Under the pieces are notes generated by a model. The model was not told the DNA's origin, ran no database searches, and worked only from the letters and a program-made list of their open reading frames with translations. The position numbers and the translations under genes are program-made. Source: a virus. From it: a stretch of 64,000 nt of DNA. Each line of letters begins with the position of its first letter. Within the stretch, counting starts at the first letter, position 1. Below, one piece after another: positions 1 to 64,000 of this stretch. The stretch is taken from positions 64,060 through 128,059 of the IMG/VR virus record IMGVR_UViG_3300021185_002167; one strand, 5' to 3'.

Positions 1-2
1 CA

Positions 3-680
3 TCAGATGTATTTGACCACATGTTAGATATTAAAGAGATAACAACTTGTGGAAAGGATATATCAAAATACTATGATGAGTTAATAGCTGATAATAATTA
101 CGCCACAAATAAAATGGACCATAAGAGGTCATTATATATGTGCATGCTTTCAGCTAATGCCCTTGAAGGAATCAGATTTTATGTATCCTTCGCCTGCAGT
201 TGGGCATTCGCTGAATTAAAGAAGATGGAAGGTAACGCAAAAATTATTAAGTTTATCGCAAGAGATGAAAATACACATCTTGCTGGTACAACTGTTATGA
301 TAAGAAACCTTATTAAAGAAGACAAAGATATTGCAAAAATCGCTAAGAAATATGAAGATGATGCAGTCAAACTTTTTGTAGATGTTATTGAACAAGAAAA
401 AGAATGGGCAAGATACTTATTCAAAGATGGTTCAATGATTGGTTTAAATGAAACCATATTAGAAAATTATGTAGAATGGATAGGATGTAAACGAATGAGA
501 GCATTAGGTCTACCTTGTCCATATACAGTTCCACAAATGAATCCATTACCTTGGACAGAGAAATGGATATCAGGTGGTAGCGTGCAGGTAGCTCCTCAAG
601 AGACAGAGATAAGTTCTTATGTCGTAGGTGGAGTAAAACAAGATGTAGATAATAACACATTAGTAGGATTAAGTTTATGA
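3..680 (+). CDS. nrdB: Ribonucleotide reductase class Ia beta subunit, 5' truncated by the window edge
   Basis: Motifs NALEGIRFYVSFACSWAF, IARDENTH and C-terminal VQVAPQETEISSY; the frame is open back to the window start. Confidence 0.97.
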   Translation, partial: SDVFDHMLDIKEITTCGKDISKYYDELIADNNYATNKMDHKRSLYMCMLSANALEGIRFYVSFACSWAFAELKKMEGNAKIIKFIARDENTHLAGTTVMIRNLIKEDKDIAKIAKKYEDDAVKLFVDVIEQEKEWARYLFKDGSMIGLNETILENYVEWIGCKRMRALGLPCPYTVPQMNPLPWTEKWISGGSVQVAPQETEISSYVVGGVKQDVDNNTLVGLSL

Positions 681-1120
681 GAGAATTAGGAAAGGTTTTA
701 TTAGGTTGCTCAGCAATCGTAATATTTTTTATGATAATGATTATGCCAAACATGGCGTATAGTGGATATAGTAGTAGCAGTTCGTGTATACATGAATGTT
801 ATGAAGAGTATGTAGCATTAAATGGTACACCATCTGAAATAGAACAGAAAAAGAAAGCATTAGCAGCTGAAGATGAATTTAGTTCTATTAAAGGATTATG
901 GGCTGGATGCGCAGCATGTCACGGAGCAGAAGGACAAGGTAATGGACCTTTCCCTAAACTTGCAGGACAGAGTTCAGATTATATCGTAAGTAGATTATAT
1001 GCATATCAAAATAGAGAACAAGTTGGTCCTATGAGTTCAACAATGTGGGCTCAAGCTGGTATGTTATCTGATAGCGATATAGATACAATAGGTAAATTTA
1101 TTGAGGAGACAATGAAATGA
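677..1120 (+). CDS. c-type cytochrome (c553/c4-like, single heme) with N-terminal membrane anchor or signal
   Basis: CAACH heme motif followed by G..G.G..PKLAGQ...YI...L..Y, a distal Met region (MSSTMWAQA) and a hydrophobic N-terminus. Confidence 0.9.
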   Translation: MRELGKVLLGCSAIVIFFMIMIMPNMAYSGYSSSSSCIHECYEEYVALNGTPSEIEQKKKALAAEDEFSSIKGLWAGCAACHGAEGQGNGPFPKLAGQSSDYIVSRLYAYQNREQVGPMSSTMWAQAGMLSDSDIDTIGKFIEETMK

Positions 1121-1344
1121 TACAGATATACGGAAAAGAACAATGTCCATATTGCGATATGGCAAAAGCTTTATGTGAACAGAAAGGAATGGATTACGAA
1201 TATAAACAATACGGAATTGATTTTGATAGAAGTTACATGACTGAGATATTTCCAGGCGCAAGAACGTTTCCTCAAATCATTGTTGATGGTAGTAAGATTG
1301 GTGGATATACAGAACTTAAAGAACTTACGGACTTAGAGCTATGA
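1117..1344 (+). CDS. nrdC: Glutaredoxin
   Basis: CPYC active site, TFPQI and IGGYTEL motifs. Confidence 0.93.
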   Translation: MIQIYGKEQCPYCDMAKALCEQKGMDYEYKQYGIDFDRSYMTEIFPGARTFPQIIVDGSKIGGYTELKELTDLEL

Positions 1345-1469
1345 TTCTAGAATGCGAGCACTGCTATTCACGTATCGTAATTAAACCTGATGAACCAATC
1401 AAAATAAATTTTTGCCCTCATTGCGGCGAAGCTACTGAAGATTCAGACGAACTGGACTTTAATGAATAA
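1341..1469 (+). CDS. 42-aa zinc-ribbon protein (not in the ORF track)
   Basis: Manual translation MILECEHCYSRIVIKPDEPIKINFCPHCGEATEDSDELDFNE; CxxC...CPxC; ATGA overlap with the glutaredoxin stop. Confidence 0.75.
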   Translation: MILECEHCYSRIVIKPDEPIKINFCPHCGEATEDSDELDFNE

Positions 1470-1887
1470 TTGGTTATACCAAGGTAGAACATTCGAACCA
1501 CCAGAAGAATTTACACCTGATGTATGGTATGGATTTGTCTACTGTATAACTAACAGAGCAAAAAATAAAAAGTATGTTGGAAAGAAATTCTTCTGGAAAG
1601 CAAAGACTTTACCTATTACAAAGAAAAGAAAAAGACGTCAAAGACTTAAAGTAGAGTCAGATTGGCGCACATATTACGGTTCAAATAAACACTTACAACA
1701 AGATGTAATCGATATGGGAGAAGACTTTTTCCATAGAGAGATTATACACTTATGTAAAACAAAAGGCGAATGCGCTTATATGGAAACAAAAGAGCAATTC
1801 GAAAGAGAAGTTTTATTAACAGAAGACTATTACAATGGTATTATCAATTGTAGAATAGGTGGAAACGCTGTAAAAAACTTAAAATAA
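1462..1887 (+). CDS. GIY-YIG family (Seg-like) endonuclease
   Basis: GFVYCITN...KKYVGKK, YYGS, E..EQF and YYN motifs. Confidence 0.8.
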   Translation: MNNWLYQGRTFEPPEEFTPDVWYGFVYCITNRAKNKKYVGKKFFWKAKTLPITKKRKRRQRLKVESDWRTYYGSNKHLQQDVIDMGEDFFHREIIHLCKTKGECAYMETKEQFEREVLLTEDYYNGIINCRIGGNAVKNLK

Positions 1888-1890
1888 ACG

Positions 1891-1919
1891 TTTACATTTA
1901 CTCAAAAGTATGGTATAAT
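1891..1919 (+). promoter_or_regulatory. sigma70-type early promoter
   Basis: TTTACA-17bp-TATAAT with TGG before the -10; the same motif recurs 8 times in the window. Confidence 0.85.
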
Positions 1920-1928
1920 AGATATATA

Positions 1929-2351
1929 ATGGCAAAAATACTTAAATTTCCTACACCACAGGAATTACAACAAAAGCAAGACGAAAAAACGCTTGATCAA
2001 GCAAGTGAAACATGTGTCGATAGTGCGCATTTTCTCTTTGAAGTATTAGAAGAATTTATAAATGCTGGCGAAGTATCAGAAGACTTTATGGATATGGATT
2101 TCAGAGATGAAACTAATCAAGAGTCAAGAGATATGTATGTCATAGTTAATATGATAAATGGTATGTTAAATCGTTATTATGGAATTCCACATGGATTACA
2201 TCAAACGATGGACAGTGCTTATGTCAAGATAAAAGAAATGATTCTTATAAACGAACAAGCAAACCACGAACTTGCTGAATATACATTTGAGCCAGATAAT
2301 AGTGATATTGAAATTGAATTTACACCAGAGGACCCAGATGATATTGATTGA
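1929..2351 (+). CDS. Hypothetical acidic protein
   Basis: ORF directly behind the promoter; MAKILKFP start is typical of small phage ORFs. Confidence 0.75.
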   Translation: MAKILKFPTPQELQQKQDEKTLDQASETCVDSAHFLFEVLEEFINAGEVSEDFMDMDFRDETNQESRDMYVIVNMINGMLNRYYGIPHGLHQTMDSAYVKIKEMILINEQANHELAEYTFEPDNSDIEIEFTPEDPDDID

Positions 2352-3192
2352 TTACAGCCAAATAGCGCTGTCTAATATAATAGTTCAAAAACTAAATGAT
2401 GAACAAATGATAAGACATATGATACTTAATAGTATACGTATGTATAATAAGCGTTACAGAGACGAATATGGCCAATTGGTTATATGCGCTGACGGTATGA
2501 ACACTTGGAGAAAAGAGTTCTTTCCTGAATATAAAGCGTCTCGTAAAAAAGGTAGAGAAGAATCTAAGCAAGATTGGAATGAAATCTTTAGAATATTACA
2601 AACTGTAAGAGATGAAATAAGAGATTATCTACCATATAAAGTTATACATTTAGAAGGTGTAGAAGCTGATGATGTCATAGGTACATTAACAATGGAAACT
2701 CAAGAGTTTGGTCAAGCAGAACCTGTTATGATTATATCATCTGATAAAGACTTTATACAACTACAAAAGTATAAGAACGTAAAACAGTTTAGTCCTATAC
2801 AAAAGAAATTCGTAAAAGATGCTAATCCAAGAACATATTTGTTTAATCATATTATGAGAGGCGATAGTGGAGATGGTATACCAAACGTATTATCTGATGA
2901 CGATACTTTTATAACTGAAAAAAATCAAACACCTTTAAGACAAACAAGGATAGATGCTTGGCTAGAAAACTCTGATAATCTAAGAGAATCAATGGATGAT
3001 GATACATATCGTAATTATCAACGTAATAAAAAACTTATTGATTTAACTGATATACCAGAAACTATACAAGAAACTATTATAAATAATTTTAATGGTCAAA
3101 CAAAAACACCAAATATGAAAGTATTGAACTATTTAATAAAGAAAAGATGTAATCATTTGATTGAAGTCGTGGAGGAATTTTACAATGGCTAG
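2338..3192 (+). CDS. rnh: T4-type RNase H / 5'-3' exonuclease
   Basis: MILIDYSQ start, WRK..FPEYKASR, EADD, SSDKDF.QL and GDSGDGIPN motifs; start moved to Met23 of the track ORF. Confidence 0.95.
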   Translation: MILIDYSQIALSNIIVQKLNDEQMIRHMILNSIRMYNKRYRDEYGQLVICADGMNTWRKEFFPEYKASRKKGREESKQDWNEIFRILQTVRDEIRDYLPYKVIHLEGVEADDVIGTLTMETQEFGQAEPVMIISSDKDFIQLQKYKNVKQFSPIQKKFVKDANPRTYLFNHIMRGDSGDGIPNVLSDDDTFITEKNQTPLRQTRIDAWLENSDNLRESMDDDTYRNYQRNKKLIDLTDIPETIQETIINNFNGQTKTPNMKVLNYLIKKRCNHLIEVVEEFYNG

Positions 3193-3613
3193 AAAATTAA
3201 TATCAGAAGTCCTGGTTGAAGCAGGCAAAATCGTAAAACGTGATGAAAGAATCAAGTTTTTACAACTCAATAAATCACCAGGTCTTACAGACATACTTAG
3301 AATAAACTATGATGATACTATAGTATCTGCACTTCCAGCTGGAGCTCCAAATTATAGTCAAGACGATGCTCCAAAAGGATATGAGTATACTCGCTTAAAT
3401 AAAGCATATACTCAATTTAAGTATTTCTTTAAAGGACCAGTAGCAAATGGTATGAAACCACTTAAGAGAGAAGGTCTTTTTCTTAATTTGCTCGAAACTC
3501 TTAATCCAGAAGAAGCTGATCTACTCGTTGCAGCAAAAGACAAAAGTATGAAATACAAGGGCATCACTAAAAGATTAGTTAACGATGCATTTCCAAATTT
3601 GATAGTTAAATAG
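3185..3613 (+). CDS. Conserved T4-like hypothetical protein
   Basis: KRE.LF..LLE.L.P.EA.LL...KDK....YKGIT motif, recognised as usually following rnh in marine T4-like phages. Confidence 0.75.
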   Translation: MARKLISEVLVEAGKIVKRDERIKFLQLNKSPGLTDILRINYDDTIVSALPAGAPNYSQDDAPKGYEYTRLNKAYTQFKYFFKGPVANGMKPLKREGLFLNLLETLNPEEADLLVAAKDKSMKYKGITKRLVNDAFPNLIVK

Positions 3614-3670
3614 GAGGTTAACACTTTCGTTATGATAGAATTTAATTTTAATATCACAAGGAGACTACCT

Positions 3671-3820
3671 ATGTTTTTACAAATTGAAAGGCTAAAGAAA
3701 GATATTTCAGAGGCAATATACTATCAGAAGAGATTATTAAAAAAGGGCAAGCATAACCTAGCTTATAAAATAGGTAAAAAAATTGACTATATGTCTCATA
3801 CATTAAATGAAATGAAATAA
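3671..3820 (+). CDS. Small basic hypothetical protein
   Basis: AGGAG upstream of ATG 3671. Confidence 0.6.
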   Translation: MFLQIERLKKDISEAIYYQKRLLKKGKHNLAYKIGKKIDYMSHTLNEMK

Positions 3821-3833
3821 ACCCAAAAAAACG

Positions 3834-3862
3834 TTTACATTTGATTGAAAGTATGGTATAAT
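3834..3862 (+). promoter_or_regulatory. sigma70-type early promoter
   Basis: TTTACA-17bp-TATAAT. Confidence 0.85.
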
Positions 3863-3869
3863 ATATATT

Positions 3870-4190
3870 ATGATACAGATACTACGCGAAATAACAGACT
3901 GGGGTGACCAGCAAATATCAAACGGCGACTACTACGTTAACAGCCACGGATACCTTATAGGTTATATGCCTAAAGGTGGCGCTTACAAAGAGTTTAATAC
4001 TCCTATGAAGCAGTTTTCAAAATCAAGACGCAAATTCAAACTTATTGGCGAATGGCCAGAAGAACTACCAGATGGAGCAATCACTGTCAAAGGTAGCAAT
4101 GGTAATACATATACTATTGTTAATGACAAATGCTCATGTCCTGGATTTAAGTTCAGAGGTAGTTGCAAACACATGGAGAAAGCAGCATGA
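3870..4190 (+). CDS. SWIM zinc-finger protein
   Basis: C-terminal CSCPGFKFRGSCKH. Confidence 0.8.
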   Translation: MIQILREITDWGDQQISNGDYYVNSHGYLIGYMPKGGAYKEFNTPMKQFSKSRRKFKLIGEWPEELPDGAITVKGSNGNTYTIVNDKCSCPGFKFRGSCKHMEKAA

Positions 4191-4762
4191 ATATATTCGT
4201 ACTCGATAATGACCCAGTGATTGCAGCTCAAGATCAATGTGATAAACACGTTGTCAAAATGATTGTTGAATCAGCTCAAATGCTTTCAACAGTTCATCGT
4301 ATGCTAGATGGTGTAATGGAAAGAAGACCATCTAAATCAGGAGCAATGCTACAATATTGGAAACTACTTGATGAACGCGAAGATATACTATATAAAGCAT
4401 GTCATTTCAATCATCCGTCAACAATATGGACTCGTGAAGGCTGTTGTAATTACACATGGCATTACAATCATTTTATTGCACTTTGCGATGAGTATACATA
4501 TAGGTATGGTAAAACACATTCAACTGATACTAAACTACGTGAAGCGCTTAAACATCAGCCTAACAATATTAAAACAGGAAAAACATCATTCAAACTTGCA
4601 ATGGGTTCAAATCCTGAATGTGTTGTTAATGGACTTGGTGGAACTGATGCAGTTCAATCATACAGAAACTTTTATCATACAAAACAAGATCGATTCAAAA
4701 TGGATTGGACAAAAAGACCAATACCAGAATGGTTTACAGTTAAAAAACTAGGAGCAGTATAA
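4187..4762 (+). CDS. Pyrimidine-dimer DNA glycosylase / endonuclease V-like protein
   Basis: MNIFVLD...A...CDKHVVKMIVESAQMLST, H.NHPSTIW and EYTYRYGK.H motifs. Confidence 0.75.
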   Translation: MNIFVLDNDPVIAAQDQCDKHVVKMIVESAQMLSTVHRMLDGVMERRPSKSGAMLQYWKLLDEREDILYKACHFNHPSTIWTREGCCNYTWHYNHFIALCDEYTYRYGKTHSTDTKLREALKHQPNNIKTGKTSFKLAMGSNPECVVNGLGGTDAVQSYRNFYHTKQDRFKMDWTKRPIPEWFTVKKLGAV

Positions 4763-5008
4763 ATGCCAACATATGAATTTAAAAATACAAAGACAGGCGA
4801 AGTATTCGAAAAGTTTATGTCTTATGATAATAAAGTTAAATTCTTAGAAGAAAATCCAGACGTTCAATCTCACTATACAACATTAAATATAGACCATGAT
4901 GGTGGTAAGTCAGTTCTTACAAGAGCTGGTGGCGGTTGGAAAGAAGTACAAGAAAGAATTAAATCCGGAATGCCACCTAAAGACAGAGGATTAATTAAAT
5001 CAAAATAA
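4763..5008 (+). CDS. FmdB-like small regulatory protein
   Basis: MPTYEF.N..TGE start and GWKEV motif; precedes phoH. Confidence 0.65.
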   Translation: MPTYEFKNTKTGEVFEKFMSYDNKVKFLEENPDVQSHYTTLNIDHDGGKSVLTRAGGGWKEVQERIKSGMPPKDRGLIKSK

Positions 5009-5700
5009 TGCAACAAAAAAGACCAAGCAAATTAAGACTCGAGCATATAGCTAAATATAAACCATTGACTCAAAGTCAAGAAAAAGTATATGATTCATGG
5101 AATAATAATCAGAATCTTATATTGAGCGGATCAGCTGGTACTGGTAAAACATTTTTATCTTTATACTTTGGTATCAGTGCAGCATTAGATAAGAATGAAA
5201 AACAAGAGAAAGTAGTAGTTGTAAGAAGCGCTGTTCCTACAAGAGATATGGGATTCTTACCTGGTACAATAGAAGAAAAAGAAGATGCTTACAAAGCGCC
5301 ATATACAGCAATAGTTAATGAGTTATTCAGAGATGGAGAAGCATATAAAAAGATGGAACAGTTTAAGAACATTGAATTCTTAACAACATCTTTTATACGT
5401 GGTATTACAATACATAACGCAGTAGTTATTATTGACGAGGCTCAAAACTGTAACTTTCATGAACTTTGTAGTGTGATAACTCGACTTGGAGATAATTGTA
5501 GATTAATTATATCGGGTGATTATTATCAAAGCGATTTCGTTAAACAGAATGATAAAAGCGGTTTATATAACTTTATAAATATATTAAATAATATGAAGAG
5601 CTTTGACCACATAGAATTTGAATGGAAAGATATAGTACGTAGTGGTTTAGTAAGAGACTTTATAATGACAAAAGAAATGTTAGAGAACAATAAACTATGA
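5008..5700 (+). CDS. phoH: PhoH-like ATPase
   Basis: GSAGTGKT P-loop, GFLPG, FIRG.T, IIDEAQN, TRLG and GD..QSD. Confidence 0.96.
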   Translation: MQQKRPSKLRLEHIAKYKPLTQSQEKVYDSWNNNQNLILSGSAGTGKTFLSLYFGISAALDKNEKQEKVVVVRSAVPTRDMGFLPGTIEEKEDAYKAPYTAIVNELFRDGEAYKKMEQFKNIEFLTTSFIRGITIHNAVVIIDEAQNCNFHELCSVITRLGDNCRLIISGDYYQSDFVKQNDKSGLYNFINILNNMKSFDHIEFEWKDIVRSGLVRDFIMTKEMLENNKL

Positions 5701-5879
5701 TAAAAGAAGAATATAGAGACGCTACTCCAGAAGAAGTTGATGAATGGCAAGACACAGATTATTTTATGAAAGGTGACTTTGACCCATTACAACTCTTTGT
5801 AGTTATACCAACAATTGTACAAATATTCATGTTTGGATCGATGCTTTTAGTATTTAAACTCAACGATGCATATTTTTAA
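5697..5879 (+). CDS. Small membrane protein
   Basis: ATGA overlap with phoH; hydrophobic C-terminal half. Confidence 0.6.
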   Translation: MIKEEYRDATPEEVDEWQDTDYFMKGDFDPLQLFVVIPTIVQIFMFGSMLLVFKLNDAYF

Positions 5880-6033
5880 AACATATTTTAAGCTCTTACT
5901 TGGCGTGGGCTCATTAGAAAAAGAATACAACATTACGCCACTTAACATTATTATTACTGCCTTTATAGTAGGTACACTCTTTTTAGGAATGATATTCTTA
6001 TTGATTGCAGGAACATATTACATTATTAATTAA
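5866..6033 (+). CDS. 55-aa membrane protein (not in the ORF track)
   Basis: Manual translation MHIFKTYFKLLLGVG...PLNIIITAFIVGTLFLGMIFLLIAGTYYIIN fills the gap to the next gene. Confidence 0.55.
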   Translation: MHIFKTYFKLLLGVGSLEKEYNITPLNIIITAFIVGTLFLGMIFLLIAGTYYIIN

Positions 6034-6035
6034 TT

Positions 6036-6710
6036 ATGAAATTTTTACACGAACCTAAAGATTTAGGTTACAACGATTTAGAAGCCGTCACAGGCGACAA
6101 GGGAAGGTTTTACTCAGATCCCGAAGGAAATAAGTACGCTTCAGTTACTACAGTCCTTTCAATACTATCAGAAGAAGCGATACAAGCTTGGAGAGCAAGA
6201 GTTGGCGAAGAAGAAGCCAATAGGATATCTCGTCAAGCAAGTTCTCGTGGAACAACAGTCCATAACATAATAGAAAAATATGTAGCAAATGACCCTGAGT
6301 ATATCAAAGGAGAAATGCCACATAACGTTCAAACCTTTAAGGATATACAACCTGTCTTAGATGAGAGTGTTACAAAGGTATATCAACAAGAAGCTCCGCT
6401 TTATTCTAAACACTTAGGTTTAGCTGGAAGAGTTGACTTAGTCGGTCAATGGAAAGGCGTAGATTCTATTATTGATTGGAAGACATCACGTAAGTTAAAA
6501 AAGAAAGAATGGATTAGTTCATACTTTATGCAATGCGCAGCTTACGCGATTATGTGGGAAGAAAGAACTGGCATGCCAATAAAACAATTAGTTGTTTGTA
6601 TTGCTGGTGATGAAGGTTCACAGGTCTTTGTTGAAGATAGAGACAATTGGACAAAAGATTTAATTAATACTATTAATGAATATAAACGTAGAAAACTATT
6701 CGGGAGATAA
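6036..6710 (+). CDS. PD-(D/E)XK (Cas4-like) exonuclease
   Basis: SVTTVL, RGT.VH, E..LYS, AGRVD, IIDWKTS and Q..AYA motifs. Confidence 0.88.
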   Translation: MKFLHEPKDLGYNDLEAVTGDKGRFYSDPEGNKYASVTTVLSILSEEAIQAWRARVGEEEANRISRQASSRGTTVHNIIEKYVANDPEYIKGEMPHNVQTFKDIQPVLDESVTKVYQQEAPLYSKHLGLAGRVDLVGQWKGVDSIIDWKTSRKLKKKEWISSYFMQCAAYAIMWEERTGMPIKQLVVCIAGDEGSQVFVEDRDNWTKDLINTINEYKRRKLFGR

Positions 6711-6711
6711 A

Positions 6712-6918
6712 ATGGCAAACTATAAAGATAAAATAATACATACACTTAAGGTTCATGCTGCAGCTCATGTACAGAAACATATAATGAATGCTAACATTCT
6801 TATGGGTTCTCATGTCGGTGTTGCTGAACATCCGGATTTAATTGAGACCATTGAGAAAGAATTGATGGAAGCAGCTAAATACCAAGATGTATTAGATATG
6901 GTGGAAAAGCATCTATAA
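6712..6918 (+). CDS. Conserved hypothetical protein
   Basis: VGVAEHPD..ETIEKEL motif; GGAG upstream of ATG 6712. Confidence 0.7.
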   Translation: MANYKDKIIHTLKVHAAAHVQKHIMNANILMGSHVGVAEHPDLIETIEKELMEAAKYQDVLDMVEKHL

Positions 6919-6930
6919 GCATAAAATTCT

Positions 6931-6971
6931 TATAAATAGATATTTACATTTACAAAAAAGTATGGTATAAT
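6931..6971 (+). promoter_or_regulatory. Tandem late (TATAAATA 6931-6938) and early (TTTACA 6943 / TATAAT 6966) promoters
   Basis: Both consensus motifs lie in one intergenic gap. Confidence 0.75.
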
Positions 6972-6977
6972 ATATCT

Positions 6978-7583
6978 ATGAAAAAGTTTAACGAGTTTTT
7001 AGCAGAAAGAGCAGGTAAAGGATTAACAATATTTGATATTGATGATACTATGTTCGTATCTAAAGCTCGTGTAATTGTAAAAAATAAAAATACTGGACAA
7101 AGTAAACCACTTACTCCAATGGAGTTTAATAGTTATAAACTACGTAAGAACGAAGAATATGACTTTGGTGAATTTAGATCAGCTAAAATATTCTATCAAA
7201 CAGCAACTCCAATTGCTCGTATGGTACAAAAGGCGAAAGCAATTATAAGTAACGCAACCAAAAAAGGTTCAAAGGTTATTGTTGTAACTGCAAGAAGTGA
7301 TATGGATGATAAGAATCTCTTTATCAAAACTTTTGAAGCTCATGGTATACCAATGAAAAATGTATACGTTGAGAGAGCTGGTAATATGAGTGGTAGTAGT
7401 GCTGAGAATAAAAAAGTAATATTTAGAAAGTATTTAAAAACTGGTGAGTATGCAAGAATAAGATTATTTGATGACCACAAAGAAAACTTAACTGCACTAC
7501 TTGATTTGAAAAAAGAGTTTCCTTCAGTAGAAATGTTTGCTTATTTAGCAGATTTAAAAGGAAGCGTAAAGAGGATTAAATAA
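6978..7583 (+). CDS. HAD-superfamily phosphatase-like protein
   Basis: FDIDDT (motif I), VTAR (motif II), K, and FDD...NL (motif IV). Confidence 0.78.
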   Translation: MKKFNEFLAERAGKGLTIFDIDDTMFVSKARVIVKNKNTGQSKPLTPMEFNSYKLRKNEEYDFGEFRSAKIFYQTATPIARMVQKAKAIISNATKKGSKVIVVTARSDMDDKNLFIKTFEAHGIPMKNVYVERAGNMSGSSAENKKVIFRKYLKTGEYARIRLFDDHKENLTALLDLKKEFPSVEMFAYLADLKGSVKRIK

Positions 7584-7786
7584 TGTCAATAAAATTAGGC
7601 AAAAGCATAACAACAAGAGATAGAAATACTGGTAAATTAACAACTGAGCATTCATATATAAAAATGATTGCAATAAAGGAATTAATTGAGAAGTTTAATA
7701 ACGCTAATACTCGTAAAAGAGATAAACAAAAAATTAAGAACGAGTTAGTCAGGAGAGGTGGAGTTGTCTTCCAAGAAATTAGATAG
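7583..7786 (+). CDS. Basic hypothetical protein
   Basis: TAATG coupling to the upstream gene. Confidence 0.65.
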   Translation: MSIKLGKSITTRDRNTGKLTTEHSYIKMIAIKELIEKFNNANTRKRDKQKIKNELVRRGGVVFQEIR

Positions 7787-7919
7787 GATTAAAGAAGTTC
7801 TTAATTTAAAAGAATATCGCAAAAAACAAAAAACAAAATTTAGAAAAAAACTTCTAAGTATTGTTTTAGCTATTGCATTAATAGCAGGTGCGATAACATA
7901 TTGGATATATTATGGATAG
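7764..7919 (+). CDS. Small basic protein with C-terminal TM helix (start uncertain)
   Basis: Manual translation; TTG start after GGAGAGGTGGAG; fills the gap. Confidence 0.45.
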   Translation: MSSKKLDRIKEVLNLKEYRKKQKTKFRKKLLSIVLAIALIAGAITYWIYYG

Positions 7920-8094
7920 TAAGAAGCAATGGCATGGTGGAAAAGGTTCTGGTAGAAGAAGTACTGCAAATGATAACGCATACGGAGATAACTGGGATAA
8001 GATATTTGGTAAGAAGAAAAAAGAAACAATAACTGAACCAACACCAAAAGGTATACCTTCAGCGTATAAATATAAGTATAAAACAAAGGAATAA
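7912..8094 (+). CDS. Hypothetical protein
   Basis: WHGGKGS..R...Y.DNWD.IF pattern common in marine phage small ORFs. Confidence 0.65.
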   Translation: MDSKKQWHGGKGSGRRSTANDNAYGDNWDKIFGKKKKETITEPTPKGIPSAYKYKYKTKE

Positions 8095-8095
8095 T

Positions 8096-8362
8096 ATGAG
8101 TATAGATATAGACCAATTTGATTTCGGCTTTACAGCTGTTGATGAAAATGAACTCGAAGCAGTACAAAAGTTATCAACTCAAGCTTCAGCAGTATCAGAA
8201 TCTGCTGAACAAACAGAAGAGAAATTAAATAAACTCTATAATGCCATATTACCTTTACTTAGTAATTTAAAAGCAAACCCAGAAAAAGATTATATCTACT
8301 GGCCAGGAAGAACTGAAAAGGTAGAAGCTTTTGAGGATATGATATCGGAGATAATTAAGTAA
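8096..8362 (+). CDS. Conserved hypothetical protein
   Basis: FDFGFTAVDE.EL and NPEKDYIYWP.R motifs; TATAAATA at 8065-8072 upstream. Confidence 0.75.
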   Translation: MSIDIDQFDFGFTAVDENELEAVQKLSTQASAVSESAEQTEEKLNKLYNAILPLLSNLKANPEKDYIYWPGRTEKVEAFEDMISEIIK

Positions 8363-9036
8363 TGGCAATAGGAACAACTAATATTTCGTTAGCTAACATT
8401 TATGGAGAAGTAAATAATACGCTTCCAGGTGGTACTAATGTTTCTTTACAAACACAATCTCAAAATGCTGGAAATACTACGCATACATCTACTATATCAG
8501 GTTACACATCTCCGGGTGGTGGTATCACAGGTGCTCCATTTGGAATGGGTGAATTTGGTGGATATGTAAATACGTACGCAACCACTTCACATACTTCTAT
8601 ATCTGCTGACAGTTTTGAAAGCGATTCAAACGCTGAAGCATTTATAAGATGGAACGTTCAATACAATAGCTCAGGTAATATTAGAGTTTATGTAACTGGA
8701 GGAGATACCTTATCACCTACTTCTGCTACAACTGTTTATCTTATAACAAACCCTGCTGCTGGATATACCGTACGACATGGAACTTTTAGTCATTCTGGTA
8801 ATGACATACCGAGTACAAGTGGAACTATATCTGCATCAGCAAGTACAATATTAACAGCTCCAGGTTCAACCTCAATAAGGCTTCTTATTGAATCAGGAGG
8901 CGGTTATGACGATGTAGGTTTTGCATCTGCTACCGGTAGCGGTTCACTCATATTTGAAAAGAGTGGTAGTCCCACATTTACATATAGCTTTACATATGAT
9001 ATGACTGCTGAAACTGAAGGTTCAGGCGGCCAATAA
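8362..9036 (+). CDS. Ser/Thr/Gly-rich putative virion protein
   Basis: Beta-rich composition; N-terminal NISL.NI..E.N pattern as in small fibre/adhesin proteins. Confidence 0.55.
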   Translation: MAIGTTNISLANIYGEVNNTLPGGTNVSLQTQSQNAGNTTHTSTISGYTSPGGGITGAPFGMGEFGGYVNTYATTSHTSISADSFESDSNAEAFIRWNVQYNSSGNIRVYVTGGDTLSPTSATTVYLITNPAAGYTVRHGTFSHSGNDIPSTSGTISASASTILTAPGSTSIRLLIESGGGYDDVGFASATGSGSLIFEKSGSPTFTYSFTYDMTAETEGSGGQ

Positions 9037-9072
9037 ATAAAATAACAATATATAAAGACCACAGGAGTTAAA

Positions 9073-9513
9073 ATGAATATTGAACAATTAAAAGAAACAC
9101 TAAAAATTGACGAAGGAGTAGTTTATGAAATTTATAATGACCATCTTGGTTATCCAACATTTGGAATTGGTCACCTCGTTCTTGAACGGGACGGAGAACA
9201 TGGGTTACCGGTGGGTACTCCAGTCTCAGAGGATAGAGTTAGCGAATGCTTCGAACAAGATGTACAAATAGTAATAGAAGATTGTAAAAAATTACACGAC
9301 GGATGGGATGGATATCCTCAAGAAGTGAAACAGATCATTGCGAACATGATGTTCAATATGGGACTTACGCGCTTAAGTAAATTTAATAAACACAATGCAG
9401 CGCTGCAGTGTGGTGATTGGAAGGAGGCTGCTATAGAAGGCAGAGATTCAAGATGGTACAAGCAAGTAACAAACAGAGCCGAGAGGCTAATGAAAAGACT
9501 CGAAGAGGTATAG
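9073..9513 (+). CDS. T4-type lysozyme (GH24)
   Basis: DEG....IY.DHLGYPTFGIGH catalytic E-D-T pattern, NM.FNMG and SRWYKQVTNRA.RL. Confidence 0.93.
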   Translation: MNIEQLKETLKIDEGVVYEIYNDHLGYPTFGIGHLVLERDGEHGLPVGTPVSEDRVSECFEQDVQIVIEDCKKLHDGWDGYPQEVKQIIANMMFNMGLTRLSKFNKHNAALQCGDWKEAAIEGRDSRWYKQVTNRAERLMKRLEEV

Positions 9514-9616
9514 AAGCGAACTATAAAGGACGTTTTTACTGCCATGAGAGAAAGGATTATTTCCCTTGGAAAGAATTCGTTAACTATAAATATAATAAAT
9601 GATGGAGGTAAATATT

Positions 9617-9916
9617 ATGGATATATCATTCATAGTGATTGTTGGAGTCGTGGTAGCCATAGTTGGTTATGCAATATACGATTCAATGAAACCCGGTTCA
9701 GGAGTTAGAGCAAGAAATGAAAAGGGACATTATATAAAAGATGACCCTACTACTGCTAAGAACGAAGCTTTCGTAGATGGTAAAACACCACCTAAGAAAA
9801 AGAAAGCTCCGGTCAAGAAAAAGCCAGCGGCTAAAAAGCCTGCAGCTAAGAAAACAGTAGCTAAGAAAGCTCCTACGAGAAAACCTAGGGCAAAGAAAAC
9901 TACGACAAAAAAATAA
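9617..9916 (+). CDS. Membrane-anchored protein with Lys/Ala/Pro-rich histone-H1-like tail
   Basis: N-terminal TM, RARNEKGHY..DDP.T..NEAF motif, KKPAAKK repeats; GGAGG upstream; TATAAATA at 9585-9592. Confidence 0.7.
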   Translation: MDISFIVIVGVVVAIVGYAIYDSMKPGSGVRARNEKGHYIKDDPTTAKNEAFVDGKTPPKKKKAPVKKKPAAKKPAAKKTVAKKAPTRKPRAKKTTTKK

Positions 9917-9937
9917 TTTGCAAATTAGTTTTTATAA

Positions 9938-9963
9938 GAGGGGACTTTAAAGTCCCTTTTTTT
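9938..9963 (+). terminator. Rho-independent terminator
   Basis: GGGACT-TTAA-AGTCCC followed by T7. Confidence 0.88.
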
Positions 9964-9986
9964 ATGTGTCTTAGCCTTCGAGCTAT

Positions 9987-9994
9987 TATAAATA
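9987..9994 (+). promoter_or_regulatory. T4 gp55-type late promoter heading the curli/cyclase cassette
   Basis: Intergenic TATAAATA just after the terminator. Confidence 0.75.
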
Positions 9995-10027
9995 ACCATA
10001 TAAGTTAATTTATAGGACAATAATAAC

Positions 10028-10279
10028 ATGGCAACAGTAAAACTTAAAGGATCAGAAACTAATTTAGCAACTGATACTAACGTTAATTTCGCTACATTAG
10101 TAAGAGTAGTAAATAATAAAACATCAATTCAGCTTATAACTATAAAAGATGCTGGTGGTAGTACTAAAGGTACATTTACAATGACAGCTGGTTCAGTAGA
10201 ATTAGTTGAAAAAACCGCAACTGATACTCTTTTAGGAGCTGCAACATCATTAGCAGTTAAAGTAGCATTCACTAAGTAA
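10028..10279 (+). CDS. Small beta-rich hypothetical protein
   Basis: AGGA RBS; first gene after the late promoter. Confidence 0.7.
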   Translation: MATVKLKGSETNLATDTNVNFATLVRVVNNKTSIQLITIKDAGGSTKGTFTMTAGSVELVEKTATDTLLGAATSLAVKVAFTK

Positions 10280-10575
10280 TGGGTGAAATATTTACGCTTA
10301 TATCCGATCTAGGATTACCTATTGCGGGTGCTCTAGTAATGGGATATTTTATATTTGTTATAATAAAGCAAATACTTGAAGGCGTTGTTGATGACATAAA
10401 CACTCTTACAATGTTTTGTTCATCACTTGAGAATAGAGCAAGAACAATGAGTAATGAAATGATTAAAATAGATTTACTTGTAAGTAGTGCATTGGAATTA
10501 AGACCCGATGTCGAAAGAATAGCTAGGGCAGAAAATTTTATTGAAGATGGAAAGCTCGACGTAAGAAGAGATTAG
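10279..10575 (+). CDS. Single-TM plus coiled-coil protein (YvrJ/BhlA-like architecture)
   Basis: LISDLGLPIAGALVMGYFIFVII followed by a helical tail. Confidence 0.65.
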   Translation: MGEIFTLISDLGLPIAGALVMGYFIFVIIKQILEGVVDDINTLTMFCSSLENRARTMSNEMIKIDLLVSSALELRPDVERIARAENFIEDGKLDVRRD

Positions 10576-10576
10576 T

Positions 10577-10846
10577 ATGGAACTGGAAATAGCTGATATA
10601 GTAGGTAAGTATGGATTTCCAACTGTCATGGTTGTAGGTTTAGGATATTTTGTATATTTTGTTTATAACTTTATACAAGAACATTTAGACCCTGCAACAG
10701 AAAAAATGCATTTTCAATTAATAAAAGTGATTGACCAAATGAGAATGTTAGACCAAGACCTTATAAGATTACAGCAAAAAGTAGATACAGTATTGGAATA
10801 TAAAGAAAATGAAAAGAAAAAACAAGATAGAAAAGATGAAGTATAA
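10577..10846 (+). CDS. Single-TM plus coiled-coil protein, apparent paralog of the previous gene
   Basis: IVGKYGFPTVMVVGLGYFVYFVY followed by a heptad-rich tail. Confidence 0.65.
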   Translation: MELEIADIVGKYGFPTVMVVGLGYFVYFVYNFIQEHLDPATEKMHFQLIKVIDQMRMLDQDLIRLQQKVDTVLEYKENEKKKQDRKDEV

Positions 10847-11348
10847 AGCAGAAGCATTTACCTTAATGGGAATATTTATTTTGTCGATATCAAGTCTTGG
10901 TGTAAGTGCTGCAGAGATAGTACATAAATTTAAAAATCCTTCCTTTAGTGGAATAGGTACTGCTTCTCATTATCTTACTGTAGAGAATCAAGAATTCTCT
11001 CGTAAGAAATCTATAGAAGAAGCATTAGCTGCAGCAGAAAAAGCAGCGCAAAGAGAAGCTGAGAATACTACTCTTGCTAAGTTTATAAGAAACTTGGAAA
11101 GTAGAATATATGCTCAAATGTCAAAACAACTTGTTGAGAGTATGTTTCAAAATGATGGCGCAGTAAGATTTGGTTCCTTTACATTAGAAGGATCAGTCGT
11201 TACTTATGAAGTGATAACCAATGAAGATGGTTCAGAATATATTAAAATGTCTATAATCGATGCAAATGGAACTGAAACTGTTATTCAAATTCCTATAGGA
11301 ACAGGTTACTTCGGGAGCGATTATGGTACGTCAGCTGACGGCGGTTAG
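10836..11348 (+). CDS. csgF: Curli assembly protein CsgF-like
   Basis: Signal peptide then AEIVHKFKNPSFSG (CsgF F.NP.F.G motif), F...LESRIYAQ.S.QL; directly upstream of csgG. Confidence 0.85.
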   Translation: MKYKAEAFTLMGIFILSISSLGVSAAEIVHKFKNPSFSGIGTASHYLTVENQEFSRKKSIEEALAAAEKAAQREAENTTLAKFIRNLESRIYAQMSKQLVESMFQNDGAVRFGSFTLEGSVVTYEVITNEDGSEYIKMSIIDANGTETVIQIPIGTGYFGSDYGTSADGG

Positions 11349-12240
11349 TCTTTCAATAGCCCTATTATCTAGTTGCGCAGCTGTACCTAGATACTCAGAA
11401 AATCCTCAGGATTGTAATAAAGATACATGGGGCGAACAGTATGACCATGACCTATGGAACTATGCAAAAGCTTCAGGAAGAACATTTGAAAGAGCAATAC
11501 CGTTTATATGTGTTGACGCACCTGAAGTTGTTAAGTTACCATCATTTATAAAACTACTACAACTTCCACCAGCTGAATCTAAACCAGTAGTTGCAGTTTA
11601 CCAATTTGCAGATAAAACTGGTCAAAGAAAAGCAAGAGAAGGTATAGCCGATTTTTCTACAGCAGTTACTCAAGGTAGTACTGAAATGTTAATTGATGCT
11701 CTTAAAAGCGCAGGTAATGGTAGTTGGTTTAGAGTTGTAGAGAGACAAGGATTAGATAACCTTGTAAGAGAAAGACAAATTATTAGAAGTGCTCGTCAAG
11801 ATATTGCAAAAGCAAAAGGCGAAGAAGAAGCACAAGGTATACAACCACTATTATTTGCTGGAATGATAATAGAAGGTGGTATAATAGGTTATGATACAAA
11901 CATCCTATCCGGTGGCCGTGGAGCTAGAACGTTAGGTATAGGAATAAGCAGACAATATCGTAAAGATGTTGTAACAGTTTCAATTAGAGCAGTATCTGTT
12001 CTAACTGGAGAAGTTTTATTAAACGTCCAAAGTAAGAAAACTATCTTATCTTATGGAAGTGGCGGTGATATTTTTCGATTTATCGAAGAAGGTACACAAT
12101 TGATAGAGTATGAAGACGGAGTGGGTAAAAATGAGTCAGTGACATACGCAGTACGAACAGCCATCGAGGCCGGAGTACTGGAATTAATCAACCAAGGTCA
12201 TGATAGAAGATTTTGGAAAATAGAAGGAAAAGAAACATGA
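11323..12240 (+). CDS. csgG: Curli secretion channel lipoprotein CsgG
   Basis: Lipobox LLSSC; VAVYQF.DKTGQRK, FSTAVTQG, WFRVVER.GLDNL..ERQIIR, EGGIIGYD, V.TGEVL motifs. Confidence 0.95.
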   Translation: MVRQLTAVSLSIALLSSCAAVPRYSENPQDCNKDTWGEQYDHDLWNYAKASGRTFERAIPFICVDAPEVVKLPSFIKLLQLPPAESKPVVAVYQFADKTGQRKAREGIADFSTAVTQGSTEMLIDALKSAGNGSWFRVVERQGLDNLVRERQIIRSARQDIAKAKGEEEAQGIQPLLFAGMIIEGGIIGYDTNILSGGRGARTLGIGISRQYRKDVVTVSIRAVSVLTGEVLLNVQSKKTILSYGSGGDIFRFIEEGTQLIEYEDGVGKNESVTYAVRTAIEAGVLELINQGHDRRFWKIEGKET

Positions 12241-12962
12241 TAAAATATATTTTAGGCCTAAGTTTATTTTTTAGTTTAAACTCTTTCGCAGCAGCATCTG
12301 ATGATAATGAAATTAATATTGCTCAAGTAGGTGATACACTTACTTTGTATATTGACCAAGTAGGATACGGTAACAAAATAGGACTTGATAACTTTGACAG
12401 TAGTTCAAGTGCTATGCCGATTACTGGGTCATCATTAACTTTCAATATCGACCAAATAGGTAATGAAAACTTACTCTTTGGTAAACTCACAGCAGATTCT
12501 TCATCTTACACTTTAGAGTGGAATGGTGATAATAATGTTTGGGATTGGATGATTGGAGAAACTGGTTCAGCTGATAGTTCAAACTATTTAGTTGATATAA
12601 CTGGTGACTCTAATACTATGGACCTAGACCAAGGTTCATTATTTAGTGCGGAAAGATTAAATTTTGATTTAACAGTTTTAGGTAGTTCGAACGTATTTGA
12701 TGTTGACATAGAAACTGATGATGTTATATGGAACTTTGATGTTACAGGTAGCACAAATAATATTAATACTTTACAAAAAGATGGATACTATAATGAGATT
12801 AATTTTACTCTTGATGGTTCCGGAGCTGATGTAGACATTAACCAGATATCTGGTACGTGTCCTACAGGAGTTTCAAGTTGTAAGGGTATTATAACACTTG
12901 ATGTGGATAGTGAAAATGCAACAATTCAAATCAATCAAAAAGATTCAGCTAACGATAGTTAA
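12237..12962 (+). CDS. Secreted curlin-like beta-repeat protein (CsgA/B-like)
   Basis: Signal peptide; repeated x-I-x-Q-x-G-x-x-N units (IDQVGYGN, IDQIGNEN, ITGDSN, VLGSSN, VTGSTN); adjacent to csgG. Confidence 0.72.
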   Translation: MIKYILGLSLFFSLNSFAAASDDNEINIAQVGDTLTLYIDQVGYGNKIGLDNFDSSSSAMPITGSSLTFNIDQIGNENLLFGKLTADSSSYTLEWNGDNNVWDWMIGETGSADSSNYLVDITGDSNTMDLDQGSLFSAERLNFDLTVLGSSNVFDVDIETDDVIWNFDVTGSTNNINTLQKDGYYNEINFTLDGSGADVDINQISGTCPTGVSSCKGIITLDVDSENATIQINQKDSANDS

Positions 12963-14073
12963 TCTTATACTTGTAGGGTTTGTTTCGGCAGACCCTATAG
13001 GTTCTATTGTAGAGCAGTCCGGTTCTACGCAAATTAAAAGACAACAAGAACAAATAAAAATAACTGATGAGGTACAACCTGATATTCAGTTAAATGATGT
13101 AGCTGAAACGGCGAATGGTAAACTAAAAATAAAGTTTTTAGATGACGCTCAATTAGATATCAAAGAACATAGTGAAGTGTTAATTGATGAAATATATTAT
13201 GACCCAGACCCATCACTCTCTAAAATGTCAATGAAGTTTACTATGGGAACAGCAAGATTTGCTTCAGGTTCTCTTGGATTAGTAAACAAAGCGAATATAG
13301 ATATACAAACACCAACAGCCACGATAGGTATTCGTGGTACAGATTTTACAACAACAATTGATGAACTTGGAAGGTCATTAATTATGTTACTTCCTGATGT
13401 AAATGGCGATCCATCAGGAGAGATTACAGTTACAAACGAAGCTGGAGTTATAACTCTTAATCAAGCTTATCAAGCAACAATGGTATCTTCGTTAAATACA
13501 ATGCCAACTAAACCTGTTACTATCGGTGGTATTACACCTTCAATGATTGATAATATGTTTATTGTTAATCCACCAAAAGAAGTAAAAGAAGCTATAGAAG
13601 AACAGGTAAAGGATGATTCAAATAAAGACCAAGGATTACTTGATATAGATTACTTAGAATATAACGAATTAGAAAAAGACTTTGATGATTATGCTAACGA
13701 TCCTGATTATGACGCTCGAAATGGTAGGATTGATGTTGATTTTTTAGCTGGTGAATTTTTACCAGACCTTTTAGATGTTGTAGAAGAATTAATTAAAACA
13801 ACTGTTGTACTTGGAGATAAACAAGGAGCAACTGGTGGAACAGCAGGATTTAAACTTGAAGGTGCTCAACTTGGACTGAATAAGGATAGTCAATATAATA
13901 TATTCTTAGAAGATTCAGGTATTGTATTCTTTAGAGATATTAATGGTGTCATAAATCTTATATTCGAAGCAGGAGCTTCAGTTAATCTTAATACTGTTGT
14001 TGATGGTTATGAAGGAACAATCACAATGAATGGTGGAGACGATATAAATATTTACATAAGGCAGGTAAACTAA
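12916..14073 (+). CDS. FecR-domain periplasmic protein
   Basis: Signal-like N-terminus; D...T.NG...I.FLD...L.I.EHSEV.ID, G..RF.SG, I.TPTATIGIRGTDF and G.I.V.N.AG. Confidence 0.88.
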   Translation: MQQFKSIKKIQLTIVNLILVGFVSADPIGSIVEQSGSTQIKRQQEQIKITDEVQPDIQLNDVAETANGKLKIKFLDDAQLDIKEHSEVLIDEIYYDPDPSLSKMSMKFTMGTARFASGSLGLVNKANIDIQTPTATIGIRGTDFTTTIDELGRSLIMLLPDVNGDPSGEITVTNEAGVITLNQAYQATMVSSLNTMPTKPVTIGGITPSMIDNMFIVNPPKEVKEAIEEQVKDDSNKDQGLLDIDYLEYNELEKDFDDYANDPDYDARNGRIDVDFLAGEFLPDLLDVVEELIKTTVVLGDKQGATGGTAGFKLEGAQLGLNKDSQYNIFLEDSGIVFFRDINGVINLIFEAGASVNLNTVVDGYEGTITMNGGDDINIYIRQVN

Positions 14074-14144
14074 TGAAAGAAAAAAGAAAAACTCTTGTAT
14101 CAATTTGGACAAATGGTAAAAAAACAGTGAGAGTATACTCATGA
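14073..14144 (+). CDS. 23-aa micro-ORF bridging the FecR gene and the second curlin-like gene
   Basis: MKEKRKTLVSIWTNGKKTVRVYS; TAATG overlap upstream and ATGA overlap downstream. Confidence 0.4.
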   Translation: MKEKRKTLVSIWTNGKKTVRVYS

Positions 14145-14788
14145 AAATGATAGCATATATATGGCTTATCTCATTTTGTGCTCTTTCATTTGCAGGAGAT
14201 AACCACGTACATATAGAACAAGTTGGTGGTGGAGATAATGTTGAGATTGATGTTACTCAAATAGGATATGATAATGAAATTAATTTTTCATTCGATCATC
14301 AAAATAATGTGTTTAACTTAAATCAAACTGGAAGTGGTAACTATATTGGTTGGGTTTCCTATTGGGGTTCAGGTAAATCATGGGGTGGTGATGTTGATGG
14401 TACTAATAATAGCGAATCAGTTATGCAATTAAACGGTGCGACTTATGGTAGACATATATGGGGAAATAGTAATGACGTTGATATATATCAGAATGGAACA
14501 CATACTCATAACCTAGACTTACATGCTAATTCTGTAGACCATGACCTATGGCAAGAAGGAAGTGGTAGTCATTATAATCATACTTATTTTTATGGCTCAT
14601 CATCTTATTCAGATACAAATATAATGCAAAAAGGAACTGGTTCTCATAACTCTCAAATCACATTACAAGGTTCATATGCAACTACATTAAATATATTACA
14701 ACAAGGATCGATTAATCAAGCTTATTCATTAACTCAAAATTGTCAAACAGTAGGCGGTTGTACAGTATCAATTACTCAAGGAAATTAG
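14141..14788 (+). CDS. Second secreted curlin-like repeat protein
   Basis: Signal peptide ending SFA; repeats IEQVGGGDN, VTQIGYDN, LNQTGSGN, IYQNGTH, LWQEGSGSH, IMQKGTGSH, ILQQGSIN. Confidence 0.78.
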   Translation: MKMIAYIWLISFCALSFAGDNHVHIEQVGGGDNVEIDVTQIGYDNEINFSFDHQNNVFNLNQTGSGNYIGWVSYWGSGKSWGGDVDGTNNSESVMQLNGATYGRHIWGNSNDVDIYQNGTHTHNLDLHANSVDHDLWQEGSGSHYNHTYFYGSSSYSDTNIMQKGTGSHNSQITLQGSYATTLNILQQGSINQAYSLTQNCQTVGGCTVSITQGN

Positions 14789-14811
14789 TATAACACTTTG
14801 TATTACACTTT

Positions 14812-16650
14812 ATGAAATATTTAACTTCAATATGGACAACTATTATACTTGGTATTACACTTTTAGGTGTAAGAATTCTAGACCCTCAGTTATTAGAACA
14901 GTTTAGGCTCAGCATATTCGATCAGTATATACAATCTCTTCCAGTAGAACATTCGAACGATATAGTGTTGATTAATATATCCGAGTCTTCACTCGAAGCT
15001 TATGGTCAATACCCTTGGCCACGTCAGAATCACGCAGCAGTGATTTCTGATTTAAGGAACTCGAATGCTGGCATGATAGGGTTTACTATAATGTTTCCAG
15101 AAGAAGATCGTTTCGGAGGTGACACTATCTTTGCGTCTTGGATAAAAGATAATGGTATTATTCTTGCACAAGATGCGGATCAAAATGGGAGAAGTTCTAA
15201 AGCACCTTATGTAGGGTATGCAACATTTGGTTATTCAGGAGATCCATTAGATCTTACATATCGATATAAAGGACTGATTACAAATATAGAAGAATTAGAG
15301 AAACATGCATGGGGAGTAGGTCTATTAAATGGAGCTCCTGAAGTAGATAATCTTACAAGAAGAATACCATTAATGTCTCAAGTTAACGGAGATTTATATC
15401 CATCATTTGCATTAGAAACTGTAAGAGCAATGCAAGATAAGAAATCGTATACAATAAAGTTAAATGAAGCTGGAATTGAAAGTATAGTATTAAGACCTTT
15501 TATAATACCAACAGATGAGAGAGGTAGTATATGGTTAAAATGGAATACACACTTTGAATCAATTGATTATGATGGACAACCATTACCAGATTTAAAAGGA
15601 AAGACAGCAATTATAGGAGTTACTGCAAAAGGTATTGTTCCTCAAGTATCTACTCCAGCTGGGTTATTATATCCACATCAAATACAAGCAAATGCATTAC
15701 AGACAATAATATCTGATAATCCTATATCACGGCCTCAATGGACTTATCTTGCTGAACTTGCAATGATTCTGATTGGTTCTCTTCTGATTGTATTAACTGT
15801 ATACTATCTTCCGATATGGGTCGGTGCTGTATCCTTCGTCGGCTCTGCAATCGCTGTAAGCTTTGCTTCTTATTACGCCTGGTACGAATTTTCTATACTC
15901 CTCGATTTATCAGCTACTCTAATAATATATATACTTTTACTCACCTCATCGAGTTTCAATAATTTTTATAAACAATTCGTATTAAGACAACAAGTAAAGA
16001 AACAATTTGGTACATATGTATCTCCTGACTTAGTTAAACAATTACAAAAAGACCCATCACTCTTACGATTAGGTGGAGAAAGAAAAGAGATGACCTTTAT
16101 GTTTATGGATATATGTGGATTCACTCCTATATCAGAATATTATAAAAACAAAGATGACCCAGAAGGACTTGTAATTCTTATAAATAATTATTTAGATACT
16201 ATGACAAAAATCGTTTTAAAGAACGGTGGAACTATAGATAAATTTATGGGTGATTGTATCATGGCATTTTGGAATGCTCCACTTGATTGTGAAGACCATG
16301 CCTTTAAAGCTGTACAAACATCGATCGAAATATGCGAGGCAGCTGATGAACTTATACAACAACTTGAAGAGCAAGGTTTACCTAGGATTGATATTGGCAT
16401 TGGTATCAACACCGGGACTTGTATTGTCGGAAATATGGGTTCAGAATCTAGATTTGACTATTCCGTCATTGGAGATGCCGTTAACCTCGGGGCTAGACTC
16501 GAAGGCCAAACAAGAAATTATGATGGGGTTCGAGTGTTGTTGGGACCGGAAACTTATAGAAGCTGTAAAGACCGAAGAGTATTTACACAAATCGATAGAA
16601 TCCGTGTTAAAGGAAAATCCGAGAAAGTTACAATATACTCACCAATCTAG
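14812..16650 (+). CDS. CHASE2-domain class III adenylate cyclase
   Basis: CHASE2 motifs (I.E.SL..YGQYPWPR, D...RRIPL, YPSFALE), three TM helices, cyclase motifs FMDICGFT, DKFMGDCIMAFWNAP, GIGINTG, GNMGS..RFDYSVIGDAVNLGARLE. Confidence 0.95.
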   Translation: MKYLTSIWTTIILGITLLGVRILDPQLLEQFRLSIFDQYIQSLPVEHSNDIVLINISESSLEAYGQYPWPRQNHAAVISDLRNSNAGMIGFTIMFPEEDRFGGDTIFASWIKDNGIILAQDADQNGRSSKAPYVGYATFGYSGDPLDLTYRYKGLITNIEELEKHAWGVGLLNGAPEVDNLTRRIPLMSQVNGDLYPSFALETVRAMQDKKSYTIKLNEAGIESIVLRPFIIPTDERGSIWLKWNTHFESIDYDGQPLPDLKGKTAIIGVTAKGIVPQVSTPAGLLYPHQIQANALQTIISDNPISRPQWTYLAELAMILIGSLLIVLTVYYLPIWVGAVSFVGSAIAVSFASYYAWYEFSILLDLSATLIIYILLLTSSSFNNFYKQFVLRQQVKKQFGTYVSPDLVKQLQKDPSLLRLGGERKEMTFMFMDICGFTPISEYYKNKDDPEGLVILINNYLDTMTKIVLKNGGTIDKFMGDCIMAFWNAPLDCEDHAFKAVQTSIEICEAADELIQQLEEQGLPRIDIGIGINTGTCIVGNMGSESRFDYSVIGDAVNLGARLEGQTRNYDGVRVLLGPETYRSCKDRRVFTQIDRIRVKGKSEKVTIYSPI

Positions 16651-16948
16651 AGATAGAGAGATTCTATTGACATGGTATTTACTTAATGCATTAGATGTCC
16701 ATTCAACGTTAAAAGGATTAAAATATTCATGTATAACTGAAGCCAATCCAATACTGCCAACTGTACCACATAGGGATAATCTCTTAATTCATAAATCAAT
16801 TGTATTAAGTAGTTTCTTTAATTTAGATCTATGGAGTGCTGAAGAAATATGGGTAATGAATCTTGTTATGGCTTCTGTTGTTATCGATAATTATAAAATT
16901 GTAAATAGATCTAAAAAAAATCCAACAACGTGTCCTAAACGCGGTTAA
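16604..16948 (+). CDS. Small membrane protein, DUF5658-like (start uncertain)
   Basis: 3' part of track ORF 16250-16948; LNALDVHST..GL.....EANP pattern; candidate GTG at 16604. Confidence 0.5.
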   Translation: MLKENPRKLQYTHQSRDREILLTWYLLNALDVHSTLKGLKYSCITEANPILPTVPHRDNLLIHKSIVLSSFFNLDLWSAEEIWVMNLVMASVVIDNYKIVNRSKKNPTTCPKRG

Positions 16949-17003
16949 AACTGCTGACATAGTGATTGTTGTGTAATTAATTTAATTATTTTCACTCGAA
17001 CCG

Positions 17004-17032
17004 TTTACATTTGCTCCCAACTAGGGTATAAT
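17004..17032 (+). promoter_or_regulatory. sigma70-type early promoter
   Basis: TTTACA-17bp-TATAAT; 28/29 identical to 17988-18016. Confidence 0.85.
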
Positions 17033-17065
17033 ATACCTATACAATTTAAAAGATAAGGAGTTTAA

Positions 17066-17365
17066 ATGAATATAACAACAATAAAAGAAATCGTTCAAGA
17101 ATTTGATGGCATCAAATTTACAACAAGTGGTAAAACTTTCGAAGGCTATGTCAAAGAAGTTAATGACACTGATATAACTGTAAGAGCATATGATAAAGAT
17201 GAAGTTGAACCTAATGGGTTAGCTGATCATTCTACATATATCTTACCTTACGTAACATTTAAAGGTATTAATTTAGAATGGTTTTATGAAGGACAAGGAG
17301 CTGATAATTCAGCAATCGGAATGTCTGGATATTGGGTTAACGATTTACAAGAGGTAGTAGCATAA
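17066..17365 (+). CDS. Hypothetical early protein
   Basis: Strong TAAGGAG RBS behind the promoter. Confidence 0.75.
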   Translation: MNITTIKEIVQEFDGIKFTTSGKTFEGYVKEVNDTDITVRAYDKDEVEPNGLADHSTYILPYVTFKGINLEWFYEGQGADNSAIGMSGYWVNDLQEVVA

Positions 17366-17808
17366 TGAATATAATATTTGATGTAGATGGAACTCTTATG
17401 GATATAGAGACAAGAAGAAAATTCCTTGATGAAACACCACCTAACTGGGATAAGTTTATGGACCCTAGTGAGATGCAAACTGACAAACCAATGGAGCATG
17501 TATTTAATTTAGCTGCATGTTTATACGATAGTGGTCATCAAATAGTAGTTGTTTCAGCAAGAAACGAAAGACATAGAGAAGTTACAGAAAGCCAGCTAAA
17601 AACAGCAGGAGGCGAATTCTGGAGTCATATGTTTTTAAGACCAGATGATAGCTACGAGCCAGACCATGAATTCAAACAAAGAGTTCTTAATGAGCTTATC
17701 AAAGCTGATTGGAAACCAGACATGATATTCGACGACAGAAATTCTGTTGTTGACATGTGGAGATCTAATGGAATCCCTTGTCTACAAGTCGCAGAAGGTA
17801 ACTTTTAA
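17365..17808 (+). CDS. HAD phosphatase resembling the 3'-phosphatase domain of T4 PNK (PseT)
   Basis: IFDVDGTL, VSAR, MFLRP..D...D..FK and FDDR..VVDMWR..GI.CLQV..G.F. Confidence 0.85.
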   Translation: MNIIFDVDGTLMDIETRRKFLDETPPNWDKFMDPSEMQTDKPMEHVFNLAACLYDSGHQIVVVSARNERHREVTESQLKTAGGEFWSHMFLRPDDSYEPDHEFKQRVLNELIKADWKPDMIFDDRNSVVDMWRSNGIPCLQVAEGNF

Positions 17809-17809
17809 G

Positions 17810-17935
17810 ATGGGTAAATTAAGACAATGGTTTAGAAATTGGCTTGACGTACAAGTAGAAAAGTCATTACAAAGACAAGCAAATAAAATGTTTGATAAAA
17901 ATAAAGTAAAATATACTGACGGAGACAATACTTGA
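17810..17935 (+). CDS. Small hypothetical protein
   Basis: Start moved to MGKLRQWF immediately after the upstream stop. Confidence 0.55.
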   Translation: MGKLRQWFRNWLDVQVEKSLQRQANKMFDKNKVKYTDGDNT

Positions 17936-17987
17936 GAATAGAACAACACTTTCTCACAATTATTTCACCAAAAAGTGAAAATAATCC

Positions 17988-18016
17988 TTTACATTTGCTC
18001 CCAACTATGGTATAAT
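17988..18016 (+). promoter_or_regulatory. sigma70-type early promoter
   Basis: TTTACA-17bp-TATAAT, preceded by an imperfect inverted repeat at 17959-17985. Confidence 0.85.
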
Positions 18017-18049
18017 AACTATATATTCAATTGATAAGGAGTATAAGAT

Positions 18050-18559
18050 ATGAATAAATTAGTAATAAACACGCAATACCTAGAGAACTACGGTACTCAA
18101 GAGGACCCTTACATGAAGTTCAAGGGTGGTAATACCTTTGTACTTCCTAACTGTGGAGAGTTGGACTCTAACGAAATTGCTACAGTCGTAGCTAGAGTTA
18201 GACCATTCATCACTACTACTTTGGCAGAGTCCAATGGCGGTTGTGAGGAATACATCATTGATTCTACAGTTGTACCACATTCTGCAAAAGCTTGTGAGGA
18301 CTGGGAAACAATCACTGACTTTTGTTTTGACCAATTCACTGGTGATGTTCATTTCATCAAAATTACTGACAACCGTGAAGATGGTTGGATGAGAAAAGAA
18401 ATTCTCGAAGTAACTGAGACATGGACTAACAACCGTGAAAACTATAAGAAAGAATTCTTAATGGACGACGGCGATTTATGTGTTGGCGACAAAGAGGCAA
18501 ATGCCTGGCTTAAACTGAATACAGTAAAACCAAAAATGGAAAGAAACATAACATTTTAA
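18050..18559 (+). CDS. Conserved hypothetical early protein
   Basis: TQY.ENYG...KFKGG motif; TAAGGAG RBS. Confidence 0.75.
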   Translation: MNKLVINTQYLENYGTQEDPYMKFKGGNTFVLPNCGELDSNEIATVVARVRPFITTTLAESNGGCEEYIIDSTVVPHSAKACEDWETITDFCFDQFTGDVHFIKITDNREDGWMRKEILEVTETWTNNRENYKKEFLMDDGDLCVGDKEANAWLKLNTVKPKMERNITF

Positions 18560-18569
18560 GGAGTATATT

Positions 18570-18764
18570 ATGGAAAGATATTTAATCACAACAGAGTCAT
18601 ACATATATGCAGAGAACGAAGCAAAAGCAAAGTCACTTGCAGGATATGTACAAGGCAAACAAAGAAAGTCATATGACAACCAATGTCATGTAACAAAATT
18701 AGAGTACGCACCTTTTGGCGGCGGATTCTCAGATACAAATTTAATTGAAGGAGAAATACTATGA
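18570..18764 (+). CDS. Hypothetical protein
   Basis: TAAGGAG RBS. Confidence 0.7.
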   Translation: MERYLITTESYIYAENEAKAKSLAGYVQGKQRKSYDNQCHVTKLEYAPFGGGFSDTNLIEGEIL

Positions 18765-19045
18765 GTAATACATTTGAATTACTAAAAGCTGAGCTTAATC
18801 AGTATAAAGAAGAAAAAGATATGCAAGAAATGATTGCTAAGCTTGACGCAAGAAAATCAATTATTAAAGAGCAATCTAAATTAACTAAGCAAGTTAAAAA
18901 GGCTGGTAAACAATCACCAGGCGGTTTAGACTGTTTCAAAGAAGAGAATATGTATCATAGCGAAAAGAACATATCTCGTTATCTAGAAGATAGTTCAATC
19001 ATGCATGCATATGACGCTTCTAAATTAGACCAGGAGTGGAACTAA
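18761..19045 (+). CDS. Hypothetical protein
   Basis: AAGGAG RBS and ATGA overlap. Confidence 0.7.
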   Translation: MSNTFELLKAELNQYKEEKDMQEMIAKLDARKSIIKEQSKLTKQVKKAGKQSPGGLDCFKEENMYHSEKNISRYLEDSSIMHAYDASKLDQEWN

Positions 19046-19200
19046 TGAATAGAGGACATCAAAGAGCTATTGCATTACAAACTGCAAGAGATAAAGCAAA
19101 CGATCCTGACTTTAAATTGTTATGGGATATGAAACTAAGAGAACTTATTAAAATTGCAGAAAAAGGAGAAAAGGGAAAATGGGCCAATACGATAAAGTAG
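19045..19200 (+). CDS. 51-aa hypothetical protein (not in the ORF track)
   Basis: AGGAG RBS, TAATG overlap; MNRGHQRAIALQTARDKANDPDFKLLW... Confidence 0.6.
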   Translation: MNRGHQRAIALQTARDKANDPDFKLLWDMKLRELIKIAEKGEKGKWANTIK

Positions 19201-19478
19201 TAGAAAAGCAAAGAATAAAAATTGCAGCTGAAGAGTGGGCAGGTAAAGTTAAATCAATACATGCTCATAGCTTATCAAGTTTGTATTATGATGATCGACC
19301 ACAAGATACTCAAGGCAATAAAAGCGTAGTTGATATAGAATATAACTCAGGAAGAGTTGAAAGAAAACTTATTAATACAGGAGAAACCTTTATCTTTGAC
19401 AAATATGAACTTAAGGGCAATGACCTTTTACAGACGTTTGGCCAAAATAATGAAAATAATCCTTTACATTTGACTTAA
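19179..19478 (+). CDS. Hypothetical protein
   Basis: ORF in the early cluster with a purine-rich RBS. Confidence 0.7.
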   Translation: MGQYDKVVEKQRIKIAAEEWAGKVKSIHAHSLSSLYYDDRPQDTQGNKSVVDIEYNSGRVERKLINTGETFIFDKYELKGNDLLQTFGQNNENNPLHLT

Positions 19479-19491
19479 AGTATGGTATAAT
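19463..19491 (+). promoter_or_regulatory. sigma70-type early promoter
   Basis: TTTACA-17bp-TATAAT. Confidence 0.85.
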
Positions 19492-19497
19492 ATACAT

Positions 19498-19746
19498 ATG
19501 AACGAATATTTAATTGAAAAGAATAAAATGATGGGAGGTATACAAAAAGTATATAAGTTCCCTAATGGATATGGTGCAAGCGTTATTCAACATAAAGGTT
19601 CATATGGATATGTAAAGGGGCAATGGGAAGTTGCTGTATTACATGAAGGTCAACTTTGTTATTCAACTCCTATCACATCTGATGTCATAGGTCATCTTAA
19701 TGACCCAGAGGTTGATAACATTTTAGGTAAAATATTTAGATTATGA
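19498..19746 (+). CDS. Conserved phage hypothetical protein
   Basis: YKFPNGYGASVI...SYG...G.WEVAVL...L.Y.TPIT.DVIG.L motif. Confidence 0.8.
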   Translation: MNEYLIEKNKMMGGIQKVYKFPNGYGASVIQHKGSYGYVKGQWEVAVLHEGQLCYSTPITSDVIGHLNDPEVDNILGKIFRL

Positions 19747-19874
19747 AAAAAACAATAAGACGTCCGGTGAGTACGCTAACTCACACATCAAGAGAAGTTG
19801 CAATTCATTTCTTAGCATGGAGAGAAAAGCAAAAAGAAAAAACCATGATAGGTCATAATGGAGGTCCTAAGTAA
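19743..19874 (+). CDS. 43-aa protein ending in MIGHNGGPK
   Basis: Manual translation; ATGA and TAATG overlaps on both sides. Confidence 0.55.
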   Translation: MKKTIRRPVSTLTHTSREVAIHFLAWREKQKEKTMIGHNGGPK

Positions 19875-20224
19875 TGGGTGCAACTAATTTTTATATGGGT
19901 TCATTACGATATGATATCCACGGCAGAAAAAGAAAGAAGCATGCTTCTAACAGAGTAAAGAAAAAGCCTGTTGAGTTTAAACCAATGACTATTGAAGTAT
20001 CTACTCTTGACCAACTACGAGCTGAACAAGCAGCTCAATACAAATCAGTTATGGAAGACTATATGAAAGATGGTAACTATCCAAAATCTGATACTACTAA
20101 AAAAGAAACAATGAAATACACAGGTACTCTTGTCAAAGGTATTGCTACAATGCATAAGTCAAATGCAGTCCCAGTTATTTCACAACAAGAAGCTGAGGAT
20201 ATCAGCAAAATGAGGAGAAACTAA
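19874..20224 (+). CDS. Conserved T4-like hypothetical protein
   Basis: C-terminal YTG....GIATMHKSNAVPV......A.DIS.MRR. Confidence 0.8.
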   Translation: MGATNFYMGSLRYDIHGRKRKKHASNRVKKKPVEFKPMTIEVSTLDQLRAEQAAQYKSVMEDYMKDGNYPKSDTTKKETMKYTGTLVKGIATMHKSNAVPVISQQEAEDISKMRRN

Positions 20225-20346
20225 TGAATACAATATTTAGTATACTATTACTGATAGGTACTGCATGGTTTGCATTTATGTCAGCTCATGTTTCTTCAGA
20301 ACAAAAAGAAGGAAAAACTATTCGATTACCTTGGGAAAAGGAATAA
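20224..20346 (+). CDS. 40-aa membrane micro-protein
   Basis: AGGAG RBS, TAATG overlap, N-terminal TM. Confidence 0.55.
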   Translation: MNTIFSILLLIGTAWFAFMSAHVSSEQKEGKTIRLPWEKE

Positions 20347-20438
20347 TGGAATACTTTTTATATTTTATATTATTCTGTATGATATGCAACGGTATTGTAT
20401 ACGTAATACAAGAATTAATTAATAAGTTTTATGATTGA
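20346..20438 (+). CDS. 30-aa hydrophobic micro-protein
   Basis: AAGGA RBS and TAATG overlap. Confidence 0.45.
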   Translation: MEYFLYFILFCMICNGIVYVIQELINKFYD

Positions 20439-20490
20439 ACTTCATCAACGCAACTCCTTATCACCCGCGGAAGTTCAATCATATTTTTTT
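20430..20490 (+). ncRNA. Long stem-loop with anti-Shine-Dalgarno loop and U-tail (terminator and/or 3'-derived sRNA)
   Basis: Perfect 14-bp inverted repeat 20430-20443 / 20470-20483; loop contains AACTCCTTATCA; followed by T7. Confidence 0.55.
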
Positions 20491-20499
20491 AAAAAAACG

Positions 20500-20528
20500 T
20501 TTACATTTGATAAGGAATGTGGTATAAT
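20500..20528 (+). promoter_or_regulatory. sigma70-type early promoter
   Basis: TTTACA-17bp-TATAAT. Confidence 0.85.
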
Positions 20529-20557
20529 AGATCTATATAGTTAATAAGGAGAAATAT

Positions 20558-21673
20558 ATGGCTAAAAGAAAAAGAGGACCAAGTCTTGATGAAAAGTATC
20601 TTGGACCAGAACCAATATATACAAGTGAATCAGATTTTACCGGTGGAAACTGGACTAAAGGCGTTCATTGGTATAACTATTTTTATAAACAAAAAGATTA
20701 TATGCCAACAACTCATCAGTTCTGTAAAGACGTAATGGGATGGGATAAGAAAAAAATATCAGTACTTAAAAGGCTTAAAGACTACAGATTTATGAAAGTT
20801 AATAAGTTGATTAAAATGTATTATAGAGGTTGGCAATATCCAGAAGAACAAATCACTTCTATAAAAGATTTTATCAATGAACAATACAAAGTAGCTTTAA
20901 AAGAAAAGAAAGTTGAAGAAGCTAAAAAGGCTGATGTAGTTATTATATCACCAGCTGAAAGAACTCGTATGAAAGTTATGGACACTATATATTATGACTT
21001 TGATTCTACTATAGTTGAAGGTTGGCTTGAAGGAGAATTTAAACAAAAGTTTAATGCTTTTAATCGATTTAAACTACATCAGCTTAAAGGTAACGCAATT
21101 AATATATTTAAAGCTCTTGTCGAAACTGAATATAATAATATCAAAGATGCTTATGAAAAGAATTGCGATCAAGCAGTAGAAGCATACTCTCATTTTACGA
21201 AAGGCGAAAAGAGCAAGATGCTTAAACAGCTTGAAGAGATATTTGTCGATCTTGAAAGACTAAGAGATTCTTTTAAAGCGACAAGGTCTACTAAAGTTAA
21301 AAAAGTTAAAGCTTCAGATCAACAAGTAACTAAGCTTAAGTATTGTGCAGAAAACTTAGATGCTAAATTAACATCTATTAATCCTGTTGCGATACCAGGT
21401 AAAACTAAACTATATGTTTATAACTGTAAGAATAAAAAGCTTATGGAGTATGTAACATCATCAATAGGTGGCTTTGAAATATCAGGTACATCTATAAGAA
21501 ATTTTGAAAAAGAATCTCGACAAGCTACATTAAGAAAGCCTGATGAAATATTACCAATGGTTCTTAATAAGACTGAAAAACAAATTGAGAAGATATGGGA
21601 AACGTTAACAACTAAAATAGATAAACCCACAGGAAGAATAAATGCTGACTGTATTTTAATGAGAGTATTTTAA
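20558..21673 (+). CDS. Conserved T4-like hypothetical protein
   Basis: YLGPEP, WYNYFY, SINP..I.G...LYVYN, TLRKP and GRIN...IL motifs; upstream of gp33. Confidence 0.75.
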   Translation: MAKRKRGPSLDEKYLGPEPIYTSESDFTGGNWTKGVHWYNYFYKQKDYMPTTHQFCKDVMGWDKKKISVLKRLKDYRFMKVNKLIKMYYRGWQYPEEQITSIKDFINEQYKVALKEKKVEEAKKADVVIISPAERTRMKVMDTIYYDFDSTIVEGWLEGEFKQKFNAFNRFKLHQLKGNAINIFKALVETEYNNIKDAYEKNCDQAVEAYSHFTKGEKSKMLKQLEEIFVDLERLRDSFKATRSTKVKKVKASDQQVTKLKYCAENLDAKLTSINPVAIPGKTKLYVYNCKNKKLMEYVTSSIGGFEISGTSIRNFEKESRQATLRKPDEILPMVLNKTEKQIEKIWETLTTKIDKPTGRINADCILMRVF

Positions 21674-21683
21674 GGAAAAAATT

Positions 21684-21929
21684 ATGTCAGATAATCCAGT
21701 AGAACAAAAAGTAATGACAAAGAAAAGATTTTCTGCAGCAGTAGAACATCTTGTCGCTAATAACAATATGTCTTATATCGATTCAGCAGCTTATATAGTT
21801 GAACAAAGAGGTATGGACTATAAGAATATGAAGAAGCTTTTAACAGATTCTTTAAAACAAAAGATTGAAGAAGAAGCAGCTAGCTTAAATTTAATCAAAA
21901 TCAAACGAACTAATAAATTACCATTATAA
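21684..21929 (+). CDS. gp33: Late transcription coactivator gp33
   Basis: F...VE.LV....MSYID, LK.KIE.EA..LN.I and terminal KLPL; synteny with 59 and 32. Confidence 0.88.
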   Translation: MSDNPVEQKVMTKKRFSAAVEHLVANNNMSYIDSAAYIVEQRGMDYKNMKKLLTDSLKQKIEEEAASLNLIKIKRTNKLPL

Positions 21930-21939
21930 AGGAGAAAAA

Positions 21940-22203
21940 ATGAGTAGTAATGTAATCATTCCATCAAGCGTGGAAGACAAAAAAAGAATCAAAGGATGCA
22001 TTGAAGAGATATCAAACTCTCTTACGCGTATCGATTCAGAAAAAGCTTTTATAAAAGAAGCAGTTGAATCATGCGCAGAGGATGTAGCAATTGATAAAAA
22101 GCATCTAAGAAAAATGGCTAACATACATCATAAGCAAAACTTAAGCGAAGTTGTTGGCGAAATAGAAGATGTAGAAGCTCTATACGAAGGAGTTATGGTA
22201 TAG
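21940..22203 (+). CDS. dsbA: T4 DsbA-like dsDNA-binding protein
   Basis: I.E.S.S..RID.E...IKE, KK.LRKMA.IHHKQN and E.LYE; position between gp33 and gp59. Confidence 0.75.
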   Translation: MSSNVIIPSSVEDKKRIKGCIEEISNSLTRIDSEKAFIKEAVESCAEDVAIDKKHLRKMANIHHKQNLSEVVGEIEDVEALYEGVMV

Positions 22204-22799
22204 TGAACGATCCGTTTGAATCTTATAAATTGTATAATGCGCTCAAACTCCATTTCGAAACAGATGGATATGATGCTGTTAAATACCATTATAAGACAAA
22301 CGTAAAGCCAACATCCTTCTTTAAACGTAAGGATAAATACTTCTTTGCCAAGCTTGCTAATACATATGAATCTGAATTAAAAGAATTCTATATAGCAAAC
22401 TTTAAAAACGATGTTAAGTATGTCGGTGATATGCTTAACGAAGGTGGCGAAAGGTATTATAGAGACCATAAAAAGATTATGGAATCTCTCAGCTATCAGT
22501 TTCAAACTGATATAAATAAACTTAATGATATGGATATATCGTTTGATTCTCTCTTAACGGCAGAAGATAACAATCATCCATTGATTATAAAGCTTTGGAT
22601 GCAAGAAGAAATACAGTTGGAAACAATCGTAATCTTGGATTCAATACTTGGGTTTGTAGAACGTGAAAATAATAAGATAACAGATACAATCATTTGGCCT
22701 GATATCTATAGAAAGATTATGAAATACAAACCTTTCGTAAAGTTCGATCGAAATAAATGTTTAAATTTATTAAAAAAGACCTTTACAAATGCCACATAA
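22203..22799 (+). CDS. gp59: Helicase loader gp59
   Basis: Y.LY.ALKLHF...YD..KY, F.KRKDKYFF.KL, LET..ILD and KY.PF. Confidence 0.93.
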   Translation: MNDPFESYKLYNALKLHFETDGYDAVKYHYKTNVKPTSFFKRKDKYFFAKLANTYESELKEFYIANFKNDVKYVGDMLNEGGERYYRDHKKIMESLSYQFQTDINKLNDMDISFDSLLTAEDNNHPLIIKLWMQEEIQLETIVILDSILGFVERENNKITDTIIWPDIYRKIMKYKPFVKFDRNKCLNLLKKTFTNAT

Positions 22800-22810
22800 T
22801 GTGGTATAAT
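22782..22810 (+). promoter_or_regulatory. sigma70-type promoter for gene 32
   Basis: TTTACA-17bp-TATAAT. Confidence 0.8.
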
Positions 22811-22867
22811 ATAACTATAATATAATGTATAACGTGGACAATTCAGTAAATATATGGAGAAAATAAT

Positions 22868-23773
22868 ATGTCATTAGACAATCTAAAGAGCATGCGAGGC
22901 TCATCAATCGATAAACTCGTAAAAGCAGCGGAAGCAGTATCAACAACAAAGACAGAATCTAACAGCTATGCTGACGATAGATTCTGGAAACCGACCAGAG
23001 ATAAAGCAGGTAACGGTTATGCAGTAGTCAGATTCCTACCAGCCAAAGAAGGTGAAGATCTTCCTTGGGTAAGGTATTGGGACCACGGGTTTAAAGGACC
23101 AACTGGCTTATGGTATATCGAAAACTCTTTAACATCTATTGGACAACCAGATCCAGTGAGCGAATCAAATGGTTTACTTTGGAATTCAGGTCGTGATGAA
23201 GATAAAGCTCTCGCAAGAGAAAGGAAAAGAAGGTTACATTACGTATCAAACGTATTAGTTATCTCTGATCCGGACAATCCACAAAATGAAGGAAAGGTAT
23301 TTCTTTATAAGTTTGGTAAAAAAATCTTTGATAAGATTATGGATGTCATGCAACCTCAGTTCGCTGATGAAGAACCAGTAAATCCTTACGATTTCTGGGA
23401 AGGTGCAGACTTCAAAATTAAAATCAGAAAAGTAGAAGGGTGGGTCAACTATGACAAATCAGAATTCTCTTCAGCTTCTGCCCTACACGGTGGAGATGAA
23501 GCAAGACTTACTGAAGTGTATGACAAAATCTATTCTCTTGGTGATTTCTTATTACCAGAGAACTACAAAACTTATGATGAGTTAAGTATGAAGTTAAATA
23601 AAGTATTAGGTGTAACAGCCGGACATACTGCAGCGCCAGAACCAATGTTGCAACAAACTTCAGCGCCAGCTCCGACTATGGAATCAGCCGATACGAGCTT
23701 TCCACCAGCGGACAATTCATCTGATGAAGATGATACACTTAGCTATTTTGCGAAACTTGCTAAAGAAAGTTAA
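22868..23773 (+). CDS. gp32: Single-stranded DNA-binding protein gp32
   Basis: DDRFWKP..DKAGNGYAVVRFLP, WYIENSL, FGKKIFDKI, PYDFWEGADF and acidic tail DDTLSYF. Confidence 0.97.
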   Translation: MSLDNLKSMRGSSIDKLVKAAEAVSTTKTESNSYADDRFWKPTRDKAGNGYAVVRFLPAKEGEDLPWVRYWDHGFKGPTGLWYIENSLTSIGQPDPVSESNGLLWNSGRDEDKALARERKRRLHYVSNVLVISDPDNPQNEGKVFLYKFGKKIFDKIMDVMQPQFADEEPVNPYDFWEGADFKIKIRKVEGWVNYDKSEFSSASALHGGDEARLTEVYDKIYSLGDFLLPENYKTYDELSMKLNKVLGVTAGHTAAPEPMLQQTSAPAPTMESADTSFPPADNSSDEDDTLSYFAKLAKES

Positions 23774-23789
23774 TTTTAATTAATTTTGG

Positions 23790-23815
23790 AAAGGACTCGA
23801 AAGGGTCCTTTTTTT
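23790..23815. terminator. Terminator between the convergent gp32 and tape-measure genes
   Basis: AAAGGACTC-GAAA-GGGTCCTTT followed by a T run. Confidence 0.85.
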
Positions 23816-25616
23816 ATGTGTATGTATTTGCCAACATACCACCAACAGCATCTACTGCTTGATTAGCAGCGTTTGATATTACTGTTACTGTATCACCAGC
23901 TTTTTGTTGTATGTTATATAATGCAGTATCACGTCTTGCAGCTTCCTGATCAGTCATTCTTGGTCCTGAGAATACTTGATCTTTTAATGCTTTACCTTCT
24001 CTAGATTTTGCATCAATAAGCATTCCTTTTTTATCCATACCGTCAGCTTTTGCTTTAAGACCATCTAAAGCAGTATCTCCAGCAGTAAAGACTTTATCAA
24101 ATCCTTCTTTAAATCCTTCCATTGGTGTTTTACCACCTGGTAATGATGCAGCTATAGCTCCTAATCCGCCGGCAGCAACTGCTTGAGGAAATGTTGCGAT
24201 CTTTTTAAATATTTTTAATAGACTAATAGTAATATTTTTTATAATACCACCAAATCCTATATCACTAATAGTATCTCTCATACGTGCAAAGAAGTTTATA
24301 ATAGTATCAGTGACTGCATCAAAGGCATCACCTACTATTTTTGTAAATGAAAATGATGCTAAAAACTCTGCAGCTTTTTCAAATCCAAAGAATCCTAATA
24401 TTTTACCTGTTATAAATCTAATACCATCCAAGAGAAATATTGGGCCCATGAGTAACATTTGTTTAAAGCCACCCATAATACCTGCAAAAACTTTAGTTAA
24501 GAAACTCCCATCTTCATATTGTTTAAATCCTTTAAAGAATCCAACTATAAAGTTAAATATACCAAAGAATCTACCAAGAACTCGACCTATACCTTTAAAC
24601 GCGTTACCTACTCTAGATAAGAATCCAAACACCGTTTGTATTGGCTTTAAAGCTTTAAAGAAATTTACTATTGACGATCCAAGACTGTTAACAACTTTAC
24701 TTGATGTTCCTAAAGCTTTACCAGCTTTATCAACTGATTTAATAACAACACTTGCTTGACCAGTAAATAAATTTATAAGTCCATTTAATGGTTTAAACAA
24801 TGTATTAAGAGCTCTTGAAATACCTTTCATTAATTTAGAATCTACTGGAAAACTAAACTTAAGCTTAGTTAATGATTCTAATGCTCTAAACCTTCCAGCA
24901 AGAAAACCAGTAGTTGCTGCAGCTACTTTAGTAACGTTACCAAGTATAGTAGTCATAATTCTGAATGAATCCATAAATACAAGCTTTAACTGCTTCACCG
25001 ATCTCGCTAAGAATCCAGGGGGTTTATTACCCTTTGACTTAAATATACCAGTAAAAGCTTTGAATCCATTAGTAACAGTAGTTTGAATGCTTACTCTTAA
25101 ACCTTTAAAGAATCCTTGCATGCCTAATAACTTTCCAATTTTAGTACCAATTGCTGATAAACCTTTCCCTATAAGTTTAAATGGTTCTAAGAATGCTGAT
25201 GCAAAGAATCCGATAAGAAGACCACGTACCGCTGTATTAATTATAATACCTGCTATAGTACCACGGCCTTTATCGCCAAATTCTTCTTTAAGTTGTTCAT
25301 AACTAAAAGATGTATATTTTGCAATAGTTTCTAATAGGTCATTACGTTCATTATCACGTTTAGCTTCTATTCTTCCTCTGAGTAACTGTTCTTTTTCAGC
25401 TTCTAATTCATCTAATTTGCCTGATTTTAATACTTCTATAAGGTCTTCTATAGCGTATAATTGACTCGTGTCTAAGTTGCGACCTTCCGTTCTCATATAA
25501 TCATTAAGCTCTTGCGTATAATACGCTGATTCTTGAGCCATTGCTGTAGCGTCGTTTAATTCTTGTAGTTGTTCTACTACGTCGCCAAGTGATTTTTGAT
25601 TAGGTTGATCTGCCAT
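23814..25616 (-). CDS. Tail tape-measure / baseplate hub protein (gp29-like)
   Basis: 600 aa helical protein with coiled N-terminus and Gly/Phe/Lys amphipathic repeats; downstream of gp26/gp51. Confidence 0.72.
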   Translation of the reverse strand: MADQPNQKSLGDVVEQLQELNDATAMAQESAYYTQELNDYMRTEGRNLDTSQLYAIEDLIEVLKSGKLDELEAEKEQLLRGRIEAKRDNERNDLLETIAKYTSFSYEQLKEEFGDKGRGTIAGIIINTAVRGLLIGFFASAFLEPFKLIGKGLSAIGTKIGKLLGMQGFFKGLRVSIQTTVTNGFKAFTGIFKSKGNKPPGFLARSVKQLKLVFMDSFRIMTTILGNVTKVAAATTGFLAGRFRALESLTKLKFSFPVDSKLMKGISRALNTLFKPLNGLINLFTGQASVVIKSVDKAGKALGTSSKVVNSLGSSIVNFFKALKPIQTVFGFLSRVGNAFKGIGRVLGRFFGIFNFIVGFFKGFKQYEDGSFLTKVFAGIMGGFKQMLLMGPIFLLDGIRFITGKILGFFGFEKAAEFLASFSFTKIVGDAFDAVTDTIINFFARMRDTISDIGFGGIIKNITISLLKIFKKIATFPQAVAAGGLGAIAASLPGGKTPMEGFKEGFDKVFTAGDTALDGLKAKADGMDKKGMLIDAKSREGKALKDQVFSGPRMTDQEAARRDTALYNIQQKAGDTVTVISNAANQAVDAVGGMLANTYT

Positions 25617-25620
25617 TTAT

Positions 25621-25998
25621 CTATTTCCCGAATGCTTTGCCAGCTTCTGATATACCAAATGCACCAAGTGTTACTACAACAAATGATGTATATATTGTTT
25701 CTGAAACTTTTAAATCCATGTCCCATACAAGTGCTGTGACTAAGTCAGTCATACCAAACACTACCATTAGGAAGAATGAAATAAATCCTATGATTGCTTT
25801 TTCATTCAAGTCGTTATCGTCAATAAACAAGTCCATAAATTTTCTTTTACGAGGACCAAGCTGTTCTTTTGCAAGCCGAGCTTCTTCTTTCATTTCTTTG
25901 ATTGCGTCTTCTTGTTCATCAAGCTTCTCAATCATAGCCATGTACTTATCTAAATCAATTTCTACTTCATTTCTGCTGTTATCTTGATTATCAGCCAT
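25621..25998 (-). CDS. Coiled-coil plus two-TM membrane protein
   Basis: AGGAG RBS; acidic coil, then NEKAIIGFISF and VVVTLGAFGI hydrophobic helices. Confidence 0.7.
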   Translation of the reverse strand: MADNQDNSRNEVEIDLDKYMAMIEKLDEQEDAIKEMKEEARLAKEQLGPRKRKFMDLFIDDNDLNEKAIIGFISFFLMVVFGMTDLVTALVWDMDLKVSETIYTSFVVVTLGAFGISEAGKAFGK

Positions 25999-26000
25999 TA

Positions 26001-26135
26001 TTATCTCCTTTGTTCGTTTTTTAAACGTTCATTTTCTTCTTCTATCCAATCCGTTAATAAAGAAACGTATATCTCCCTTTCCCACGGTACCATATTATCA
26101 AGTTCAGTTAAACTGTAATGGTGGTGCTGCATCAT
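26001..26135 (-). CDS. gp51: Baseplate hub assembly protein gp51-like (probably reached by -1 frameshift from gp26)
   Basis: Manual translation MMQHHHYSLTELDNMVPWEREIYVSLL...; the frame stays open upstream through the gp26 end; no SD before the ATG. Confidence 0.85.
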   Translation of the reverse strand: MMQHHHYSLTELDNMVPWEREIYVSLLTDWIEEENERLKNEQRR

Positions 26136-26182
26136 AGCGAAGTTGGTCTTATAATGGTTAACAAGACTATCGTGCGAAAGGC

Positions 26183-26890
26183 CTACGTAAAAAAACTTTG
26201 AAGACCTTTTAACTCCTGGCTATTCGCCTTACCACATGATGTACAATTAAATTCAATCAAACTTGATAGAGCGGGCATTGACCCAAAGAATTCAGATAAA
26301 TTTTGAAATTGTTCTGAATTTAATGATTCAACAAAATTCGTTAATTCCTTTGTTGTCTCGCTCTTAGCATCATATACATTATCTTCATCAAAGATACTAT
26401 CGATACAAGCTACTAACATTGACATAGCCGCATCCATTTCATTATCTCCAAGATTTGATAAACTATCAATATCTTTTACAGAAGGATATTTTAAAACTAC
26501 GCCAACAGTATCTGTTAACATCATTTGTTTATTATCATCTGTAACGACTGGTGCTTCTATTGCATCGAAGTCTATTTGTACTTCGTTACCATGTTGGCAC
26601 TCTTCGCATTTTATATTTAAATCAATCTTTTCACCAACTGATTTAGATCTTAATGCTAAAAATAAAGTTTCAATGTCAAACATTGCTAAACTTTCAACAT
26701 CAATATCATCAAATACACAAGCTTTAATAATATCTATTGTTGTCTGCATGATAACCTTGCTATCATTTGACTCCATAGCCATCATCAAAAGCTTTTCTTC
26801 TTTTACTAAGTACGGTCTATAACTGATTTCTTGTCCAGTTGACGGTACTTCTACCTTATACCTTGCGGTATTTAGCTCTGGTAAAGCCAT
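26183..26890 (-). CDS. gp26: Baseplate hub assembly chaperone gp26
   Basis: MALP.L....Y....PSTG..I.YRPYLVKEEK.L, FDIE.LFL.LR.KSVGE, CxxC pairs and terminal GLQSFF. Confidence 0.92.
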   Translation of the reverse strand: MALPELNTARYKVEVPSTGQEISYRPYLVKEEKLLMMAMESNDSKVIMQTTIDIIKACVFDDIDVESLAMFDIETLFLALRSKSVGEKIDLNIKCEECQHGNEVQIDFDAIEAPVVTDDNKQMMLTDTVGVVLKYPSVKDIDSLSNLGDNEMDAAMSMLVACIDSIFDEDNVYDAKSETTKELTNFVESLNSEQFQNLSEFFGSMPALSSLIEFNCTSCGKANSQELKGLQSFFT

Positions 26891-26908
26891 AATAATTCTC
26901 CTATTATA

Positions 26909-27547
26909 TTATCCAAAAATTGATAACGCATTTCTTATTGCGCTACCGGTACTACTTAATGCGCCTTCTGGCACGTACCTATCATAACTAAAGCTCACAT
27001 TTAACTTTTGAATAGTATCTGACGATTCGTTCGAAAGTACTAATTCATTTATAGTTGTAGGAAATGCTCCCTCAAGTTTCACACCATATATCGGCGTGTT
27101 TTTCTCATCCAATTGCTGTATAATAACATCACATGTAATGTCTTTCTTATAAGCAACTGTATAAGTTTCCATGTTTATTATACTATTTATCCAAGTATCA
27201 AATACTGTTTTCATATAATAATCATTTGTTAATAAAAAACTTAAAGATATATCATCGTGGATATATCCATAAGGTATCTTTATTGATTGTTTTTCAGCCT
27301 GGTAATCCAGTGTACTGATTTGTTTGCCTGGTATAGATACTGCATCACAAAGTAAATTAATATCTCTTGGGTCATTAATTAAATTCCTTGCAGTAAAATT
27401 ACCTGAGATAACAGAACTTATAACCTGTTGTCCATCTAAATTAAAAAGAGTCTGAACAGGTGGTGTAAATATAACTCTAAATCGATTTGCTTTTGCTAAG
27501 CCACCTTTTTTACTGATTAATGCTTTTAAATCTTCTATATTACTCAT
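26909..27547 (-). CDS. Tail tube-like baseplate junction protein (gp54/gp19 fold)
   Basis: GG.A..NRF.V, C....PG, F..W...I, Y...I...I.QLD, L..AFP and V.FSY. Confidence 0.8.
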   Translation of the reverse strand: MSNIEDLKALISKKGGLAKANRFRVIFTPPVQTLFNLDGQQVISSVISGNFTARNLINDPRDINLLCDAVSIPGKQISTLDYQAEKQSIKIPYGYIHDDISLSFLLTNDYYMKTVFDTWINSIINMETYTVAYKKDITCDVIIQQLDEKNTPIYGVKLEGAFPTTINELVLSNESSDTIQKLNVSFSYDRYVPEGALSSTGSAIRNALSIFG

Positions 27548-28134
27548 GGCTGTCTCGCTATTTTAAGGCTCTCATTCCAAACACTTCCTTTACTCTTCTT
27601 CTTAAATTGTTCTACTGGTAAGAATATAGCTATTTCCCAGTCAGTCATTGGCACTCTACTAAATTGAGATACTACATGTTTGCCTAAGTAATGTTTAAAA
27701 CATGGTTTGAATTCTTTATATTTACGTACACTACTTATTAAATTGTATCTCAGTTTTGTTAACCTTGAACTTTCTTTTGGTTGAGCTGGTCCAAATTCCA
27801 TTAGGTTATCTAAGAATGCTGCTCTTGTATTGTAATTAAGATAATGTAGATTTAATCCATAGAATCCACCAGGTGCACCATCAACCATTATTGTTAAAGG
27901 AAACCTATCATAGTATGGTAAAGTTTCTTTATGCTTAGGGTCATAAAAATACATGTACATATTGCCACGTATATTTTGAGCTGTTTTATCAAGTGCCTTA
28001 TCTTTTAATATAGAAGTTGGTGATACTTGTAGGTTAGTTACGTTTCTTTTAAACCATGCTTGTGATTCTTTCGTACGTGTACGTATACCAGCTCTAAAAG
28101 CATTTGCCTGTAATGTATCAAATAAACTTGCCAT
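27544..28134 (-). CDS. gp2: DNA end protector gp2
   Basis: MY.YDPKHKETLPYYDRFPL, GLNLHYL, PCFKHYL and W..A.FLPVEQF.K. Confidence 0.93.
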   Translation of the reverse strand: MASLFDTLQANAFRAGIRTRTKESQAWFKRNVTNLQVSPTSILKDKALDKTAQNIRGNMYMYFYDPKHKETLPYYDRFPLTIMVDGAPGGFYGLNLHYLNYNTRAAFLDNLMEFGPAQPKESSRLTKLRYNLISSVRKYKEFKPCFKHYLGKHVVSQFSRVPMTDWEIAIFLPVEQFKKKSKGSVWNESLKIARQP

Positions 28135-28140
28135 ATAAAC

Positions 28141-28148
28141 TATTTATA
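28141..28148 (-). promoter_or_regulatory. Late promoter for gp2
   Basis: TATAAATA on the minus strand, 6 nt before the ATG. Confidence 0.75.
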
Positions 28149-28153
28149 AAGAA

Positions 28154-28594
28154 CTACAGTATCTTTATCCCTAAATTTTTTAAAGTTTCTTCTGTCCATA
28201 CTTGAAACTTCCAACCTTTATGTTCAGCAAACTCTTGAGCTGCTTCCCATTTAGATATATTCTTTGCGTATGTAGTAACTTCGTTTATATATTTTTTAGT
28301 CTTACGAGTACGTGTTTTAGGTGGAGTTGTTTGATTCTTAGGTTTAATCTCAATAAGATAAGTTTTTTTATCTTCCATTTGTATTAATAAGTCAACAAAA
28401 TAACGATGTAACTTGTTATCTGTCTTACATTTATAAGGTACAACTACCTCTTCAGAATTCCACATCTTGACTTTCGGATTGTTTTCGCACCATTTAAACG
28501 CTTGTCTTTCCCATAAGGATCGATATACTACCTTACTTGCATTGCCAGCGTACTTTTCTGGTCGCTTTATTTTGTATTTGCCTTGATAACTCAT
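28154..28594 (-). CDS. gp4: Head completion nuclease gp4
   Basis: YQGKY....PEKY.G, YRSLWE, W.SEE.VVPY, HRYFVD, IEIKP..QT and KW.AA. Confidence 0.93.
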   Translation of the reverse strand: MSYQGKYKIKRPEKYAGNASKVVYRSLWERQAFKWCENNPKVKMWNSEEVVVPYKCKTDNKLHRYFVDLLIQMEDKKTYLIEIKPKNQTTPPKTRTRKTKKYINEVTTYAKNISKWEAAQEFAEHKGWKFQVWTEETLKNLGIKIL

Positions 28595-28626
28595 ATAAAT
28601 AACTCTATAGTTTAATTATATTTATA
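28594..28626. promoter_or_regulatory. Face-to-face late promoters (+ 28594-28601, - 28619-28626)
   Basis: TATAAATA on each strand at the gp4/gp48 divergence point. Confidence 0.75.
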
Positions 28627-28638
28627 TAGGAAAAAACA

Positions 28639-29601
28639 ATGGCTCAAGATTCAGGCGATTTTCACAATCAGTTATATCACAATCCATCACGAAACGCACC
28701 ACCTTTTAAATCAGGAGATCCAAAGGTACCTGATAAAAGTTTAATAACAGCTGCAAGTGAGCTTACTGATAATTTAGTAAATGCTGCAACTGGTGAAAGA
28801 GTTGATTTATCAAAAAACCAATATCATTATTTTCCAGATTCTATCAGAGATGGTGCTAATCAAGGATATCCCTTTATGCAATTTATGATTAAACAAACTA
28901 AAGGTAAAGGTTTGGTTAATATATTCTTACCATTTCCTCCAGGAGTAGCAGTATCTGATGGAGCTAATTACGGTAATTTTGATATGGGTACACTTTCAGG
29001 AGGTTTAGATTTTGCTAAACAACTTGCTCAAGGTAATAATACATCAACAAATCAAGACGCATTAGCTCTTGCATTGATTTCTAAAGAAAAATTAAGCGGA
29101 CGTAGTACTGGTTTAAATGTAAGAAGTAAAGGAGCGCTTAAAGCTGGGGTTGCTACTAATCCATATACAAGACAAACATTTGAAAATGTAAATATAAGAA
29201 GTTTTAGTTTTACATTTAAACTTGTAGCTGAATCAGCATCTGAATCAAAAATGGCAAAAAACATAGAAAGAACATTTAGAAAATTCTTATATCCTAAGAG
29301 AGCTGGAGCGGTTGCATTAACATATCCACCATTAGTTGATATAAAATTCTGGGCTGAAGGCCGTGAAAATGATTATATGCCAAAAATTAAACCATGTTAT
29401 CTTACATCTTTAGAATCTACTTTTAATGAATCAACAAATAATGTTCATGCATCAACAGGGGCTCCTCTGGAAGTATCGCTTTCACTCTCATTCCAAGAAG
29501 AAAGATCTTTAATAAGACAAGATTTATATGAAAATGATGACACTATAATAGAAAGAGATGGATTTCATAACGATCCAGTTCCATCAGGAGAAAAAAAATA
29601 A
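28639..29601 (+). CDS. gp48: Baseplate tail-tube cap gp48
   Basis: I.LP.P, NPY....F.....RSFSF.FKL, L.YP and C.LT.....F motifs. Confidence 0.85.
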   Translation: MAQDSGDFHNQLYHNPSRNAPPFKSGDPKVPDKSLITAASELTDNLVNAATGERVDLSKNQYHYFPDSIRDGANQGYPFMQFMIKQTKGKGLVNIFLPFPPGVAVSDGANYGNFDMGTLSGGLDFAKQLAQGNNTSTNQDALALALISKEKLSGRSTGLNVRSKGALKAGVATNPYTRQTFENVNIRSFSFTFKLVAESASESKMAKNIERTFRKFLYPKRAGAVALTYPPLVDIKFWAEGRENDYMPKIKPCYLTSLESTFNESTNNVHASTGAPLEVSLSLSFQEERSLIRQDLYENDDTIIERDGFHNDPVPSGEKK

Positions 29602-30414
29602 ATGAGTTTTTTTAATAAATTTCCAAAGATAGAATACGACTTTAATCGTACAGGTATTAAACAAAATATGGTTGACTTATTTAGAAGTGTAAGACCATTA
29701 CCTACGTTTATTGATAATTATTCTGCATATAAGTTTTATGATATTAAAAACGGAGAAAGACCTGATATTATTTCTGGTAGATTATATGGTACATCACAGT
29801 ACTATTGGACATTCTTTGTTATTAATGATTTTTTACATGATGGTTATCGTTCATGGCCAATGAGCCAAGAAGACTTGTATGATTACATTGAAAAACAATA
29901 TTCAGGATATGTAATAGAAACAAGTCCAAGTATTGTACGTGATAGTGATGGTCTTATTACTGACCATAGGAATAGTTTAGCAGGCAGATTTAAATTAGGC
30001 GAAACATTAACGGGTGCTACAAGTGGAGCAAGTGGTACATTAACTAAAAAAATAACTGATTTAAGTCAATTAATAGTACAAAATACAACAGGTGCCTTTA
30101 TAGGAGATCAAACCGGTTCAACAAATACAACTGAACAGATAACAGGTTCAACATCTGAAGATTCAGTTGCTACATATAGAGTGTTTAAATATATTGACGC
30201 TCCACATTATTTTTATAAAAATGGAGATGTAAATAAGAAACCAGTAACAAACGATATTCATATTGAGGGTGGAATACCTAATCATCAGTTATTATATGTT
30301 ACTAATAGAGAACAAGAGATTATGAAAAATGATAGCAGATCTCAAATAAGATATGTAGACCCTGCATATATAAATGAGTTTGTTACTAAGTTTGAAGAAA
30401 TAATTAATGAGTAA
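29602..30414 (+). CDS. gp53: Baseplate wedge gp53
   Basis: FF..FP...Y, Y.I..GERPD.IS..LYG...YYW, WP.S, Y...KY and N...S.IR. Confidence 0.88.
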   Translation: MSFFNKFPKIEYDFNRTGIKQNMVDLFRSVRPLPTFIDNYSAYKFYDIKNGERPDIISGRLYGTSQYYWTFFVINDFLHDGYRSWPMSQEDLYDYIEKQYSGYVIETSPSIVRDSDGLITDHRNSLAGRFKLGETLTGATSGASGTLTKKITDLSQLIVQNTTGAFIGDQTGSTNTTEQITGSTSEDSVATYRVFKYIDAPHYFYKNGDVNKKPVTNDIHIEGGIPNHQLLYVTNREQEIMKNDSRSQIRYVDPAYINEFVTKFEEIINE

Positions 30415-31792
30415 TAGTAATTTAACATCAGGAGCAGTCACAGCAACGCCTAAAGGTTATGGACTTGAAGTATGTACAATAACATCTAATACAGGTTTAC
30501 CTATTGATATTACTGAACTTGTTCAAGATATAAAAATTACTGAAAGTTTATATCAGTCAGGTATGACAGTTGATATATTTGTTTATGACGCTTTAAATTT
30601 AATTGAAGAATTAAGAATTGCGGGTAATGAATATGTTGAAATAATCTTATCAAGAGCTGAGCCAACTTCAAAAGATAAATACGAAATTAAAAAGTTTGAA
30701 CTTAAATTAAGAGTAGCTGAATTAAAAAATTACTCAACACCACAACCATCTACAAAAGCTTATACATTACAGTGTGTATCAAAGCATGTTTATTTAAATA
30801 ACTATAGACTTTTAAAAAGAAGCTTTAGTAATACAGCATCTAGTTTAATAAAAAGTATAGTATCTAAAGAACTACAATCAACTATTGATATAAAAACAAA
30901 ATCAAACGGTATTATAAAAGGTATATATCCAAGAATACAACCGTTACAAGCAATATCTTGGCTCTTACGAAACTCTTATGATGCTGGTACTCCATTTTAT
31001 TTTTATGAAACGCCAGCTGATGGTCTTATATTTACATCTTATAATAAAATATTAGAAAACAAAGATAACGTATATGCTACTTATAATAACTACCCTATGT
31101 TTAATGAAAGCTTTAAAGGTGGCGCAGAATCTTTATATAATGTTTTTAATGAAGAGAAATCTAAAATAACTAAAATGAACTCTCATTTAAATATGTCTAA
31201 ACTTAAAGCTGCATATAATGGAGCATTTGGCTCTGTTCTTAATAAAATAGATATTAGTACTAAAAAAGTAACTCCAGTACCTTTTAATTATAATAAAACT
31301 AAAATGATGATGTTAAACGAGCACTCGCCTATAAGTGGTAATATTAAAATAGGTGAAGTTAATATGACAGATTTTAAAGATACTAAACAACATTATGTTT
31401 CAATTAATACACATTCTCACGATGAATTTCGCGATAGTCTACTAAATGATTCAGGTTTTTATACAATAATTAAAGGAAACTATCATAAAGTAACTGACAC
31501 TAATGCATTAGGTAAATCACAAGCTCATCATCATAATTTAGATACAATTAAACAAGAGATTGTAATACCAGGTGACTTTAGTCTTTCATGTGGTAAGATT
31601 GTAAATTTAAATATTATAAAAAATGCTGATATTACAATTGAACAAGAAGAAAATAGTGAATTTATAGATACGATACTTTCTGGTAAACATTTAGTTACTC
31701 AAATCGTTCATCACTTTGGTAAAGACGGTTATATGATGAATGTAGTATTAAAGAAAGATTCATTTATATCACCACTAGAAAAAGGATTATAA
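30407..31792 (+). CDS. Baseplate hub protein (gp27-like)
   Basis: I.ESL, G.E...I, P..AI.WL, FYFYET..G..F.S, IPGDF....G and SGK.LV....H; position between 53 and 5. Confidence 0.7.
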   Translation: MSNSNLTSGAVTATPKGYGLEVCTITSNTGLPIDITELVQDIKITESLYQSGMTVDIFVYDALNLIEELRIAGNEYVEIILSRAEPTSKDKYEIKKFELKLRVAELKNYSTPQPSTKAYTLQCVSKHVYLNNYRLLKRSFSNTASSLIKSIVSKELQSTIDIKTKSNGIIKGIYPRIQPLQAISWLLRNSYDAGTPFYFYETPADGLIFTSYNKILENKDNVYATYNNYPMFNESFKGGAESLYNVFNEEKSKITKMNSHLNMSKLKAAYNGAFGSVLNKIDISTKKVTPVPFNYNKTKMMMLNEHSPISGNIKIGEVNMTDFKDTKQHYVSINTHSHDEFRDSLLNDSGFYTIIKGNYHKVTDTNALGKSQAHHHNLDTIKQEIVIPGDFSLSCGKIVNLNIIKNADITIEQEENSEFIDTILSGKHLVTQIVHHFGKDGYMMNVVLKKDSFISPLEKGL

Positions 31793-31793
31793 T

Positions 31794-32315
31794 ATGATAG
31801 GAAGAATGGCAGATCAATATAAAAACGGAGCCTTTGTATGGTATACTGGCGTGGTAGAAGATATTGATGATAAAGAACAGTTAAATAGAGTTAAAGTAAG
31901 ATGTTTTGGTTTTTATGATGAGGATGCAGTAAGTGTAGAAGATTTGCCTTGGGCTACAGTTATGATGCCAACAACATCAGCATCTATACAAGGTAATGGT
32001 GGTAATCATCATTTAGAAGTCGGCTCATGGGTTATAGGATTCTTTAGAGATGGACCATCAGCTCAAGACCCTATTGTTATGGGTTCAATCGCTACTCAAA
32101 CAGATAGAGTAAAAGATATACCATCACAATCATCAAACGATAATAAGGTATATAAATCAAAAGCTGGTCATTTAATTGAAATTGATAATACAGATGGCGA
32201 AGAAGAAATAAGAATTACTCATGGTAAAGAAGTTAATGGTATAAAATCATATATACATATGAGAGAAGATGGACGTATAGAAATTAAATCTGCTGTTAAA
32301 GTAAGAATTATCTAA
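31794..32315 (+). CDS. gp5: Short gp5 (OB-fold spike base, no lysozyme domain)
   Basis: F.WY.GVVED.DD.....RVKVRCFG, DLPWA.V.MP, GSWV.GFFRDG..AQ.P.VMG and S.AGH.IEIDNT.G.E. Confidence 0.88.
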   Translation: MIGRMADQYKNGAFVWYTGVVEDIDDKEQLNRVKVRCFGFYDEDAVSVEDLPWATVMMPTTSASIQGNGGNHHLEVGSWVIGFFRDGPSAQDPIVMGSIATQTDRVKDIPSQSSNDNKVYKSKAGHLIEIDNTDGEEEIRITHGKEVNGIKSYIHMREDGRIEIKSAVKVRII

Positions 32316-33334
32316 TGTCAACTCCTACATTAACAATACCGCAATTAGAATGCCCGGCAGTTTTATTACCTACACCAGCTAATTTAGTAAATTATTTTAA
32401 AGGTTTAGCTTCTCATGCGTATACGTACGAGATAGAAGAAATAAAAGATATACTAGAAACTTTAAAACCTATATTCGATCCATATGACCCTAAGTTTAAA
32501 AAATTAGAAATACCAGAAATAGAATGGGAGATACGAGTACAAGGTTTAGTTGATGAGTTTAGTACATATGTACAATCGCAATTATTAAAAATAGTCGCTG
32601 ACCTAGTATCTATTGAAATAACAGTTGAAATACTTGGTATAGAAGTTGATGTTATTAAATTTGCTACTGATAGAACTTATTTAAATACAATATTTGATAG
32701 TATTGATTTAGATATCGATAATTTATATGACCTATTACCGCCAGAATATAAACTATATAAAGATAAGTTTGATAGTTTAGATTTTAAAAAGAAAACAGTA
32801 AAAGATTTCTTTAAAGAAAAAGTAAAAGACTTTCAAACTGGCAATTTTATACAAGGATTACAAGATTTAGGATTAGGCTTTACTTTACCAACTGACCCAA
32901 GAGCAGCTGCTAAATTAGCGATACAAGCTATTATTGCTGATGAGAAAAAAGATATAGAACAACAAATAGAAGATTTAAAAAATATACAGATAGGGCCCTT
33001 TACTATAGAACAAATATTAGGCGGTGAAATAACTGAAAAGGTAGAGATATCAGAATTTCAAAGAGATAGATTAATAAAAAAATTAATTAATTTTGCTCAA
33101 GATTATTTTGCGTATCTACTTAAAGAAGTACTTTCTAAAATAACAGCTGCTATAGAAGCTATACCAGGACTAGATGATATTATTGCATTCTTAACATTAG
33201 ATTTTTGTAAGTTCTTAGAGATAATAGGAGTACCAAAAACAATTGAATTACCAGCAGGTATACAAGAAGTAGCAGTTGTTATTGATATAGATAATCAACT
33301 TCCTAACGCATTTACGGTTGAAGAAGCCGATTAA
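32315..33334 (+). CDS. Hypothetical acidic helical protein in the baseplate operon
   Basis: TAATG coupling to gp5; no recognised motif. Confidence 0.7.
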   Translation: MSTPTLTIPQLECPAVLLPTPANLVNYFKGLASHAYTYEIEEIKDILETLKPIFDPYDPKFKKLEIPEIEWEIRVQGLVDEFSTYVQSQLLKIVADLVSIEITVEILGIEVDVIKFATDRTYLNTIFDSIDLDIDNLYDLLPPEYKLYKDKFDSLDFKKKTVKDFFKEKVKDFQTGNFIQGLQDLGLGFTLPTDPRAAAKLAIQAIIADEKKDIEQQIEDLKNIQIGPFTIEQILGGEITEKVEISEFQRDRLIKKLINFAQDYFAYLLKEVLSKITAAIEAIPGLDDIIAFLTLDFCKFLEIIGVPKTIELPAGIQEVAVVIDIDNQLPNAFTVEEAD

Positions 33335-33338
33335 AGAG

Positions 33339-33346
33339 TATAAATA
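33339..33346 (+). promoter_or_regulatory. Late promoter
   Basis: TATAAATA 5 nt before the gp25 ATG. Confidence 0.75.
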
Positions 33347-33351
33347 CATAT

Positions 33352-33801
33352 ATGGCAGGATTATATACAGGCAGTAAACGAATAACTGGTAAGCTAGAAC
33401 AAGCGAGCGTTGTCGCAAAGAAAAAGTCATGGAGTGATTTAGACCTTTCTTTAAAGATACATCCTATACGTAAGGATATAGTATCGTTAAAAGACGATGC
33501 TGCAATTAAAAATGCAGTTAAAAATTTATTAGTTTCTAATTTTTATGAGAGACCATTTCAAGATGATTTAGGCGCTAACCTAAGAGGTTTATTATTTGAA
33601 CCTGCAGGTTTATTTACAGAAATTATGTTAAGAGATAACATAAAAAATGTATTAGATAATTACGAGCCAAGAATCAGAGTATCATCAATTAATATAATTG
33701 ATAACACTCAAGCGAATTCATATGGTATTATAGTAAATTTTAAAATAAAAGAATTCGATCAAGCAACATCAGTAAATATCGAGTTAAGAAGGTTAAGATA
33801 A
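33352..33801 (+). CDS. gp25: Baseplate wedge gp25
   Basis: DLDL....HP...D, AIKNAVKNL, ERPF, G..L..LLFE and YEPR. Confidence 0.93.
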   Translation: MAGLYTGSKRITGKLEQASVVAKKKSWSDLDLSLKIHPIRKDIVSLKDDAAIKNAVKNLLVSNFYERPFQDDLGANLRGLLFEPAGLFTEIMLRDNIKNVLDNYEPRIRVSSINIIDNTQANSYGIIVNFKIKEFDQATSVNIELRRLR

Positions 33802-33802
33802 T

Positions 33803-35647
33803 ATGGCAACAAATTTAAATGTAACAGAATTAGATTTTGCAGACATTAAGCAAAATTTAAAAAACTTTTTAAAACAACAATCAGAGTTTAGTGACTATGA
33901 TTTTGATGGGTCAGGCCTTAATGTTTTATTAGATGTATTAGCTTATAATACTCATTATAACGCATTAAACGCTCACTACTCATTAAATGAATCATTCTTA
34001 GATTCAGCTCAGATAAGAGGTAATGTAGTCACAAGAGCAAAGCTTTTAGGTTATACACCAAGATCAGTTTTATCTCCAAGAGGTAAAGTTAATATTGTTG
34101 TCGATATATCTGGAGAAATAGGAACAATACCAACTGTTTTAGAATTAACACGTGGTACTAAATTAAATACTGTTGTAAGTGGAGAAGAATTTCAATACGT
34201 GGTATTAGAAACTCAACAAGCAACATTAGTAGGTACAACATATACATTTAATGATGTTATTATTGCAGAAGGTTCTGTAAGAGAATTAAAATATAGAGTT
34301 GATAATGATATAGAAAATCAAAAGTTTCAACTTACCGATTATAACGCAGATTCAAGTACATTAAGAGTAAGAGTACAGTCAAACGAAGAGTCAAGCTCAT
34401 TCGATATATACACTCCTTTTGAATCATTAAGAGGTGTTGATTCAACATCAAAGGTTTATTATCTACAAGAAAATCCAAGTGGATTCTTTGAAGTATACTT
34501 CGGTGATGGTATTACCGGATTTAAACCAGCAAATAATAACATTATAACTCTTGATTATGTTATTACAGAAGGTATAGAATCAAACGGTGCTAATAATTTT
34601 GATATGTTAGATGATATCAATGGATATAGTAGTATTACTGTCACATTAGCGTCAGCTGCATCAGGTGGAGCTGAAGAAGAAACAATGGAATCTATACGTT
34701 TTAACGCACCATTAACATTTATATCTCAAAACAGAGCTGTGACAGCCGATGATTACGCAGCGATTATTAAAAAAGAGTTTAGTAATATCGATTCTATATC
34801 AACATGGGGTGGTGAAGATAACGATCCACCTGATTACGGTAAAGTATATATCGCAATTAAACCTTTATTAGCAGAAACACTTACAACCGCTGAAAAAACA
34901 GATATTACTGGCGCAATATTAAAAGGTAAGAATGTAGTTTCTATTGTACCAGAAATTGTAAATACTAACTTTACTTATTTAGAAATAGATGCAGCATTTA
35001 AATATAATCCTAACTTAACTGATAGAAGTTCTGTTGAATTACAATCAGTTGTAAGAGATACAATAACAGATTATAACTTTAATAATTTAAATAAATTTGA
35101 TGGTGTATTTAGGCATTCTCAATTAACAAAAGCAATTGATAATTCAGACCCATCAATATTAAATACTATAGTAAGACCAAGAATGTTTCAAAATATTACA
35201 CCGAGTAATAATTCAGATAATAATTTTGATCTTTCTTTTGTTGCTCCATTCTTTCAATCAGGGCAATCAACAGCATTTATTTTAAAATCATCTTCATTTA
35301 AAATTAATAATGTAGACCATTTCTTTGGTGATGTTCCTATAAGTGGTTCAACACAAAGAAAAGTTATTGTATATAAAGTTGTTGGATTATCTAATGTAAC
35401 TGTTGTAAATGATGCAGGTATCATTGATGTCGAAAAAGGAACTGTTACTTTAAATAACTTTAGACCTGATACGACAGCAGCAATTAAAATAACAGTATTA
35501 CCTAACTCATTAGATCTTGCTCCAAAGAGAGCTGAATTAATTTCTATAGATAATAATAGCGTTACAATAACACCAGAAGTAGATACTATTGCAGTTGCTG
35601 GTTCAGCTGGTAGTATAAATTATAACACAACATCAAGATTTAAATAA
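33803..35647 (+). CDS. gp6: Baseplate wedge gp6
   Basis: ELDF..IK.NLK, DYDFDGSGL..LLDVLAYNTHYNA, FGDG..G, QNRAVTA.DY and WGGE.N.PP.YGKV. Confidence 0.96.
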   Translation: MATNLNVTELDFADIKQNLKNFLKQQSEFSDYDFDGSGLNVLLDVLAYNTHYNALNAHYSLNESFLDSAQIRGNVVTRAKLLGYTPRSVLSPRGKVNIVVDISGEIGTIPTVLELTRGTKLNTVVSGEEFQYVVLETQQATLVGTTYTFNDVIIAEGSVRELKYRVDNDIENQKFQLTDYNADSSTLRVRVQSNEESSSFDIYTPFESLRGVDSTSKVYYLQENPSGFFEVYFGDGITGFKPANNNIITLDYVITEGIESNGANNFDMLDDINGYSSITVTLASAASGGAEEETMESIRFNAPLTFISQNRAVTADDYAAIIKKEFSNIDSISTWGGEDNDPPDYGKVYIAIKPLLAETLTTAEKTDITGAILKGKNVVSIVPEIVNTNFTYLEIDAAFKYNPNLTDRSSVELQSVVRDTITDYNFNNLNKFDGVFRHSQLTKAIDNSDPSILNTIVRPRMFQNITPSNNSDNNFDLSFVAPFFQSGQSTAFILKSSSFKINNVDHFFGDVPISGSTQRKVIVYKVVGLSNVTVVNDAGIIDVEKGTVTLNNFRPDTTAAIKITVLPNSLDLAPKRAELISIDNNSVTITPEVDTIAVAGSAGSINYNTTSRFK

Positions 35648-38169
35648 TGTCATATAAGTCTACATTAACACCTGGCGCGATCGAAGTCGAACAGGGAAGT
35701 TTATCTCAAACAAAAGAAGATATACGTATCGATCAATTGATACCTACTGAGATATTATCAGACAAAACTAAACTTAAACAATTCTTAGAAGCTTATTACG
35801 CTTTTCAAAACATGGATGAGTTTATATATCAAGAAAATGAAGACTTTAGTGATATTATTTTAAATAATCAAGCTCAGTTTAGAATACCAGATCCTAAGAA
35901 TGAAAATAATAGATTCTTTACTGATGAGTCAGGCGCAGATTCAACTCTTATTTTAACAGCTCCTGATGGTACAACAACAAATATAACGTTAACTGATGTC
36001 AATGTAGCAATAACAAACGGTAATGAACTACCAGGTACACTTGCAACTTCAACATCTGAGATAGGTAAGACATTTACTGTCAATGGATTAGAATCTTATA
36101 ATAACTATACTGCTAAATTAAATACAATTGTTAAATACTGGGTAGGTCCTGGACCATCTTATGTAATGAATACAATTGAACAAGCAATGGACATTGATTT
36201 AAATGGAGAAAGCTATTTAGAATTAATGCAAAAAGAAATTGCTGCTACTATTCCAAGAGGAGTAACAGTAAATAAAAGAAATCTTTATAAACAAATAATA
36301 GATTTTTATAAGTTAAGAGGATCAGCTGATTCTGTAGAAATATTTTTTAAAATATTATTTAATGATACTGCAGAAGTTGAATTTCCATATGATAAAACAT
36401 TAATACCTTCAAGTGGTAACTGGGATATTAATCCAGCATTATCAAAAGGTGGACAATACTTAGATAATAAAGGATTCTTATCTGATAGTATTAAAGTACA
36501 AGATAGTTTAAGATATCAAAAGTTCTCATACCTTATTAAAACAGGTAAAAATTTATCTGATTGGGAGCTTGCGTTTGATAGATTAGTACATCCAAGTGGA
36601 TTTATATACTTTGCTGAGATATTAATATTCTTACAATTAACAGGAGCTGTTTTAACAGATGCTTTAACTTTAAGTCGTATGCCAGGTACTCAACCAGGTA
36701 TTATAGGACCTGAAGATATACCAGTACTTGTTGAAATGTTTGCTTCATCTTTCTTACCTACAACAACAGCTAAGATACATAAATCAGCTACTGTTTCAGT
36801 CGCTTTAAAAACCGGTGTTATTAACAGTGTAACAGTAACAAGTGGAGGAAGTGGTTATACTTCAGTTCCTACGATTACATCATCTGATTCAGGTACTCCA
36901 TCAGGGTTTACAACAGCAACATTAACTGCAGCTCTTACAAATGGAGCAGTATCAGGAATTACAATAGGTAACGGTGGACAGGATTATAATGTACCAACTC
37001 TCTCTATTGCAGCTCCAACAGCAATTACATTTGATGGAAGCGAAGCCGAGGTATTAGCACAAGGTATTGTTAATATTGCAGACGATACAATTAAACTTAC
37101 AAGTGCACAACAAGCTGTTTTACCAGTTAATTCAATAGTTACATATAGCTCAGGTGCAGGTGGAGCAATTTCTGGATTAGTAAGTGGCACTCAATATAGA
37201 ATACATACATCTACTGGAAGTAAAGTTAAATTAAAAGCTTTAAGTGGATCTGAATCAGTAATTGATATTACGGGTGTAGGTTCAGGTACAGATCATTCAT
37301 TCACCGGTGAAACAGCTACAGCAACAGCAACAAAACTTGACGGAGCTTTACAAAGTATAGAAATAGTAGAGCCAGGATTCGGTTATTCATCAACACCTGC
37401 TATTACATTTAGTGGTATAGACGTTGAAGGCGAAACCGGTGTTGCTCCAGTAGTAAGTATTGGTATTGATTCAAATGGAAGATTAGATATTGATAATATT
37501 GTTATAACATCTGAAGGTTCTAATTGGTCTTCACTCTTTGGTACTGTTGCAGGAAATACAAATGCAGGTTCAATTGCAGATGTTGAATTTATAAACACTG
37601 CTAATAAAAACTATTCTTCGGCGCCAACAATAATATTTCCAGAGCCACAAGCAAAAGATGCAGATGGTATTTTATTAAGTACAAACGTATTAGCTGAAGC
37701 AACATTTAGTTTAAATTCTGATGGAGAAATAAGTGGTGTTACAATAACACAAGCTGGTTCAGGCTATATATTAGACCCAATTGTAAGATTAGGAAGTACT
37801 TTAAATAGTGAAGCAAGAGTACCTAATCTTAAACATATAACTGAAATTAATTGTAATCATAATCATGTTGATACATTAATAACAGAAGTTAAAACAAATC
37901 CGCTTCAAACAGCTGGTTCAATAATGACTTCAACAAGTAATGCAGATAAATTCTTACCAGAGCATACAGTAAAGGTTGTAAATCCTAATTTTAGAACCAT
38001 TATAAATAATAATTACATACAAAGGAAAGGCACAGATAGTTTCTATAATACATCTAGGCTTTATAATACTAATCAATCAATTGAGTTTTTAGGCAACAAA
38101 ACGTTACAAACTATTGACTCAACTGATATAAATAACTATAATACAAGTACATTTGTACACATAGAATAA
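35647..38169 (+). CDS. Baseplate wedge gp7-like protein with inserted beta-repeat domains
   Basis: FLEAYY, FYK.RGS..S..IFFKILF, QDS..YQKFSY.IK and VHP.GF..F; G.GY...P repeats; lies between gp6 and gp8. Confidence 0.8.
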   Translation: MSYKSTLTPGAIEVEQGSLSQTKEDIRIDQLIPTEILSDKTKLKQFLEAYYAFQNMDEFIYQENEDFSDIILNNQAQFRIPDPKNENNRFFTDESGADSTLILTAPDGTTTNITLTDVNVAITNGNELPGTLATSTSEIGKTFTVNGLESYNNYTAKLNTIVKYWVGPGPSYVMNTIEQAMDIDLNGESYLELMQKEIAATIPRGVTVNKRNLYKQIIDFYKLRGSADSVEIFFKILFNDTAEVEFPYDKTLIPSSGNWDINPALSKGGQYLDNKGFLSDSIKVQDSLRYQKFSYLIKTGKNLSDWELAFDRLVHPSGFIYFAEILIFLQLTGAVLTDALTLSRMPGTQPGIIGPEDIPVLVEMFASSFLPTTTAKIHKSATVSVALKTGVINSVTVTSGGSGYTSVPTITSSDSGTPSGFTTATLTAALTNGAVSGITIGNGGQDYNVPTLSIAAPTAITFDGSEAEVLAQGIVNIADDTIKLTSAQQAVLPVNSIVTYSSGAGGAISGLVSGTQYRIHTSTGSKVKLKALSGSESVIDITGVGSGTDHSFTGETATATATKLDGALQSIEIVEPGFGYSSTPAITFSGIDVEGETGVAPVVSIGIDSNGRLDIDNIVITSEGSNWSSLFGTVAGNTNAGSIADVEFINTANKNYSSAPTIIFPEPQAKDADGILLSTNVLAEATFSLNSDGEISGVTITQAGSGYILDPIVRLGSTLNSEARVPNLKHITEINCNHNHVDTLITEVKTNPLQTAGSIMTSTSNADKFLPEHTVKVVNPNFRTIINNNYIQRKGTDSFYNTSRLYNTNQSIEFLGNKTLQTIDSTDINNYNTSTFVHIE

Positions 38170-38185
38170 CAACGAGAGAAGCAGC

Positions 38186-39772
38186 ATGCCAGCAATAGTA
38201 ACATCAAATTTTAGAACTTTAAACGCTCAACACTTTAAAGACCAAGTAGACGGTTCAAGTGTTTATGTATCAATAGGTAAATCAGACGTATGGTCGTTAA
38301 CGACTTCAGATACAACTGATACAACACCATTTACTCCGGGCGATAACTTAGATAATTTAGGAGAAGCAAGAGCAAACCTAATCGGTATGAAAAAGATTGT
38401 AGCAACTGATATTGCTCATGTAGTTCCAAGACATACTTGGACATCAGGAAATTCATACTATGCATGGGATTCAGATGACGCTGGTATTTTTGATAAAGCG
38501 TTCTATATCGTAACATCAGAATTTAAAGTTTATAAATGTATTAAGGCAGGCGGTGGAGCTTCAAGCATTCAGCCAACTCAAACATTAACTGCTCCAACAG
38601 CAGAATCAGATGGTTATACATGGAAATATATGTATACTATCTCAGTAGCTGACGCTGAAAAATTCTTAACAAATAGTTATATGCCAGTTAAAACCGTTTC
38701 TTTAGGTGGAAGTGGAACAGTTTCAGTAAGTACAAGTTCAGCAACTCTTGTAACACTTACAGAAACTAACTTCAAAATTAATACCGGTATGACAGTAACA
38801 GGTTCTAATATATCAGGAACTCCAACTGTTTCAGCAATCAATGGTTCAGTTCTTACTTTATCAACAGCTCAAACTTTAACAGCAGCAGATATACTTACAT
38901 TTGCATATGCTCAAAATAGCGACGCAGAAGCTGTATTAAGTGAAGCAGATTATGCTCAATACTTAAACCAAAAAGCTTCAAAAGATTTATCAACTGCAGG
39001 TGGAGTTGAAAGAATCGAAGTAACAGCTGGTGGAACTGGATATACATCAGCGCCAACAGTAACAATAAGTGGTGATGGTACTGGTGCAACAGGAACAGCA
39101 GTTTTATCTGGTACTACTCTTGCATCTGTAACAGTTAATAATAAAGGTACTAATTATAGCGTACTCGATATTACTTTTTCTGGAGGCGGCGGTTCAGACG
39201 CTGGAGCAAGAGGAGTTATAACTCCTAAAGGCGGACATGGTGTTGACCCAGTAAGAGAACTTGGTGCATTCTTCATGTCATTAAACTCTAAGTTAGATGG
39301 TAATGATGGTGGTGATTTAACAGTAGGTAATGATTTTAGACAAATTATGTTATTTAATCAGCCAAGAGTTTATAACGCTACTCCACTTGCAGGTAATATT
39401 GCAACAGCTGATACTTTAAAAGCAACTTCTTATTTAGATCTCGCTGTCACAGCAGACGCTGCAGCTTATACAGTTGATGAATTAGTAGTAGGACAAACAT
39501 CAGGTGCTCAAGCATATGTAGTAGAAATAGACGCATCTAATGGTTATCTTAGATATCATCAAAATGATAAAACAGGATATAAAGTATTTACAGATGGAGA
39601 AGATGTTGTTGGTCAAACTAGTTCAAAAACAGGAGCTCTTGCTTCATCAAACGCAGTAGGTAATCCAGAGGTTGATAGATCTTCAGGCGAAATTCTTTTC
39701 TTAGAAAACAGAGACCCTATTAGCAGAACCACAACACAGATTGAAGATATAAAAGTAATTATAGAATTCTAA
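38186..39772 (+). CDS. gp8: Baseplate wedge gp8
   Basis: AIVT..FR..NA, VVPR..W.SG, VYKC, DGY.WKYMY, P.GGHG.D...EL and EDIKVIIEF; TATAAATA at 38127-38134. Confidence 0.9.
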   Translation: MPAIVTSNFRTLNAQHFKDQVDGSSVYVSIGKSDVWSLTTSDTTDTTPFTPGDNLDNLGEARANLIGMKKIVATDIAHVVPRHTWTSGNSYYAWDSDDAGIFDKAFYIVTSEFKVYKCIKAGGGASSIQPTQTLTAPTAESDGYTWKYMYTISVADAEKFLTNSYMPVKTVSLGGSGTVSVSTSSATLVTLTETNFKINTGMTVTGSNISGTPTVSAINGSVLTLSTAQTLTAADILTFAYAQNSDAEAVLSEADYAQYLNQKASKDLSTAGGVERIEVTAGGTGYTSAPTVTISGDGTGATGTAVLSGTTLASVTVNNKGTNYSVLDITFSGGGGSDAGARGVITPKGGHGVDPVRELGAFFMSLNSKLDGNDGGDLTVGNDFRQIMLFNQPRVYNATPLAGNIATADTLKATSYLDLAVTADAAAYTVDELVVGQTSGAQAYVVEIDASNGYLRYHQNDKTGYKVFTDGEDVVGQTSSKTGALASSNAVGNPEVDRSSGEILFLENRDPISRTTTQIEDIKVIIEF

Positions 39773-39799
39773 TATAAATAATATTAGGAAGAGAGATTT

Positions 39800-42700
39800 A
39801 TGACAACAACAGTAGTAAAAAATTATAGTATAGCCCCGTATTACGATGACTTTGATGAAACAAAGAATTATCATCGTATACTTTTTAGACCTGGCTATTC
39901 AGTTCAAGCAAGAGAGCTTACTCAATTACAAACAGCATTACAAGCTCAAATTGATCGATATGGTCAATTCGCGTTTAAAGATGGTTCAAGAGTTGTAAAT
40001 GGTAAAGTTACATTAAATGTACAGTACGATTTTATAAAAATAGAATCATCATTTACTCATAGTACTGCTGGAGCTTTAAACGCAGATAACTATTTATCAG
40101 AATTTGTAGGTACTACTATTACTGGTGCTACAACCGGAGTAACTGCTACAGTTGTAGAAGTTATTGCAGCAGGTGGTTCAGATCCAGCTACTTTATATTT
40201 AAAATATACAAACTCAGGTACTAATAATACCACATCAACTTTTTCAGCTGGTGAAGAGTTAAGTTCCGATGCAGGTACAGTAAGATATGGTAAAGTTGGT
40301 GGAGGCTCTGGGTCTTCAATATCAAATCCTACAGGTCAAGGTTCATCTATTAATATAGAAGAAGGTGTATACTTTATAGCAGGTACATTTGCATATGTTC
40401 CAGCTGGTTCATTAATATTAGACAAATATACAAATACACCTAACTATATTATTGGTTTAAAAGTTACTGAATCTGTTGTTGATTCAACTACAGATACTAC
40501 TTTACTTGATAACGCTCAAGGCGTTCCAAATACTGCGGCTCCAGGCGCAACAAGATATAAAATTGCTACAACACTTATTAAAGAGTCTTTAAACTTTTCT
40601 TCAAGAACTGAAGATAGTTATATTACTCTTGTTGTTATAGAAGACGGAAAAACATCAGTAGATAAAACAGATAAAACTGGAGATACTGAGTTAACAGAAA
40701 GATTAGCAAGAAGAACATTCGAAGAATCAGGCGACTATGTTGTAGAACCTTTTCAAATACAAAAGAGAGAGTATCTTAATGATGGTACTAATGATGGTTA
40801 TAGAACAACAGCCGAAATAATAGCTGATGGAGATGCAGCTAATACAAGCGCTGCTACAACATTCGGTAATGATAGATTAGCAATTGGTGTTGACCCATCA
40901 GTAGCTTATGTTAAAGGATTTAGAGTTCAAAACAATACAACTAAAAATGTTATCGTAGAAAAGCCAAGAGGCGCAAATGCTACTAATAACGTTAATGTTG
41001 CAACAACAAGTATACCGGTAGGTAACTATGTTAAATTAACACCTTCAACTGTAAAAGGTATGCCAGATGTTAATGATTTTTCAACTTTAAATTTACATAA
41101 CGCAACAGGACAAGGTGGTTCAGTTGTTGGTACTGCAAGAGCAAGGTCAATAGAATATGTAGGCACAGAATTAAGACTGTACTTATTTGATATTAATATG
41201 ACCTCAGGAACATTTAGTGCAGTACGAAGTATAGAACAAGCTGATTCAGGACAAGCATTTATTGGTGATTTAGCTTTAGCTGGTAATTTATTTGATGTTG
41301 GTAATAATGGATTAGTATTTAAACTTCCATATTCAGCTGTTAAAACTCTTTACACAGCCGCAAACGCAGCAGTTGTAGATACTGTATATGTTGTAAAACA
41401 ATTATTTGAAACAAGTGGGTCAACTATTAGTATTGCTTCTGGACAAGGTACATTTATTAATACATCAACGATCACAGCTTCACTCGGAACAGGAGTTATT
41501 GATGTAACCCCAACAATATCATCAGGTAGTGACGGTTCTACATCATTAACATTTAGTGATGTCAGTGGAGTTGCACCGGGTTCAGCTGAACTTAAGGTTA
41601 TGGCAGACGTCCAGAAAAACCTTTTACATAAAACAAAAACAAGAACAAATAACTCTACTAAAACAGGAGCTCTTTCAGGTGGTTCATTAAGTTTAGGTAA
41701 AGCAGATATTATAAGAATTGTTTCAGTCGTTGATGCTCAATCAGTAGATATTACAGAAAGATTTACATTAGATAATGGTCAAAGAGATAACTTCTATGAC
41801 ATTGGTAAAATAAGTCTTAAGCCAGGATTCTCTACTCCATCTGGTAACATAGTAGTTACATTTGATTTTTATGAGCATGGTTCAGGTGATTACTTTACAG
41901 TTGATTCATATCCAACAGCTGATTATGATACAATTCCTGCATTTAGTAGTCAACAAGGTCTTGTACAATTAAGAGATTGTTTAGACTTTAGACCAAGAAA
42001 AGCAGATGCAGCAGATAACTTTACTGCAACTGGATCTTCAAATCCACAGCCACCTAAACCAGGTCATGCTGCAATTGCTGAAGTTACTCATTACATGCCA
42101 AGAATCGATAAACTCTATATTACACGTAGAGGCGAATTCAAAACAGAAATTGGTGTACCAAGTTTAAATCCTAAAGCTCCAGAAACTCCTGAAGATGCTA
42201 TGGGTATATACAACTTAAAATTAAATCCTTACGTATATACTATCGATGATGTTAAACCAGAAATTATAGACAATCGAAGATATACAATGAGAGATATCGG
42301 TTCTCTAGATAAAAGAATTAAGAACCTAGAATATTATACATCTTTATCATTATTAGAACAAAGTGCAGCTGATATAGAATTATATGATAGTGGTGGATTC
42401 TCAAGATTAAAAAATGGATTTATAGTAGATGGATTTAAAGGACATAACATAGCAGATTCAAGTAATCCAGACTATTCAGCATCAATTGATAAAACAAATG
42501 GTTTATTAAGACCTAAGTTTGATGAAAGAAATGCTAACTTAGTAAGAAAAGCAAGTGACTCAGGAACAGCAGTTAAAAACGGCTCAATAGTTACTATGCC
42601 TCATACATCTACAAACTATATTAATCAGCCATATTCATCATTTGCTTCAAATGTAAATCCATATAACGTATTTAGTTGGGCAGGTACAATAGAGCTTTCT

Positions 42701-45031
42701 CCAGAAGGAGACGAATGGAAAGAGACAGACGTAAGACCTAATGTTATTATTGATGATTCATCAGCATACGAACAGTTTGCTCAAATGGCAGAAGAAGCAG
42801 GTATTCTAGGAACAGTTTGGAACGAATGGGAAACAAACTGGACTGGAGTTGAAGTCGATTCTGATACAAGAGAAACAGGTAATAGAGTAGACCTAAGAGG
42901 AAGAGGATTAGCTGTAGAAGAAGGATTCTTTGGATTAGGTACTGGTAGATTAGGCGTAAGTCAAACAACTACAACTACAAGAACAACAACTCAAAATCAA
43001 TCAAGATCAGGTTTAAGAACTGATTTAGCATTTGATACAGTACAAAGAACAGATGGAACAAGAGTTGTTGAAGTTAACTTTGTACCATTTATCAGATCAA
43101 GAAAAGTATTCTTTAAAGCTCAGCTTTTAAAACCAGGTACACAGGTTTATGCATTCTTTGATAGCGTAAACGTTACAGATTTCTGCGCAGAAGAAAGCTT
43201 TACAGAATTCTCAGATCAAACAAATGTAGATACATTTGAAGGAACAACAGTACATCCATCAAATGGCAATTTAATTACAGACGCTTCGGGCATAGTGGAA
43301 GGTTCGTTTATCATACCAAGAAATGCCGCGCTTAAGTTCCAAACTGGTGTAAGAGAATTTAGACTTACAGACAGTTCTACAAACAATAAGGATAGCGAAA
43401 CAACCTATGCCGAAGCTCAGTATCATGCTCAAGGATTATTAGAATCAGTAGAAAGTAGAGTAGTATCAACAAAGGTTCCAAGATTAGTTCAATCAGAATT
43501 AAACGATGATAGAACTATAGTAGATAGTCAAGTATCTGAAACAACTGAATGGGTAGATCCATTAGCAGAAACTATTCTTATTGATAAGCAAGGTGGTATC
43601 TTTGCAAAATCAGTTGACTTATTCTTTAAAACAAAAGATACATCAATACCAGTAAGAGTTACTTTAAGAACAACTCAAAATGGTACACCAACACAAAGAA
43701 TCGTTCCAGGAGCTGATAAGATTTTATATCCATCATCAGTTAACGTATCAGCTGATGCATCAACAGCAACAAACTTTGCTTTCGACTATCCAGTTTATTT
43801 AGCTCAGGATACTGAATATGCAATAGTAATTACATCTCAATGTGATAACTATGAAGTATATGTAGCTGAAATGGGTGGATTTGATTTAACAAATACCGCT
43901 GAAAGAATTACAAAACAACCATACGGTGGTGTATTCTTTACATCTCAAAATGCTTCAACATGGACTCCAGAACAAAGTAAAGATCTTAAGTTTAAATTAA
44001 ACAGAGCTTCATTTACTGGTTCATCTGCTGAAATCACATTAGTTAATGATATATTACCAGTACGTAAACTCGTAGGTAATCCACTCTCAACAACAAGTGG
44101 TTCTAAAGTAATTACAGTTACTCATAAAAATCATGGTATGCATGATTCAACATCTAAAGTAACAATAGATGGCGCAGCAACTACTAACGGTATTACAGGC
44201 AGTGATATTGATGGTACATATACAATAAGCAATATTACTCATGATAGTTATTCAATTACTGCAACTGGTAGTAATAATGCTTCAGCCACAGGAGCAGGTG
44301 GTGGTTCATCTGTAACAGCAACTGAAAATAGACATATTGATGTCATGTATCCAGTGCTTCAAAACTTACAAATACCTGGTACATCTCTTAGATTCTTTGC
44401 TACAATTTATAGCTCACAAAGTATCGATGGTTCAGAAGCAGCTCATCAGCCATCAAATGAATTTGAAATATTACCAAATAAAAACTATGTATTTGATGCT
44501 CCAAAAATGATTGGTTCTTCAATACAAGAATCAAACAATATGAGTGGTAATAAGTCTCTTTCAATAAGATGCGTACTTAGTACAACAAACGAAGCTTTAT
44601 CTCCTGTAATAGACATGAACAGAGCTTCAGTCCATACAATACAAAACATAGTAAGTTCAAACGGTGGATCTGAAGCAGTAACTTCAGGCGGAGCAGAACT
44701 TACAAGATATATTACTAAAAAGGTAGAACTTAATGAAGAAGCAGATACTGCAACTATTTTCTTAAATGCAAGTAGACCAGGTTCAGCAAATATAGATTTA
44801 TACTATAGAACATTAGAAGGTGGTTCATCTTCAAACATTAATGATGTAGCATTTGTTGCGGCTTCTCCAGTAGAATCTATACCAGTTAATGAAACTGGTT
44901 TTTCTGAAGTAAGATACGATATAGACCCAACAGGTAGTTTTGGTACTATACAGTTTAAAATAGTATTACGTTCAACAGTATCTTCTACTCCACCAAGAAT
45001 AAAAGATTTTAGAGCAATCTGTGCAACATAG
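39800..45031 (+). CDS. Large virion structural protein (VrlC / DUF4815-like)
   Basis: PYYDDFD..KNY.RILFRPG..VQARELTQLQ, LARRT.EESGDY, RI.NLEYYTSLSLLE and DPLA.T; TATAAATA at 39773-39780. Confidence 0.88.
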   Translation: MTTTVVKNYSIAPYYDDFDETKNYHRILFRPGYSVQARELTQLQTALQAQIDRYGQFAFKDGSRVVNGKVTLNVQYDFIKIESSFTHSTAGALNADNYLSEFVGTTITGATTGVTATVVEVIAAGGSDPATLYLKYTNSGTNNTTSTFSAGEELSSDAGTVRYGKVGGGSGSSISNPTGQGSSINIEEGVYFIAGTFAYVPAGSLILDKYTNTPNYIIGLKVTESVVDSTTDTTLLDNAQGVPNTAAPGATRYKIATTLIKESLNFSSRTEDSYITLVVIEDGKTSVDKTDKTGDTELTERLARRTFEESGDYVVEPFQIQKREYLNDGTNDGYRTTAEIIADGDAANTSAATTFGNDRLAIGVDPSVAYVKGFRVQNNTTKNVIVEKPRGANATNNVNVATTSIPVGNYVKLTPSTVKGMPDVNDFSTLNLHNATGQGGSVVGTARARSIEYVGTELRLYLFDINMTSGTFSAVRSIEQADSGQAFIGDLALAGNLFDVGNNGLVFKLPYSAVKTLYTAANAAVVDTVYVVKQLFETSGSTISIASGQGTFINTSTITASLGTGVIDVTPTISSGSDGSTSLTFSDVSGVAPGSAELKVMADVQKNLLHKTKTRTNNSTKTGALSGGSLSLGKADIIRIVSVVDAQSVDITERFTLDNGQRDNFYDIGKISLKPGFSTPSGNIVVTFDFYEHGSGDYFTVDSYPTADYDTIPAFSSQQGLVQLRDCLDFRPRKADAADNFTATGSSNPQPPKPGHAAIAEVTHYMPRIDKLYITRRGEFKTEIGVPSLNPKAPETPEDAMGIYNLKLNPYVYTIDDVKPEIIDNRRYTMRDIGSLDKRIKNLEYYTSLSLLEQSAADIELYDSGGFSRLKNGFIVDGFKGHNIADSSNPDYSASIDKTNGLLRPKFDERNANLVRKASDSGTAVKNGSIVTMPHTSTNYINQPYSSFASNVNPYNVFSWAGTIELSPEGDEWKETDVRPNVIIDDSSAYEQFAQMAEEAGILGTVWNEWETNWTGVEVDSDTRETGNRVDLRGRGLAVEEGFFGLGTGRLGVSQTTTTTRTTTQNQSRSGLRTDLAFDTVQRTDGTRVVEVNFVPFIRSRKVFFKAQLLKPGTQVYAFFDSVNVTDFCAEESFTEFSDQTNVDTFEGTTVHPSNGNLITDASGIVEGSFIIPRNAALKFQTGVREFRLTDSSTNNKDSETTYAEAQYHAQGLLESVESRVVSTKVPRLVQSELNDDRTIVDSQVSETTEWVDPLAETILIDKQGGIFAKSVDLFFKTKDTSIPVRVTLRTTQNGTPTQRIVPGADKILYPSSVNVSADASTATNFAFDYPVYLAQDTEYAIVITSQCDNYEVYVAEMGGFDLTNTAERITKQPYGGVFFTSQNASTWTPEQSKDLKFKLNRASFTGSSAEITLVNDILPVRKLVGNPLSTTSGSKVITVTHKNHGMHDSTSKVTIDGAATTNGITGSDIDGTYTISNITHDSYSITATGSNNASATGAGGGSSVTATENRHIDVMYPVLQNLQIPGTSLRFFATIYSSQSIDGSEAAHQPSNEFEILPNKNYVFDAPKMIGSSIQESNNMSGNKSLSIRCVLSTTNEALSPVIDMNRASVHTIQNIVSSNGGSEAVTSGGAELTRYITKKVELNEEADTATIFLNASRPGSANIDLYYRTLEGGSSSNINDVAFVAASPVESIPVNETGFSEVRYDIDPTGSFGTIQFKIVLRSTVSSTPPRIKDFRAICAT

Positions 45032-45039
45032 GAATTATA

Positions 45040-45243
45040 ATGCCAAATAAGAAAAAAGTAAATGAACTTCCTGATTTTGAAAAAGATACAGTCACGAATG
45101 CTGTTATAAATACTAATAGTTCAGCTTTTTCAAATAGAAGAGAGCAATTAGCTAAGTTAGCAAATAAAGATTCTGAAATCGAAAAAATGAAATCAGATAT
45201 AGAAGAACTTAAAAAGATTATAAAAAAATTAGGTAGTAAATAA
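45040..45243 (+). CDS. Small coiled-coil hypothetical protein
   Basis: KD..T.AVINT motif and C-terminal heptads, a type that commonly follows VrlC-like genes. Confidence 0.7.
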   Translation: MPNKKKVNELPDFEKDTVTNAVINTNSSAFSNRREQLAKLANKDSEIEKMKSDIEELKKIIKKLGSK

Positions 45244-48200
45244 TGGCTATAAGAGACGAAATCAGAATATTAAAAGCAAATACATTAGAAGAGTTTAGAC
45301 AAAAAACTAATGAACTTTCGATCGATAAAGTTGGTGATAATAAACTCTTATCAAGTAGTATAACCGATAAGACATACGAATTTACAGCAACAGCAGGTCA
45401 AAAGCATTTTGAGATATCTGGAAGATTCGAAGTATTTCCAGAACAAACTATTGATAGAACTACTGGAGTCGCTGAAGCATTTAGAACAGGAGCTGTAAGA
45501 GTTAAGAGTGATAGTACTGAATTATTACAAGGTCTATCTGCAAATGAGTTTATCGTACCTAATTATGCTTTAAAGGTTACATTAACCGGTTCACCTACTA
45601 TACCATCTGAGTTTGTAGAAGACGCAGTACTTACTCAATCAGGCGGATTCTCAGGAGTTCTTTTATCTGCAGATAATACACAATTAAGATTTAAATCATT
45701 TACCGGTACATTTAGTGATTCTCAAAACTTAGGTATACCACATACTGAACCATTAAAAAGAATATCTGCTGTAAAAATTAGTTCAAATACAGTAATAAAT
45801 GCTAGTCATGGTATATTAATAGAACTTATAACACCAGCAAGTGTCGGCGATTCAATTCAAATAATAGCTACAAGTTTAGTAGATGCTATTAATGAATTAC
45901 AAGATGACATTGGTGTAACAGAAAATTTATCAACAGATGCAGGTAATACAGTAAATGCGATTAACGAGCATGAAACAGATTTATATGGCACAGGTAATGT
46001 TATATTCGGTGGGTTATCATCTACTGGTTTCCAAGACGCTATTGAAGAAGTAAGAGCAGAATTAGGAGCTCATACTTCATTAGGTACTACGCATACAAGT
46101 ACAGCAGTTGGAGCTATTAACGAATTAGAAGCAGCTGTAAGAGGTAACTTAAGTAACTATACATTAAATACAACAGCAAATGATTTGATTACTGCAGTAA
46201 ATGAACATGAAACTGATATCGGTGATATGTCATTAACAACAACTGCAAGCGATTTAACAGATGCTATCAACGAATTAGACGCTTTACAAGGTAATAATTC
46301 TCTTACAACTACAGGTTCTACTTTAACTGCAGCCGTTAACGAATTAGACGCTGAATTAGGAACAATTAGTACAAATGCTATGGGAACATCAGCTAGTACA
46401 GTAAGTGGAGCAATTGCAGAACACGAAGCGCAAATAGGTAATATAGGTATCACAACTATTGCTTCAGGCAATAATAGTATTACAGGAGCTTTATCTCAAT
46501 TACATTCTGAGTTAGGAAGTGCTGCATTAAATACAAGCGCAAATACTCATACAGGTGCTATTAACGAACATGAAGCAGATATAGGTAATATGACTCTTAC
46601 AGGTTTATCAGCTACTGATTTATCAGCTGGTTTAAGAGAACTTGCTTCAGAAAAACTAGATATTACAAACACAACAGCTAGCGGTCAATCACTTTCAGGT
46701 AATATTAATTATACAACTGCAGGTGGTAATGGAACATTTGATTTTGGACCAGGAACAGTTTTAGATATATCAGATGGTACATTACTTGTATCAGCAGCTG
46801 GTGGTGTTGCAAACTTTGGTTCTGCATTCTTAAACCTTGATGGTGAAGTTGCTCAAATGGGTCTTCAAGTAGATAGAGATCATATCACTCCATCAGGTTC
46901 TATGACTAATCATGATGTAAAATTACAATGGAATGAAGCTTTAGTATCATCAACTCCTGAAAGAGCATGGCAAGTTGTTGGAATGGCTGATAATGGTTCA
47001 ACAAATACTGCAGATCTTATAACATTCTATAATGCAAAAGATTTAATTGCAAATAATACAGAAACAGGTATTAGCGTAACATGGGATTCATCAAATCAAA
47101 ACTTTGATTTTGCTTTAACAGCTGACCCACAAATTACTTTAGGCGGAGATTTAGGTGGTACCGCAACTTTAACAAATTTAACAGGTAATACTACATTAAC
47201 TGCAACAATTCAAGCTGGTTCAGTAGAAAATAGTATGTTGGCAGGAAGTATTGCTGCTTCTAAATTAGCAGGTTCAATACCAAATAGTAAATTAGTAAAT
47301 ACAGGAATAAGTATTGATGCTGAAACAGGAACAACTCATCTTATTAATTTAGGTGAAACACTTACAGTAAATGGTACATCTGGAGAAATTGAAACTAATA
47401 TAAACAATAATGTTTTAGCTATTGGTTTACCAAGTAATGTCACAATTGGAAATAATCTAACTGTCACAGGTAATTTAACTGTTCAAGGTACTCAAACAAT
47501 TTTAAACACTTCAACATTAGAAGTTGAAGATACATTAGTATTGGCTGGTAATGATTTAAGTTCAGAGCCAACTAGTGGAGGATTTGGTTTAGAGGTTGGT
47601 CCAATTACAAGTCCAAGTGGAGTTGCTTCAGGCGTCACAGGTGCTCACTCAATTGTATATAACTATGCAACAGACAGATGGGAAGCAGATGGTTCATTAA
47701 TATTATCATCAGCTACACTTGCAACTCCTCAAATTGAAGGTTCAGATTTTGGTCCTGGCGATAACTTAACATTTACTGCAGGAACTGGATTAAGTGAAAG
47801 CGTATCAGGCTTTGCTGTAACATATACAAATACAGATAAAGGTTCATCACAGAATATCTTTAAAAATATTACTGCTAACTCAGGTGGTACTGCAACAGCT
47901 AATAGTAATAATGATACACTTACAATTTTTGGTGGAAGTAGTTTAACTTCAGTAAGAAGTGGCGATACAATTACTCTTAATCATACAAGTACTGGAGCAA
48001 CCAGTGTAAATAATAGTGGTAATACAGTTATTCAAGATTTAACAATTGATGGAAACGGTCACGTGACAGCGGTTGGTTCAGCCACTATTGATACATATGA
48101 CGGATGGGCTCTTACAGTTGGAGGTACTAATAGAGGTACTATCACTGAAAATGAAAGAGTTTCATTTACTGGCGGAACTTCAATAGATGTAGCTTACAGC

Positions 48201-49511
48201 GCCACAAACAATAATATAACATTTAATCATGCTAATACATCAAGTGTTGGTAATATAAATGCAAGTGGTACAACCTTTGTTCAAGATTTAACTTTTGATA
48301 CTCATGGTCACGTAACTGCAGCTTCAACCGGTTCATTTACATTAGGTAATGGTACATTAACAGTTCAAGGTACTGGAGTACTAGGTGGTTCTGGAACATT
48401 TACAGCTAACCAATCTACAGCTGGTACAATATCAATAACACATGATAATGTAAGTAGATCTGATTCTACAAGTGCTCAATCAAGAAGTTATGGTCAGTCA
48501 TTTACTGTAATTGATAGTGTTTCAACAAGTTCACAAGGACATTTAACTGGAGTTAATACAAAAACAGTTACTTTACCAGCTTCTGATAATACAAATACTA
48601 TACCTAATAATGCTACAATAAGTATTTCAGCTGGAACATCATTGACAGGTGGTGGCTCATTTACAACTGACCAAGCAAGTAGTGCAACTATTACTGTTAA
48701 TCACGCTGATACATCAAGTCAAGGATCAGTAAATAATAGTGGTAGAACATATATTCAAGATATTGGTCTTGATACACATGGACATATTACTAGCATTACA
48801 TCAGCTACAGAAACTGTAACTAATACTAACACAGTTACTCAAATAAGAGAAGATAGTGGAGCTTATAGAACTGGTAATATTACTCTACAAAGTGGTACAA
48901 ATGTAAATATTACTGAACCATCAACTGGAACATTTAGAATTGATTCAACAGATACCAATACTAATACAACATATTCAGCTGGAACTGGTTTAGATCTTAG
49001 TGGTACAACATTTAGTGTTGAACCAGATTTAAGAGGTGAAGTTACTAGAATAGGATATAGCAGTACAACATATACTAATATGTCAGCCAGTACTTCTGTT
49101 CAGTGGGTATTTGGTAACAACGTTGAAATGCAAATAGAATCTGACGGTGATCTACATGTTGATTCAGATATTGTCGCATTTTCTACTTCTACAAACTCAG
49201 ATAAAAAATTAAAAACAAATATTGTTACTGTTGAAAATGCACTTGATAAAGTATGCCAATTAGACGGTGTTACTTTTGATTGGATTAAAGATGGTAAAGA
49301 ATCAGCTGGTGTTATTGCTCAGAATGTAGAAAAGGTATTACCTAGAGCTGTTAAAGAAGTTAAAGAACTTAATAGTGATGATACTCATAAGACAGTTGAT
49401 TATAACCAGTTATCTGCATTGTTTATTGAAGCAATTAAAGAATTAAAAGATGAAAATAAATCTCTAAGATCAGAGATTGAAGAATTAAAAAGTATAAATA
49501 AGAAGGTATAA
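45243..49511 (+). CDS. Long tail fibre-like protein with C-terminal intramolecular chaperone (peptidase S74-like)
   Basis: TLEEFRQKTN start, repeated A(I/V)NE helical units, D..GHVT repeats, C-terminal SDKKLK.NI, G.IAQ.VE.VLP and IEAIKEL coil. Confidence 0.82.
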   Translation: MAIRDEIRILKANTLEEFRQKTNELSIDKVGDNKLLSSSITDKTYEFTATAGQKHFEISGRFEVFPEQTIDRTTGVAEAFRTGAVRVKSDSTELLQGLSANEFIVPNYALKVTLTGSPTIPSEFVEDAVLTQSGGFSGVLLSADNTQLRFKSFTGTFSDSQNLGIPHTEPLKRISAVKISSNTVINASHGILIELITPASVGDSIQIIATSLVDAINELQDDIGVTENLSTDAGNTVNAINEHETDLYGTGNVIFGGLSSTGFQDAIEEVRAELGAHTSLGTTHTSTAVGAINELEAAVRGNLSNYTLNTTANDLITAVNEHETDIGDMSLTTTASDLTDAINELDALQGNNSLTTTGSTLTAAVNELDAELGTISTNAMGTSASTVSGAIAEHEAQIGNIGITTIASGNNSITGALSQLHSELGSAALNTSANTHTGAINEHEADIGNMTLTGLSATDLSAGLRELASEKLDITNTTASGQSLSGNINYTTAGGNGTFDFGPGTVLDISDGTLLVSAAGGVANFGSAFLNLDGEVAQMGLQVDRDHITPSGSMTNHDVKLQWNEALVSSTPERAWQVVGMADNGSTNTADLITFYNAKDLIANNTETGISVTWDSSNQNFDFALTADPQITLGGDLGGTATLTNLTGNTTLTATIQAGSVENSMLAGSIAASKLAGSIPNSKLVNTGISIDAETGTTHLINLGETLTVNGTSGEIETNINNNVLAIGLPSNVTIGNNLTVTGNLTVQGTQTILNTSTLEVEDTLVLAGNDLSSEPTSGGFGLEVGPITSPSGVASGVTGAHSIVYNYATDRWEADGSLILSSATLATPQIEGSDFGPGDNLTFTAGTGLSESVSGFAVTYTNTDKGSSQNIFKNITANSGGTATANSNNDTLTIFGGSSLTSVRSGDTITLNHTSTGATSVNNSGNTVIQDLTIDGNGHVTAVGSATIDTYDGWALTVGGTNRGTITENERVSFTGGTSIDVAYSATNNNITFNHANTSSVGNINASGTTFVQDLTFDTHGHVTAASTGSFTLGNGTLTVQGTGVLGGSGTFTANQSTAGTISITHDNVSRSDSTSAQSRSYGQSFTVIDSVSTSSQGHLTGVNTKTVTLPASDNTNTIPNNATISISAGTSLTGGGSFTTDQASSATITVNHADTSSQGSVNNSGRTYIQDIGLDTHGHITSITSATETVTNTNTVTQIREDSGAYRTGNITLQSGTNVNITEPSTGTFRIDSTDTNTNTTYSAGTGLDLSGTTFSVEPDLRGEVTRIGYSSTTYTNMSASTSVQWVFGNNVEMQIESDGDLHVDSDIVAFSTSTNSDKKLKTNIVTVENALDKVCQLDGVTFDWIKDGKESAGVIAQNVEKVLPRAVKEVKELNSDDTHKTVDYNQLSALFIEAIKELKDENKSLRSEIEELKSINKKV

Positions 49512-49520
49512 AGGAAAAAA

Positions 49521-49859
49521 ATGGCAGTTTATTCCAACATAGTAGTCGATCAAGGAGCAGATTATTCAGCTTCTATAGACGTTACTGATAGTGATGGTGA
49601 TAATTTAAATCTTACTGGCTACTCAGGAGCTGGACAAATAAGAAAGACATATTCATCATCAACAGCTGTAAACTTTGCAGTATCAGTTGCATCTCCAGAA
49701 ACGGCTGGAGTGCTTAATATTAGTTTGACAAATGCTCAAACAAATGCTATGAAAGCTGGACGTTATGTTTACGATGTAGAGATAACAAGTTCAGGCGGAA
49801 CAAAGACTAGAGTTTTAGAAGGACAATTAGAAATTACTCCAGGAGTAACAACAATATAA
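49521..49859 (+). CDS. Conserved small virion protein
   Basis: DQGADY, LTGY....QIRK, GRYVYDVEI and RVLEG....TPGVT; TATAAATA at 49493-49500. Confidence 0.8.
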   Translation: MAVYSNIVVDQGADYSASIDVTDSDGDNLNLTGYSGAGQIRKTYSSSTAVNFAVSVASPETAGVLNISLTNAQTNAMKAGRYVYDVEITSSGGTKTRVLEGQLEITPGVTTI

Positions 49860-49860
49860 A

Positions 49861-50076
49861 ATGGCAAATATAAAAGCTAAAATACGTAAAGATCCAAATA
49901 AGATAGTTGCGCAAACTCTTAAAGTAGGTAACGTCGCATTAACAGATTTAACTGACATTAATGCTACAGGTACTGAAGACGGAGCCGTTTTACTATACAA
50001 TGGAACAACAACAAAATGGGATGCTACAACAGACTTAGGCAACCAAAACACGAATATAATCGGAGGCACATACTAA
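49861..50076 (+). CDS. Small fibre-associated protein
   Basis: L.DL.D....DG.VL.YN....KW repeat unit; ends GGTY like the next gene. Confidence 0.7.
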   Translation: MANIKAKIRKDPNKIVAQTLKVGNVALTDLTDINATGTEDGAVLLYNGTTTKWDATTDLGNQNTNIIGGTY

Positions 50077-50077
50077 A

Positions 50078-51670
50078 ATGGCAAATTTAACTAGGATGAA
50101 AATCCTTAATACGGGTTCTACCACCACAGCTCCTAGTAATCTTAAGACAGGTGAATTAGCTTATTCATATGTTGCTGGTACACAAGCGAACAATGGTGAT
50201 AGATTATATATTGGTACAGGTACAGAAACAAACGGTATTGCTGCATCGGTTGATTTAATCGGTGGTAAGTATTTTACTGGTTTATTAGACCATGTACATG
50301 GAACAACAACAGCAAATAGCGCTTTAATCGTTGATGGTAATAAACACCTTGATGAATTAAATATAGGTACTTTAGCTCTTGAAGCAACAGGTGGTAGTGG
50401 TCAAACAGTAACAAGTATTTCTACATCAACAACTTTATCAGGAGCTTCTGATAGTCAATTAGTTACAGCATTAGCTGTTAAGACTTATATTGATACTGAA
50501 GTTACTGCTCAAGATTTAGACTTCCAAGGCGATAATGGTGGTGCGTTATCTATAGACTTAGATTCAGAATCGCTTACTATTTCAGGTGACACTGGTATTA
50601 CAACAACAGGTTCAGGTAATACAATTGAGATTGACCTAGATGATACTTCTGTTACTCCAGGCTCATATGGTTCACAAACACAAATACCAACATTTACAGT
50701 TGACCAACAAGGTAGATTAACAGCTGCTGCTACAGTTGCAGTTGCTACTGCTCTTACAGTTGATGGTGATTCTGGTACAGGTGATGTTGATTTATTAACA
50801 GATGATTTACAAATTACTGGTACAGCAAATGAAATCGTAACAGCATCTTCAAAAAGTGGTACTGATGTAACACTTCAAATTGGTTTACCAGATGATGTTA
50901 CAATAGGTAATGACTTAACAGTAACAACAGATTTAGATGTAGGTTCAAGTAAATTTACAGTTGCAGGTGCTACAGGTAATACTTTAATTGATGGTACTTT
51001 AAATGTTAATGGTAATGTTAACTTAGGTAACGCTTCATCTGATACAGTTGTTATTGCTGGTAACTTAACAGTTCAAGGTACAACAACTACAGTAGAATCA
51101 ACAACAGTTACTATTGATGACCCAGTAATTGCATTAGCAGATAATACTACTTCAAATACATCAGACGGTCTTGATCGTGGTGTAAGATTTAAGTGGGGAA
51201 CAGGTTCAGCAGTTGCAACAGGTTTCTTCGGTTTCGATATTCAAACAGAAAGATTTGTATTTACTAAAGATGAAACAGTATCATCAGATGATTTCTCTAC
51301 TCCTTGGAGTGATGCAGAATTCGGTGATGTATATGCAACAGGTGCAGACATTGGTAATATTAAAATTGGTCTTACTGGCGATAACGAAATTGATACAGTA
51401 TCAGGCAATTTAACAATTGATTCAGCAGGCGGAACAGTTACTGTTGATGATAATTTAGATGTTACAGGAACAGTCACATTAACAAATGACCTTGCAGTTG
51501 CTCACGGTGGTACTGGTGTATCATCATTTACTGATAATGGTGTTTTATATGGTGACGGAAGTAACGCATTAGATGTTACAGCAGCTTCAAGTGCCGATGG
51601 TTCTTTATTACAAGCTGATAGTGGTGGAGTTCCTGCATTTTCTAATATCATAGATGGCGGAACCTACTAA
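50078..51670 (+). CDS. Tail fibre-like structural protein
   Basis: P..L..GELAY N-terminus, GSYG....IP.FTVD..GRLT, GNLTVQGTTTTV and terminal IDGGTY. Confidence 0.8.
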   Translation: MANLTRMKILNTGSTTTAPSNLKTGELAYSYVAGTQANNGDRLYIGTGTETNGIAASVDLIGGKYFTGLLDHVHGTTTANSALIVDGNKHLDELNIGTLALEATGGSGQTVTSISTSTTLSGASDSQLVTALAVKTYIDTEVTAQDLDFQGDNGGALSIDLDSESLTISGDTGITTTGSGNTIEIDLDDTSVTPGSYGSQTQIPTFTVDQQGRLTAAATVAVATALTVDGDSGTGDVDLLTDDLQITGTANEIVTASSKSGTDVTLQIGLPDDVTIGNDLTVTTDLDVGSSKFTVAGATGNTLIDGTLNVNGNVNLGNASSDTVVIAGNLTVQGTTTTVESTTVTIDDPVIALADNTTSNTSDGLDRGVRFKWGTGSAVATGFFGFDIQTERFVFTKDETVSSDDFSTPWSDAEFGDVYATGADIGNIKIGLTGDNEIDTVSGNLTIDSAGGTVTVDDNLDVTGTVTLTNDLAVAHGGTGVSSFTDNGVLYGDGSNALDVTAASSADGSLLQADSGGVPAFSNIIDGGTY

Positions 51671-51762
51671 TATAAATAATACTATATAATTCCTGTATAT
51701 ACAGGGTGAACATTTTAAATTAACTCTATATAGAGTTTGACATAGGAGAAGCCAAAATTGGC
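51671..51762 (+). promoter_or_regulatory. Late promoter with structured leader (two perfect palindromes and a start-codon hairpin)
   Basis: TATAAATA 51671-51678; CCTGTATATACAGG 51692-51705; AACTCTATATAGAGTT 51722-51737; GCCA-AAAT-TGGC over the TTG start. Confidence 0.65.
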
Positions 51763-54595
51763 CCGTAATACAGACATTAGACTTAGGCGTTCAGCAACCG
51801 CAGGCGCAATTCCAACTACAAGTGCATTAAACCTAGGTGAGTTAGCAATTAACACCTATGATGGTAAGTTATACCTTAAGAAAAGTGTAAGTGGCACAGA
51901 ATCAATTGTAGAGATTGGAGCATCAGGAGGCGGAGGTGCTCAACAGCAAACTGCAGTTTATAAAGAATATGTTTATACGGCCACAAATAACCAAACAAGT
52001 TTTTCAGGTTCTGATGATAACTCACAGACCCTTTCCTATGTTCCAACATTTTTACAAGTCTTTTTAAATGGTGTTCTATTAGAGAATGGAACAGATTATA
52101 CTGCAACAACAAGTACATCAGTAGTCCTAGTCAATGGAGCAAATGCTGGTGATGTTTTACAAGTATCAACATTCGTTAAAGTACTTGGTACTGGCGATAT
52201 GGTTACCAATACTTTTACAGGTAGTGGTTCAACTGCAGCATATACACTTTCAACAAATCCTGATACAGAAGAAAATACTATAGTATTTGTTGATGGTGTT
52301 TATCAGGAAAAAGATACATATACAGTTTCAGGTACAACATTAACCTTTGATGCAAATGTTCCTAATGGTGCTTCAATAGAAGTCATTATTGGTAGTCGAA
52401 ATGTTACTACATTAGATGCTGCAGATTTAGATATATCAGGTGATTTAACAGTTGCTGGTGAAGCAATTATCACTGGAGATATACAAGGTGATTTACGAGG
52501 TGCAACATTATTTAAAGGACAAGCTGGTGAAGCTTTATCAAAAGGTGAGGTTGTTTATATATCAGGCATCTCTGGAAATACGACAGTTGTTTCCAAAGCA
52601 GATGCAAATGATGCAGCTAAAATGCCAGCCTTTGGTATTGTTTCTGCTGATGCAAGTTTAAATGCCTCAGTTTCAATATACACATTTGGTAGATTAGGTG
52701 GATTAGATACATCAAGTTTTTCAGAAGGTGATGAATTATTTGTTTCCACTACAGCTGGTGCATTAACAGATACTGCACCAACAGGTGAATCATCAAAATT
52801 ACAAAAAATAGCAAAGGTCACAAGGTCAGATAATTCAGCGGGTTCCATATTTATTATGGGTGCTGGAAGAAGTAATGCTGTTCCTAATTTAGATGATGGT
52901 GATATTTTTATTGGTAATGGAAGTAACCAGGCAGTTAGTTCAAGTTTAAATACATTAATTGATTCAAGACTTTCATCTGGTAATGTTGCAACAATTGAAA
53001 CATCTGGTAATGTTACTGTTGGTGGTAACTTAACTGTTTCAGGTAGTACAACAACTTTAAATACAGCAACACTTGATGTAGAAGATATTAATATTACAGT
53101 AAATGCCGGTTCAGGAGATACTTCTGGTACTGCAGATGGCGCTGGTCTTACAATACAAGATGCTGTTAATGGCACAACCGATGCAACAATTTTATGGGAC
53201 CAAACAAATTCAGAGTTTGATTTCTCACATGGTATTAATATAACTGGTGGTTTAACAACATCAGCTGCATCTGATTTAAATTCAGATATTAATATATCAG
53301 GTACACTTTCACTTGATGGTACAGCAAATGAATTAAGATTTTACGAAGGTTCTAATTATGTAGGCTTTGAAGCTCCTGCTTTATCTGCTGACCAAATTTG
53401 GGTATTACCAAATTCAGATGGAACAGCCGGATACGCGCTTAAAACTGACGGTTCAGGAAATTTAAGTTGGGGATTAGCTGGTGGTAATGCATTTGAAACA
53501 ATTGCAGTTTCAGGTCAAAGTAATATTGTTGCAGCAAGTTCAACAGATACATTAACAATTTCTGCTGGTGCAGGAATTACACTTACAACAAATGCTGGAA
53601 CAGATACACTTACAATTACTAATAGTCAACTTGGCGCTAACGCATTTGGTAACATTGCAGTAAGTGGACAAACAACAGTTGCTGCAGATAGTACAAATGA
53701 TACATTAACATTGGTTGGACAAAATGGTGTATCAATTACAACTGATGCATCTTCAGATACAGTAACAATTGATGGGAGAACATCTTATTCTCCATTCACA
53801 ACTGATTTATTTACTGGTAATAATTCAGATGTTAATTTTGTTTTAAGCACAACACCGAGTTCAGAAGATAACTTAATCGTATTTTTAGAAGGTGTATATC
53901 AGAATAAAAATTCTTATTCATTAAGTGGAGCAACAATTACAATGTCTGGAGCACCAGGCACTGGAGAAGAACTTGTTGTTCATCAAGTAGGTGATATCAT
54001 ATCAGGTCAAGCTCTTGTAAGAAATAACTTTACTGGTGTTTTAAATCAAACTGACTTTACATTAACACTTGCTCCAATGAATGCAAATAATACATTTGTT
54101 TATATGGATGGAGTTTATCAGGAAAAATCAGAATATACAGTAAGTGGTACAACATTATCATTTACAACTGCTCCTACTGCTGGTGATTCAATAGAAGTTA
54201 TCATACCAAAAACAACTGAATTACAGCAACCAGCTACTGCATCTATTGATGATATTGCAATGTTTGATGATACTGCAATTATTGGTAATACATTAACATC
54301 AACAACTGTAGCATCTACAAGCGCAACAACAATTGCAACACATGCTGCTGCAACATATAGAACAGTTAAATATTTAGTACAATGTACACAAGGAACAGAT
54401 TACCATTCAACAGAGATTAATTTAATCCATGATGGTACAACTGTTTATATTACAGAATATGGAACATTATTTGATAATGCTTCACTTGGTACATTCAATG
54501 CAACAATTTCAGGTGGTAATATATTACTACAAATCACACCAGGAAGCGCAACAAGTATGCCAGTAAAGGTTATCTCAACGGCTGTTCCGGTATAA
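51758..54595 (+). CDS. Tail fibre / baseplate-associated structural protein (TTG start)
   Basis: I.LRRS...G..P....L..GELA.N..DGKL; repeated V..DGVYQ....Y..SG.TL.F domains; AGGAG RBS. Confidence 0.8.
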   Translation: MARNTDIRLRRSATAGAIPTTSALNLGELAINTYDGKLYLKKSVSGTESIVEIGASGGGGAQQQTAVYKEYVYTATNNQTSFSGSDDNSQTLSYVPTFLQVFLNGVLLENGTDYTATTSTSVVLVNGANAGDVLQVSTFVKVLGTGDMVTNTFTGSGSTAAYTLSTNPDTEENTIVFVDGVYQEKDTYTVSGTTLTFDANVPNGASIEVIIGSRNVTTLDAADLDISGDLTVAGEAIITGDIQGDLRGATLFKGQAGEALSKGEVVYISGISGNTTVVSKADANDAAKMPAFGIVSADASLNASVSIYTFGRLGGLDTSSFSEGDELFVSTTAGALTDTAPTGESSKLQKIAKVTRSDNSAGSIFIMGAGRSNAVPNLDDGDIFIGNGSNQAVSSSLNTLIDSRLSSGNVATIETSGNVTVGGNLTVSGSTTTLNTATLDVEDINITVNAGSGDTSGTADGAGLTIQDAVNGTTDATILWDQTNSEFDFSHGINITGGLTTSAASDLNSDINISGTLSLDGTANELRFYEGSNYVGFEAPALSADQIWVLPNSDGTAGYALKTDGSGNLSWGLAGGNAFETIAVSGQSNIVAASSTDTLTISAGAGITLTTNAGTDTLTITNSQLGANAFGNIAVSGQTTVAADSTNDTLTLVGQNGVSITTDASSDTVTIDGRTSYSPFTTDLFTGNNSDVNFVLSTTPSSEDNLIVFLEGVYQNKNSYSLSGATITMSGAPGTGEELVVHQVGDIISGQALVRNNFTGVLNQTDFTLTLAPMNANNTFVYMDGVYQEKSEYTVSGTTLSFTTAPTAGDSIEVIIPKTTELQQPATASIDDIAMFDDTAIIGNTLTSTTVASTSATTIATHAAATYRTVKYLVQCTQGTDYHSTEINLIHDGTTVYITEYGTLFDNASLGTFNATISGGNILLQITPGSATSMPVKVISTAVPV

Positions 54596-54634
54596 ATAGA
54601 ATTATAATATAAACCTTGGAGAGTGAAAAGGTAA

Positions 54635-56953
54635 ATGGCAAATAAAAATTTCATAGTTAAAAATGGTATCACTGTAGGTGGTACTGAAGTAGTCAGTTCA
54701 TCAGGCGTAGTTACATCTGCGGCACTTGGTGGACAAACACTCGCATCTGGAGATTCTCCAACATTTAATGATTTATCTCTTACAGGTGATTTAAATTTAA
54801 CTGGTGATTTAAATATTACTGGTGATGTGAACTCTCTTTCAGTTACAGATTTAGATGTCACAGACCAAACAATTACATTAGGTGCAGGTCAAGTTGAATC
54901 AGCATCTGGTGGTTCAGGTATTATTGTAGACGGTTCAAATGCAAGTCTCTTATGGAATGAAACAACTGATGTATTTGATATTAATAAAGGTATATCTATT
55001 ACAGGTAGTACTTTAGTTTCTGACGATCAAACAAACGATTGGGTTAAACAAAGTGTAAGTGGTACAACTTCTACTTTAACATTTGGTAATACCGAATCAA
55101 CAAGTGGACAGGCTAAGTGGGAATACACTAGGTCGAATGGAAAATTTAAAGGTTATATAGGAGCTAATGCAGTAAATAACTTTATGACTATTGATTCTTC
55201 AGGGGAGGTTGGAATCGGAACTGATAATCCAGCCGAAAAACTTCATGTGTCTGGAGGCGCTGTTAGAATAGATACAGATACTAACTCAACGCTCACAATT
55301 GGTGATGGCGGTAGTGATGCAATAACTCTATATGGAGGCACAGGAGATGAACTATATATTGGAGCCAACAACGCATATAAATTAAGATTTAAAACTGACG
55401 GCGATATTGTTATGGATAATGGCGGAAATTTAGGAATTGGAACGAGTAGTCCAAATGCTGCTGAGTTTAGTGCAACTCCTAATGGAGTTTTAGAAGTACA
55501 AGGAACTAAACCTGTTGTTTATTTAAGTGAAACAGATACTACAGATGCTCATGCTTGGTTAGGTGTTAGTAATGGAGTAACATATTTAGGTTCTACAGGA
55601 AGTGGATTACAAATTAGAACTGGAACTGATAGTGCTTCAACTAAAGTTACTGTTGATACATCAGGTAATGTTGGAATTGGAACGACATCGCCTCAATCAG
55701 GATTACATATTGCTGAAGGTGGTTCAGGTTCTGATGGTGGTTCAGTTCTTACTTTATCACAAACAGGTTTTGGCTCTATTGTTAATAATGATGATTTAGG
55801 TAGTGTGCATTTTGGTGGCGTAACAAGTGGTGGAGTTGGTATTCATAACGCTGCAAAAATTATGGTTGAAGGTGATGCTACTTGGGCAAGTAATGATTAT
55901 CCAACTAGAATGTCATTTTTTACTACAGCAGATGGTGCTTCATCTGCAACAGAAGCCATGCGTATTGATTCTTCAGGCAAAGTTGGAATTGGTGTAACAC
56001 CAAAAACAGATTGGGACACTGGATATAATGCAATTCAAATAGGAGAGTCATCTGCATTCTTTGCTAATGGTTCAGCTGATGAAGTATTTATGTCTCAAAA
56101 CGCTAGGTGGACTTCTGGTGGTTGGAAATATAATTCATCAGGAACTGCTACATTATTTGATATGCAGTCAGGAACTACGAGGTGGAGAAGAGCAACAAGT
56201 GGCAGTAATGATGGAACTATTTCGTGGGCAGAGTCAATGCGTATCACTTCTACAGGCAAAGTTGGAATTGGAACTGATAATCCTACTGCGATTTTAGATG
56301 TATCAGCTGCTATAGGCTCAGATATAGCGCAGACTTCTACACATACTTATAGCTCTAACAGAAACTGGGCAATGAGAACTAATAATTATGGTTCTTCAAA
56401 CTGGGGCGGTTGGTCATTAGAGCGAAGTGCAGCAGCTGGTGGTGTACCTAATAAAGCTTATATAGGTATTCATGCAAATGGTAATGTAGGAATTGGTTAC
56501 GGAGGATCTGCTGGAAGTGGAGGCTGGGATGGTTATAATGATAACCCCACTGCAAGATTACATGTAGGTGGAGATATTAAGTCAACTCTTCAAGTAAAAC
56601 AAGGCAATTCAGACGGAACTCCAAGATATATTAATATTCCTTATTCATCAGCTGGGAGTGGGTTTGCTTTTAATTTTGAAGATTTAGCTACACACCCAGG
56701 AGTTAGTGACCAAGCATCAGAAACAAATTCTTTCATGTTTGAAGTAAATGTAACTAGCTATCTTTTCAAGTATGTAAAAGCTTTAATAATAATAGATACA
56801 AATTCTACTAACTCGCTCTCAGTTGTAACTTTACATAATAGTGGATTAACTTGCTCTGCAACTATACCAAGTGGAAGTGAAGTAATTACAGTAACAATTG
56901 GTGGGTTGTGGGGCAATGCAACTAACTACATGGGAAGAATAACTACATTTTAG
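54635..56953 (+). CDS. Tail fibre protein with G.VGIGT repeats
   Basis: KNF.VKNG start; multiple MRIDSSG.VGIG units; TATAAATA at 54591-54598. Confidence 0.82.
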   Translation: MANKNFIVKNGITVGGTEVVSSSGVVTSAALGGQTLASGDSPTFNDLSLTGDLNLTGDLNITGDVNSLSVTDLDVTDQTITLGAGQVESASGGSGIIVDGSNASLLWNETTDVFDINKGISITGSTLVSDDQTNDWVKQSVSGTTSTLTFGNTESTSGQAKWEYTRSNGKFKGYIGANAVNNFMTIDSSGEVGIGTDNPAEKLHVSGGAVRIDTDTNSTLTIGDGGSDAITLYGGTGDELYIGANNAYKLRFKTDGDIVMDNGGNLGIGTSSPNAAEFSATPNGVLEVQGTKPVVYLSETDTTDAHAWLGVSNGVTYLGSTGSGLQIRTGTDSASTKVTVDTSGNVGIGTTSPQSGLHIAEGGSGSDGGSVLTLSQTGFGSIVNNDDLGSVHFGGVTSGGVGIHNAAKIMVEGDATWASNDYPTRMSFFTTADGASSATEAMRIDSSGKVGIGVTPKTDWDTGYNAIQIGESSAFFANGSADEVFMSQNARWTSGGWKYNSSGTATLFDMQSGTTRWRRATSGSNDGTISWAESMRITSTGKVGIGTDNPTAILDVSAAIGSDIAQTSTHTYSSNRNWAMRTNNYGSSNWGGWSLERSAAAGGVPNKAYIGIHANGNVGIGYGGSAGSGGWDGYNDNPTARLHVGGDIKSTLQVKQGNSDGTPRYINIPYSSAGSGFAFNFEDLATHPGVSDQASETNSFMFEVNVTSYLFKYVKALIIIDTNSTNSLSVVTLHNSGLTCSATIPSGSEVITVTIGGLWGNATNYMGRITTF

Positions 56954-56961
56954 GAAAAAAT

Positions 56962-57219
56962 ATGATTTCAGATATATTAATAATGACAAGCTACCAATAT
57001 CCTCAGGATGCACCAGTAGAAGAATTAACAAGAAGATTAAGAGAAATTAGAGATGCTGAATTAAAGGCTACTGATTTTTGGGGTTTATCAGATCGTACAA
57101 TGACTGAAGCACAAAGAACATATAGACAAGAATTAAGAGACTGTATATCTACAATAACGCCTGAAATTGATTCAGATGGCTTTTTAGTAATGACAGAATT
57201 TCCAACTTATAGCGAATAG
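56962..57219 (+). CDS. Tail fibre assembly chaperone-like protein
   Basis: LR..RD..L..TDFW...D..MT.....YRQ.LRD and FP motif. Confidence 0.75.
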   Translation: MISDILIMTSYQYPQDAPVEELTRRLREIRDAELKATDFWGLSDRTMTEAQRTYRQELRDCISTITPEIDSDGFLVMTEFPTYSE

Positions 57220-57235
57220 GATATAAATAAGTAAT

Positions 57236-60070
57236 ATGGCATTAACAAAAATCACATCAGACGTTATAGGAACTGGAGCAATTGAATCAACTCATATTGC
57301 ATCAGGAGCTATCTCATCTTCTCATTTAACAGGTATTACTACAGATAATGTATCTGAAGGTAGTTCTAATACCTATTTTACAAATGCAAGAGCAAGAGCC
57401 TCAGTATCTGTTACTGGTGGTAACTTAACTTATGATAATTCAACAGGTGTATTACAATTAACTAATGCTGCTATTGAAGGTGCTATTTCTACACTCGGTG
57501 ATATATCAACTGGTAATATTACAACAACAGGATATCTAAGAGGTCCTGCAACATTTACAATTGACCCAGCAGCTCATGGCAATAATACTGGAACACTTGT
57601 GATTGCCGGTAATCTTCAAGTTGATGGTACAACAACCACAATTAATTCTACTACAATGACAGTAGATGATTTAAATCTTACATTAGCATCAGGAGCAGCT
57701 AATGCAGCTGCAGCAAACGGAGCAGGACTTACAGTTGATGGTGCAAGTGCTACTATTATTTACGATGGTACAAACGATGAGTGGGACTTTAACAAAGGTA
57801 TACATCTTACAACTCCAGCTCTTACAACTGCAAGAATTACTGCAGAAGAGAGCTCTGGCGCAACAACTCAATTAAGCTCAGGCGGTACTACCGGATATGT
57901 AGGAACAATATCAAATCATGACTTATTAATACGAACTAATTCTTTCGAAAGAATTCGTATAGAAAATAGTGGTGCTATTTTACTAAACGATAATTTATTG
58001 TCTTGGTACAGTCAATCAAATACTACGTATAACAATGCTAATTTAAGAGCAGAAGATTTTTACTTTAAAAATGCTGGTAATACTACAAGGATGTTTATTG
58101 ATGGAAGTACAGGTAGAATTGGAATAGGTTCCAATAACACATCTCCTGATCAACTATTAGATATAAGTGGATCAGGAGAAGGTCTAAATTTACAAGGTGG
58201 TAATAATCGTATATATTTTTCAAATCATAGAGCTCTAGAAGGTGCAGCTAACGGGTCGTTACTTCAAGTTGGAGAAGGTTTTACAGATATTTCTTTAGAA
58301 AGTGATGTTGGTATCGCAACAAGTTCTCCAGATTTTCCTTTAGATGTAAACGGAAATATTCAAAGTAGAGGAATATTAAATTTTGATAACGAAGCAAAAA
58401 GTCATCTTTATTGTAATTTTGTAAATGGTGTTGCAAATGCTAATGTTGATATCTATATAGGAAATGTTTCTATATGGGGATATATTGAAGTAGAAATTAC
58501 TGGTACTTATTCTAATCAAAATACTGCGGGAAAACTAACAAAAGTATATGCAGTTGGTACTAACCCAAACAATGCTATTTATTTAAATAAAGGTCAAGTA
58601 ACTTCAACTTTAGGAACAATAAAAGATAATATTGCTTTAGGAGACTTTTATTGGGATTCCACTAATTCAAGATATGCTATAAGAGTGTCTCATATAGTTT
58701 CGACTGGAAATGACTATACTATTAAAGTTAGATTCTTTACCCATCAAGGAAGTAGTATATATGGTGCAAGAGCGGCAATGGCTAATTTAGGTGTAACTAG
58801 CGTCTATACTGCTACTGCTCTCGGTAGAAATTACATTAATATGACTGAAGGTCCACTTGATAGAGTAGGAATTGGAGAAACCGATCCTGATAGGCCTTTA
58901 CATGTAAACAGTGGTGGCTCAAATGTAGTAGCTAAGTTTGAAAGTACAGATTCTGTTGCAGCTATTGAATTTACTGATCCAGCCGGATCTGCTGAAATAG
59001 GAAATGAAGGAAATGACATAAGACTTATGCCAGCTGGTTCAACAAGAGCATATGTCACAACTAGTGGAAATATGCATCTTCAATCTGAATCACAATGTAG
59101 ATTAGTATTAGGAAGCACTGGAGGAGTCAGTATAAATAATGCCACAAACTGGATTCGTGGTAGTGGTGGTTCTTTACAGTTTAATGCTGCTTCTTCAGGA
59201 TATACTTGGGAATCTGGCGGTTCTACAAGATTAGCTATGTCTTCTACAGGAGTTATAACACAAACAACTGCAGGAACTTCTGATAGTTATGATATGATAC
59301 TTAGGTCTACAGATAGTGGAGACCCAGGTTTAGCAATTGTGAGAGATAGCGCTGTTGGTTTTGGTATTGCAGTAAGAGCTTCGAGTGATGATTATGCAGA
59401 TCTGCAGGTAAATAGTGGTGGTCAACCAGGCTATACTGAAGCAGGTGTGTTAAGATTGTATCATAATAACAATGTTGCAATGCCAGGAAACCACTCTTAT
59501 AACGTAGATGATGGTTTGTTTTTACTTTCAGATACTGGAAGAATATTTCAAACGTTTGCATACAACTCAGCTGGGGCTGAAGTATTTTTACAAAACAATA
59601 GAAACGTTAATGGACAAGTAGCTGCTTTCCAATATAGGATTAATAATAGTTCGCAGAGTGGTGGTACAATATATGCAGGAACTAATGGATATACTGGAGG
59701 AAATTTCTCGGATTATAGATTAAAAAATAATGTTGCCAATTTAACTGGTTCATTAGATAAAATAAATGCATTAAGAGTTGTAAGTTATAATCATGTTGAT
59801 ACTCCAGATTTAACAGAGCTTGGTGTGATTGCTCATGAAATTCAAGAAGTATTTCCTGAATTTGTTAGAGGAGAAAAAGATGCCGTTTGGACTCAAGAAG
59901 ATATTGATAATTATGAAGGACAATTACCTGATGTAGAAGCTGGAGATATAAAAGCTCAACAAGTTGACTACTTTAGTAAAGAATGGACATCACACTTTAT
60001 AAAAGCAATACAAGAATTAAAAGCAGAAAATGAAGTACTTAAAGCAAGAATAGAAGCATTAGAAGGATAA
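57236..60070 (+). CDS. Tail fibre protein with C-terminal peptidase S74-like chaperone
   Basis: MALTKI start, TD...EG..N.YFT.AR, VGIG repeats, SDYRLK.N, G.IAHE.QEVFPE.V.G.KD and KAIQEL coil; TATAAATA at 57222-57229. Confidence 0.85.
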   Translation: MALTKITSDVIGTGAIESTHIASGAISSSHLTGITTDNVSEGSSNTYFTNARARASVSVTGGNLTYDNSTGVLQLTNAAIEGAISTLGDISTGNITTTGYLRGPATFTIDPAAHGNNTGTLVIAGNLQVDGTTTTINSTTMTVDDLNLTLASGAANAAAANGAGLTVDGASATIIYDGTNDEWDFNKGIHLTTPALTTARITAEESSGATTQLSSGGTTGYVGTISNHDLLIRTNSFERIRIENSGAILLNDNLLSWYSQSNTTYNNANLRAEDFYFKNAGNTTRMFIDGSTGRIGIGSNNTSPDQLLDISGSGEGLNLQGGNNRIYFSNHRALEGAANGSLLQVGEGFTDISLESDVGIATSSPDFPLDVNGNIQSRGILNFDNEAKSHLYCNFVNGVANANVDIYIGNVSIWGYIEVEITGTYSNQNTAGKLTKVYAVGTNPNNAIYLNKGQVTSTLGTIKDNIALGDFYWDSTNSRYAIRVSHIVSTGNDYTIKVRFFTHQGSSIYGARAAMANLGVTSVYTATALGRNYINMTEGPLDRVGIGETDPDRPLHVNSGGSNVVAKFESTDSVAAIEFTDPAGSAEIGNEGNDIRLMPAGSTRAYVTTSGNMHLQSESQCRLVLGSTGGVSINNATNWIRGSGGSLQFNAASSGYTWESGGSTRLAMSSTGVITQTTAGTSDSYDMILRSTDSGDPGLAIVRDSAVGFGIAVRASSDDYADLQVNSGGQPGYTEAGVLRLYHNNNVAMPGNHSYNVDDGLFLLSDTGRIFQTFAYNSAGAEVFLQNNRNVNGQVAAFQYRINNSSQSGGTIYAGTNGYTGGNFSDYRLKNNVANLTGSLDKINALRVVSYNHVDTPDLTELGVIAHEIQEVFPEFVRGEKDAVWTQEDIDNYEGQLPDVEAGDIKAQQVDYFSKEWTSHFIKAIQELKAENEVLKARIEALEG

Positions 60071-60075
60071 TATAA

Positions 60076-62175
60076 ATGGCAACAAAAGTAAAACTAATAG
60101 CAGATGGAGTAATAACACCAGATCAAATTACTCTGACAACAGCAAGTTCAGGAACGAATACAACTGCTCCTGCAACGACTGCTTTTGTTCAACAGGAAAT
60201 AACAGCATTAGTTGATAGTTCGCCTGCAGCTTTAAATACACTCAATGAATTAGCGGCCGCACTTGGTGATGACGAAAATTTTAGCACAACCGTTACCGAT
60301 AGTATTGCATTGAAAGCTCCATTGGCGAGTCCAGCATTTACAGGTGCTGCTACCTTTGATACATCTATAGATGTTTCAGGTGTTATAACAAGTAAAGCTG
60401 ATGGAGCAGTTAATGATGCGCAAACAGGTAGATTAAACTTTACTAATACAAATTCAAATGCTTCATCAAATCCTATAAGAGCTTCTATACTTTCAGGTAG
60501 ACAAAACTCTGCTTGGGGTGGTTATTTATCTTTATACACTTCAACAGGAACAGATGCTGCTACAGAGAAGGTCAGAATTGGAGAAACAGGCAGAGTTGGA
60601 ATTGGATCGACTTCGCCACAAGCAAATTTAGTTATCTCAAATAGTGGTGCAGGGGGTTTTGAATTTACACCTGATACTACTGTTTTTAGTATTGCAAATA
60701 CAAACTATATAGCTTCATATGATAGAGCTGCATCCGCTTATAGAGATATACTACTTGATGTAGGTGGTGCAGAATCTCAATCTATTAGATTTAAAGCTGG
60801 TGGCAATGTTGGAATTGGAACGAGTAGTCCTGTCGCTAAATTAGATGTTCGTATGTCTGACTCTAATGGTGACTATGGTCGTGGACGTGATGGTAATTTA
60901 AATTTAGAAAATACAAATACATCAGTTACTGAAGGCGGATGGTTGTCAATATCTGGTTATATGGGAAATTCAGCTTCTAGCGGACAATATCAGATGGGTT
61001 ATATAAGCGGTGGGAAGCAGACAACTGCAGCTGATGGAGACTATGGCGGCTACTTAAGTTTATGGACTACATCAAGTGGAGCAAATGGCGAAGCTAACAG
61101 TGGTGGCTATGAACGCATGAGAATAGATTCATCAGGAAATGTTGGAATTGGAGAAACCTCTCCTGATGGAGAACTTCATGTTAAAGGAACAGGTGGTGGA
61201 AATGGTGATATCTATGTTGAAAGAACATCAGGTGCAAAAATACACTTACAAGCACAATCAGCAAATGGAAAAATAGGCACAATCTCAAATCATAATCTAG
61301 GATTAAATACTAATGGTACGACTCGTGTAACCATAGATACTAATGGACGAGTTGGAATTGGAACTAGTCAGCCACAAACATCTACTAAAGGATTACATGT
61401 AGTACATGATGGAACTGAAGGAACACCATCTTTCCCTAGTGGAGAAGTTATTATTGCACAAAGAAACTTTAACTCATCGCAAGGTTGTCATATAGGAATT
61501 ATTGGAGGTAGCGCATCAGATAGTGCTATTAATTTTGGAGATAAAGATAACTCTGATGCTGGTATTATTAGGTATCATCATAATGGAGATTTCTTAGGAT
61601 TTACTACTAATACAACAGAACATTGGAAAATGTTTGCTAATGGTAGCTTTCAACCTACACAACAACATACAAAAGATATAGGTGGAGTAAATGCAGAAGT
61701 TAGAAATATTTATGCACAAGGATTATATGTAGGAGGCTCAGCCGCAGCAAACAAACTTGACGATTATGAAGAAGGTACTTGGACTCCTGATTTAAGGAAC
61801 AATACTATTTCGTTATCTACACAAACGTGGCAATATGGTCCAACAGCTGTATACACAAAAATAGGGGACTTAGTTTTTATACATCTTTCAGGAAAGTTAA
61901 GTGCTGTAGGAGGAACTGCTAGTGGTGAATTGAGAATATTTGGTTTGCCTTTTTCGGGTAAACCTACAGGAGGATATCAAGAATTCAGAATGAATTTCTT
62001 TTTAGGAAATCAGCCTAATACAGCAGACTCATACCAAGGGTTTGCTTTCGTAAGAAATAATGGCACAGATTTTGGTACAAGATTACTGCAAGGTGGTGAT
62101 AATATATTTACATCAAATAGACTAGATAACGACACCTTCTTTACAATATTTGGGTGTTACAAAACAAATTCATAA
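60076..62175 (+). CDS. Tail fibre protein
   Basis: ATTAFVQ, LVDSSP..LNTLNELAAALGDD.NF, KAPLASP.FTG, VGIG repeats and LDDYEEGTWTP...YTKIG..V. Confidence 0.85.
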   Translation: MATKVKLIADGVITPDQITLTTASSGTNTTAPATTAFVQQEITALVDSSPAALNTLNELAAALGDDENFSTTVTDSIALKAPLASPAFTGAATFDTSIDVSGVITSKADGAVNDAQTGRLNFTNTNSNASSNPIRASILSGRQNSAWGGYLSLYTSTGTDAATEKVRIGETGRVGIGSTSPQANLVISNSGAGGFEFTPDTTVFSIANTNYIASYDRAASAYRDILLDVGGAESQSIRFKAGGNVGIGTSSPVAKLDVRMSDSNGDYGRGRDGNLNLENTNTSVTEGGWLSISGYMGNSASSGQYQMGYISGGKQTTAADGDYGGYLSLWTTSSGANGEANSGGYERMRIDSSGNVGIGETSPDGELHVKGTGGGNGDIYVERTSGAKIHLQAQSANGKIGTISNHNLGLNTNGTTRVTIDTNGRVGIGTSQPQTSTKGLHVVHDGTEGTPSFPSGEVIIAQRNFNSSQGCHIGIIGGSASDSAINFGDKDNSDAGIIRYHHNGDFLGFTTNTTEHWKMFANGSFQPTQQHTKDIGGVNAEVRNIYAQGLYVGGSAAANKLDDYEEGTWTPDLRNNTISLSTQTWQYGPTAVYTKIGDLVFIHLSGKLSAVGGTASGELRIFGLPFSGKPTGGYQEFRMNFFLGNQPNTADSYQGFAFVRNNGTDFGTRLLQGGDNIFTSNRLDNDTFFTIFGCYKTNS

Positions 62176-62225
62176 TAACTAATATACCTAGTGGATTCTA
62201 GGTACGGACAAAGGAAAAAAATAGA

Positions 62226-62510
62226 ATGGCATTAATAAAAGAAATAATAGAAGATAAAATAGAAGTTGTAGGAGACTACAAAAATATACAAATAAGAACA
62301 GCTACAATCATCAAAGAAGATGGCGTAGAGCTTTCAAGGTCTTTTCATAGACACGCATTAGAATGTGTAAGCTCTGTAAAGAACGATGATGATACTTGGA
62401 CTCATACAGATACAGATATATCAGGTGAGTCTACAGAGGTTCAAGGTATTGCAAGTGCAGTATGGACTGATGCAATAAAAGAAGCTAAAAGAACAGCAAA
62501 CGAAAACTAA
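62226..62510 (+). CDS. Conserved fibre-associated small protein
   Basis: DKIEVVG....IQIR.A..I.EDG.ELSRSFHRH and D.S.E..EVQ.IA..VWT. Confidence 0.75.
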   Translation: MALIKEIIEDKIEVVGDYKNIQIRTATIIKEDGVELSRSFHRHALECVSSVKNDDDTWTHTDTDISGESTEVQGIASAVWTDAIKEAKRTANEN

Positions 62511-62521
62511 GGAATCTAATC

Positions 62522-64000
62522 ATGGCCAACACTAAAATACCAGCAGAGCTTTCAAGTACTCCCGGAATTATCGATAATTCTACATCTACAGCTATTACTA
62601 TTGATAGTAATGAAAACTTGTTGGTGGGTTCAAAAGTTAGTATTGGAACGACTAGTCTTAGTAAAGTTTTAAATGTAGTTGGAGATTATGAAAACACAGG
62701 TTTTTACAGAGATTACTCTGGCGCAGGAATTGGTGCTAACTATGTGTATATAGGTAGAAAAGATACTAACGGAGCTTTAGTTGAAGGAGTACGTATTTCA
62801 GGTGGTGGTGATGATGCTGTTGCTGCTAGCCATACTGGTTACTTTGAACTAGCAATCAACAAGTCAGGAACTTTTATTCCCTTACTGTATTCTTCTAATG
62901 GCACTGAACTTGTTGTAAATGAAAGTTCTGTAGACCTAGACTTTAGAGTTGAATCAAATAACAACAGTCATATGCTGTTTGTTGATGGTGGTAATGACAG
63001 TGTTGGAATTGGAAATTCAAATCCTGGTGGTATGTCTTCAAACGCTAATAAATTAGTTGTTGGTACAGGTTCAGGTGATCAAGGTATGTCAGTTTTTGCA
63101 GGAACATCTACTGGTAGATATGCTTTTGCTAGAGCAGTTGGTGATAATACTGATGCTTATGATGGTGGAATGAGCTACGATGGAAGTAGAAACTTAAAAT
63201 TCCATACTAATGCTGGTAGTACTAGAATGACCATTGATGGTTCAGGCAATGTTGGAATTGGAACGACTTCTCCAGCAGCTCCATTAGATGTAAAATTTGT
63301 AGATAACACAAATGCTCAAAGATGGTCTTATGGCTCTTCAGAAGATAATTTTTATTTAGAACTTGATACAGCTATTCCTGGTGGTGGAGTTGTTACTTAT
63401 AATTTTAATACTAAAAACAATGGCACTTCGTATAATAATAATCTTGTTTTAGATAGAGGCAATGTTGGTATCGGGATTAGTAATCCTTCTGACTACAATG
63501 CATCAGCAAGAAATTTAGTTGTAGGCGGTTCAGGCGATACTGGTATAAGCATAGTTTCAGGATCAGTTTCTAACGGTCAATTAAAATTTGCAGATGGTAC
63601 TGGCGGAACAGCAGGTTATAGAGGTGCTGTAGACTACAATCATGCAGATGATTCAATGGCGTTTAATGTAGGAGCAACAAGAAGGTTCAAAATATCGTCT
63701 ACCTCTGCTGGTGTGACACAGGCTGATGGCGATTATTTAGCACGGGTGTATGAGTCAGGAGCTGATGGTTACTTAGCATTATATACAGGAGAAGCCTCTC
63801 CAATCGAACAAACAAGAGTAAGTTCTTACGGTCAAAGTTTTATTAATAAAAGCGCCGTAGGTCAGACATCTGGTAATAAAACTATATTAAGTGTAGGAAG
63901 TGATGAACAATCAGCTGCTGGTACATTTCATGTTAGTGATGGAGATAACGCTAACGGTGGAATAAGACAATCAACTCATAGTAGTAGAGTCTATACAAAT
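62522..64000 (+). CDS. Tail fibre protein, 3' truncated by the window edge
   Basis: MANTKIPAELSSTPGIIDNS..TAITIDS.EN; AAGGA RBS; DFRVES and GNVGIGT units; absent from the ORF track, consistent with no stop before the window end. Confidence 0.8.
   Translation, partial: MANTKIPAELSSTPGIIDNSTSTAITIDSNENLLVGSKVSIGTTSLSKVLNVVGDYENTGFYRDYSGAGIGANYVYIGRKDTNGALVEGVRISGGGDDAVAASHTGYFELAINKSGTFIPLLYSSNGTELVVNESSVDLDFRVESNNNSHMLFVDGGNDSVGIGNSNPGGMSSNANKLVVGTGSGDQGMSVFAGTSTGRYAFARAVGDNTDAYDGGMSYDGSRNLKFHTNAGSTRMTIDGSGNVGIGTTSPAAPLDVKFVDNTNAQRWSYGSSEDNFYLELDTAIPGGGVVTYNFNTKNNGTSYNNNLVLDRGNVGIGISNPSDYNASARNLVVGGSGDTGISIVSGSVSNGQLKFADGTGGTAGYRGAVDYNHADDSMAFNVGATRRFKISSTSAGVTQADGDYLARVYESGADGYLALYTGEASPIEQTRVSSYGQSFINKSAVGQTSGNKTILSVGSDEQSAAGTFHVSDGDNANGGIRQSTHSSRVYTN

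Follow-up and report, generated by a model that had tools for sequence, protein, structure and literature searches.

A CsgF/CsgG, curlin, FecR-fold and CHASE2 cyclase gene block in an uncultured T4-like marine myovirus

Why does a T4-like phage carry, side by side, genes for an outer-membrane curli channel, curlin-like proteins, a FecR-domain protein and a CHASE2 adenylate cyclase? The question is raised by a 64,000-nucleotide stretch of virus record IMGVR_UViG_3300021185_002167 (the window). The source is an uncultured T4-like marine myovirus, only about 40–50% identical to cultured phages, of which Melnitz, Mosig and HTVC008M come closest (gp6 identity about 40%).

The gene block and its published counterpart

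The block occupies positions 10279–16650 on one strand (+, as for all features below) and encodes, in order, two small membrane proteins, CsgF, CsgG, a curlin-like protein, a FecR-fold protein, a second curlin-like protein and a CHASE2/3TM cyclase. All genes are intact and tightly arranged as a single late-promoter unit, most of them overlapping. Upstream, a terminator-like hairpin (9936–9961; 11-pair stem, then a T run) ends the preceding unit, which encodes a T4-type lysozyme and a small membrane protein. It is followed by a TATAAATA box, found by sequence search and resembling a T4-type late promoter (9987–9994). The window contains 22 copies of TATAAATA vs. 14.3 expected; of 76 related loci, 58 have one no more than 600 nt ahead of the first small membrane gene. 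A second box (14043–14050) stands 91 nt upstream of curlin-like gene 2; a copy within 200 nt of that gene recurs in 14 of 57 related loci, close relatives only. The sigma-70-like promoter of the following unit (17004–17032), with 11/12 matches the best in the region, marks the end of the block.

The cassette genes claimed by the sequence-only reading, the two small TM proteins among them, were all found in place, and its domain calls proved right (Pfam, PHROG and structure matches; for the curlins via relatives). The operon-like arrangement that it proposed behind a late-type promoter is likewise borne out by the mostly overlapping one-strand genes and the hairpin and TATAAATA box upstream. 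Its statement that no phage system of this full architecture had been described is wrong, as the same block is on record as the “viral type VIII secretion (curli) region” of pelagiphages (Wittmers et al. 2022, PMC9599517), with partial earlier descriptions by Zaragoza-Solas et al. 2020 (PMC7029224) and Buchholz et al. 2022 (PMC9004378). In the portions of PMC9599517 available to us, the region occurs in podo- and myovirus pelagiphages, comprises small “HK” genes, CsgF, CsgG, CsgA/B, FecR, a second CsgA/B and an adenylate cyclase, is expressed in metatranscriptomes and shows alphaproteobacterial affinities. Both versions agree in gene families, gene order (with one or two small membrane genes in front) and phage context. 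In the same portions, the small genes are labelled histidine kinases, and FecR is described as an iron-dependent regulator; here, no kinase domain was found, and the FecR protein has no anti-sigma part. A full-text literature search for CHASE2, phage and curli returned no paper; thus, the searchable text of PMC9599517 does not name the CHASE2 sensor domain of the cyclase.

Proteins encoded in the block

The CsgF homologue (10809–11348; PF10614, E 4.4e-15) begins with a hydrophobic, signal-peptide-like segment, and the motif F-K-N-P-S-F-x-G at its mature N-terminus is invariant in 16/16 relatives. The lipoprotein CsgG (11323–12240; PF03783, E 2.4e-53), an outer-membrane channel subunit, matches E. 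coli CsgG structures (E 1.5e-49) and has an N-terminal hydrophobic segment and an invariant lipobox Cys18. CsgG and CsgF followed by curlin-repeat proteins are common to the phage block and to bacterial curli systems (E. coli csgBAC/csgDEFG; alphaproteobacterial csgF-csgG-curlin). In contrast to these, phage CsgG carries an N-terminal extension of roughly 60 residues with three invariant cysteines, and a Pfam search of the block found no CsgE, CsgC or CsgD.

Two curlin-like secreted proteins are encoded at 12237–12962 (cur1; alternative TTG start at 12213) and 14141–14788 (cur2). Their Curlin_rpt matches in the window (E 0.0066 and 0.099) are both under the Pfam cut-off, and at E ≤ 0.1 the repeat is matched by 15/16 relatives of cur1 and 12/16 of cur2 (best E 2.8e-6). 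The families of cur1 and cur2 are paralogous (hhalign 98.9%), the former conserved (mean column identity 72%) with visible repeats, the latter variable (43%). An N-terminal hydrophobic segment was detected by scan in cur2; the N-terminus of cur1 was judged by eye, outside the scan. A sequence profile search found no solved structure for either protein.

The exported FecR-fold protein (12916–14073; PF04773, E 3.4e-7; full-length match to phrog_37870) starts at ATG 12916 rather than 12898, as judged from relatives. It consists of an N-terminal hydrophobic segment, a beta domain (29–205), an acidic helical linker and a small beta domain (314–385). According to its structure model (pLDDT 84), the FecR domain has the fold of the PupR C-terminal signalling domain (6ovk, Z 15.0, rmsd 2.6 over 135 residues; 4m0n, Z 13.3). 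This periplasmic fold is shared with the FecR/PupR anti-sigma regulators, but the phage protein lacks their cytoplasmic anti-sigma domain, and neither FecI nor FecA accompanies it in the block; its only candidate membrane anchor is the signal-peptide-like N-terminal segment.

The cyclase (14812–16650; PF05226, E 2.4e-40; PF00211, Guanylate_cyc, E 2.2e-19) combines CHASE2 with a class III adenylate cyclase domain, and the topology scan gave 1 + 3 TM segments. Among solved structures, P. aeruginosa CyaB comes closest (3r5g, E 1.7e-36). All catalytic motifs are intact and identical to those of CyaB, and D433, K477, D481, R547, N558 and R562 are invariant in 16/16 relatives. The protein is predicted to be a membrane enzyme making cAMP. 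The 128-kb phage contig (estimated 71% complete) yielded no cNMP-binding protein that could read this output.

The small membrane proteins tmA (10279–10575, 98 aa; phrog_18771, E 9e-27) and tmB (10577–10846, 89 aa; phrog_18771, E 6e-24) align as paralogues. tmA, bitopic with a single N-terminal hydrophobic segment by topology scan, corresponds to the “HK” gene of Wittmers et al.; a Pfam search found no histidine-kinase domain in it, and its nearest named Atlas cluster, YvrJ (score 0.87), is no more than a lead. Two flanking genes are less firmly tied to the block. An 83-aa protein devoid of TM segments (10028–10279; phrog_19805), encoded first downstream of the late promoter, is present in closer relatives only and lies outside the conserved set. 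A small DUF5658-like gene (16667–16948, TTG 16667 being the most likely start; PF18902, E 2.9e-5, exactly at the Pfam cut-off) is loosely attached and not conserved together with the block (tblastn matches in 16/38 close and 0/52 distant loci).

Conservation in phages and counterparts in bacteria

The close IMG/VR loci are colinear in 80/80 cases. The FecR gene is present in all 64 that offer 2.8 kb or more of space, and second curlin and cyclase in all 34 that offer 7.5 kb or more. HTVC008M and Melnitz have the same gene order, annotated in GenBank. A second, distant phage lineage also carries the block (FecR protein 28% identical; 325 viral loci): CsgF, CsgG, curlin and FecR stand in order in 79/79 loci, and among 42 loci with 9 kb on each side the cyclase is found in 41 and the small membrane pair, at a moved position, in 38. 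At the remaining locus, L156, the cyclase is absent from the surrounding 10 kb. Seven gene families thus stay together across deep phage divergence, and the co-occurrence of FecR and cyclase with csgFG in related phages, named as a test in the sequence-only reading, holds in both lineages (34/34 and 41/42). This suggests that the block is a unit under selection. As the cyclase is missing in L156 and reportedly rarer in podovirus versions, the FecR protein may work without it.

In bacteria the picture differs. Five sampled alphaproteobacterial csgF-csgG loci share the phage order, with curlin-like genes next in three; no gene of the FecR-like or CHASE2-cyclase kind lies less than 9 kb from any of them. 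Conversely, a FecR-domain gene adjoins the CHASE2 cyclase at 4 of 20 sampled alphaproteobacterial loci (a phage-derived profile found no FecR neighbour at the other 16), and curli genes are joined to none of the 20. In two of the four FecR neighbours the C-terminal part is cadherin/Big_9-like, one also having RTX repeats. The two halves are apart in the sampled Alphaproteobacteria, and their union is therefore phage-specific.

That CHASE2 cyclases are linked to partners with FecR domains, as stated in the sequence-only reading, is supported by these four loci and by published cases, as given in the accessible portions of the respective papers. A Campylobacterota cluster pairs a CHASE2 cyclase with a FecR-domain outer-membrane protein and a phosphodiesterase (PMC9239204), and a LysM/FecR protein shares an operon with a CHASE2 kinase in Burkholderia (PMC5192318), resembling the phage in setting a FecR-domain protein beside a CHASE2 enzyme. 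The phosphodiesterase and TPR protein of the former cluster are absent from the phage block, as is a Clr-type receptor (Pfam search). In S. meliloti, NsrA acts with CyaK/CyaD (PMC13001267, PMC7529298); CyaD1, CyaD2 and CyaK share the TM-CHASE2-3TM-class III architecture and the exported FecR-domain partner with the phage.

What the block may do

The most likely reading, to which we give a probability of about one half, is that of fibre export combined with a sensor pair that signals from periplasm to cytoplasm by cAMP, within the published pelagiphage curli region. Late in infection, Sec would export CsgF, the lipoprotein CsgG and the two curlin-repeat proteins; the curlin-like proteins would then leave through an outer-membrane channel made of CsgG and CsgF and build fibres on the infected cell. 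The signal-peptide-like segments, lipobox, curlin repeats and alphaproteobacterial csgF-csgG order are consistent with this arm. The exported FecR-fold protein and the CHASE2 cyclase would form the sensor pair, as in bacteria, and convert a periplasmic state into cAMP. The invariant catalytic motifs, the PupR-like fold, the FecR-adjacent bacterial cyclase loci and the published FecR-CHASE2 clusters argue for this second arm. Counting against the combined reading are the failure to find a cNMP-binding protein in the contig, the sub-threshold curlin matches in the window, the lack of a solved curlin relative or of CsgE in the searches above, the 16 bacterial cyclase loci with no detected FecR neighbour, L156, and the lower frequency of cyclase and second curlin in podovirus versions (available portions of PMC9599517). 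Moreover, contigs from RNA libraries span the block, but such coverage alone is no proof of transcription.

A full outside-in relay, in which a superinfecting phage, cell contact or fibre assembly would be signalled from fibre and CsgF/CsgG via FecR to CHASE2 and cAMP would tune lysis timing or host physiology, is plausible, if rather improbable. The parts cover every envelope layer, the seven families are kept together even through rearrangement, and the halves, apart in the sampled bacteria, are united in phages. S. meliloti CHASE2 cyclases need outer-membrane NsrA to answer an external protein signal (PMC13001267 and PMC7529298, as far as available). However, the structure model of the phage FecR protein lacks an NsrA-like outer-membrane beta-barrel, the phage contig yielded no cAMP receptor, and no tool result connects FecR with any of the curli components (CsgG, CsgF, curlins). 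A weak profile match between the C-termini of FecR and cur2 (65%, E 5.8e-5) appeared with one alignment and was gone with another. Nor is lysozyme adjacency conserved: the gene adjoins the block in 20/45 close and 0/69 distant loci, and no lysozyme match was found at the HTVC008M and Melnitz loci.

We consider it unlikely that CsgG/CsgF form a fibre-less outer-membrane pore, be it a pinholin/secretin-like one for lysis timing (Buchholz et al. 2022, PMC9004378) or one for nutrient or cofactor import (PMC7029224; PMC9599517), as proposed in the available portions of these papers. The late-type promoter, the position after lysozyme in this window and the absent CsgE gate would suit such a pore. 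Aligned with its E. coli counterpart, the phage CsgG is altered in the constriction-loop region, where we take the pore-lining residues to be. Infected cells did not clump in the accessible account of Buchholz et al. (PMC9004378). Still, two curlin-repeat genes occur in every locus with room (34/34 and 80/80), which speaks against a bare pore because it would need none; CsgF is never lost and the lysozyme neighbour is not constant.

An iron- or citrate-responsive FecR protein, with the cyclase as transcription-level regulator of the curli genes, is suggested by the Pfam domain name and by the discussion in the available part of Wittmers et al. (PMC9599517), and appears highly improbable. With a signal-peptide-like segment and a periplasmic PupR-like domain only, the FecR protein lacks the anti-sigma part and is therefore not an iron regulator; a Pfam search of the block found no ECF sigma factor or TonB-dependent transducer, and the bacterial CHASE2-adjacent FecR domains are fused to adhesin-like rather than anti-sigma parts in 2/4 cases.

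Misassembly of a host fragment, a test named in the sequence-only reading, found no support and is rejected, as phage genes flank the block in HTVC008M, Melnitz and 160 IMG/VR loci, at least half of the sampled words of the stretch occur in each of 15 DNA runs (the 20 runs containing it, DNA and RNA, come from 17 studies), contigs of another run span the cur1/FecR, FecR/cur2, cur2/cyclase and cyclase/DUF5658 junctions, one contig reaches from tmB to CsgG, and GC content is even over the window.

To the published account of the pelagiphage region, this analysis adds the co-occurrence of the block's gene families in two phage lineages, the PupR fold indicated by the FecR model, the separation of the two halves in the sampled Alphaproteobacteria and the FecR neighbours of some bacterial CHASE2 cyclases.

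Organisation of the curli–FecR–cyclase block

The window makes up the second half of one virus record of 128,059 bases, and the block occupies about 5% of this 128-kb phage contig, with phage backbone genes flanking csgF/csgG on both sides. A terminator-like hairpin at 9936-9961 (+) marks the upstream limit and a strong sigma-70-like site at 17004-17032 (+) the downstream limit; the genes between them lie on one strand and mostly overlap or stand a few bases apart. A TATAAATA box at 9987 (+), resembling a late-type promoter, precedes the genes. The first of them encodes an 83-aa protein free of membrane segments (10028-10279, scanned against Pfam and PHROG). It is followed, likewise on the (+) strand, by the small membrane proteins tmA (10279-10575) and tmB (10577-10846), two paralogues assigned to phrog_18771, by CsgF (10809-11348; PF10614, E 4.4e-15, above the cut-off), CsgG (11323-12240; Pfam E 2.4e-53), the curlin-like protein cur1 (12237-12962), the FecR-domain protein (12916-14073; Pfam E 3.4e-7), a second curlin-like protein, cur2 (14141-14788, 215 aa), a CHASE2 protein with a class III cyclase domain (14812-16650; E 2.4e-40 and 2.2e-19) and a small DUF5658-like protein (16667-16948) that scores exactly at the Pfam cut-off. 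The genes are intact, lie close together on one strand downstream of the late-type box, and form a conserved set. The domains and layout described in the sequence-only reading were recovered, while two start codons, the first gene and the last gene had to be corrected.

In 58 of the 76 loci with room for it, a TATAAATA box stands no further than 600 nt ahead of the first small membrane gene. A second copy (14043-14050, (+)) falls in the last part of the FecR gene, 91 nt ahead of cur2, and may provide extra late transcription of this variable gene; of 57 related loci, 14 have a box at most 200 nt upstream of cur2, and each of these is a close relative. The copy at 16179 was rejected as a promoter, as it lies inside the cyclase gene, where the codons for two conserved residues, I-N, produce it; relatives have it at an identical offset.

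In tmA and tmB alike, a G-F/L-P motif precedes the membrane segment and a conserved helical stretch follows it. No kinase domain was matched in either protein in Pfam at E ≤ 0.1, and the nearest named Atlas cluster for the pair, YvrJ (score 0.87), is a lead only. The block is closely preceded by a T4-type lysozyme gene (9073-9513) and by the gene of a 105-aa protein (9599-9916), which has a single membrane segment and a tail rich in lysine. The idea of a lysis cassette built on this lysozyme was rejected, since the adjacency is not conserved: a same-strand lysozyme gene no more than 4.5 kb upstream was seen in 20 of 45 close loci (the CsgG-based IMG/VR relatives) and in 0 of 69 distant loci (a second lineage, L145-L224), and none was matched in the loci of the phages HTVC008M or Melnitz.

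Proposed export and sensor components

CsgG carries a lipobox cysteine (Cys18), and its residues 72-303 match the solved E. coli CsgG (E 1.5e-49). About 60 additional N-terminal residues stand ahead of its Pfam domain (window 11323-11560), and in this extension cysteines C18 (lipobox), C31 and C63 are invariant in 16/16 relatives. Searches of solved structures with CsgF, by sequence and by profile, returned no CsgF chain at E ≤ 1, and the cur1 profile found no match there by sequence. N-terminal hydrophobic, signal-peptide-like segments were detected by a hydrophobicity scan in CsgF, CsgG, the FecR protein and cur2; the cur1 N-terminus looks similar by eye, yet falls below the threshold of the scan. 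Cur1 and cur2 of the window score 16.8 and 13.0 bits against Curlin_rpt, under the Pfam cut-off of 20.7, whereas 15/16 cur1 relatives and 12/16 cur2 relatives match this family at E ≤ 0.1. By hhalign (98.9%) the families are paralogous, with repeats readable in the alignments, cur1 being conserved (mean column identity 72%) and cur2 variable (43%). The curlin-like genes that separate FecR from the cyclase differ in number and size (L010, L082, L001 and many of L145-L224), ranging from one 215-aa gene, as in the window, to open frames of more than 800 codons, or two genes. The CsgG lipoprotein and the CsgF subunit are shared with the bacterial curli T8SS; conversely, the CsgE gate and CsgD regulator of gammaproteobacterial-type curli have no counterpart by Pfam family among the ten block proteins. 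Wittmers et al. 2022 (PMC9599517) likewise describe CsgE and CsgD as absent.

The FecR protein was modelled from a 77-row alignment (pLDDT 84) and comprises three parts. Its beta domain (residues 29-205) superposes on the C-terminal cell-surface signalling domain of PupR (6ovk; Z 15.0, rmsd 2.6 over 135 residues), an acidic helical linker of low confidence forms the middle, and a small beta domain of about 70 residues (314-385) closes the chain with a pLDDT of about 92 in the full-length model. The model contains one FecR-fold domain and no outer-membrane beta-barrel, and neither a cytoplasmic anti-sigma domain nor a partner ECF sigma factor or TonB-dependent transducer was found in the protein and block by Pfam and topology. 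The protein is thus of the exported periplasmic kind, devoid of an anti-sigma part: it has the periplasmic signalling-domain fold in common with the anti-sigma FecR of FecIRA, whereas the anti-sigma part of that system is missing from it and the partners from the block. Modelled alone (16-row alignment), the C-terminal domain reached a mean pLDDT of 61, too low for a fold search; lists obtained with the full-length model were filled by the N-terminal domain, and an Atlas search with the C-terminal domain gave no usable match. Its profile aligned with the cur2 C-terminus at 65% (E 5.8e-5) using one alignment and not at all using another, and this similarity is not relied on. Likewise, complex prediction for the CHASE2 periplasmic domain (24-310) with mature FecR (26-385), run free of controls, is uninformative either way (score 0.00, mark 0.32).

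Among public metagenome proteins, upwards of 5,500 are closely related to the FecR protein alone. A near-length protein search gave solely close marine relatives among the matches listed, ten distant representatives are all metagenomic and carry no informative names, and the FecR-relative search with query P0244 had no match in viral contigs. The genome-contig search returned seven matches at 44-63% identity, all in MAGs under five unrelated labels (L083-L089). The labels of MAGs with the phage FecR gene are Sphingobacteriales, Synechococcus, Rhodobacterales, Planctomycetaceae, Saprospirales and "bacterium", and contig C7 of the sampled genome G001 belongs here as well; two of the contigs measure 121 and 142 kb. 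These contigs have the look of phage genomes that were binned together with bacterial sequence.

In the cyclase, CHASE2 is preceded by a single membrane segment and followed by three more and by a C-terminal class III cyclase domain, whose closest solved relative is P. aeruginosa CyaB (3r5g, E 1.7e-36). Metal-binding, substrate and transition-state motifs are the same as in CyaB and invariant in 16/16 phage relatives, the role of each catalytic residue being presumed from the class III cyclase literature. Judged by these motifs, the catalytic residues of a predicted adenylate-specific cyclase are intact. In four relatives (L044, L050, L073 and Melnitz, L002:6932-8983) the enzyme extends about 70 residues past the catalytic domain, a tail ending in a conserved W-D-G-V-Y-R-A-T. 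In CyaK/NsrA-type systems, the partner expected for the cyclase is an outer-membrane beta-barrel protein carrying one or more FecR domains. The TM1–CHASE2–TM bundle–class III cyclase arrangement of this type is matched by the phage cyclase; the beta-barrel of the partner, however, is lacking in the phage FecR model. The Clr/CRP-type cAMP receptor of this type is also without a match in the phage contig, where the cNMP-binding domain PF00027 was not hit at E ≤ 1 (record estimated at 71% complete).

Conservation in phages and bacterial counterparts

A CsgG-based scan of IMG/VR yielded 128 related loci; the best 80 of these were used, and all 80 are colinear with the window. The FecR gene is present in 64/64 close loci reaching at least 2.8 kb past the csgG start, and the second curlin-like gene and the cyclase in 34/34 with at least 7.5 kb. 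For the distant lineage, a FecR representative 28% identical to that of the window served as query, and the best 80 of 325 viral relatives (L145-L224) were examined. Here the core order CsgF-CsgG-curlin-FecR-curlin is fixed, with CsgF, CsgG, curlin and FecR in sequence in 79/79 loci. Among the 42 distant loci with 9 kb on both sides, the CHASE2 cyclase was found in 41 and the small membrane pair in 38. Co-occurrence of FecR and cyclase genes with csgFG in related phages, on which the sequence-only reading depended, was thereby confirmed. The distant cyclase lies 0 to 6 kb past the core, on the opposite strand in three loci. Of the 52 distant loci having the pair, 36 have it on the downstream side of FecR, and of the 45 having both pair and cyclase, 12 have the two within 200 nt of each other; the pair belongs to the gene set even where relocated. 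As the distant loci span 31-47% G+C and contigs of up to 357 kb, the gene set is not limited to one phage group, and two phage lineages separated by a deep divergence both retain it in full.

The suspicion that the cassette could be a misassembled host fragment was examined against independent data. The stretch was found in 15 DNA runs at at least half of the sampled words, and the 20 runs containing it (DNA and RNA) come from 17 studies. Contigs of another run span the cur1/FecR, FecR/cur2, cur2/cyclase and cyclase/DUF5658 junctions, and one contig extends from tmB to CsgG. Misassembly is excluded by these independent runs and junction-crossing contigs. RNA-library contigs cover most of the block as well, with no strand, transcript starts or transcript ends and with DNA carry-over possible. 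Gaps in the cover by runs X16 and X17 carry no meaning, and runs X19 and X20, whose word shares are small, were left aside.

The block recurs with identical gene order in HTVC008M and Melnitz, and the Melnitz GenBank record names CsgF, CsgG, a "curlin associated repeat protein", a "FecR domain protein" and the cyclase. Wittmers et al. 2022 (PMC9599517) describe, in podovirus and myovirus pelagiphages, a region of one or two "HK" genes, CsgF, CsgG, CsgA/B, FecR, often a second CsgA/B, and adenylate cyclase; the second curlin and the cyclase are frequent in myoviruses and the cyclase is rarer in podovirus versions. The same paper reports metatranscriptome expression of the region, infers an alphaproteobacterial origin and remarks that FecR, HK and AC lie outside bacterial T8SS operons. 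Adjacent csgF and csgG, curlin then FecR, and second curlin and cyclase are all present here; where the paper has small "HK" genes, the window has two small paralogous membrane genes with no kinase domain matched in Pfam at E ≤ 0.1. The block is already known from this publication, and the earlier claim that the full architecture had gone undescribed in phages does not hold. Zaragoza-Solas et al. 2020 (PMC7029224) and Buchholz et al. 2022 (PMC9004378) discuss only CsgF/CsgG and their neighbours, and "FecR", "cyclase" and "CHASE2" are absent from their main texts. A full-text literature search combining CHASE2, phage and curli returned no paper, so that the CHASE2 naming and the NsrA/CyaK parallel may be unpublished; they constitute a re-reading, not a discovery, in which a CHASE2 sensor pair is the better description of the "FecR" and "cyclase" genes, in preference to an iron regulator.

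For bacterial counterparts, 300 alphaproteobacterial genomes were sampled. The phage cyclase profile is matched at E ≤ 1e-20 by 174 of them, many at full length; a 175th match is a MAG containing a phage contig. Nine small genomes of 0.8-1.2 Mb (G029, G047, G118, G128, G129, G171, G195, G221 and G282) match with E of about 1e-36 to 1e-64, in G129 over the catalytic domain alone, and streamlined relatives hence appear to own class III cyclases. Inspection of the 20 best cyclase matches, 8 kb on each side, revealed a directly adjacent gene matching the phage FecR profile in four and CsgG, CsgF or curlin-like genes in none. The four neighbours (L125:5343-7745, L127:3660-7781, L128:6469-7542 and L138:10299-13157) all have Pfam FecR at the N-terminus. 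In L125 and L128 the FecR domain is all that is seen. In L127 and L138 it is followed by cadherin-like and Big_9 parts, and in L127 by RTX repeats too; placed there ahead of adhesin-like segments, it resembles a common adaptor. CsgG was matched in only 6/300 genomes. In the five strong loci csgF precedes csgG, with curlin-like genes following in three, and a FecR-like or CHASE2-cyclase gene was found within 9 kb in none. As the two halves are separate in the sampled Alphaproteobacteria, the phage block resembles an interleaved union of two bacterial modules, which fits the placement of FecR and AC outside T8SS operons in PMC9599517. That the curli half and the sensor half were not found joined in the sampled bacteria is one of the narrow additions made here.

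A possible signalling role and its alternatives

In the most likely reading, CsgG and CsgF would form an outer-membrane channel through which the curlin-like proteins are exported, and the FecR protein with the CHASE2 cyclase would act as a periplasm-to-cytoplasm sensor making cAMP. Reading the latter two as a pair is supported by analogy with published bacterial cases: a Campylobacterota cluster of CHASE2 cyclase, phosphodiesterase, FecR-domain outer-membrane protein and TPR protein (PMC9239204), a LysM-FecR and CHASE2 kinase operon in Burkholderia (PMC5192318), and NsrA with CyaK/CyaD in S. meliloti (PMC13001267, PMC7529298). The interpretation put forward from the sequence is supported in part. 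With a probability of roughly 0.18, the block might be an outside-in cAMP device for lysis timing or phage exclusion, in which the FecR protein informs the CHASE2 cyclase about the curli channel or fibre made by the phage, or about periplasmic conditions when a second phage arrives. Taken by itself, the full relay from fibre or channel via FecR to cAMP would be a rather unlikely alternative. A strict dependence between FecR and cyclase is disfavoured by distant locus L156, which shows no cyclase within 10 kb, and by the lower cyclase frequency in podovirus versions reported in PMC9599517.

A role of CsgG/CsgF as a pore only, in lysis or import, is weakened because two exported curlin-like genes are constantly present and the lysozyme neighbour is not conserved, and we regard it as unlikely, somewhat more so than the relay. 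The FecR protein as an iron regulator, a role its family name would suggest, is very improbable given that it has no anti-sigma part.

If the outside-in cAMP device is real, it unites two bacterial modules not seen joined in the sampled bacteria. Two cultured phage-host pairs that carry the block, Melnitz on OM43 strain H5P1 and HTVC008M on HTCC1062, make its biology accessible to experiment. SAR11-type bacteria are infected by some of the most abundant viruses in the sea, and a phage that supplies a pore, fibres and a cAMP-making sensor lacking in its host must gain something important from them.

Follow-up and report, generated by a model that had tools for sequence, protein, structure and literature searches.

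A conserved hairpin at the end of an early gene block in a pelagimyophage-like T4-type phage displays a loop complementary to early ribosome-binding sites

What role might a hairpin play at the end of an early gene block when its loop is complementary to the ribosome-binding sites (RBSs) of the phage's own early genes? The hairpin considered here lies in a 64,000-nucleotide stretch of DNA, hereafter the window, which forms the latter half of an IMG/VR virus record of 128 kb whose G+C content is 34%. The record is T4-like: gp33, DsbA, gp59 and gp32 are encoded downstream of the 371-aa gene that follows the hairpin, and RegA is encoded as well. It also encodes the ribosomal protein bS21 and CsgF/CsgG. 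A survey of pelagimyophages counts bS21 among the core genes of these phages and reports the curli cluster to be widespread in them (PMC7029224). Against the gp32 of cultured cyanophages, HTVC008M and Melnitz, that of this phage reaches just 52-55% identity. Because of this bS21/curli gene content and the low gp32 identity to cultured phages, the phage is, judged by its genes, a member of an uncultured, pelagimyophage-like T4-type lineage.

All parts of the hairpin lie on the + strand. A preliminary description, made from the letters, had reported a perfect 14-bp stem extendable by CGC/GCG, a large loop and a T7 run, and each of these is confirmed by sequence and predicted fold. The outer stem pairs TATGATTGAACTTC (20430-20443) with GAAGTTCAATCATA (20470-20483) over 14 bp, compared with 9-17 bp in relatives, and both arms are supported by the RNA fold and by co-variation. 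Inside it, a one-sided 5-nt bulge, ATCAA (RNA AUCAA, 20444-20448), is semi-conserved within the closest lineage. The bulge is followed by an inner 3-bp helix of CGC (20449-20451) with GCG (20467-20469), which is likewise seen in the fold and whose 5' side co-varies as C-G or U-A with position 20469 (at alignment pair 26-46, 19 rows have CG and 6 have UA). This helix closes a 15-nt loop, AACTCCTTATCACCC in DNA and AACUCCUUAUCACCC in RNA (20452-20466), which is defined by both fold and conservation. The nearly invariant loop core, ACUCCUUAUCA (20453-20463), is the exact complement of an early leader motif, UGAUAAGGAGU. A T7 (U7) tract occupies 20484-20490 and is followed by A7. RNAfold returns exactly this arrangement of 14-bp stem, bulge, inner helix and 15-nt loop at -18.6 kcal/mol (z -5.5), and 1/200 shuffles is as stable. 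The 128-kb record contains a single copy of the hairpin. A role as a replication origin was considered and rejected, as the cumulative GC skew is monotonic and does not turn at the hairpin.

The last gene of the early block is a 30-codon hydrophobic ORF (20346-20438, + strand), read from an internal ATG at 20346 of a longer ORF (20265-20438), and its TGA stop (20436-20438) falls within the 5' arm of the hairpin. Downstream, 16 bases past the stem, there is an early promoter of the form TTTACA-N17-TATAAT (20500-20528, + strand), in a layout like that of the PeSL cassettes discussed below; its spacer contains TGATAAGGAAT (20508-20518), another complement of the loop. Then come a Shine-Dalgarno sequence (SD), TAAGGAG (20545-20551), and the conserved 371-aa gene (20558-21673, + strand), whose homologues were used to fetch related loci. 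The 371-aa protein has no Pfam family, its AlphaFold model (mean pLDDT 75.5) has no Foldseek match in the PDB at E <= 0.001, and tblastn against named phage records returned only remote matches, hypothetical proteins from alphaproteobacterial and Pseudomonas phages.

Is the hairpin simply a terminator? Because a U7 tract follows the stem, it is probably an intrinsic terminator too in this phage, and in the window it resembles a Rho-independent terminator, as a transcription unit ends there in a stable 14+3 bp stem with U7 behind it. It differs from such terminators in its loop, which at 15 nt (26 nt if the inner helix is left out) exceeds the usual 3-8 nt, as the preliminary description had remarked, and in the U-tract, which is missing in about three quarters of relatives. 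A simple consensus terminator scan of the window did not list the hairpin site. We looked at the layout in 56 distinct related contexts. A U-tract follows the stem in 9/56 contexts by script and in about 15/56 by eye, the script having misplaced the stem end in at least 6 of the 56. An early promoter lies at most 70 nt downstream of the hairpin in at least 42/56, its -35 box often abutting the stem, and in 7 contexts the SD of the next gene comes directly after the stem. Since only about 15/56 contexts have the U-tract, the hairpin is not merely a terminator. The idea that the element is the source of a 3'-end-derived small RNA behind a terminator fits the U7 of this phage but is lineage-specific, as elsewhere the stem runs into a -35 box or an SD.

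The hairpin is widely conserved. Its 19-nt loop string is unchanged in 42 IMG/VR stretches, including loci in which the neighboring protein is only about 52% identical. In a first alignment of 25 distinct hairpin copies, from which a covariance model was built, 99.1% of stem cells are paired and compensatory changes occur in 11 of the 14 pairs; these figures are matched by 0/500 shuffles, and pairing in slid controls is 32-42%. The preliminary description had proposed a search of related phages with such a model. Of 80 related IMG/VR loci fetched through the 371-aa protein, 75 gave a hit with this model directly upstream of the homologous gene. In four of the five loci that it missed, the DNA upstream is shorter than 50 nt; in the other, L087, the hairpin has diverged. 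Across 50 distinct sequences, in an alignment that was itself fitted to the covariance model, 98.8% of cells pair and 13/14 pairs are compensated. The stems co-vary around an almost invariant loop core, the pattern that the proposed search was meant to look for.

The contrast between stem and loop sharpens with distance. In lineages whose protein is 48-60% identical, the stems are wholly different and the inner helix is lost, but the loop is still ACUCCUUAUCA; only L058, with a single-base variant, and L044, with a small change, depart from it. Deeper lineages, fetched with the L087 protein and with proteins less than 50% identical, always have a long stem upstream of the gene, and their loops retain ACUCCU(U/C) and diverge further 3'. 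These patterns support the view that the loop is under strong selection. They also indicate which strand is selected. In the 25-sequence alignment, 33 stem cells are G-U or U-G, which are tolerated only on the + strand; since the same cells would be A-C mismatches on the other strand, the selected structure is a + strand RNA. As far as sequence comparison can tell, the hairpin is an uncatalogued conserved RNA family.

We next turn to what the loop matches. The best predicted target is the leader and RBS UGAUAAGGAGU (DNA TGATAAGGAGT, 18032-18042, + strand), which is complementary to the loop at 11/11 positions and precedes a gene at 18050-18559 with a promoter at 17988-18016. A second predicted target, GAUAAGGAGUU (DNA GATAAGGAGTT, 17052-17062, + strand), is also complementary at 11/11 positions, in another register, and belongs to a gene at 17066-17365 with a promoter at 17004-17032. 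Both 11-nt complements sit just 5' of an ATG (18050 and 17066) and behind TTTACA-N17-TATAAT promoters. Their positions and full complementarity are exactly as first described, and the TAAGGAG said to precede 18570 and 20558 is present at both. On the + strand of the whole record TAAGGAG occurs at 6 sites, all of them (6/6) at RBSs and 4/6 directly behind early promoters. Folding predicts no structure of note in the leaders at 18023 and 17039 (-2.0 and -0.4 kcal/mol), and the computed loop-leader duplexes come to about -17 to -21 kcal/mol. Weaker loop-matching leaders are found tens of kb away in the record, and the gp32 leader is without the loop-complementary motif. The SD of the 371-aa gene matches only 7-8 loop nt, 8 of them in the window. 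A cis pseudoknot with the downstream gene's SD was rejected as the main role: across contexts this SD matches only 4-8 loop nt and never AUCA, and where the hairpin abuts the SD the linker would be too short to span the stem. Counted in the window alone, the loop has 4 matches with at most 1 mismatch against 1.77 expected, and 9/100 shuffles reach 4, a number not beyond chance. What points beyond chance is the position of the matches (all at RBSs) together with their conservation and co-variation in relatives.

In the related loci, whichever gene comes first behind an early promoter is marked by (U)GAUAAGGAG(U)(U), and many unrelated genes in this promoter-proximal position have early leaders with the loop complement UGAUAAGGAGU as their RBS motif. 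The family with proteins beginning MNKLVI, homologues of the gene at 18050, is instructive. The leader is present in 10 of 18 distinct contexts, and in 10/10 of these the gene is promoter-proximal; a different RBS (CAUGGAGGU...) is present in 6/18, each of them operon-internal. As the same gene has the leader when promoter-proximal and another RBS when operon-internal, the motif belongs to a portable promoter-plus-leader cassette. By this distribution, the leader motif is part of a mobile module much like PeSL cassettes. The UGAU part of the leader is presumably outside the reach of pairing with the 16S rRNA 3' tail.

In relatives, the longest sense-strand complement of a hairpin's own loop is at least 10 nt (10-13) in 43 of 56 distinct contexts, all with 2 kb or more of DNA upstream; seven loci (L044, L087, L148-L151 and L174) were left out of this count, their hairpins being visible by eye but missed by the script. 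It sits just before an ORF start in 47/56, is also behind an early promoter in 39/56, and is mostly found 1-3.5 kb upstream of the hairpin. Controls were run in 35 contexts, in which matches of at least 10 nt were obtained for the true complement in 25/35, for the loop itself in 2, for the reversed loop in 3 and for the loop complemented only in 4. In a shuffle control 17/175 reach 10 nt, a baseline that is high in AT-rich DNA. These contexts are related and are not phylogenetically independent.

Loop and leader also change together between lineages. In L161 the loop is CUCCUCAAUCAAU, and two leaders, AUUGAUUGAGGAG and AUUGAUUGAGGA, match it over 13 and 12 nt. L168 and L169 combine a loop ending in AUCAC with the leader GUGAUAAGGAGUU over 13 nt, and their sister L170 combines a loop ending in AUCAU with the leader AUGAUAAGGAGUU, again over 13 nt; the cross-combinations give 12 nt each, compared with 13 nt for each lineage's own pair. 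The L148 loop ACUCCUUUUU is paired with the leader AAAAAGGAGU, and the L152 loop UAUUUUACUCCUU with the leader AAGGAGUAAAAUA, a match that extends into the start codon. In L059 the loop flank is UCAUCAA and UUGAUGA lies 5' of the SD. For 19 loop types, complementarity to leaders of the same lineage sums to 194 compared with a permuted mean of 159, and 0/20,000 permutations reach 194. This test is inflated by unequal leader-set sizes and is also affected by relatedness, and some true leaders (those of the L056 and L059 types) were missed by the promoter pattern or split by a 1-nt bulge. Nor is the co-variation universal. Only in about 4/9 lineages does the base that follows AUCA pair with the leader, the extended leader match is lost in the L079-type loop variant, the L154 group has merely an 8-nt or bipartite match, and the loop changes of L058 and L044 have no clean compensation in the leaders. 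The L077/L080-type loop matches 18 nt of a leader from another lineage.

With moderate confidence, and from the structure, strand, conservation, complementarity and loop-leader co-variation observed above, we read the hairpin as an anti-leader RNA that would occlude early RBSs, either in trans or 5'-to-3' on one transcript; its accumulation as RNA, its pairing in the cell and its repressive effect are what we infer from these observations. The long, stable, co-varying stem would hold open the loop, and the core ACUCCUUAUCA would pair with the SD-containing leader UGAUAAGGAGU. As early transcription proceeds the hairpin would accumulate, here as the 3' end of the early transcript, or else embedded in read-through RNA. 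The loop would pair across the SD, covering positions -18 to -8 as counted from the AUG at 18050, blocking 30S binding and possibly yielding a nuclease substrate. The expected outcome would be that translation of the leader-bearing class of early genes is shut off or damped.

Pairing might take place in trans or 5'-to-3' inside a single polycistronic transcript. Both best targets are upstream of the hairpin on its own strand, at distances of 2.4 and 3.4 kb, and the terminator scan found no + strand terminator-like site between 17000 and 20430. As the targets are upstream on the same strand with no listed terminator between, pairing could close one early transcript on itself. An internal promoter (19463-19491) lies between targets and hairpin. 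The weaker matching leaders, being tens of kb away, would need action in trans. Among RNA-library contigs (4 runs, depth 2-10), two span the hairpin together with the promoter, 20320-21700 (X4) and 20387-20583 (X17); these are assembled sequences, which show neither transcription nor RNA ends or levels. We count against the anti-leader reading, in so far as it calls for a discrete small RNA, that about three quarters of contexts are without a U-tract.

The layout of the locus invites a different account, in which the hairpin is part of a composite PeSL-type terminator/promoter cassette without RNA-RNA function: the loop would be an inverted scrap of leader kept alike by recombination or gene conversion, and the hairpin would only end or stabilize the upstream transcript. 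The order of stem-loop, sigma70-type promoter, SD and ATG is exactly that given for PeSLs in the portion of the report that describes their arrangement (PMC4122927), and in relatives the promoter within 70 nt, found in at least 42/56 contexts, repeats it. The leader motif does sit in a mobile promoter-leader module, and the 18-nt match of the L077/L080-type loop to another lineage's leader is as expected of an inverted copy. Cassette recombination could in this way be an alternative cause of the likeness between loop and leader. A passive scrap, however, would not stay invariant through complete stem turnover in loci with protein below 50% identity, and inverted homology of 11-13 nt would be very short for gene conversion. 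Other early promoters bear a different stem-loop, small and AT-rich, whereas this hairpin is single-copy, and the U-tract that a device for ending transcripts would be expected to keep is there in only about 15/56 contexts. We consider this account rather unlikely. An invariant loop on top of a co-varying stem is also typical of protein operators, and the T4 gp43 and MS2-type operators are protein-bound RNA hairpins. A phage or host protein, such as RegA or the 371-aa product, might recognize the loop and control the downstream gene or RNA processing; the 371-aa gene always adjoins the element, and RegA is encoded in the record. Such an operator explains neither the complementarity of loop and leader nor their joint change. 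The promoters that intervene in at least 42/56 contexts would keep the hairpin out of the 371-aa gene's own transcript, and the 371-aa protein has no Pfam family or PDB fold match that suggests RNA binding. An operator role is, in our estimation, distinctly improbable.

The preliminary description had also pointed to the 16S rRNA, of whose 3' tail CUCCUUA and AUCACC are segments. Read in this way, the loop would mimic the 16S anti-SD tail and serve as a general decoy, with strong host SDs or else ribosome-associated factors (bS21, for example) as what it captures. Both segments are indeed present in the loop of this phage, ACUCCU(U/C) is the sole part kept in every lineage, and bS21 is encoded. 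AUCACC, on the other hand, is restricted to the closest lineages, and the conserved AUCA together with the lineage-specific flanks matches phage leaders and not 16S rRNA. As AUCACC is not conserved beyond those lineages, neither 16S mimicry nor a general damping of host translation is favored, and we give the decoy little credence. Of the two outcomes originally suggested for an SD-occluding RNA, early-gene shut-off and host translation damping, it is the former that agrees with a selected loop, with matches to the phage's own early leaders beyond the SD core and with co-variation. The opposite strand was offered as a further alternative, and it does contain a TAAGGAG followed 8 nt on by an ATG and 8 codons (MKFNHKTY), that is, a perfect SD and a mini-ORF. 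The 33 stem G-U cells contradict a coding role on the minus strand, where they would become A-C mismatches. The ATG is absent in the L034 and L036 groups, in the deeper lineages no start codon keeps a fixed distance, the "peptide" corresponds to freely co-varying stem sequence, and no minus-strand promoter is listed nearby. The chance that the minus-strand ORF explains the element appears negligible.

How does an anti-leader hairpin compare with known systems? One close parallel is the c4 RNA of phages P1 and P7, for which a review describes loop-displayed sequences that pair around the RBS of a phage mRNA transcribed elsewhere and block its translation (PMC12197685). The hairpin shares with c4 a predicted unpaired loop complementary to a target RBS (11/11 at two sites). 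c4 serves immunity in temperate phages through its control of a single antirepressor operon, whereas the element described here is a single hairpin in a lytic T4-type phage, faces a leader common to several early cassettes, and has no Rfam homology to c4 (cmscan, E up to 10). A parallel for pairing within one transcript is the icaR mRNA of Staphylococcus aureus, in which, according to the part of the study dealing with this interaction, a C/U-rich anti-SD motif in the 3'-UTR pairs with the SD in the 5'-UTR, blocks initiation and gives an RNase III substrate (PMC3868564). Similarly, the anti-SD motif of the hairpin complements the SD of upstream leaders on the same strand. icaR is bacterial and monocistronic and uses a UCCCCUG motif; for the hairpin we expect a polycistronic transcript, an internal promoter (19463-19491) intervenes, and the distant leaders would require trans action.

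In the PeSL cassettes of T4-type phages, a stem-loop lies just 5' of a sigma70-like early promoter, followed by an SD and a start codon, in plastic early regions (PMC4122927). The spacing here is alike, with the hairpin ending at 20483, the promoter at 20500-20528, the SD at 20545 and the ATG at 20558. PeSL stem-loops differ in being short and present in many copies per genome, with no conserved loop reported in the sections of that work we draw on; the hairpin is single-copy, long and GC-rich, and its loop is invariant and antisense to the SD leader that the cassettes themselves bear. The anti-leader reading also brings to mind factors of a different chemical nature, for which the distinction is simply that they act as proteins and the hairpin as RNA. 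In T4, the RegB endoribonuclease and the RegA repressor shut off early translation at the SD or initiation regions of early mRNAs, and they would be functional analogues of the hairpin. A RegB search of this phage gave no match, and the search control likewise gave no match.

Searches for a prior record of the element support its novelty within their scope. An Rfam 15 cmscan of 20200-20700 with E up to 10 gave chance-level hits only (best E 0.24, at 17-18 bits against gathering scores of 51-54). Against named phage records, blastn of 20000-21000 found no match, and a 43-nt hairpin query found chance matches only (E 0.7-9). HTVC008M has no hairpin copy, forward counts being equal to control counts. 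In bacterial genomes the 19-mer was found in 4 unrelated bacteria, by our estimate about the number due to chance, and the long stem of the phage type in 0/4. In the literature searched on phage small RNAs with anti-SD loops, on pelagimyophages and on PeSLs, we found no description of the hairpin. The principle, loop-mediated antisense occlusion of an RBS, is known. What is new is the position, at the end of an early block in a lytic T4-type phage, and the target, a portable leader common to many early genes.

T4-type phages are a textbook case of timed gene expression, and to our knowledge their early shut-off factors are proteins. If the hairpin does act as an anti-leader RNA, the T4-type early program would gain an RNA layer in pelagimyophage-like phages, a group that is abundant in seawater and difficult to culture. 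Such an RNA would account for a motif in early leaders that is longer than the ribosome requires, and for the way in which newly acquired early genes could come under immediate control. As cases go it is unusually clean, with RNA-RNA co-variation between loci. Taking this further, leader and anti-leader might together constitute a portable RNA "address and timer". The hairpin at the end of the early block would read the tag of any gene borne by a cassette, close onto the 5' leader of its own mRNA and also act in trans on sister cassettes. The SD-led early class would then be switched off, with expression going on for late genes and for leaderless early ones, in an RNA counterpart of RegB/RegA, possibly with the participation of bS21. 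We put this forward as a tentative and somewhat doubtful extension. At other early promoters of this phage, as at 17963-17980, we observed a small AT-rich stem-loop that is unlike the hairpin.

The leader that best matches the loop of the large hairpin, the conserved plus-strand RNA stem-loop at window 20430-20483, is in most lineages most commonly followed by the gene for the MNKLVI... protein (window 18050-18559), which has homologues in related lineages. The MNKLVI... protein and these homologues are 169-177 aa long, and no PHROG or Pfam family was found for the protein.

Early genes in this phage are not uniformly preceded by such a leader. At the early promoter at 19463-19491, the ATG (19498) lies just 6 nt past the -10 box, and the mRNA is therefore leaderless or almost leaderless. 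This arrangement divides the early genes into two classes, one SD-led and one leaderless, of which the large hairpin could affect only the first. The gene for ribosomal protein bS21, encoded outside the window (G000:C1:44374-44523), also lies behind an early promoter. Its leader, AAAGGAGUGAU, resembles a sequence complementary to a 16S 3' tail and not the leader carried by the portable early promoter cassettes.

A leader-like string also occurs directly 3' of the large hairpin, where the spacer of the next promoter contains TGATAAGGAAT (window 20508-20518). This string is identical to the leader motif at 10 of 11 positions and is complementary to the hairpin loop. The same promoter spacer holds strings like GATAAGGA in several relatives (e.g. 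the L024, L036, L041, L048, L015 and L040 groups of related IMG/VR loci). The copy at 20508-20518 would be present in RNA only through read-through transcription.

The large hairpin is always adjoined by a conserved gene for a 371-aa protein (window 20558-21673), located upstream of gp33. This protein has a basic N-terminus and distant homologues in phiM12-, Cr30- and PA5oct-type phages. No Pfam family was found for it, and its AlphaFold model (mean pLDDT 75.5) gave no fold match against the PDB. At 10809-12240 and 14812-16650, upstream of the large hairpin, the window encodes homologues of CsgF and CsgG along with a CHASE2-adenylate/guanylate cyclase.

A small AT-rich stem-loop, TTTCAC-N6-GTGAAA, lies at window 17963-17980, a few bases 5' of a -35 box. 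Stem-loops of this type are also found upstream of further early promoters, for example in the related loci L139 and L142. They constitute a repeated module resembling PeSL, the promoter-early stem-loop cassette of T4-type phages, and are separate from the large hairpin.
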